Of a DNA stretch of 32,000 bases, positions 1-32,000 are shown piece after piece. A program made the position numbers and the translations under genes. Under the pieces are notes generated by a model. That model searched no databases, had not been told where the DNA came from, and saw only the letters and a list, made by a program, of their open reading frames with translations. The stretch comes from Candidatus Thorarchaeota archaeon (GTDB lineage: Archaea > Asgardarchaeota > Thorarchaeia > Thorarchaeales > Thorarchaeaceae). The DNA lies in assembly GCA_008080745.1 (NCBI GenBank), contig SHMX01000001.1:540001-572000 (forward strand). The letters are read 5' to 3'. Positions within the stretch are counted from its first letter, which is position 1; every line of letters starts with the position of its first letter.

Positions 1-43
1 TCTTCAGATTCAGGTCTAAAATATTGGATAGGTGAAGATCGTC

Positions 44-103
44 ATGGGTAGAGAAATTTTCGGCCCTGAATGTCTGCCTTACAGACAAGAGAAACAGATG
101 TAA
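44..103 (+). repeat. Dispersed repeat copy 1, containing 19-aa micro-ORF MGREIFGPECLPYRQEKQM*
   Basis: 47/60 nt identical to 9743..9802. Partial copies at 8705..8728 and 396..431. GGTGA (SD-like) at 31-35 upstream of the ATG. Confidence 0.7.
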
Positions 104-111
104 TGTTTAAC

Positions 112-144
112 AGGGAGCCCATGCTCCCTCACTCTTTCTTTTTT
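112..144 (+). terminator. Hairpin (AGGGAGC-ccat-GCTCCCT) + TCTTTCTTTTTT tract
   Basis: Perfect 7-bp stem at 112-129, then a 12-mer at 133-144 that recurs at three other gene ends. Confidence 0.65.
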
Positions 145-187
145 CAATTCCAATAACACTAAGTAGAGAGGGACAGATAGAAGTAAT

Positions 188-376
188 ATGGCCAAAATAT
201 CGGTAGACTTGGAGAAATTAGACGTACGATACGACCACGAGAACGATGTGGTCTATGTTAGTTTTGGCCCTCCTCAGGAGGCAGACGACTCGGAGATGCT
301 TCCGAACGGTATTGTCGTACGGTACAAGGATGGAAAGCCGATTGGACTCACGGTCGTTGGGACAAAAGAACCCTGA
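188..376 (+). CDS. DUF2283 family protein (62 aa)
   Basis: Typical DUF2283 pattern 'VRYDHENDVVYVSF...DSEMLPNGIVVRY...KPIGLTV'. Confidence 0.8.
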   Translation: MAKISVDLEKLDVRYDHENDVVYVSFGPPQEADDSEMLPNGIVVRYKDGKPIGLTVVGTKEP

Positions 377-395
377 TTACAACCCAATCAGTATA

Positions 396-431
396 ATCGT
401 CTGGAAACGTGAAATCTTCAGACCTGAGTAA
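396..431 (+). repeat. Degenerate copy of the dispersed repeat (IVWKREIFRPE*)
   Basis: ATCGTC...CGT GAA ATC TTC AGA CCT GAG aligns without gaps to copy 1 ATCGTC...AGA GAA ATT TTC GGC CCT GAA. Upstream GTATAATC is shared with the 8705 copy. Confidence 0.5.
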
Positions 432-588
432 ATATTGGAAATGGATGTAAATACAATCATAGTGAGATCAGGCTCCCTCGTTTTTACGAATTGCAACATA
501 TAACACTAATCCAATAATCAACAATCAGTGAATTTGTGCAACATACTGTTAAGTATCGCCGAATGAATCAGTGACTTGAGGCACTGTA

Positions 589-3500
589 ATGAACTCTAGT
601 TGTTCCAAGTATAGTCTTCTATTAGCCGTAGGTATCCTTATGATTCTACCAACAATCTCAACGAATTCCAATACTTTATCGTTGACAACTGATACTTTCG
701 CAAATCCAGCTCGTAATACAATGACTGCTAGCGGAGCACAGTGGCTAGATGGGTTCCCATTCAGAAAAAGTCACATTATTGCTGGATCTTCAGGGGCGGG
801 AGCTAATTATCAAGTTCAGATCGAGATTCATAGTGGAACTGGTATAGATGCGAAAAATCTTGTATACCTACCCTCAGCATATTGGACTGCGGGGGACCCA
901 ATCAGATTTACTGATGATGATGGAGAGACCTTGCTTGATTACTGGTTGGAAACAAGTGAAGCTGAGTCCGCAACCTATTGGGTCGAGATAAAAGATAACT
1001 TGGACGAAAATGTTGAGATATACTTGTACTATGGAAACCCGTCTGCAGGTAGTCTGAGCAATGGAACAGCTACATTTCTATTCTTTGATGACTTCGAGAA
1101 CGGTAATCTGGATCGATGGGATTCAGCAGATTCTGCATGGGGGTGTGTTACCAGTGAGAAGAAGTATGGGTCGTATTCAGGGTATTTTGACCAGACCGCA
1201 TCAGGAAGAATAGATGCAAACCTATCTACATCACAGACAGGTGTCATGATTCATACGTGGTACAGAACGGAGGCACTCAGAGGGGGATCAATACGATTCT
1301 ATGGATCGGAGAATGGCGATACGGAAGCAGCTCGTGTGTACGAACAGAGATGGACCCATTATAACGGTACAAACTACATAGACTATGGTTCTAGAAATAA
1401 AGCAAATAACGAAGACTGGGAGCTGTGTGAAGTGGGAATAAATTTGGATGAGGGGGTAATGATGTTATGGTCCAATAGTACCTTCATTGGAGAAACAACT
1501 GAAATTAAGAATATCACAGGAACCAGTCTCTCAGCATCTGAAGAAATATACAGGATTCGAGTGGATGGACAGACAAATTACCAAGTTTGGCTGGATAACT
1601 ACTATGTTCGCAAATGGATTTCTGAAGAACCACAACACGGAGACTGGAAAGATGGTGCAAATTGGTTAGATGACTTCCCCTATCGAAAGAAACACATGAT
1701 AAATGGAGTGTCAGGAGCTGGGACAAATTACCAGATAAAAATCCGGATTCATAGTGGCACAGGGACCGATACAGGAGATCTTGTGAATATCGACAGTGAC
1801 AAATGGAGTACATCAGACCCAATCAGATTTACAGGAAAAGATGGAGTTACGCTTCTAGATTGCTGGAAAGAATCGAGTAGTGGGAGTTATGCAACATACT
1901 GGGTAGAAATACAGGACAGCTTGGATAACGATATAGCAATCTATGTATATTATGGGAATAATTCAGTCTCAGCCCTAAGTAATGGTTCAGCTACATTTCT
2001 ATCATGGGATGATTTTGATGAGGATTATACAACAGGGGATGCTCCGAAATCAAGAAGAGGGTGGTTTTTGAAAAATAAGGGAACTGGAGATGATGCAGAG
2101 ACCGCCACAGCCCCAGTAGGAGGGTCTGGAGATGCACTCAAATATTACAATGATGGGACAGGAGATCTTCTAAAGATAGGAAATTCATGGGGAACAAATT
2201 ATGATGAGGTTGCAGTTCGTTTCGACTTCTACTATGATACCCAGAGTTATGGTTGGTTATTTGAATTTCTAGCGGGGGTTGGACAATACAATGGATGGAT
2301 CAAATCAGATACAAGCGACTCCTATCAGGTTAGATATGACAACATGAACTTTGTAACGCCAAGCCTAACACTTAGTGCAGATACATGGTATTCCTTTGAG
2401 TTCTATCTGGAGTATAATACAGTCTCATTCAAGGAGAGCTCAACAACCTATTCAGCAGGATACGCAAACACAGCCAACCAAGGAACTGAGAGATTCGAAT
2501 GGGGAACAACTTCTACCAGTGGCCAAGATCTATTCTATTTTGATAATTTCTATGTAAGAAAATATGTCTCTTCTGGAGAACCAACACACGGAGATTGGGG
2601 GGCCGAAGAAAGGAAGGAGGGGCCAGAGAAAGCAGATGGTGCACCGTGGTTAGAGGGTTGGCCATTTAGGAGATATCATAGAATTAATGGCTCAACCGGA
2701 GCAGGAACAGGGTACCAAGTTGAGATTGTGATAAATAGTGGTACAGGAACAGATTCTGGTAATTTACTGAACATACCTAGCTCGGAATGGGTTCCATCAC
2801 TTCCAGTTCGATTCACAGATAATGATGGAACAACACTACTCAATTATTGGAAGGCTTCTGAGAACGATAACAATGCAACATATTGGGTAAAGATTGATGA
2901 CAATCTCGACTACGATACATTGATCTACATATACTATGGAAATTCTTCAAAAGAGAGTCTGAGTAACGGAACTGCAACATTCCTCTTCTTTGATGATTTT
3001 GAGAATGGCAACCTCGATAGGTGGGACTCTGTTGGAGGTAGCTGGGAATGTATCACCAATGAAGTAAAACATGGTAGATTTTCCGCATCCTTTGATCAAA
3101 CTCTGGGAGGATCAATTTCTGCAAATCTATCCTCATTCACAGGGGGGATTATGGTACATTCATGGTACAGAGCTGAGACATACAGAGGTGGGGATTATGT
3201 AGCACAAGCTATCGACTCAGGAGAGCTAAGTGCGGTGAGAGCTCACGAACACCACTGGCGATACTGGGATGGTACTTCGTATGTTGACTATGGATCTGAA
3301 AATGGAGTGACCGCATTGAACTGGGATCGGATCGAAGTAGGTATTGACTTGGCAAGTTATTCGATGAGACTATGGGTGAATGGAACATATATTGGGAGTG
3401 CATCCGAGATCAACAATCTTTCGGGAGAGAATGCATCAATTACAGATATGCTCTATGGACTTCGAATTGCGGGACAGACTAACTATCAACATTGGATGGA

Positions 3501-6500
3501 TGATGTATTTGTTAGAAAATATATCGTTAATGAACCTCATCATGATGATTGGTTAGATGAAGAATCACCAAGTATTGATAGTCCAAGTGATATTGAATAC
3601 AATGAGGGAGATAGTGGGTATGATATCACGTGGAGTCCTAGCGACAGCCATCCAGCAAAATATACAGTATTCAAGAATGAAACAGAAATTCAATCCGGAA
3701 TATGGAATTTGACAACTACATCGATTGCTACCGATGTAGATTCTCTTTCGTGTGGAATCTATAACTTCACCATTCAGGTAATGGATGCAGGAGAAAATAC
3801 GATAAGCGATACAGTATATGTAACCGTGAATGATATCACCGACCCGACCATAGATAATCCAGGAGATATCACATATGATGAGGGAGATACCGGATACTCA
3901 ATTACATGGGATCCATCAGATACCAATCCGTCATCATACGAGATATTTCGAAATGAAAGTAGCATTCGATCTGGTTTGTGGAATACATCAATTGAAACAA
4001 TCTCAATAGATGTCGATGGACTGACATTTGGAACATACAATTTCACTCTAAGTGTAGCAGATATTGCAGGTAACACTGCAACAGACACTGTGTGGGTCAC
4101 CGTAGAAGACGGTCTAAGCCCATCAGTAAGCAATCCTGATGATATCGAATATGGTGAATTCAGTGTAGGGTACAACATTTCATGGGACCCAGAAGACGTA
4201 AATCCAAGTAGTTTTGAAGTATTCAAAAATGGTGTATCAATTGCATCTGGGTCATGGAATGACACCGAAGAAATCATCCAAATAACAGTGGATAATCTCA
4301 CGATAGGAACGTACAACTTCACTCTAATCGTATTTGATATCAGTGGAAAAAATGCAACAGATACTGTGTGGGTCACAGTTATTGATGGAACATCGCCTAC
4401 GCTTGATTCACCAAATAACATCAGCTATCCCGAAGGAGATATTGGAAATAGCATCGAATGGGATCCCGAGGATCAACACCCATACAATTATACAGTTTAT
4501 AGAAACGGTACAGTGATTGCAACAGGATTATGGAATTCAACAAATGAGGTTGTCAATATTTCCATAGACTACTTAGAACAGGGCATATACAATTTCACCA
4601 TTCAAGTAACAGATATCGGAAGCAATACAGCAATCGATCTTGTATGGGTAACAGTTGATGATGAATCACCACCGAGTCTGAATAGTCCCTCAAACAGGTC
4701 AATAGAAGGAGGAGCAGATGATGAGTACGTTTCATGGAATCCAACAGATCTACACCCAACACAATATGAAGTATATATGAACATCACACTGGTATCGTCG
4801 GGAACATGGAACAGTACATCACCAATTCAAGTAGAGATTAATACGACTCTGTTGGGAGTCTTTAACTACACCATCATTGTGTTTGATATTGGACAAAACA
4901 ACAATACCGATACTGTATGGATTACGATAGAGGATACAACAGTTCCAGATATCAACATCCCACCAGCTACCCAATACGAGTCAAATAGTACGGGAAATTC
5001 AATCACATGGATAGCTTCTGACTTGTACCCAGTCTCCTTTGAGTTGTATGTTAACAACGCACTAACAAACTCAAGTATCTGGAATGGTGGAAATATTCAG
5101 ATCAACATTGACGAGCTAGCATTGGGAATCCATAACCATACCCTTGTTGTCTATGATGAAGGGGGTAATAACGCAAGCACAACCGTGTGGGTGACAGTGG
5201 TCGATACTACCGCTCCAACTATTACGCATCCCGAGGATATCGACTACTTCGAAGGGAATACAACAGTACTGCTGAATTGGACTCCAAGTGATGTGAATCC
5301 TGCTCAGTATGAGATCTATAGAAATAATTCACTTATTCAGTCAGGACAATGGAATCAAACAGATGAGATTATCTCCATCAATGTGGGAGGTCTCACCTTA
5401 GGTGTATACAATCTGACCATTGTATGTTATGACGAAGGAGCAAATTATGTTCAAGACATGGTGTATGTATCCGTAGATGACAATACACCACCCATCATCG
5501 ATGAACCATCCGATATTGTTATGGACGAGGGCGATACTGGCAATGATATCCAATGGGATCCAACAGATCTGCATCCCATATCGTATACCATCACTCGTAA
5601 CGGGACAGAAGTAAGGAGCGGGGCATGGAATGATACTGCCGAGACAATCAGTATTTCACTCAATGGTCTGTCATATGGTCAGTATGTATTCATACTAAAT
5701 GTATCAGATATCGGAGGCAATACTGCAACTGACACCGTTCTCGTTAGCATACTTGATGGAACAGCTCCTGAGATTACAAATCCTGATGATATTGAATATG
5801 AGTCAGGTTCTGTCGGGAATCTCATATCATGGTCAGCTACTGATCTACACCCTACAGCATTCTACATCTTTCAGGACACCATACTTGTCAATACATCTCA
5901 ATGGGATGGTTCAGATGTTGAAATCAATGTGGATGGGCTCTCACTTGGAAGTCATAATTATACGATTGTATTCTCAGATATTGGAGGGAATAATGCAAGT
6001 GCCACTGTTTGGGTAACAGTGGTGGATACTACCAATCCAACAGTATCACATCCAGAGGATATTGTATACAGTGAGGGGAATCAGAGTGTATACTTGAATT
6101 GGTCATTATATGACCTCAACCCTCAGAACTACACCATATACAAAAATGGAACACCAATTCAATCAGACTCGTGGATGGCCAGTGACTTGGAGATAGGAGT
6201 GCAAGTGGGTGATCTTGATTATGGTTTGTACAATTTCACCATAATAGCCTTTGACCAAGCCGAATTGAATTCTATAGACATGGTATGGATTACTGTCATT
6301 GATACAACATCGCCAATACTTGATGCTCCAGAGGATATCTACTATGCGGAGGGGGCCACTGGAAATAGTGTTGAATGGAATCCCGATGACCTTCATCCTC
6401 TTTCATATCAATCATATCTCGATAACAGTCCATATGTTGGAGGAACTTGGAACTCTACAACCGAGAATATCAGCATAGATATTGACGGACTCACTCTTGG

Positions 6501-8694
6501 GACATACAATCTGACGTTGGTCATTGTTGATATCGATGGCAATATCGCTTCCGACCAAGTGGATATCTACGTATTCGACAATGAGAATCCATCGGTGGTT
6601 CCAGTGGATGATTTTGTTATGCCTGAAGGCAGTCAGGATTTTGATGTCCAATGGACGCTTCTTGATTTAAATCCAAAGAATTATTCCGTTCTGCTCAATG
6701 GTACAGAATATCAATCAGGCATTTGGAATGAGAGTGCTGAAACAGTTAATATTGGTCTAGATGAATTCAGTATAGGAAACTATAATCTCAGTATTCTAGT
6801 CTTTGATCAAGATGAAAATTCAGCGGTTGATATGGTCATATTTTCAGTCTTCGATGGAACTGCACCAGTAATTCAAGAGCAAGAAGATATGGAGATTGAA
6901 GATGGATCAATTGGCAACTACATTTCTTGGCAACCTTCAGATTTACATCCATTTAGCTATACCATATACATGAACTCAAGCAAATTGATAGAAGGAAGCT
7001 GGAACTCAAGTTCTGATATAATACAAATCCACCTTGATGGCTACCCACTTGGTACATACAACATGACAGTGATTGTACTCGATGTAGGAAACAACAAAGC
7101 ATCTGATGAGGTATGGATATTCGTTGTTGATACCACAAATCCGGTGGCTGGCACTTCTAATCAAGGCTCAAGTATTCAATTCGAGATGAGTAGCACTGGA
7201 AACGTAGTTTCTTGGTCACCAAGTGATCATAATCCTGGAGTGTTTCAAATTCTCGTTAACCAGTCTGTGGTCAAAGAAGGGCTTTGGAATACAACTGGTG
7301 AAACAATTAGTTTTAGTATGGACGAATGGGATCTAGGTCTCTATAATATAACCCTGAAAATAATCGATACTAGTGGAAATAGCGACTCAAGTCAAATACT
7401 GGTAACGATATATGATGGGGTTAGTCCCACGATAAATCAACCAATAGATGTGAGTTTTACATTCGGGAGCAGGGGCTATAGTATTACTTGGACACCTCAT
7501 GATCAAAAACCAGGATATTATTGGATACTAAGAAACGGTACCGAAATTGCTTCTGAGGAATGGCTAGGATCTTCAATAACAGTATCCTTTGATGGACTTG
7601 ATTTAGGAGTATGGAACTACACAATTGTCGTAGAAGATACCTCATCCAATAGAGTCAAAGACACTGTATTTGTTACTGTCTTGTCTTCAAATACATCTAC
7701 TGAAACAGCCACCACAACCACGAGTCTGCAACCCAACCCACTTGATGATGCGGGAGTGATTATGGCAATTGTAGGATCAACATCGTCGATAGGAATAGTT
7801 GGAATAATACTAGGCATCTATATTATTCGGAGAAGACAAAAGAGTAGAGAACTTATTTCCACAGAGAAAAAAGTATCTTCACTTGGCGCAGATGCAATTG
7901 TACAGGTGATGCGAGGAGGAGAATTTGTAGGGAATCGATTCCGTTTTAAAGTGAAAATTCTGAACAAATCACCTCTTGTGATAACTGACATTTCTGTGAC
8001 ACTAGTATCATATCCAAGAGACTCGTTGGTTCTTGAAGGGGAAACAAGCAAGATCATTCCCAAATTGGACCCAGAAGGATTTAGGAGCCCTAGTTTTGAC
8101 CTTCTGCCTACCCAGGACTGTGTTAAGGGTGACCTCATAGCTAGTGTGACCTATGTGGACTCCCGAGGAAGAGCTCATTCAATCATGTCTGAGCCTTTCA
8201 CTATTCGAGCAGTTTGTGACCTATTGAGTCCAGAGGTTATTTCTGTTGAAGAATATATGCTCAAGCTAGCAACCCTAGGTCATGGTGAGATGGCACTAAA
8301 AGTAGAGGATTGGACACCCGAGCAGATGCATGAAAAAACTCTGCAAATTCTTAGAAACTCCAACTTCTTTGAAGTGGATAGTAAGATTGAGCATACTCGA
8401 GCCTATATTGAGTCGAGGATTAAGGGGTGGGCAAAGGGCATCTATACAGGCAAGAATCTAGGAGTAGAGATTGTTATCACTGGTCGAGCGGGTATCAAAG
8501 GCGCAACTTGTAAGGTCACTATGTCCGGAGAAGACAATGCAATGATCATGCCTGCAATCGATGAGATTACAAAGAAACTAGGGGCTTGGCTCTGTCCTAA
8601 ATGTGGAGCTGCATTGCCTTTCGATTCTGTAGAGGTGTTGAAGAAAGGAAAAAGTGTGGCATGCCCATTCTGTGGAGTGACAATGGATAGATAA
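589..8694 (+). CDS. Giant single-pass cell-surface glycoprotein (2701 aa): signal peptide, 3x DUF2341 + ConA/LamG-like units, 15 Ig-like repeats, S/T linker, TM, cytoplasmic adaptin-ear-like domain + Zn ribbon
   Basis: Long uninterrupted ORF. Hydrophobic N-terminus. DUF2341 motif 'IRFTD.DG.TLL.YW.E...ATYWV.I...IY.YYGN' occurs three times. Many N-x-S/T sequons. TM at 7756-7827 followed by RRRQK. CPKC...CPFC at the C-terminus. Confidence 0.95.
   Translation: [2701 protein letters not shown]
742..3558 (+). repeat. Three tandem ~300-aa DUF2341/lectin-like units (starting ~742, 1663, 2647)
   Basis: Each unit starts 'WL(D/E)xxP(F/Y)R..H.I.G..GAG..YQ' and ends 'D..(Y/F)VRK(W/Y)...EP.H.DW'. Confidence 0.85.
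3559..7686 (+). repeat. 15 tandem ~90-92-aa Ig/FN3-like coding repeats
   Basis: Consensus 'P.I..P.DI.Y.EG..G..I.W.P.D.(H/N)P..Y....NG......W......I.I..D.L..G.YN.T..V.D..GN...D.V.VTV.D', counted 15 times in the translation. Confidence 0.9.
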
Positions 8695-8704
8695 ATGTAT
8701 AATC

Positions 8705-8743
8705 ATGGGGCGCGAAATTTTTGGGCCTAGGTACAGTCCGTAA
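8705..8743 (+). repeat. Partial copy of the dispersed repeat (MGREIFGPRYSP*)
   Basis: The first 8 codons encode the same peptide as copy 1; all 5 nucleotide differences are synonymous. Confidence 0.6.
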
Positions 8744-8799
8744 CCGTCTGTAACGCCCACAACCCCTTTACTGCTATGAGAGTCAGGTGTAATTCAATG

Positions 8800-9390
8800 C
8801 TACAGGACTGCCCCACAGTTCTTGCAGGTCGAGGCAATCCCAGGATTGGCATAGGTACAGTAGGGGCACTCCCGGATGTTCCCCACCTGCTCGAATGACC
8901 GTAGAGAGGACCAATCTTGTCCCTTGATATGGATAACCATATCGGAGGTAGGATCATAGATGCTGATAGTGTAGACTGGTTGATTATTTTTTGTGTAGGC
9001 AACATGACTCTCAATGAACTGGCCAATAGGGCGTCCTGAAAAATGACTCAGTGGTATCTCTTTGAGGATCTTCCCAGCTCTGGTTTCAAGTATTCGCTCT
9101 GTAGTGAGATAGTACCGAGTCTGTCTGGTCCTTATAACATATATGACCAAGAGAGCGATTATAGCTATGAAGGAGACCAGAACAGCCTGTGACAAAACAA
9201 AGCCATACCCAAAGTCTTCTTCAAAAGTGAAGAACAGAATCGGGCCAGTTATGATTATTCCAGCACCGCAACAAATGGCCCAGAAACTAAACCCAGCACG
9301 TCGGGTCCAGACAACCTCTTCGCCCCCAAGTAGTCCTTCCCGATGGGGATCGAATCTATCAGCAGATGAATAAGATCTGAACTCACTCAT
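8800..9390 (-). CDS. Membrane protein: 2 TM + bacterial PH-like domain + C-terminal double Zn ribbon
   Basis: Two hydrophobic segments. 'RYYLTTERILETRAG' is typical of bPH-type domains. CPYC...CKNC at the C-terminus. Confidence 0.75.
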   Translation of the reverse strand: MSEFRSYSSADRFDPHREGLLGGEEVVWTRRAGFSFWAICCGAGIIITGPILFFTFEEDFGYGFVLSQAVLVSFIAIIALLVIYVIRTRQTRYYLTTERILETRAGKILKEIPLSHFSGRPIGQFIESHVAYTKNNQPVYTISIYDPTSDMVIHIKGQDWSSLRSFEQVGNIRECPYCTYANPGIASTCKNCGAVL

Positions 9391-9563
9391 GATGGTCTAC
9401 CAGAGAGAATCATAGTAAATCCCCAAGATATTTCTTTTGCACAATGGGACTAACACATAATAGAGGGACTCGCAGGCCGATGGCATCATTATAATGAAGA
9501 GTCTCACAAGTCGTGTTGTCAAGATTCATCAAGGAGTGGATGCATTTACTCAGGTGTACAATA

Positions 9564-15983: not shown

Positions 15984-17342
15984 TTATATCTTGTAGTAAC
16001 GGAAACCTAAATCCAGTCCATTTGTGTGATGGTTTCTTGTATGCAGAGTCATCACCCGTTTGATACGTTCTGTTCCAACATCAGCGATAGAATGTAATAT
16101 GGCAGAGTCATCAAGTTCAATGGGTTCCTTCAGAGGTTCGTTTTGTTGAACCATTATGAATCGTCGAAGTCCACCATCTTCAATATTCATCTCTAAAACC
16201 GACTCAGCAGTAGTACACGAACCGGCAAAGAAATCGAGAACATAGTACTCCCTACTCGTATCAGTAGTAAATGATAATATGCGATTGATTAGTTCCACAG
16301 GTTTAGGATTATCGAACACCTTTTTCCCAAAGAGTTTACGGAGATGATGCCAACCACTGGAGCGAATATCATCCCATAGATCATTGCCCAGTATACTATC
16401 ACTTGGAGGAACATAATGTTGAGGAGTTCCTCGAGAGGATAATCTCAGTAGGTCAATCTCATCACCATTTTCGGTTTTATCAAGATACCAGTTATCGATT
16501 TGCTCTTGTGTAATATCTTCTGAACTGACTCCAAGTTCTTCTAGCATCATCTGATAGTTTTCAACAGCCTTATCGCTACGTTTCTTACTCCACCGCCACT
16601 GTCCCCTCTCAGGGACAATGCCAAATAGTTCATATCGCATAGTAGGACGATTAGTGCCACGCCAGTGATTATTCCAAGTTCCTGGTTTTGGTTCTTCACG
16701 AGGAAGTTGCAGTTTTGTAAAGCGCTTCTCCGGATTTTTTGAATAGAGTAGAACATATTCATGACCTACTGTAAGAGCGTCTACAGTATCGAATTGTGCT
16801 TGAACACTTTTGGCTCCCCTTCTAATTACGATAGAGTTCTTGAAACAATTCTCACCAAAAACCAAATTCATCAATATTCGAAGATGATGTACTTCATTAT
16901 CATCGATACTTACACAAATTACCCCTTCAGAAGATAGAAGTCTTCGAGCAAGAATCATACGAGGGTACATCATTGATAACCAAGCTGCATGATACCTTCC
17001 ATCGGTTTCAGGATTCTCATTAGATTCTAAGTCAACAGATTCTTGACCCGTTAGTGAGAGATAATCATCCACCGAAACCGCATACTTATCATGGTACACA
17101 AAGTCATTTCCAGTGTTGTATGGTGGATCAATATAGATTACATCAACTCGTTCAGTGAATTCCCCTAAAAGTAGCTTGAGGGCATCCAAGTTATCGCCCT
17201 CAATGAAAATATTTCCTGTTGTTTCAGCATTAATTGATTTTTCAGGAATAAACTTCATTCTCTTCTCAGTAGGTGTGGATGATACTTGTTCTGCTTCTCT
17301 CTTTCCAGCCCAAGAGAAACTGTAAATCTCCTCGCGTTTCAT
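15984..17342 (-). CDS. Site-specific DNA adenine methyltransferase, Type III R-M Mod-like (beta class), orphan
   Basis: 'YSFSWAGK', 'NIFIEGDNLDALKLL', motif IV 'IYIDPPYNTG' before motif I 'VLDFFAGSCTT', C-terminal 'DLGFRYYKI'. Likely start ATG 17342 (ORF track: TTG 17363). Confidence 0.92.
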   Translation of the reverse strand: MKREEIYSFSWAGKREAEQVSSTPTEKRMKFIPEKSINAETTGNIFIEGDNLDALKLLLGEFTERVDVIYIDPPYNTGNDFVYHDKYAVSVDDYLSLTGQESVDLESNENPETDGRYHAAWLSMMYPRMILARRLLSSEGVICVSIDDNEVHHLRILMNLVFGENCFKNSIVIRRGAKSVQAQFDTVDALTVGHEYVLLYSKNPEKRFTKLQLPREEPKPGTWNNHWRGTNRPTMRYELFGIVPERGQWRWSKKRSDKAVENYQMMLEELGVSSEDITQEQIDNWYLDKTENGDEIDLLRLSSRGTPQHYVPPSDSILGNDLWDDIRSSGWHHLRKLFGKKVFDNPKPVELINRILSFTTDTSREYYVLDFFAGSCTTAESVLEMNIEDGGLRRFIMVQQNEPLKEPIELDDSAILHSIADVGTERIKRVMTLHTRNHHTNGLDLGFRYYKI

Positions 17343-17504
17343 AACTTTGCACTTCAATCTCAAGTGTTTTCAGATACACAATTATACTACGTAGTGCTAC
17401 GATGCCGTGGTAAAAAGAGTTCGCAATCTCAAATTGCACTAGGATTAGAACCAGTGGTGTTAATGATAGAGATTCTGCAAGTTGCTTATTCGTTGTACTC
17501 AGTC

Positions 17505-17783
17505 TCACTGAGTTTCTCTTCTACGTGACTCTTGACGAATTTGGACCTTGCCAGAATGTACTGCACAACTAACGCAGTAATATGCGGTCAATCTCTTTCT
17601 GTGGATGTATGACCCCTCTTTCCGAAGCTCTCTTGCTAGTTGAGGATCAACCACAGAACTATATTTTGTGTATTTCTTTGCTTTATCTGCAGGAACCATT
17701 CGACCACATCGGGTACACTGAACTGTTCCCTTGTTACCGGATTTGCCCTTTGAACGGCCACCGGATTTTCTCTTTTTTGTCAC
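17505..17783 (-). CDS. rps26e: 30S ribosomal protein S26e (eS26)
   Basis: 'MTKKRKSGGRSKG...VQCTRCGRMVPADKAKK...YCVSCAVH'. GTG start with GGTGAT 8 nt upstream. Confidence 0.97.
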   Translation of the reverse strand: MTKKRKSGGRSKGKSGNKGTVQCTRCGRMVPADKAKKYTKYSSVVDPQLARELRKEGSYIHRKRLTAYYCVSCAVHSGKVQIRQESRRRETQ

Positions 17784-17954
17784 TGGATTGTATCACCACG
17801 GCATTTCTAAGAACGCCAGCCATCTCGAATCTCATTTCCTTAAATGCTTGTGGCTTAAGCCCATCATCTGGACATGAATAAAAAGGCTAAGAGATTTGGG
17901 TGAAACTTTGGGATTTCTTTATTATTGGATTCATAATGGAATGCATGTGATGAT

Positions 17955-19322
17955 ATGAAAAGCATGCCGCTTCTTCTAAGTGTGATATCTTTACTTTTGG
18001 TTTCAACTGTTTGTGGATCAAGCTTTGAGAGCCCGATTGTTCCAGATACAAATGCCCTAATAGCTCAGACTACAGCCTATACTGTGATGGACACTGGCCA
18101 AACGAATTGTTACAATAATATGCAAGAGATTTCTTTTCCCAGTGAAGAAGAAGCATTCTATGGTCAAGATGCTCAATATGAAACAAGAGTAATGAACTAT
18201 CAAGATAATGACGATGGAACTGTAACAGATCTGAATACGGGATTAATGTGGCAGAAATCGGTCAGTGAGAAAGTTGTATTTGATGATGCTGTTGCAAATG
18301 CGTATACTTTCAATCTGGCGGGATATACAGACTGGCGGCTACCTACCATTAAAGAGCTCTTTTCTTTGATTGATTTTAATGGAAAGACGGGAATGTCTGC
18401 AGCTGACTCGATTCCGTATATCAACACAGATTATTTTGACTTCGAATATGGTGACGAGTCAAATGGAGAGAGATATATCGACGCTCAATGGTGTTCCAGT
18501 ACCGAGTATGTCAGCACTACTATGGAGGGAGACCATACTGTGTTTGGGGTCAACTTTGCAGATGGCAGAATCAAGGGATATGGGACAGAGATGCCAGGAG
18601 GAGAAGAAAAGAAATTCTTTGTTCGTTATGTCCGAGAAAATCCCCAGTATGGAATCAACGAGTTCACTGATAATGCAGATGGTACCATCTCAGATCAAGC
18701 AACGGGTCTGATGTGGTCAAGGAATGATAGTGGAGATGGGATGAACTGGGAGGAGGCTCTTCTCTATGCTCAACGGATGAATGATGAAAATTACCTTGGT
18801 TATGATGACTGGAGGATACCAGATGCAAAAGAACTTCAAAGTATTGTGGATTATACGAAATCACCTGATACAACGGACTCGGCAGCCATCGATCATATGT
18901 TCAATTGTACGCCCATAATAGATGAGGGAGGTAGTAAGAATTATGCGTTCTACTGGACCAGTACTACGCATCTAGATGGTCCTGATGCAAGTGGTGCAGT
19001 CTACATAGCATTTGGAGAGGCATTAGGCTGGATGGAAGTCGGTGGAGAATATGTCCTCTATGATGTCCATGGGGCAGGAGCTCAGCGTAGTGACCCGAAG
19101 ACAGGGGATGCCTCAGACTATCCACATGGATTTGGACCACAGGGAGATGTAAGAAGAATTGATAATTTTATCAGACTGGTTAGAGGTGGAACTTATCAAG
19201 AATTGACCGAGAAACGAACCTCTGATACCATCGATCTGAATACAATTCTCTTGGTAACAGTTCCTGTAAGTTTGGTGTCAATTGGAACAATATCCTACTA
19301 TTTGAAACGAAAAAAGGAATAG
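17955..19322 (+). CDS. Secreted, C-terminally anchored DUF1566 (Lcl-type) tandem-domain protein
   Basis: Signal peptide; 'GQDAQY'; two copies of 'DN.DGT(V/I).D..TGLMW...WR(L/I)P..KEL.S'; C-terminal TM + KRKKE. Confidence 0.88.
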   Translation: MKSMPLLLSVISLLLVSTVCGSSFESPIVPDTNALIAQTTAYTVMDTGQTNCYNNMQEISFPSEEEAFYGQDAQYETRVMNYQDNDDGTVTDLNTGLMWQKSVSEKVVFDDAVANAYTFNLAGYTDWRLPTIKELFSLIDFNGKTGMSAADSIPYINTDYFDFEYGDESNGERYIDAQWCSSTEYVSTTMEGDHTVFGVNFADGRIKGYGTEMPGGEEKKFFVRYVRENPQYGINEFTDNADGTISDQATGLMWSRNDSGDGMNWEEALLYAQRMNDENYLGYDDWRIPDAKELQSIVDYTKSPDTTDSAAIDHMFNCTPIIDEGGSKNYAFYWTSTTHLDGPDASGAVYIAFGEALGWMEVGGEYVLYDVHGAGAQRSDPKTGDASDYPHGFGPQGDVRRIDNFIRLVRGGTYQELTEKRTSDTIDLNTILLVTVPVSLVSIGTISYYLKRKKE

Positions 19323-19463
19323 CCTGAATTAGGAAATACTCTAAACAGAAGAAATTTTCACATGGATAGGCATCATTCTCGAAGAATTTGATGGATTAGC
19401 TGCGTTAAATAAAAGGAATATTAGCAACTACGTATTTTCTTAGAGAAATCCATTGAGGGAATT

Positions 19464-20345
19464 ATGAAAGTGGAATTCTTTATTTCAGGTCGTATAATAG
19501 ACAACATATTAGATGTTTCCACAAAGTTCAATCCAATAGACAACGCACCAGAATTTGTGCTAAAACCATTGGACTACCTTATTGGTTTCATAAGGCAGAA
19601 GAAGCCAGAAGATGTGGAAAGTTTTGTAGACGGTCTCATGCAGATATATGATGTAAAGGTAAAATCAGACTATTTCGCAGAGAAAGGAATAGAACTGCAA
19701 CCACTCTTGATTGAATACAAGAATATTGTGTACCATCCAGACCTGTCTAGATTGGCCTTGAACTATTACATTCAAGTTCTCAAGGTGTCAAAGGAAAAGG
19801 ACTGGTATAGTGATGTAGATATCGTTTGGAGAGGTTTTCACTACGCAATCCTACATCCACACTATTACAATCTTCAGACTCTAATCGAAGTGATGGGGCG
19901 AGAAGAAGCAGTCAAGCTCTGGAAGATGTTCGTGACAAATTACAGAATTGATAACAGAAGCCCACCAGAACCGCCCTTTGTGGAACTTAAAACACTCTAC
20001 GAAGAGAGACGTAAAGAGAAAGAAGATGGAAGCTGGAAGGTCATCCATACGATGCTCGCAGATGGAAAATACGCCTATCTGAATGTCAACTGCACATGGA
20101 TGAGAGCTCTTGAGGACCTTCCTGATGATGAGATAAAATACTACATCTGTTGTTATGGTGATTATGAGGATGCCAGAAACTTTCACAACAATATCATTCT
20201 GACAATGGAACACACTCTTGCTCAAGGAGACCGCTATTGCTCACGAGTAATGCATGACACAAGAGTTGACTATGATCTTCAACATCCACCAATAGAATTC
20301 TGGGATGAGTTGTATTTATTGAAAGATGCTGAATCTAACGAATGA
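19464..20345 (+). CDS. L-2-amino-thiazoline-4-carboxylic acid hydrolase-like (ATC_hydrolase) domain protein
   Basis: C-terminal pattern 'NCTW...YYICCYGDY....F...I.LTMEHTLAQGDRYC'. The family name does not establish the activity. Confidence 0.7.
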   Translation: MKVEFFISGRIIDNILDVSTKFNPIDNAPEFVLKPLDYLIGFIRQKKPEDVESFVDGLMQIYDVKVKSDYFAEKGIELQPLLIEYKNIVYHPDLSRLALNYYIQVLKVSKEKDWYSDVDIVWRGFHYAILHPHYYNLQTLIEVMGREEAVKLWKMFVTNYRIDNRSPPEPPFVELKTLYEERRKEKEDGSWKVIHTMLADGKYAYLNVNCTWMRALEDLPDDEIKYYICCYGDYEDARNFHNNIILTMEHTLAQGDRYCSRVMHDTRVDYDLQHPPIEFWDELYLLKDAESNE

Positions 20346-20383
20346 AATTCAACTGATATGACTTGTAGGAAGAAAGATGAATG

Positions 20384-20415
20384 GATATGGTCAAACTCAA
20401 AAAATTGACCATATC
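20384..20415. terminator. Perfect 11-bp inverted repeat between convergent genes
   Basis: GATATGGTCAA-N10-TTGACCATATC, lying between the stops at 20345 (+) and 20439 (-). Confidence 0.5.
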
Positions 20416-20438
20416 ACAATCGAAACGATTTTTGATTT

Positions 20439-20999
20439 TTAGCCACTAGTAGGTACGGTGAACGTGCGATTTACCGGACTAAGATTCAGGTCAACAACAG
20501 GTTCATCGAATCCAGGGGGTGTTACTCGTATAGTAATGGTGATGGTAAGATGAAACTCGCCACCAGCGTCAAGCCCTTCCTCTGGTCCAAGTAGTGTGGT
20601 AACTTCATGTTCTCCAGTTCCTTGACTTCCAGGTGTTAGGGTAAAGGTAATCGAGTTGTTTGAGGGGGTGGTAAGATTGAAGAAGATAGAGATCTCTACT
20701 AGAGCCGCACTACTTGAGTCTGGACTATCAACTTGGGTCCGTGCAGTATTTCGTTCAATCATATAGGAATATGGATTCATCGACTCAACATCAATTTGTA
20801 CTCCACTCATGCCAGCAGTAAAAGAGGGTATTTGTAAAACACCAAATTCAGACAGGCTTACTGCAGTGGTGCCACCAATGTTCAGACCAATATTGACCTT
20901 GGCAACATTCACCTCGGTTCCGTATAGCGCAACTGGCACTAGAGCCAATGCACCAATGATTACAATTAGGACAATTCCAGCTTTTGCTTTACTCATCAT
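20439..20999 (-). CDS. Hypothetical N-terminally membrane-anchored/secreted beta-rich protein
   Basis: 186-aa ORF; basic N-terminus + hydrophobic helix; beta-strand-like alternation afterwards. Confidence 0.7.
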   Translation of the reverse strand: MMSKAKAGIVLIVIIGALALVPVALYGTEVNVAKVNIGLNIGGTTAVSLSEFGVLQIPSFTAGMSGVQIDVESMNPYSYMIERNTARTQVDSPDSSSAALVEISIFFNLTTPSNNSITFTLTPGSQGTGEHEVTTLLGPEEGLDAGGEFHLTITITIRVTPPGFDEPVVDLNLSPVNRTFTVPTSG

Positions 21000-21086
21000 A
21001 TCACAATCTAAATAGTATGTGAGTAAACTATATTTAATTGTCTTATTAAGAGTTCTTGTAAAGCGAGATTGCTTGGTGACAGCACC

Positions 21087-21574
21087 TCATGAACGCGCAT
21101 ATATTGCTGTAGAGTAAAGAATAATGTTACTCACCACAAAGAAGGACAGGAACACAGATACTGTCAAGAATTCAAGAGGGCCCATCATTACCTGCAAATA
21201 GGCAATGGCAGACGCCCACATCAGTGCGTTGGCAATGATAGTAGCACCAAGTTTCTCATTGATGATTCCAAGTTTCTGTACAGAAGACGAGTAAGCTGCC
21301 ATCTTGCTCATGAGTGCATATGCGTCTTTCCCAATATTTGATAGACGATATATATCATCTTCATGTATTAAAAGTGGAGAGAGTGTATTGAGATGGTATG
21401 ATAGAGATGCGCTTTCTTCAATATTTGTTGCTCTCTAATCTCACTGAACTTGGCTTCTTTAGATTCACCAATGAAACGAAGGATATCACGACGGACTTGA
21501 TGGCTAAGTGTCTTGAATACTTCAGATTCCAAATCGGTAGATGTTTCGTTATCGGTAGACAATTTCGTTCCCAT
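21087..21574 (-). pseudogene. ArsR-like winged-HTH + 2-TM protein split by a 1-nt frameshift at ~21433
   Basis: 'VFKTLSHQVRRDILRFIGE..EAKFSEI' continues in the shifted frame as 'ATNIEESASLSYHLNTLSPLLIHEDDIYRLSNIGKDAY', which joins ORF 21087..21311. The span is 488 nt, one short of 163 codons. Confidence 0.8.
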
Positions 21575-21815
21575 TATATCATTGAATCATGTGATTATAA
21601 TATGCTCAGTTAAAAGAAGTTTAGTAAAATATTCTTTACCAAGAAAGATACAAAGTCACACGTGCCTAAACACACTTGATGAAGAGGAGATTTGAAGGTC
21701 TAAGGAAATTATTGTCCAAATCAATTATGTAGAATATTCCATTCAATGAATTAATTGTACATAACTCTAAATTGTTCTACGATTTTAGTATCTATGAGAA
21801 CAGGAGGCGATTTCA

Positions 21816-22475
21816 TTGGCAAACTGTGATGGATGTGGAGCAGATATTGAACCTCATACAAGTGAATGTCCGTACTGTGGACATACAATTTCAACTACAA
21901 AATCTGATGACAAAACTTTCGGGGTAGTAAGAGGGGACGGGGATACAACCCCCGCAACCCATGTTCGTTTTGGAGACGGAGACATAGGCAGACGACCGAG
22001 CTCAAGTGGTATCCGAGCATCCTACAGGTCTGGAGAGGGAATAGTATCCACAGTGAAGAAAATAGAACACCTAGACCAGACGCTAACAAGAGGACAAGAC
22101 TCACTAGAACGGGGAAAAGAAAAAGACGCAGGTGTAAAAATGGTTGAAGCCTTCGCAACACTCAGCGATCTAATTAGCACATATCAAAAGATGATTTCCC
22201 AAGAGGCGCATCTCAGTACTAAAGATAACGAGAGATTATCAGCAAAAGAGGAACGAATCAGACCCCAAGTACAATCCCTTATTGAAATATGTGAACGATT
22301 GGACTCGAAGACCATGAAAAGAATGAAGATCTCTCAAACGGAGATTCGAAGGATACATTCTACTGCAAAACAGTTTCTAGAGCTCTCAAGTAGACGAGCA
22401 GGAATATGTTCGACCTGTGGGGCGAAAAATCCATCTAAAAAGAGAACCTGCCAGAGATGTGGAGCGCCAATGTAA
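21816..22475 (+). CDS. Protein with N- and C-terminal Zn ribbons, helical core and a baseplate-like peptide
   Basis: CDGC...CPYC and CSTC...CQRC; internal 'VRFGDGDIGRRPSSSGIRASYRSGEG'. Confidence 0.75.
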   Translation: MANCDGCGADIEPHTSECPYCGHTISTTKSDDKTFGVVRGDGDTTPATHVRFGDGDIGRRPSSSGIRASYRSGEGIVSTVKKIEHLDQTLTRGQDSLERGKEKDAGVKMVEAFATLSDLISTYQKMISQEAHLSTKDNERLSAKEERIRPQVQSLIEICERLDSKTMKRMKISQTEIRRIHSTAKQFLELSSRRAGICSTCGAKNPSKKRTCQRCGAPM

Positions 22476-22615
22476 CTATTCTCAAAGGGAATTGTAAAAC
22501 AAAGGAAGTACTTAGAGGATGTCTGATTACAATAATTAGCAAATGCAAGACTAATCTTGCTTAGAAATTATAGTTGAAGTGGTAACAAAAGAAAAATAAT
22601 CCAAGTGAATCCAGA

Positions 22616-23443
22616 ATGAAAGAGTGGATTGAAAGGAAAAAATTAGGTGTCTTTGTTTTACTTGCTTATGGAATAACATGGATTCTCGCACTACCACTTA
22701 TCCTTTCACATCTTGGAATTATTAGTATAGCAATACCGTACTCAATACACTACCTTCTCCCATTCGGTCCTCTGCTTGCCGCATTGATTGCCACGATACT
22801 AGAAGACGGAACTGAAAGAGTGAAGGGTCTTCTTCACCGAATGGTGAAATGGAAGATTAGACCGTTGTGGATTGGCATAACACTATTCTCGGTATGGATG
22901 ATGTATATTGGTTCAGGATTGATAATTGTAGCAATAGGAAATCCATGGCCGGACATAAACACATTTGGACAGATGCAATATTTGCCGTATCTGAATGTAA
23001 TCGTTGCATGGCTCCTCTGGATAGGCACCTATGGCTTAGGAGAGGAAACAGGTTGGAGAGGATTTCTATTACCTTATCTCCAATCAAAATACAATGCTTT
23101 GACCTCAAGTCTGTTTCTAGCCTTGATATGGGCTGGATGGCACCTCCCCATGTTTTTGTATCATGAGAACTTCATAATGATGGGGCCTGTAGGAACTATA
23201 TTTTGGGTGATTGGATTGGTATTTGGCTCAGTGTTATTGACGTCATTGTACAACAATACAGAAGGGAGTATCCTCTTGGTTGCAATCTGGCACGGAACTT
23301 ACAATCTGTTTACCGCAGCAGTAGGAGAAACAGCTGACCTCACAGCAGGGATCATAACAATGTTTGTAATGGTTTTCGTGATAGCAATAATCCGAAGATT
23401 TGGATCAGAAAATCTATCCAAATATGAAAGAGTGTCACAATGA
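22616..23443 (+). CDS. CPBP (Abi/CAAX-like) family intramembrane metalloprotease
   Basis: Multi-TM; motifs 'EETGWRG', 'WAGWHLP', 'WHGTYN'. Confidence 0.92.
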   Translation: MKEWIERKKLGVFVLLAYGITWILALPLILSHLGIISIAIPYSIHYLLPFGPLLAALIATILEDGTERVKGLLHRMVKWKIRPLWIGITLFSVWMMYIGSGLIIVAIGNPWPDINTFGQMQYLPYLNVIVAWLLWIGTYGLGEETGWRGFLLPYLQSKYNALTSSLFLALIWAGWHLPMFLYHENFIMMGPVGTIFWVIGLVFGSVLLTSLYNNTEGSILLVAIWHGTYNLFTAAVGETADLTAGIITMFVMVFVIAIIRRFGSENLSKYERVSQ

Positions 23444-23624
23444 TGAGTACCAATCGCAGTACAAGACGTATTTTTCAAGGAGTTTTCAATATAAGCAGGG
23501 AACAATGATCAATAAGATAAATCATTTACCAGACATCATTGTAAACAGACTTTGTAGAACAACAAATGAACAAAGAAATCAAGGATTATTATCTGAGGAG
23601 GGTTATCAAAAAAGTGGCAGGATG

Positions 23625-26324
23625 CTAATCTTCATCGATATTGCAGGACTGTAACATCATTTGAATGACAGAAGAATGAGTGGACAATATGTCTCGAAGA
23701 CGAACAGATTTTTCCGAATCAATTGTGGAGGGTTCAGTTTCGAGGGAGAGATGATCAGATTGCTTAATTTGTGTTTCCCAAGGTGCTTGCCAAGTTTCAA
23801 GCTCGGAGAAATCAATCGGGTAGATTTGGGCAGCTTCACGTGTCAAATCAATAAGACTACTGAGATTGGTTCGCACCTGAAGAAGCTGTTTCATCAACCA
23901 TGGAATGAGAGTTCTATTTGGAACAGTAGCATACACCCGACTTAATACTTCGATGAGAAGTTCAGCAATTCCTGGTGCAAACGGTAAGGCTAGAACAAAC
24001 CCCATAACATAATCGGGTATCTTTTCCAACAATAATGGATTTGAAAAAAGGTTGTTGAAAAACTCGCGAATAGAGTTCATATCACGCAGACGAACATACC
24101 ATTCAGCAGTCATCAAAAGACCCAGTTTTCGAGGGTCTATCTCATATGTAGGGGCATTAACACTCCTAAGAGCGATAATCAATTGTGACCGGTCACATCC
24201 CATCATAACAGCAAAGTTCTCAAGTGTCAAGGCAAAACTTAGTGACGCCGCAATCTGTTCAGGGGTGGTGCCCCGGTCATCAAAGGTCTGGGGAAGGCTT
24301 GCAGTATAATATGAATATCCCGTTGCAATATAGCTCTTTACCCAGAGGGGAATTCCTCCTGGTGTGGTCTGATAATAATAGACAAGTTCACGAATCAGTC
24401 TGAAGTTTTCGGGCGCATCTTCGATTCCACTGTCATTCATCAGGCGCTCCTCTGCTTTCTTTCCCAGCTCTTCAGAAAAACGAGGACTATCCAAAAGAAG
24501 GATGCTGTCCTTAACTAACTGAAGGACCTCTCCAGACTTGATATCGGTTCTGTTGGCTTTGGTTCTCATGCGTTTGGTTATCACTTGTTCAAGTGATATG
24601 CCCTCATAACCAAGCTGAATCAGTTCAGCTTGATGGTTTCTGAATCGAAGATCCCATGATTCCTGTAGGCGTTCCTTTCCCAATTCGAGTTCACCCATGA
24701 TTGGTTTGACTATTGGAGATGACGGTAAAAGGAACTTTATTCGCCAGAGAACATTAGAACATTGTAGCAAATCAGGATTCTCTCTGAAATCCATGAGAGC
24801 ACGTTGAATCCTCTTCTGGGTGAGATCAACATCTTTCAGCCGACCTAGGACATCATAAACTTCTTTCACGAGTGGGGGAAGAGCAGTATAGCCCACACTT
24901 CCCATGACGTCGAGAGCAATCATTTCTTGACAGAGTTTGAAGATGTCTTTGGTCTTTGGTACATAGTCCTTCTCAAGGCAAGTTACTGCAGCATCCTGAA
25001 AATCATAGAATGTGGGGTGATTTCGTTGTCTCAAATTTGCGAGAAGCTTGGAGGTCTCGAAGATGGCAATAGAGTCAGCAGTGGTTGCTAAATAACCGTG
25101 ATTGCGAGCTAGTGCTACAATCTCCATACAATTTTGAATTAGTTCTCTCTCGTCCTCAGCAAGGAAAGCAGGAGGTTTAGTCAGAAATCCAAGAAGAGCT
25201 TCGTCATCGACGGGTGTGTTGGGTGTGTGGGGATGTTTCTGTGTTTCTTTCTCTTTTCGCTTTAGAGAGAATGGCCTGACACCTGTAGCATTCAATCCTT
25301 TCTTCCATGCACGTTCTGAGATAGAGGCGGTTCCAAGAGGTTGACCGAACTGACGCTCTATCATGGAAAAGCTTACAGGAATCACACCATGTAACCAGTC
25401 AGTATCACTTAACTGTGGGATATCAAACATCTCAGAGCTCTCAACCCCAAACTCGGGAACATCACACACAGTGTGGGCAGCTCCACATATGAAGATGGCC
25501 TCATCGGGTTTGATTCCGTGTTCTTGCATATGTTCTTTGATTCGGGTCCACATGTATCGCTCTCGCCAGCGTGAATCTTTGAGACGATCCATGTTAGTAC
25601 CCAATCTTCTTATGAGACTTCCAATGAGAAACATAATCTGTCGATAGGTCTGATAGTCGCTTCCAAGAACTACTTGGTCTACATACTGATTCCACCATTC
25701 AGAGAAGTGGCGTACGCGAGCGTTTTTGAGAAGAAATGTTACAAATTTTTCAAGAGAGGGTGCCATATCGCCCATCTGAAGCCCAATGGTGGTAGTCAAT
25801 TCCTCATCCTCGGGAGCTTCTTTTGCATTTGTTTGATGATCAGCCCATAAACGCTGGAAGATGTGATCAGTTGAACGATCAATAAAAACAATCTCAACAT
25901 CTTGATTTAGAATCCCAAATGCGATAGCCTGATACTCAGCAGACATCTCAGTAAGGGGAGCTATGACACTCAGAGGGAGTTGAGATGCTGGAAAGGTTCG
26001 TGACCGATTGGCCAATGCTTGAAATGCCACGGGTAATTCACATTCAGTGAGCATAGGAACAAGTTCAATGAGGTCTTCACAGGTCTCAAGATAGATGACC
26101 TTCACAGGTCGACTTCTAAGGCGCTTGATTAATTGGAGAGCAGATGCAGGAGAATGATGAGTTACTGGAAATATTTCAAGAGGTTCGCTCATAGCTCGTT
26201 CTACATCGCTAAGGAGAACATTAAGAATCTCATGGGGCTTCTCACCGGTCTTTCCAAATTCCTTTACGATTGCATCAATTTGTTCCCTCAGAGGTTGATA
26301 ATCGATTTCCATTTTGGTCATCAT
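23625..26324 (-). CDS. DUF5682 family protein (YehM-like)
   Basis: N-terminal 'IFPVTHHSPASA...IYLE', 'RERYM', 'ICGAAH'; long helical C-terminus; adjacent to MoxR and VWA genes. Confidence 0.8.
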   Translation of the reverse strand: MMTKMEIDYQPLREQIDAIVKEFGKTGEKPHEILNVLLSDVERAMSEPLEIFPVTHHSPASALQLIKRLRSRPVKVIYLETCEDLIELVPMLTECELPVAFQALANRSRTFPASQLPLSVIAPLTEMSAEYQAIAFGILNQDVEIVFIDRSTDHIFQRLWADHQTNAKEAPEDEELTTTIGLQMGDMAPSLEKFVTFLLKNARVRHFSEWWNQYVDQVVLGSDYQTYRQIMFLIGSLIRRLGTNMDRLKDSRWRERYMWTRIKEHMQEHGIKPDEAIFICGAAHTVCDVPEFGVESSEMFDIPQLSDTDWLHGVIPVSFSMIERQFGQPLGTASISERAWKKGLNATGVRPFSLKRKEKETQKHPHTPNTPVDDEALLGFLTKPPAFLAEDERELIQNCMEIVALARNHGYLATTADSIAIFETSKLLANLRQRNHPTFYDFQDAAVTCLEKDYVPKTKDIFKLCQEMIALDVMGSVGYTALPPLVKEVYDVLGRLKDVDLTQKRIQRALMDFRENPDLLQCSNVLWRIKFLLPSSPIVKPIMGELELGKERLQESWDLRFRNHQAELIQLGYEGISLEQVITKRMRTKANRTDIKSGEVLQLVKDSILLLDSPRFSEELGKKAEERLMNDSGIEDAPENFRLIRELVYYYQTTPGGIPLWVKSYIATGYSYYTASLPQTFDDRGTTPEQIAASLSFALTLENFAVMMGCDRSQLIIALRSVNAPTYEIDPRKLGLLMTAEWYVRLRDMNSIREFFNNLFSNPLLLEKIPDYVMGFVLALPFAPGIAELLIEVLSRVYATVPNRTLIPWLMKQLLQVRTNLSSLIDLTREAAQIYPIDFSELETWQAPWETQIKQSDHLSLETEPSTIDSEKSVRLRDILSTHSSVIQMMLQSCNIDED

Positions 26325-26345
26325 ACTCCCTCATTTGCTTCAGAG

Positions 26346-27533
26346 TCATATCCGGGTCATAGCATCTTTGCCACCCTTAGCAAAGGAGTCCCAGTCATCA
26401 CCACTTTGTTTTGTCACCACAGCGTGCCAGAACTTGCTAAGTGCAGAAACATCCTCAGGCAATCGTCTTACTAAGGCACCCACTAGAGAACGACCCATTG
26501 TATAACCATCCATCTTACCTTCGCTGAAAAAGGTGCTATACAGAACCGTGTCCTCAATAACACCAATCTGTTCAGCTGTAGACAGAGCAGACTCAATGCG
26601 TTGTTCTTCTGCCCCTTGAGATGCATTATACTTACGAAGATCGTTGAAGGTCTGGATAAGAATCTCTAGAAGCGTAGGAGGAATCTCAACCTTGAACCCA
26701 TGACGGGCCATCAAATCCTTTGTTCTGAATTCGATAATCTCACGTTCGATCTTTTTGCTGGTCACTACAGGAATGTGTATGAAATTGAATCGCCTTTTGA
26801 GAGCTGAAGACATGTCATTCACACCGCGGTCTCTACTGTTTGCCGTGGCTATAACATTGAATCCGGGTTTTGCATACACCATATTACCGATTTCTAGTTC
26901 AGGTATTTTGATGTATTTTTCACTCATAAGAGAGATTAGCGCATCTTGTACATCACTCGTACAGCGAGTCAGTTCCTCAAAACGACCCATACTCCCCTCC
27001 TTCATAGCTACCATGAGAGGCGAGGGAATGAGGGAATCACGCGACTGTCCTTCGGCAATTACCTGTGCAATATTCCAACTGTATTTGATTTGGTCTTCTG
27101 TGGTACCTACAGTGCCCTGTAGAACATTTACGGAATTTCCAGAGATTGCAGCAGCTAATAATTCAGCCAGCCAGCTCTTTCCCGTACCGGGGTCTCCAAT
27201 TAACAATAGCCCTCTATCTGATGCCAAGGTTACTATTGCCCTTTCCACAATGGTATAATCACCATACCATTTTTGTTGAATCTCACGGTCTAACTTGTCA
27301 GATTTCTCGCTGCCAAGAACAAAGATACGAACCATTCGAGGTGATAGCTGCCATGAGAAGGGTTTTGCATCTTCATCCTGCTTCACTAAATATGTCAATT
27401 CCTCTGCGTACTTCATCTCAGCCGGTGCACGTAGCAAGGTTTCGTCGCTATCTTTTGGTTTGCTCTTTTTCGAGGGCGAGGTTTTCGCTTTGGTCTTGGC
27501 TGTTGTCTTTTTTGTTTTCTTTTTTCCAGACAT
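26346..27533 (-). CDS. MoxR-type AAA+ ATPase (AAA_5, YehL-like)
   Basis: Walker A 'GDPGTGKS', Walker B variant 'GRFEELTR', 'TAN', R-finger 'ALKRRF'. GGAGG RBS upstream. Confidence 0.93.
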   Translation of the reverse strand: MSGKKKTKKTTAKTKAKTSPSKKSKPKDSDETLLRAPAEMKYAEELTYLVKQDEDAKPFSWQLSPRMVRIFVLGSEKSDKLDREIQQKWYGDYTIVERAIVTLASDRGLLLIGDPGTGKSWLAELLAAAISGNSVNVLQGTVGTTEDQIKYSWNIAQVIAEGQSRDSLIPSPLMVAMKEGSMGRFEELTRCTSDVQDALISLMSEKYIKIPELEIGNMVYAKPGFNVIATANSRDRGVNDMSSALKRRFNFIHIPVVTSKKIEREIIEFRTKDLMARHGFKVEIPPTLLEILIQTFNDLRKYNASQGAEEQRIESALSTAEQIGVIEDTVLYSTFFSEGKMDGYTMGRSLVGALVRRLPEDVSALSKFWHAVVTKQSGDDWDSFAKGGKDAMTRI

Positions 27534-27549
27534 CCTATTTCCTCCAATA

Positions 27550-28899
27550 TCATGTCACAATTATCTGTTTGAGTTCAGCAATCAGTTTCTTGGGACTGCC
27601 TGAGAGAATCGGATGGCCGATATCCTTCAGACGAACTCGGAACCAAGAATTTACTGAGAAATATCCGGAAGAGGTCATAGCTCCTACCGGAATGAAATTG
27701 ATATCAGAATCAATTATTGATTTGATGTAATCATAAAGTTGGACGTTAGAAGTACCACCTTCATAAAAATCGGTAACAAGAACAATAGCCGTGTCCTTAG
27801 GGTTTGTCACCCGACTGGCTGCCTCAGTCAATGCCGCATAAATGTTAGTTCCACCTCCAAGTTGAGTACGAAGTAGCGCCTCAAAGGGGTCATGCACCCA
27901 AGGAGTCAAGTCTATAATTCGGGTGTCAAAGGCAAGAAGTTCTACTGCAACGTTGGGTACTCCAGCAAAGATGGATGCAAGAATGGAACACTGGACCATA
28001 GAGTCCACCATAGATCCAGATTGGTCAACCACTACAATGATTCGCTTTGGTCGTTTTAGCTTGGCTGTGTGATGATAAAAGAGATGATTGATATACAATT
28101 TCTTGCTCTTTGGGTCATAGTACGGGAGATTTTTCCAAATCGTTCGTCGCAAGTCCAAATTTCTATATACCCGCTTTGGTGGCACGGAATAATCGATTTT
28201 ACCAACAGGTGTCTGAGCCACCATCAATTTCAGAACCTCAGCTAATTCACGAACGAAACGACGTATGATACTCTTTGCATTCTCGAGAGCAACACCTGAA
28301 ATATGAGACTTGTCTCGAAGGAGTTGTTCTACGAGACCCATGGATGGATGCAGCTTTTCTGCAAGTTCTCTATCTTGTAGGATTTCACGCAAGGCCATTC
28401 GTTGTATCATTTGGGTCTCAACAGGTTCAAGAGAGGGGTAGTTCGATTCACTACCACTAGTGCCATGCCCACCACGTAACGAGTCAGGAGGGATATTGAG
28501 TAAAGCAGCTAGGTATTCAACATCTTCGCTCCATTGTTGGAACTGAGATGCCGTAATTGTGGAGGTGTGGGTGTTAGAGCCAAGAGTGTTTGAGAGGGCC
28601 TTGGCCTGGATTAGAAAGACTCTGAGTTGAGTTTCATAATCAAGAGATTCAATTTCTTTTCCGGAGTCTTCTTCGGGAGCTAAAACCAGATTGAATAGTT
28701 CCTGTAATTCAGGATACCTCTGCAGCATAGCTGATATGGATATAGAGGGATTCAGTAAAATCTCAGGTAGATTCAGTTCCTCAAGTATTTGTTTCATGAA
28801 ACTGGAGAATGGGGAGTCATCATCCACCTTGAATGTAGATGACAAAAGATGCCAACATATAATCTGGCGTTTCACTGTAAAGGTTCGTTCATCCATCAT
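27550..28899 (-). CDS. VWA domain protein (VWA_CoxE-like, YehP-like)
   Basis: MIDAS 'VVVDQSGSM', 'GGGT', 'LVTDFYEG'; 'LDLRRTIWKNL' pre-VWA motif. Confidence 0.92.
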   Translation of the reverse strand: MMDERTFTVKRQIICWHLLSSTFKVDDDSPFSSFMKQILEELNLPEILLNPSISISAMLQRYPELQELFNLVLAPEEDSGKEIESLDYETQLRVFLIQAKALSNTLGSNTHTSTITASQFQQWSEDVEYLAALLNIPPDSLRGGHGTSGSESNYPSLEPVETQMIQRMALREILQDRELAEKLHPSMGLVEQLLRDKSHISGVALENAKSIIRRFVRELAEVLKLMVAQTPVGKIDYSVPPKRVYRNLDLRRTIWKNLPYYDPKSKKLYINHLFYHHTAKLKRPKRIIVVVDQSGSMVDSMVQCSILASIFAGVPNVAVELLAFDTRIIDLTPWVHDPFEALLRTQLGGGTNIYAALTEAASRVTNPKDTAIVLVTDFYEGGTSNVQLYDYIKSIIDSDINFIPVGAMTSSGYFSVNSWFRVRLKDIGHPILSGSPKKLIAELKQIIVT

Positions 28900-30287
28900 T
28901 ACTTACTCCTGAGTAATCTACTGGCTCGTTCCTTCAAAATTTTCACAGGGTTGTATCTAGATTTTCCCTCAAACGTGTCGATAAAATTGTACCCAGGGAA
29001 GATAGGCTCTGAGGCTATTTGGTCGGATTTGCCTAATGAGAAGGGCTGAAACCACCAACATGTATTATCATATCGAAATGCACCAAAGATCCATTTTGAC
29101 GTCTTCAGGGTCTTTGTATCAAGTTCCGGAAAGGTACCGGGAATTAACAAAGGAATTGACACTTCACCAATTTTAATGTGAGAAGTACCTGTACCTTTAA
29201 TCTGAAAGGTGTCTGTAAAAATCATCTCAGATACATGAATTGGATGACGATAGAAGGCAGGCAATGTAAGAGGGGTGGAGTTGTTCGTTGGGGATTCTAT
29301 CGAGTAACACGACGACATCATCTCTATCAAGTTAAAGGATTTGCCCGATTTCAAATGAGAATAGGATATTGTAAGATCACCACCCGGTGAGAGTTGACCA
29401 TTCTCAATCTTGAGAGATTGTGCAGATGAGAGTGCGGTAATCAGTGGTTTCAACTCGGGAAATAGAAGCCAGATATGAGATGTATCAATCACATCCACTT
29501 TGAACGAGCTCCGAACTATCCGTACTGAATGTAAATCTTCCTCTGCTTTCAAAAGACCATAAAGTATCACAGAAACAAATTGAGTATGTTGCTGTATTTC
29601 GAGACCTAAGAGAAAAAGGTCACCACTCACAGATTTACAATCAACCTGTATTTTTGGTGACAGTGTCCTCATCATCAATCGACTCCATAGATCAGCCCAT
29701 CGATGCTGAGGAATCATGTCGATATTATGAATAGGTTGGTAATCCATTATCTCGTTGATGAAACCTAGAAGAATAGCATGTGTCTCATTCAGTTCCGGTA
29801 TGGAAACCAACTTCTCAAGAGTGGGTATGAATGGAGTCATTGCATCTGCGCTTAGCCCATCAAATCCTGCTATGGCTATCTCAATAAGCCACTTTTTGAC
29901 TGCGTTCAATATGCCATTTTCGGACCCTTGAGTTTGAAGGGAGGAGAAGGTATCATCTGAAATGATACTAGCTCTTCCAAGAATTGTGGTTAGATAATGC
30001 TGGAGAATCTCATATTGTGCTATCTGCAATGTTGACCGTACCAATGCAATGGTTTCATATGCCTCATCGTTTAGAAGATTTTCATCGAATGCCCTGACTA
30101 ATGCATGAACTCTATTCTGCAGACTTTTGCTAGGAACTGCCTCAGCAAGAGTTCTGAAGATATCGATATCACTGGGTTTTGCATGGCCTGTGCCGACAAG
30201 AAGCAAAGAATCGATGGACTCAATATATGTGTGTAGCTCCTGAAATTGCGTGGGAATCTCACTAAGATGTTCTAAGGTTGCATCCAT
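28899..30287 (-). CDS. Hypothetical protein (462 aa), part of the MoxR/VWA operon
   Basis: Long ORF; its TAA overlaps the VWA ATG by 1 nt at 28899; contains 'RWADLWSR'. Confidence 0.85.
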   Translation of the reverse strand: MDATLEHLSEIPTQFQELHTYIESIDSLLLVGTGHAKPSDIDIFRTLAEAVPSKSLQNRVHALVRAFDENLLNDEAYETIALVRSTLQIAQYEILQHYLTTILGRASIISDDTFSSLQTQGSENGILNAVKKWLIEIAIAGFDGLSADAMTPFIPTLEKLVSIPELNETHAILLGFINEIMDYQPIHNIDMIPQHRWADLWSRLMMRTLSPKIQVDCKSVSGDLFLLGLEIQQHTQFVSVILYGLLKAEEDLHSVRIVRSSFKVDVIDTSHIWLLFPELKPLITALSSAQSLKIENGQLSPGGDLTISYSHLKSGKSFNLIEMMSSCYSIESPTNNSTPLTLPAFYRHPIHVSEMIFTDTFQIKGTGTSHIKIGEVSIPLLIPGTFPELDTKTLKTSKWIFGAFRYDNTCWWFQPFSLGKSDQIASEPIFPGYNFIDTFEGKSRYNPVKILKERASRLLRSK

Positions 30288-30297
30288 GTGAATCCCT

Positions 30298-30768
30298 CTA
30301 GAAGAACCAGGCCATCTCTGGAATATATTCGTTCACAGACTCAACCTCAAGATAGCGAAGATAACCCAAGAACCTGCTGAAGACTTCACTTATGGATTCC
30401 TTTACTTCTGACCCGTGAAGTAGAGCCAGTATATTTCTTGCAGACTTGACCGATTCAGGATTAGTAGGTAATTTGAGATATTCTGCAACCTTCTTTGCAC
30501 CAAACTGTTTGACTGCCTCTTCAAGTAACCATCTTAGATGTTTACAATAAGTACCCCGTAACCCACCACACCTTCTGTTGTTGTTTGTACTGCAATAGTA
30601 ATCATGAGAATTTGCCTTTATGAAAGCTAGGTACACCCTTTCCTTGCTCGATCCTGACGATACCACTCCCTGCAATCGCCCATCATGCAGTTCGACAAAG
30701 GGAACATTATTGACTTTTCGTTTGTCGATTTTTGTTTCTCTATCAGAACCTTGTGTTAGAAATGACAT
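30298..30768 (-). CDS. SWIM-like Zn-finger protein (156 aa), first gene of the operon
   Basis: 'GVVSSGS...VY...YYCSTNNNRRCGGLRGTYCKHL'. GAGGTGA RBS upstream. Confidence 0.75.
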   Translation of the reverse strand: MSFLTQGSDRETKIDKRKVNNVPFVELHDGRLQGVVSSGSSKERVYLAFIKANSHDYYCSTNNNRRCGGLRGTYCKHLRWLLEEAVKQFGAKKVAEYLKLPTNPESVKSARNILALLHGSEVKESISEVFSRFLGYLRYLEVESVNEYIPEMAWFF

Positions 30769-30814
30769 TCTTTTTCACCTCATAACTCACAGATTTGATG
30801 CCCATTTGAAGTCT

Positions 30815-30831
30815 ATTGATTTAAAATCAAT
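30815..30831. promoter_or_regulatory. Palindrome ATTGATTT-A-AAATCAAT overlapping a TATA-like tract upstream of the operon
   Basis: Perfect 8-bp arms in the divergent intergenic region, ~50-60 nt upstream of the 30768 start. Confidence 0.35.
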
Positions 30832-30986
30832 TCGACAGTTGGTTAAGGACTTACACATATAAACCAAGCGGGATATACTAGAAAACGAACTAATTGAGTT
30901 CATAGGATTTGTACGGTTTCTTCCATACAATATCGCTTTTTCTTCGCGCCAGCTTATATTCATTCTAATCGAGATAGACAAGAAAG

Positions 30987-31679
30987 GTGATACCGTTGCT
31001 ACAATGGACTCCAGAAATAATTCAACTCATTCTTGAAATGGCAGAAAGACTCAATGAGAACCTCTATCCACTCTCAGTAATCATCCCATTTGCTTCCGCA
31101 TTATCATTTGTCATCCTAATATTATATGCAAAGCAGAATCCAGGAAACAAAAGTAGTACGTATCTCAAAATACTTTTTGCAGTCATTTACATCTATAGTG
31201 GCTGGACAATCCTTCTTATGATATATGAAGAAGCTGCTCTTGCAATAATAGGTGGGGCTGCTATGTGGGGAATTGCAATATTGCTTCTTTTGGATGTTTA
31301 TTGGAAAAAGGCCACATTTACATTCTCTTTAGAATCCCATAGATGGGTTAGAATCATTGGTCTGATCCTCATCATTTCAGGCCTCCTAGTATATCCGCTC
31401 CTTGAGATAGCGACAGGTCACACATGGCCCGCAATGGTTTTGTTCACTGCTGAATGCCCAACCACCACATCTCTGATTGGGCTTTATCTTACTGCGGTGC
31501 CAAAGACAAACAAATTACTTCTAGCAATTATCTCACTCAATGCAGCTTATACAGGGTTTGCGGTTGCTCTAGCTGGTTTTCTAACTGATGCATTGTATGG
31601 TATTGCGGGAGTGTTTGGGCTCCTTACTCTAATCATCTACTGGAGAGAAATATCATTTCTACCACTCAAAGAAGAGTAA
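30987..31679 (+). CDS. Multi-TM membrane protein, DUF6064-like
   Basis: About 7 TM segments; 'N..LYP', 'GH.WPAM...ECPTT...G', 'D..YG' resemble DUF6064. Confidence 0.65.
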   Translation: MIPLLQWTPEIIQLILEMAERLNENLYPLSVIIPFASALSFVILILYAKQNPGNKSSTYLKILFAVIYIYSGWTILLMIYEEAALAIIGGAAMWGIAILLLLDVYWKKATFTFSLESHRWVRIIGLILIISGLLVYPLLEIATGHTWPAMVLFTAECPTTTSLIGLYLTAVPKTNKLLLAIISLNAAYTGFAVALAGFLTDALYGIAGVFGLLTLIIYWREISFLPLKEE

Positions 31680-31686
31680 ATCTGAT

Positions 31687-32000
31687 TCACGTATACTCGA
31701 GCTCTTTTAGTTGAACTTCAATAGCATGCTCCTTCAAGGACCGATGAAGGCGATTGAACCAATAAACTGCCCTAGGTCCTTGTAGGAATAGACACTGTGA
31801 GAAGCCAAGATTGTTATCTAGGGAGGGAAGGAATACAACACCACCACGTTCAGTAAACCCATAACCAATATTGCATGGCTTTTTCATATAGAATAGACGA
31901 GTAACATCAGTAGAAACATTACGTATGAGAACACTATCAGCAGAGAGACCCTTGAGCGATTCAATCACCTCTTTTGGAAAGACAAATTCGCTATCAATAC
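31687..32000 (-). CDS. 3' end of a hypothetical protein running off the window
   Basis: The frame of ORF 31687..31968 stays open to the window edge (IDSEFVFPKE-VIESL...). Confidence 0.55.
   Translation of the reverse strand, partial: IDSEFVFPKEVIESLKGLSADSVLIRNVSTDVTRLFYMKKPCNIGYGFTERGGVVFLPSLDNNLGFSQCLFLQGPRAVYWFNRLHRSLKEHAIEVQLKELEYT

Follow-up and report, generated by a model that had tools for sequence, protein, structure and literature searches.

The last 265 residues of a 2701-residue thorarchaeal type-I surface protein are strongly predicted by structural modelling to form a cytoplasmic module similar to the adaptin and COPI appendages (ears), capped by a C4 zinc ribbon. This module is strongly predicted to be a building block that is both conserved and mobile in the Asgard archaea of the Thorarchaeota and of Lokiarchaeia type. 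In these two lineages it most often serves as the inner tail of membrane proteins whose outer parts are unrelated. Taken as a whole, the explanation that we consider best, and towards which we lean, is that of a conserved appendage-like tail acting as a docking platform.

Architecture of the protein and predicted fold of its tail

The gene is found in the window, which is the whole stretch of 32,000 nucleotides that was analysed. Its parts, and a partial second copy of the module, are the following:

589 to 8694, + strand: whole gene, 2701 aa, one uninterrupted open frame
7756 to 7827, + strand: single transmembrane (TM) helix, aa 2390-2413, with a hydropathy peak of 2.25 at aa 2390-2408
7828 to 7896, + strand: short basic linker between membrane and module, aa 2414-2436, outside the conserved profile, which begins at aa 2437
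7897 to 8220, + strand: predicted Ig-like beta-sandwich subdomain, aa 2437-2544, nine strands at model residues 9-112
8221 to 8583, + strand: predicted platform (TBP-like/helix-grip alpha/beta) subdomain, aa 2545-2665, from AF2/DSSP elements
8584 to 8691, + strand: C-terminal C4 zinc ribbon, aa 2666-2701, CPKC at 2669/2672 and CPFC at 2692/2695
10762 to 10977, + strand: orphan 71-aa ORF, a copy of the module end only, from a six-frame match and ORF translation

The architecture of the protein is receptor-like, with an ectodomain, one TM helix and a conserved cytoplasmic domain. It starts with a hydrophobic, signal-like segment (aa 5-23 in a Kyte-Doolittle scan), and the 2,360-residue ectodomain upstream of the TM helix contains DUF2341 units, three in number and each with a lectin/CBM-like jelly-roll segment behind it, and then about 15 Ig-like (PKD/HYR-type) repeats that lead to the TM helix. 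The Pfam scan matched DUF2341 in three stretches of the ectodomain (E 3e-46), as well as K319L-like_PKD (E 6.5e-27) and other Ig-like families. For aa 165-365, a language model gives jelly rolls of the CBM/lectin type as look-alikes, and this is taken as a lead only. No RNA runs are listed with this gene, only two marine-sediment DNA runs, from which the assembly itself may derive.

Besides the N-terminal segment, the sole TM segment found in the Kyte-Doolittle scan is that of aa 2390-2408, in agreement with the helix that the first-pass annotation, made from the sequence alone, had placed at 7756-7827. It is directly followed by the residues RRRQKSR, and 7 of the first 15 residues are Lys or Arg, while N-x-S/T sequons number 74 in the ectodomain (3.1 per 100 aa) versus one in the tail. 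A cytoplasmic location of the tail, which had also been claimed, fits this positive-inside stretch, the sequon asymmetry, the Cys4 ribbon, and the presence of the same module in proteins that have no TM segment.

The tail comprises aa 2414-2701 (7828-8691, followed by the stop codon). Its structure was taken from an AF2 model analysed with DSSP, in which the model residue is the aa number minus 2429. The model has a pLDDT of 93.8 and a pTM of 0.78, with the end of the linker poorly modelled (model residues 1-5, pLDDT <50). In model numbering, the platform is composed of helix 124-131, strand 135-143, helix 148-161, four strands at 165-218, and helix 221-236. The Ig-like sandwich is strongly predicted to pack on this TBP-like platform, with the two following each other and oriented to each other as in eukaryotic ears. 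In the ribbon, the two CxxC knuckles stand approximately 20 residues apart at the C-terminus, and all four Cys are kept in every aligned homologue that has the region (68% of the rows of alignment A1). The ribbon is present in 97 of the 150 top representatives of the module family, and the Pfam scan of this segment gave zinc-ribbon families below threshold only. The succession of sandwich, alpha/beta segment and CPKC/CPFC ribbon proposed at first reading is borne out by the AF2/DSSP elements and the conserved Cys. A conserved aromatic occupies aa 2556 in the first platform helix (Phe in 83% of rows, Tyr here), and aa 2618 is Ile in this copy and Lys in 92% of the family.

The appendage of AP/COPI large subunits consists of an N-terminal Ig-like beta-sandwich (Alpha_adaptinC2/GAE type) and a C-terminal alpha/beta TBP-like platform. 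When the tail model was compared with the PDB using Foldseek, the top block consisted of appendages only, each aligned over approximately 235-250 columns. The best matches were the COPI chain 9qpq_H (E 2e-11) and AP-2 alpha (2vj0/1w80/1b9k, E 2.5e-11 to 3e-10), and the same block also holds beta2 (1e42) and gamma-COP (1pzd/1r4x). When 48,161 chains were searched exhaustively by a route independent of Foldseek, appendages again took ranks 1-5, and the best 30 Swiss-Prot models are all C-terminal appendages (COPI beta/gamma, AP-3 delta/beta, AP-1 beta and TPLATE). The model superposes on whole ears, its two subdomains being ordered and packed alike, and no enzyme or DNA-binding fold is found among its structural matches. 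After the archaeal clusters of the module itself, the language-model look-alikes are eukaryotic appendage clusters (0.75-0.78), which serve as a lead only. The sandwich-plus-platform ear claimed from the letters is thus supported by the AF2 model and by all three structural comparisons, and neither a fold lacking this arrangement nor best matches confined to Ig/CARDB domains were obtained. The four by-eye pairings with alpha-adaptin join the proper secondary-structure elements in their correct succession, and at the residue level they are tentative. The fold of the tail and its homology to the adaptin/COPI appendages are, in our judgement, highly probable.

Identity in the structural alignments is 8-12% for the PDB matches and 10-17% for the Swiss-Prot models. 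Pfam and NCBIfam scans of the tail gave no name above threshold. The best Pfam match, GAE_BBS1, is below threshold (E 0.02; 15.6 bits versus a cut-off of 27) and is the only appendage family found at E<=1, with no significant match of the tail to PF02883, PF02296, PF09066, PF08752 or their relatives. In the whole genome, PF09066 has no match and PF02883 none above its cut-off (best E 0.14, located elsewhere), and searches of PDB sequences with phmmer and the family HMM retrieved no adaptin or COPI chain. A convergent origin, by which a generic Ig sandwich beside a helix-grip domain would resemble an ear without kinship and nothing known of adaptors could therefore be transferred to the tail, is improbable. 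A CARDB-type or arrestin-type identity for the beta block was dropped because the two-domain appendage match outranks every single-domain match. The tail matches to beta-arrestin (E 0.16), TRAPPC13_C (E 0.17) and the Sec23/24 zinc finger (E 0.08) are below significance and were given no weight.

Carriers, distribution and genomic context of the module

The genome holds at least six copies of the module in differing architectures. The family counts at least 440 cluster representatives at E<=1e-3, 132 of them at E<=1e-30, and for this reason the module, as judged from sequence matches, is far above chance expectation. Its main hosts are Thorarchaeota and Lokiarchaeia-type genomes: the module was found in 71 of the 76 genomes searched from the archaeal family to which the window belongs, and was not found in most of the other Asgard families that were searched (0/28, 0/21 and 0/19 genomes in three of them). 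In all, it is present in 4 of about 30 Asgard families covered.

A survey of the N-terminal partners of the module, as the first-pass annotation had proposed, found many ectodomain, polytopic and soluble partners. Predicted TM segments lie upstream of the module in 108 of the 143 complete representatives (~75%), the median distance between the module and the TM segment nearest to it being 62 aa, and 37 of the 143 are polytopic, transporter-like carriers. The outer parts include SBBP/PQQ propellers, beta-helices, PKD, LRR, LVIVD and TSP3 domains, and 175 Pfam families were found across 117 carrier proteins. Tails are 47-71% identical between proteins whose ectodomains share 30-45% local identity or nothing. 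The best-conserved Thorarchaeal copies are apparently soluble proteins of 759-780 aa, and conserved soluble proteins with two tandem modules occur in nearly all Thorarchaeal genomes searched. Other soluble proteins carry the module fused to EAP30/ESCRT-II (P0125), to E3-UFM1-ligase-like winged helices (P0041), to HEAT repeats located upstream of it (P0132), to TPR, or to BBS2/7-like propellers, and one relative (P0107) bears a TIR domain.

The module tree, which is unrooted, has 19 changes between membrane and soluble carriers in all, at least eight of which are forced by well-supported branches. The nearest soluble relatives of this tail are P0041 and P0043, both with an E3_UFM1_ligase-like region, and both fall inside a clade with 100% support that also contains membrane tails; the tight clade containing this tail looks like a lineage-specific expansion. 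The module is, then, a promiscuous domain that has been repeatedly shuffled and is attached to dozens of unrelated ectodomains and polytopic and soluble proteins, and these data give no direction of evolution towards eukaryotic adaptors. With so many carriers and switches, the fusion of receptor and ear in this protein loses the special standing first given to it.

The orphan ORF downstream covers the zinc ribbon and, ahead of it, the final helix and the final strand of the platform (six-frame match at window positions 10732-10974, E 1.7e-25, 53% identity to tail residues 208-288), and by its sequence is probably the relic of another tail-bearing gene. The neighbours of the giant gene encode a small membrane/Zn-ribbon protein, a methyltransferase, a histidine-kinase-like ATPase and a TPR protein. 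The functional link that had been suggested to this TPR gene, 4 kb away, has proximity as its sole support. No ESCRT, SPFH or GTPase gene adjoins the giant gene in the 32-kb window, and for this gene neither a Vps4/ESCRT-III/ESCRT-II/SPFH neighbourhood nor a fusion to an ESCRT domain was found; at the level of the family there is a partial ESCRT link, the EAP30 domain of P0125. The ESCRT-II/III locus of the genome lies approximately 110 kb off (contig 1, 433.8-436.9 kb versus 540.6-548.7 kb for the giant gene). The PF03997 (VPS28) profile has no match in the genome, and none in the control genomes either, so that it does not speak for an absence of VPS28. In the close relatives L009, L013 and L014, a conserved gene order is not obvious as judged by ORF lengths, and the contigs of the ESCRT-II-fused and HEAT-fused relatives are too short or uninformative for gene context.

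Possible function of the tail

In the clathrin-adaptor and COPI coats, ear domains act as hubs for interactions and bind short peptide motifs of accessory proteins, and the origin of these coats is an open question of eukaryogenesis. By analogy with these motif-binding hubs, a docking-hub function may tentatively be ascribed to the tail, with a chance that we place slightly below even. A target outside the cell would be bound by the Ig-like repeats and the DUF2341/jelly-roll units of the ectodomain, while the ear would link the surface protein to cytoplasmic machinery. The tail would be a docking platform of fixed design, by which a variety of membrane proteins could all reach a single soluble partner or machine, whose job could be the sorting, clustering, turnover or budding of membrane proteins. 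The soluble fusions to ESCRT-II-type, E3-UFM1-ligase-like, HEAT, TPR and propeller regions point to sorting machinery. The partner may be the ESCRT-linked machinery to which archaeal appendage regions have been tied through ESCRT loci and Vps28-C/longin fusions (PMC10936438). Against the explanation stand the lack of ESCRT, SPFH or GTPase genes beside the giant gene, the failure of sequence models of eukaryotic appendages to detect the module, and the Ile at aa 2618 of this copy.

In a more far-reaching form, which is unlikely, these archaea would give a coat-adaptor ear to a large and varied set of membrane proteins, polytopic transporters as well as receptors with a single pass, so that the cargo itself recruits the budding or sorting machinery. 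We know of no description of such a 'cis-adaptor' logic in eukaryotes. If true, it would mean regulated membrane-protein sorting, or targeting to vesicles or protrusions, in these archaea, and the HEAT-plus-ear and propeller-plus-ear relatives would be soluble counterparts near the architecture of adaptor and BBSome subunits. The existence of vesicle coats in these organisms is not demonstrated by this finding. In any case, a conserved bait of 265 residues that is common to many carriers, with homologues in Lokiarchaeia-type genomes, offers a handle on membrane-protein sorting in Asgard archaea.

The ear and ribbon might instead have no role in sorting and hold surface proteins in place, for instance below the surface layer or on protrusions. 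They would do so by linking these proteins to one another or to a scaffold under the membrane, through self-association or binding to the soluble tandem-ear proteins. TBP-like domains often pair, and the widespread tandem-module proteins suggest that the modules could work in pairs, which, together with the sharing of one tail by many surface proteins, favours such anchoring. A two-copy complex prediction with alignment scored 0.00 and gave no answer either way. Polytopic transporter-like proteins are odd clients for a positional anchor, the ESCRT-II-like and HEAT/TPR fusions speak for sorting, and we regard anchoring as unlikely. Signalling is a still weaker candidate: a ligand of the ectodomain would alter the tail, and the ribbon or platform would then bind a regulator or nucleic acid, as in a one-component transmembrane receptor. 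The receptor-like architecture, the TIR domain of P0107 and the ability of zinc ribbons to bind nucleic acids are in line with this, but the ribbon is missing in a third of the family, the module is also found behind polytopic membrane proteins and on soluble scaffolds, and the model shows no enzymatic or DNA-binding fold. Finally, fusions of this kind do occur, and widely so, in two Asgard lineages, but the proposal that it is a relic of an ancestral one-polypeptide cargo receptor and adaptor ear, later split in eukaryotes, is very improbable and the precursor role first given to this protein is unsupported, as the module is shuffled, membrane and soluble carriers are interspersed on a tree with neither root nor polarity, the best-conserved Thorarchaeal copies are apparently soluble, the module was not found in most other Asgard families searched, and the clade of this tail looks like an expansion specific to its lineage.

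Comparison with known appendage proteins

The tail can be compared with the ears of COPI beta/gamma-COP, AP-2 alpha/beta2, AP-3 delta/beta and AP-4 beta, with TPLATE, and with the GAE and platform domains of the BBSome. In the heterotetrameric adaptors, AP/COPI ears follow a HEAT/alpha-solenoid trunk, from which a flexible hinge separates them, and bind accessory proteins in peptide-motif pockets, one on the platform around a conserved Trp and one at the side of the sandwich. In contrast, the thorarchaeal tail has neither upstream HEAT trunk nor hinge, its module stands 23 residues below the TM helix of a surface protein, and the C4 zinc ribbon is an addition; identity to these ears in structural alignments is 8-12% (PDB) or 10-17% (Swiss-Prot models), and no Pfam appendage model matches it.

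Appendage regions have already been published in Asgard and other archaea (PMC10936438; 10.1101/2020.10.19.343400; PMC10307638). In Asgard archaea the domain was known mainly from soluble multidomain proteins associated with ESCRT. Makarova et al. (2024, mBio) described archaeal adaptin appendage regions in ESCRT neighbourhoods (arCOG15284), including the Methanosalsum proteins WP_013898578.1 and WP_013898571.1, and Asgard fusions to Vps28-C, longin, TPR and IG-like domains (PMC10936438). As compared by fold and description, these proteins and the thorarchaeal tail share the IG-like and TBP-like pair of the adaptin/COPI appendages, whereas the thorarchaeal gene lies outside any ESCRT/SPFH neighbourhood. 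One published archaeal appendage is joined through a TM linker to a GOLD domain of the cargo-receptor type, and another has a zinc ribbon (PMC10936438), which takes away most of the novelty claimed in the first-pass annotation. The GOLD protein begins with its appendage (residues 1-220) and has GOLD at the C-terminus, whereas the thorarchaeal protein opens with a giant glycosylated ectodomain and has the ear and ribbon as its C-terminal tail.

Liu et al. (2021) reported Asgard multidomain ESPs that combine 'C-terminal domains of adaptin and COPI subunits' with Vps28/Vps23 and E3 UFM1-ligase-like regions (10.1101/2020.10.19.343400), and the mention in the earlier annotation of ear-like fusions in Asgard genomes agrees with these published reports. 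As far as the accessible part of the preprint goes, these proteins resemble P0041 and P0043, the relatives of this tail that also have an E3_UFM1_ligase-like region, but are soluble, with neither ectodomain nor TM segment, and that part of the text makes no mention of the use of the module as a membrane tail. Eme et al. (2023) reported standalone Alpha_adaptinC2 and B2-adapt-app_C domains in sparse Asgard genomes (PMC10307638). Both these and the present family are ear-type subdomains of Asgard archaea without an Adaptin_N trunk. The former are sparse and were found by Pfam models, whereas the present family is abundant in the archaeal family of the window and escapes those models altogether, and the published surveys therefore undercount it. 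What the present analysis adds to these known systems is that use as a membrane tail is the commonest in two Asgard lineages, and that the module has relatives with HEAT or propeller N-terminal parts.

Topology and predicted fold of the tail

The giant gene encodes a protein with a hydrophobic, signal-like segment at its N-terminus. Pfam models place three DUF2341 domains in it (E 3e-46), together with numerous Ig-like repeats (K319L-like PKD at 6.5e-27, TcfC E-set, Big_13 and others). The stretch behind each DUF2341 resembles a lectin/CBM-type jelly roll in a language-model look-up, which serves as a lead only.

Features of the giant gene and of other genes in the window (nucleotide positions, strand)
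589-8694, plus: giant open frame, 2701 aa, uninterrupted
7756-7827, plus: sole TM helix by hydropathy, aa 2390-2413, RRRQKSR next
7897-8220, plus: beta-sandwich, aa 2437-2544, nine strands (AlphaFold2 model residues 9-112)
8221-8583, plus: platform, aa 2545-2665; helix, strand, helix, four strands, helix (AlphaFold2)
aa 2666-2701, plus: C-terminal zinc ribbon, CPKC...CPFC
8800-9390, minus: convergent ORF directly behind the giant gene, 196 aa, two hydrophobic segments and a C-terminal CPYC...CKNC zinc ribbon; no Pfam match
23625-28899, minus: three-gene cluster of DUF5682 (899 aa), a MoxR-like AAA_5 ATPase (395 aa) and a VWA CoxE-like protein (449 aa)
28899-30768, minus: two ORFs next to the DUF5682 cluster, 462 and 156 aa; no Pfam match

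The first-pass annotation had assumed that the 288-residue tail lies on the cytoplasmic side. This was borne out by the K/R-rich stretch behind the TM helix (7 in 15 residues) and by the distribution of N-x-S/T sequons, with 74 in the ectodomain versus one in the tail.

Searched against 1.84 billion cluster representatives, the tail matched at least 440 proteins at E ≤ 1e-3, 132 of them at E ≤ 1e-30, and the matches span all of tail residues ~25-286 in nearly every family representative. In an alignment of 117 modules from this search, three columns are invariant (N2459, P2507 and G2514), and conservation is 90% or higher in 23. The first platform helix carries a conserved aromatic, F in 83% of the rows and Y2556 in the giant protein. 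At window 8425-8442 (aa 2613-2618) the giant-gene copy reads GWAKGI, where the family consensus is G-x-A-x-G-K-Y; it departs at a near-invariant platform residue, with Ile (aa 2618) where 92% of the family has Lys.

The AlphaFold2 model built on this alignment (mean pLDDT 93.8, pTM 0.78) reproduces the three tail blocks proposed earlier, at the same coordinates. When it was compared with the PDB by Foldseek, the top block held appendage domains only: the COPI leaf chain 9qpq_H (E 2e-11, TM 0.63/0.70), the AP-2 alpha ears 2vj0, 1w80 and 1b9k (E 2.5e-11 to 3e-10), the beta2 ear 1e42 and the gamma-COP ears 1pzd and 1r4x. Each aligned over ~235-250 columns, so that both the sandwich and the platform are covered. 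An exhaustive alignment against 48,161 representative chains, made without Foldseek, placed ears at ranks 1-5, and all of the best 30 Swiss-Prot AlphaFold models were C-terminal appendages, of COPI beta/gamma, AP-3 delta/beta, AP-1 beta and TPLATE. The outcome named beforehand as speaking against an ear, a fold lacking sandwich plus platform or matches only to Ig/CARDB domains, was looked for and did not arise. The modelled tail therefore very probably has an ear-like fold. The four by-eye pairings with alpha-adaptin had joined the right elements in the right order, and are counted as right in topology only. The first covers sandwich strands 2-3, the second the junction with the first helix of the platform, the third the strands at the platform's center and the fourth its final strand and helix.

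Distribution and carriers of the module

The nearest relatives of the tail are in Candidatus Thorarchaeota MAGs, the nearest clusters by language-model look-up are from Thorarchaeota and Promethearchaeota, and DNA of the window is present in marine-sediment metagenomes. When 300 genomes of the phylum were searched with a family profile, matches were obtained in the family to which the window belongs (71 of 76 genomes), in three further families (64/68, 5/5 and 6/7) and in isolated single genomes of four more (1/1, 1/4, 1/6 and 1/1), with no match in the other families searched (e.g., 0/28, 0/21 and 0/19). Tandem arrays of members 350-500 aa long are present in many Thorarchaeal genomes. At least six copies of the module occur in this genome.

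Module copies in this genome
Window 589-8694, plus: giant gene, the present tail
Contig 6: second Ig-repeat surface protein, 57% identity
Contig 4, locus L003 31-2313: soluble 760-aa paralogue with tandem copies, two ear and ribbon modules
Contig 3, locus L004 1471-3759, minus: soluble 762-aa paralogue, an array of zinc-ribbon units then one module
420-aa protein: ribbonless copy, module behind a helical N-terminal part
Window 10762-10977, plus: end fragment, 71-aa ORF with the last platform strand, last helix and zinc ribbon only

The 71-aa ORF shows 53% identity with tail residues 208-288 (E 1.7e-25) and has no upstream part; it looks like a displaced copy of the gene end or what is left of a truncated paralogue. 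The soluble 760- and 762-aa paralogues appear to be conserved core members of the family, given that the best-scoring module matches in many of the Thorarchaeal genomes searched sit in open frames of 759-780 aa.

The carriers were surveyed in the best 150 of the at least 440 representatives. TM segments precede the module in 108 of the 143 representatives with a complete module, by a simple hydropathy scan that is crude and in which a few weak segments are doubtful; these carriers comprise 37 polytopic proteins, 44 single-pass proteins with long outer parts and 27 with short membrane anchors. Between the last TM and the module the median spacing is 62 residues, and 97 of the 150 have the zinc ribbon. 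The N-terminal parts of 117 proteins contain 175 different Pfam families, with extracellular types predominating (SBBP, PQQ and LVIVD propellers, beta-helices, PKD/Big, LRR, TSP3). A cytoplasmic ear-like module with a zinc ribbon is, by observation or strong prediction, common to many membrane proteins, and the earlier view of a special receptor-ear fusion gives way to a module found on many unrelated carriers. The other 35 representatives have no TM, and WD40, TIR and LRR domains are also among their fusions.

Selected soluble and metagenomic carriers
P0041, no TM: E3-UFM1-ligase-like winged-helix region and module
P0125, 780 aa, locus L018 419-2761, no TM: EAP30/ESCRT-II region directly downstream of the module
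P0132, 705 aa, locus L019 2181-4298, no TM: HEAT repeats (HEAT_2, E 7.7e-29) directly upstream of the module
P0112 and P0150, no TM: TPR arrays and module
P0138 and P0121, metagenomic, no TM: BBS2/BBS7-like propeller then module (BBS2_Mid 33.5 bits, over the cut-off; BBS7-propeller-like)
P0107, 783 aa, metagenomic: propeller, TIR domain (TIR_2, E 4e-15), module and ribbon

P0107 is an unexpected union of an immune or NADase-type domain with an ear-like module. A ribbonless subfamily (P0105, P0118, P0129, P0134, P0137, P0139, P0140 and P0146) has a C-terminal extension of ~120-140 aa with a hydrophobic segment at the extreme C-terminus; for the majority, which have an upstream TM as well, the module would lie between two membrane anchors.

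In a FastTree tree of the modules, membrane carriers are scattered among soluble ones, with 19 changes, at least eight of them forced by well-supported branches; P0132 and P0125 are sisters. The clade that contains the giant-gene tail has 100% support and consists of 21 membrane tails and the two E3-UFM1-like proteins. Within this clade the tails are 47-71% identical to that of the giant gene, while the ectodomains have 30-45% local identity or share nothing. Together with the interspersed carriers, this marks the module as a mobile, strongly constrained unit.

Possible functions of the module

Pockets for peptide motifs are the defining functional feature of ears, and the AP-2 and COPI appendages are motif-binding hubs. 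The ear module may be a docking platform, through which different carriers would engage one common cytoplasmic partner or machine. This reading, which we favor tentatively and at somewhat less than even chances, draws on the role of eukaryotic ears, on the ESCRT-II-like, HEAT, TPR and propeller parts to which relatives are fused, and on the link to ESCRT loci that has been published for archaeal appendage regions (PMC10936438). No ESCRT, SPFH or GTPase genes were found among the neighbors of the giant gene within the 32-kb window, and the ESCRT-III/II genes of this genome lie ~110 kb away, which counts against a direct ESCRT link for the giant gene.

Unlikely beside docking is a module that anchors or clusters its carriers, and a signaling output through the tail is less likely still. 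Convergence on the fold without kinship to ears has equally little probability. What limits the case for kinship is the sequence: identities in the structural alignments are 8-12% for PDB matches and 10-17% for Swiss-Prot model matches, and sequence-level searches (Pfam/NCBIfam scans, PDB sequences, and PF02883 and PF09066 genome-wide) gave no significant match to the tail.

Comparison with known appendage domains

Liu et al. describe Asgard proteins in which Vps28/Vps23 are fused to "C-terminal domains of adaptin and COPI subunits" and to E3 UFM1 ligase (10.1101/2020.10.19.343400). In sparse Asgard genomes, Eme et al. (2023) found Alpha_adaptinC2 and B2-adapt-app_C domains standing alone, none of them downstream of Adaptin_N (PMC10307638). 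Makarova et al. defined an archaeal "adaptin appendage region" of IG and TBP folds and assigned it to the last archaeal common ancestor; among their examples, a TM linker connects it to GOLD in one Methanosalsum protein, a second protein carries a zinc ribbon, and Asgard members are fused to Vps28-C, longin, TPR and IG-like domains (PMC10936438). From these reports, the archaeal ear-type domain was already known. The ear fold proposed in the first-pass annotation stands, on AlphaFold2, Foldseek and exhaustive alignment, while its reading as a one-polypeptide precursor of receptor-adaptor coupling does not, nor does most of the claimed novelty, given the published archaeal appendage regions. 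In the literature searched, we did not find the general use of ear and ribbon as a C-terminal tail, on type-I and polytopic membrane proteins alike, the abundance of the module in Thorarchaeota, or the invisibility of the family to Pfam models.

Two soluble architectures bear on known systems. The propeller-then-ear order of P0138 and P0121 is the domain order of the BBSome subunits BBS2/7/9, and P0132, with HEAT repeats before the ear, has the solenoid-then-ear order of which Eme et al. (2023), using Pfam models, reported none in Asgard (PMC10307638).
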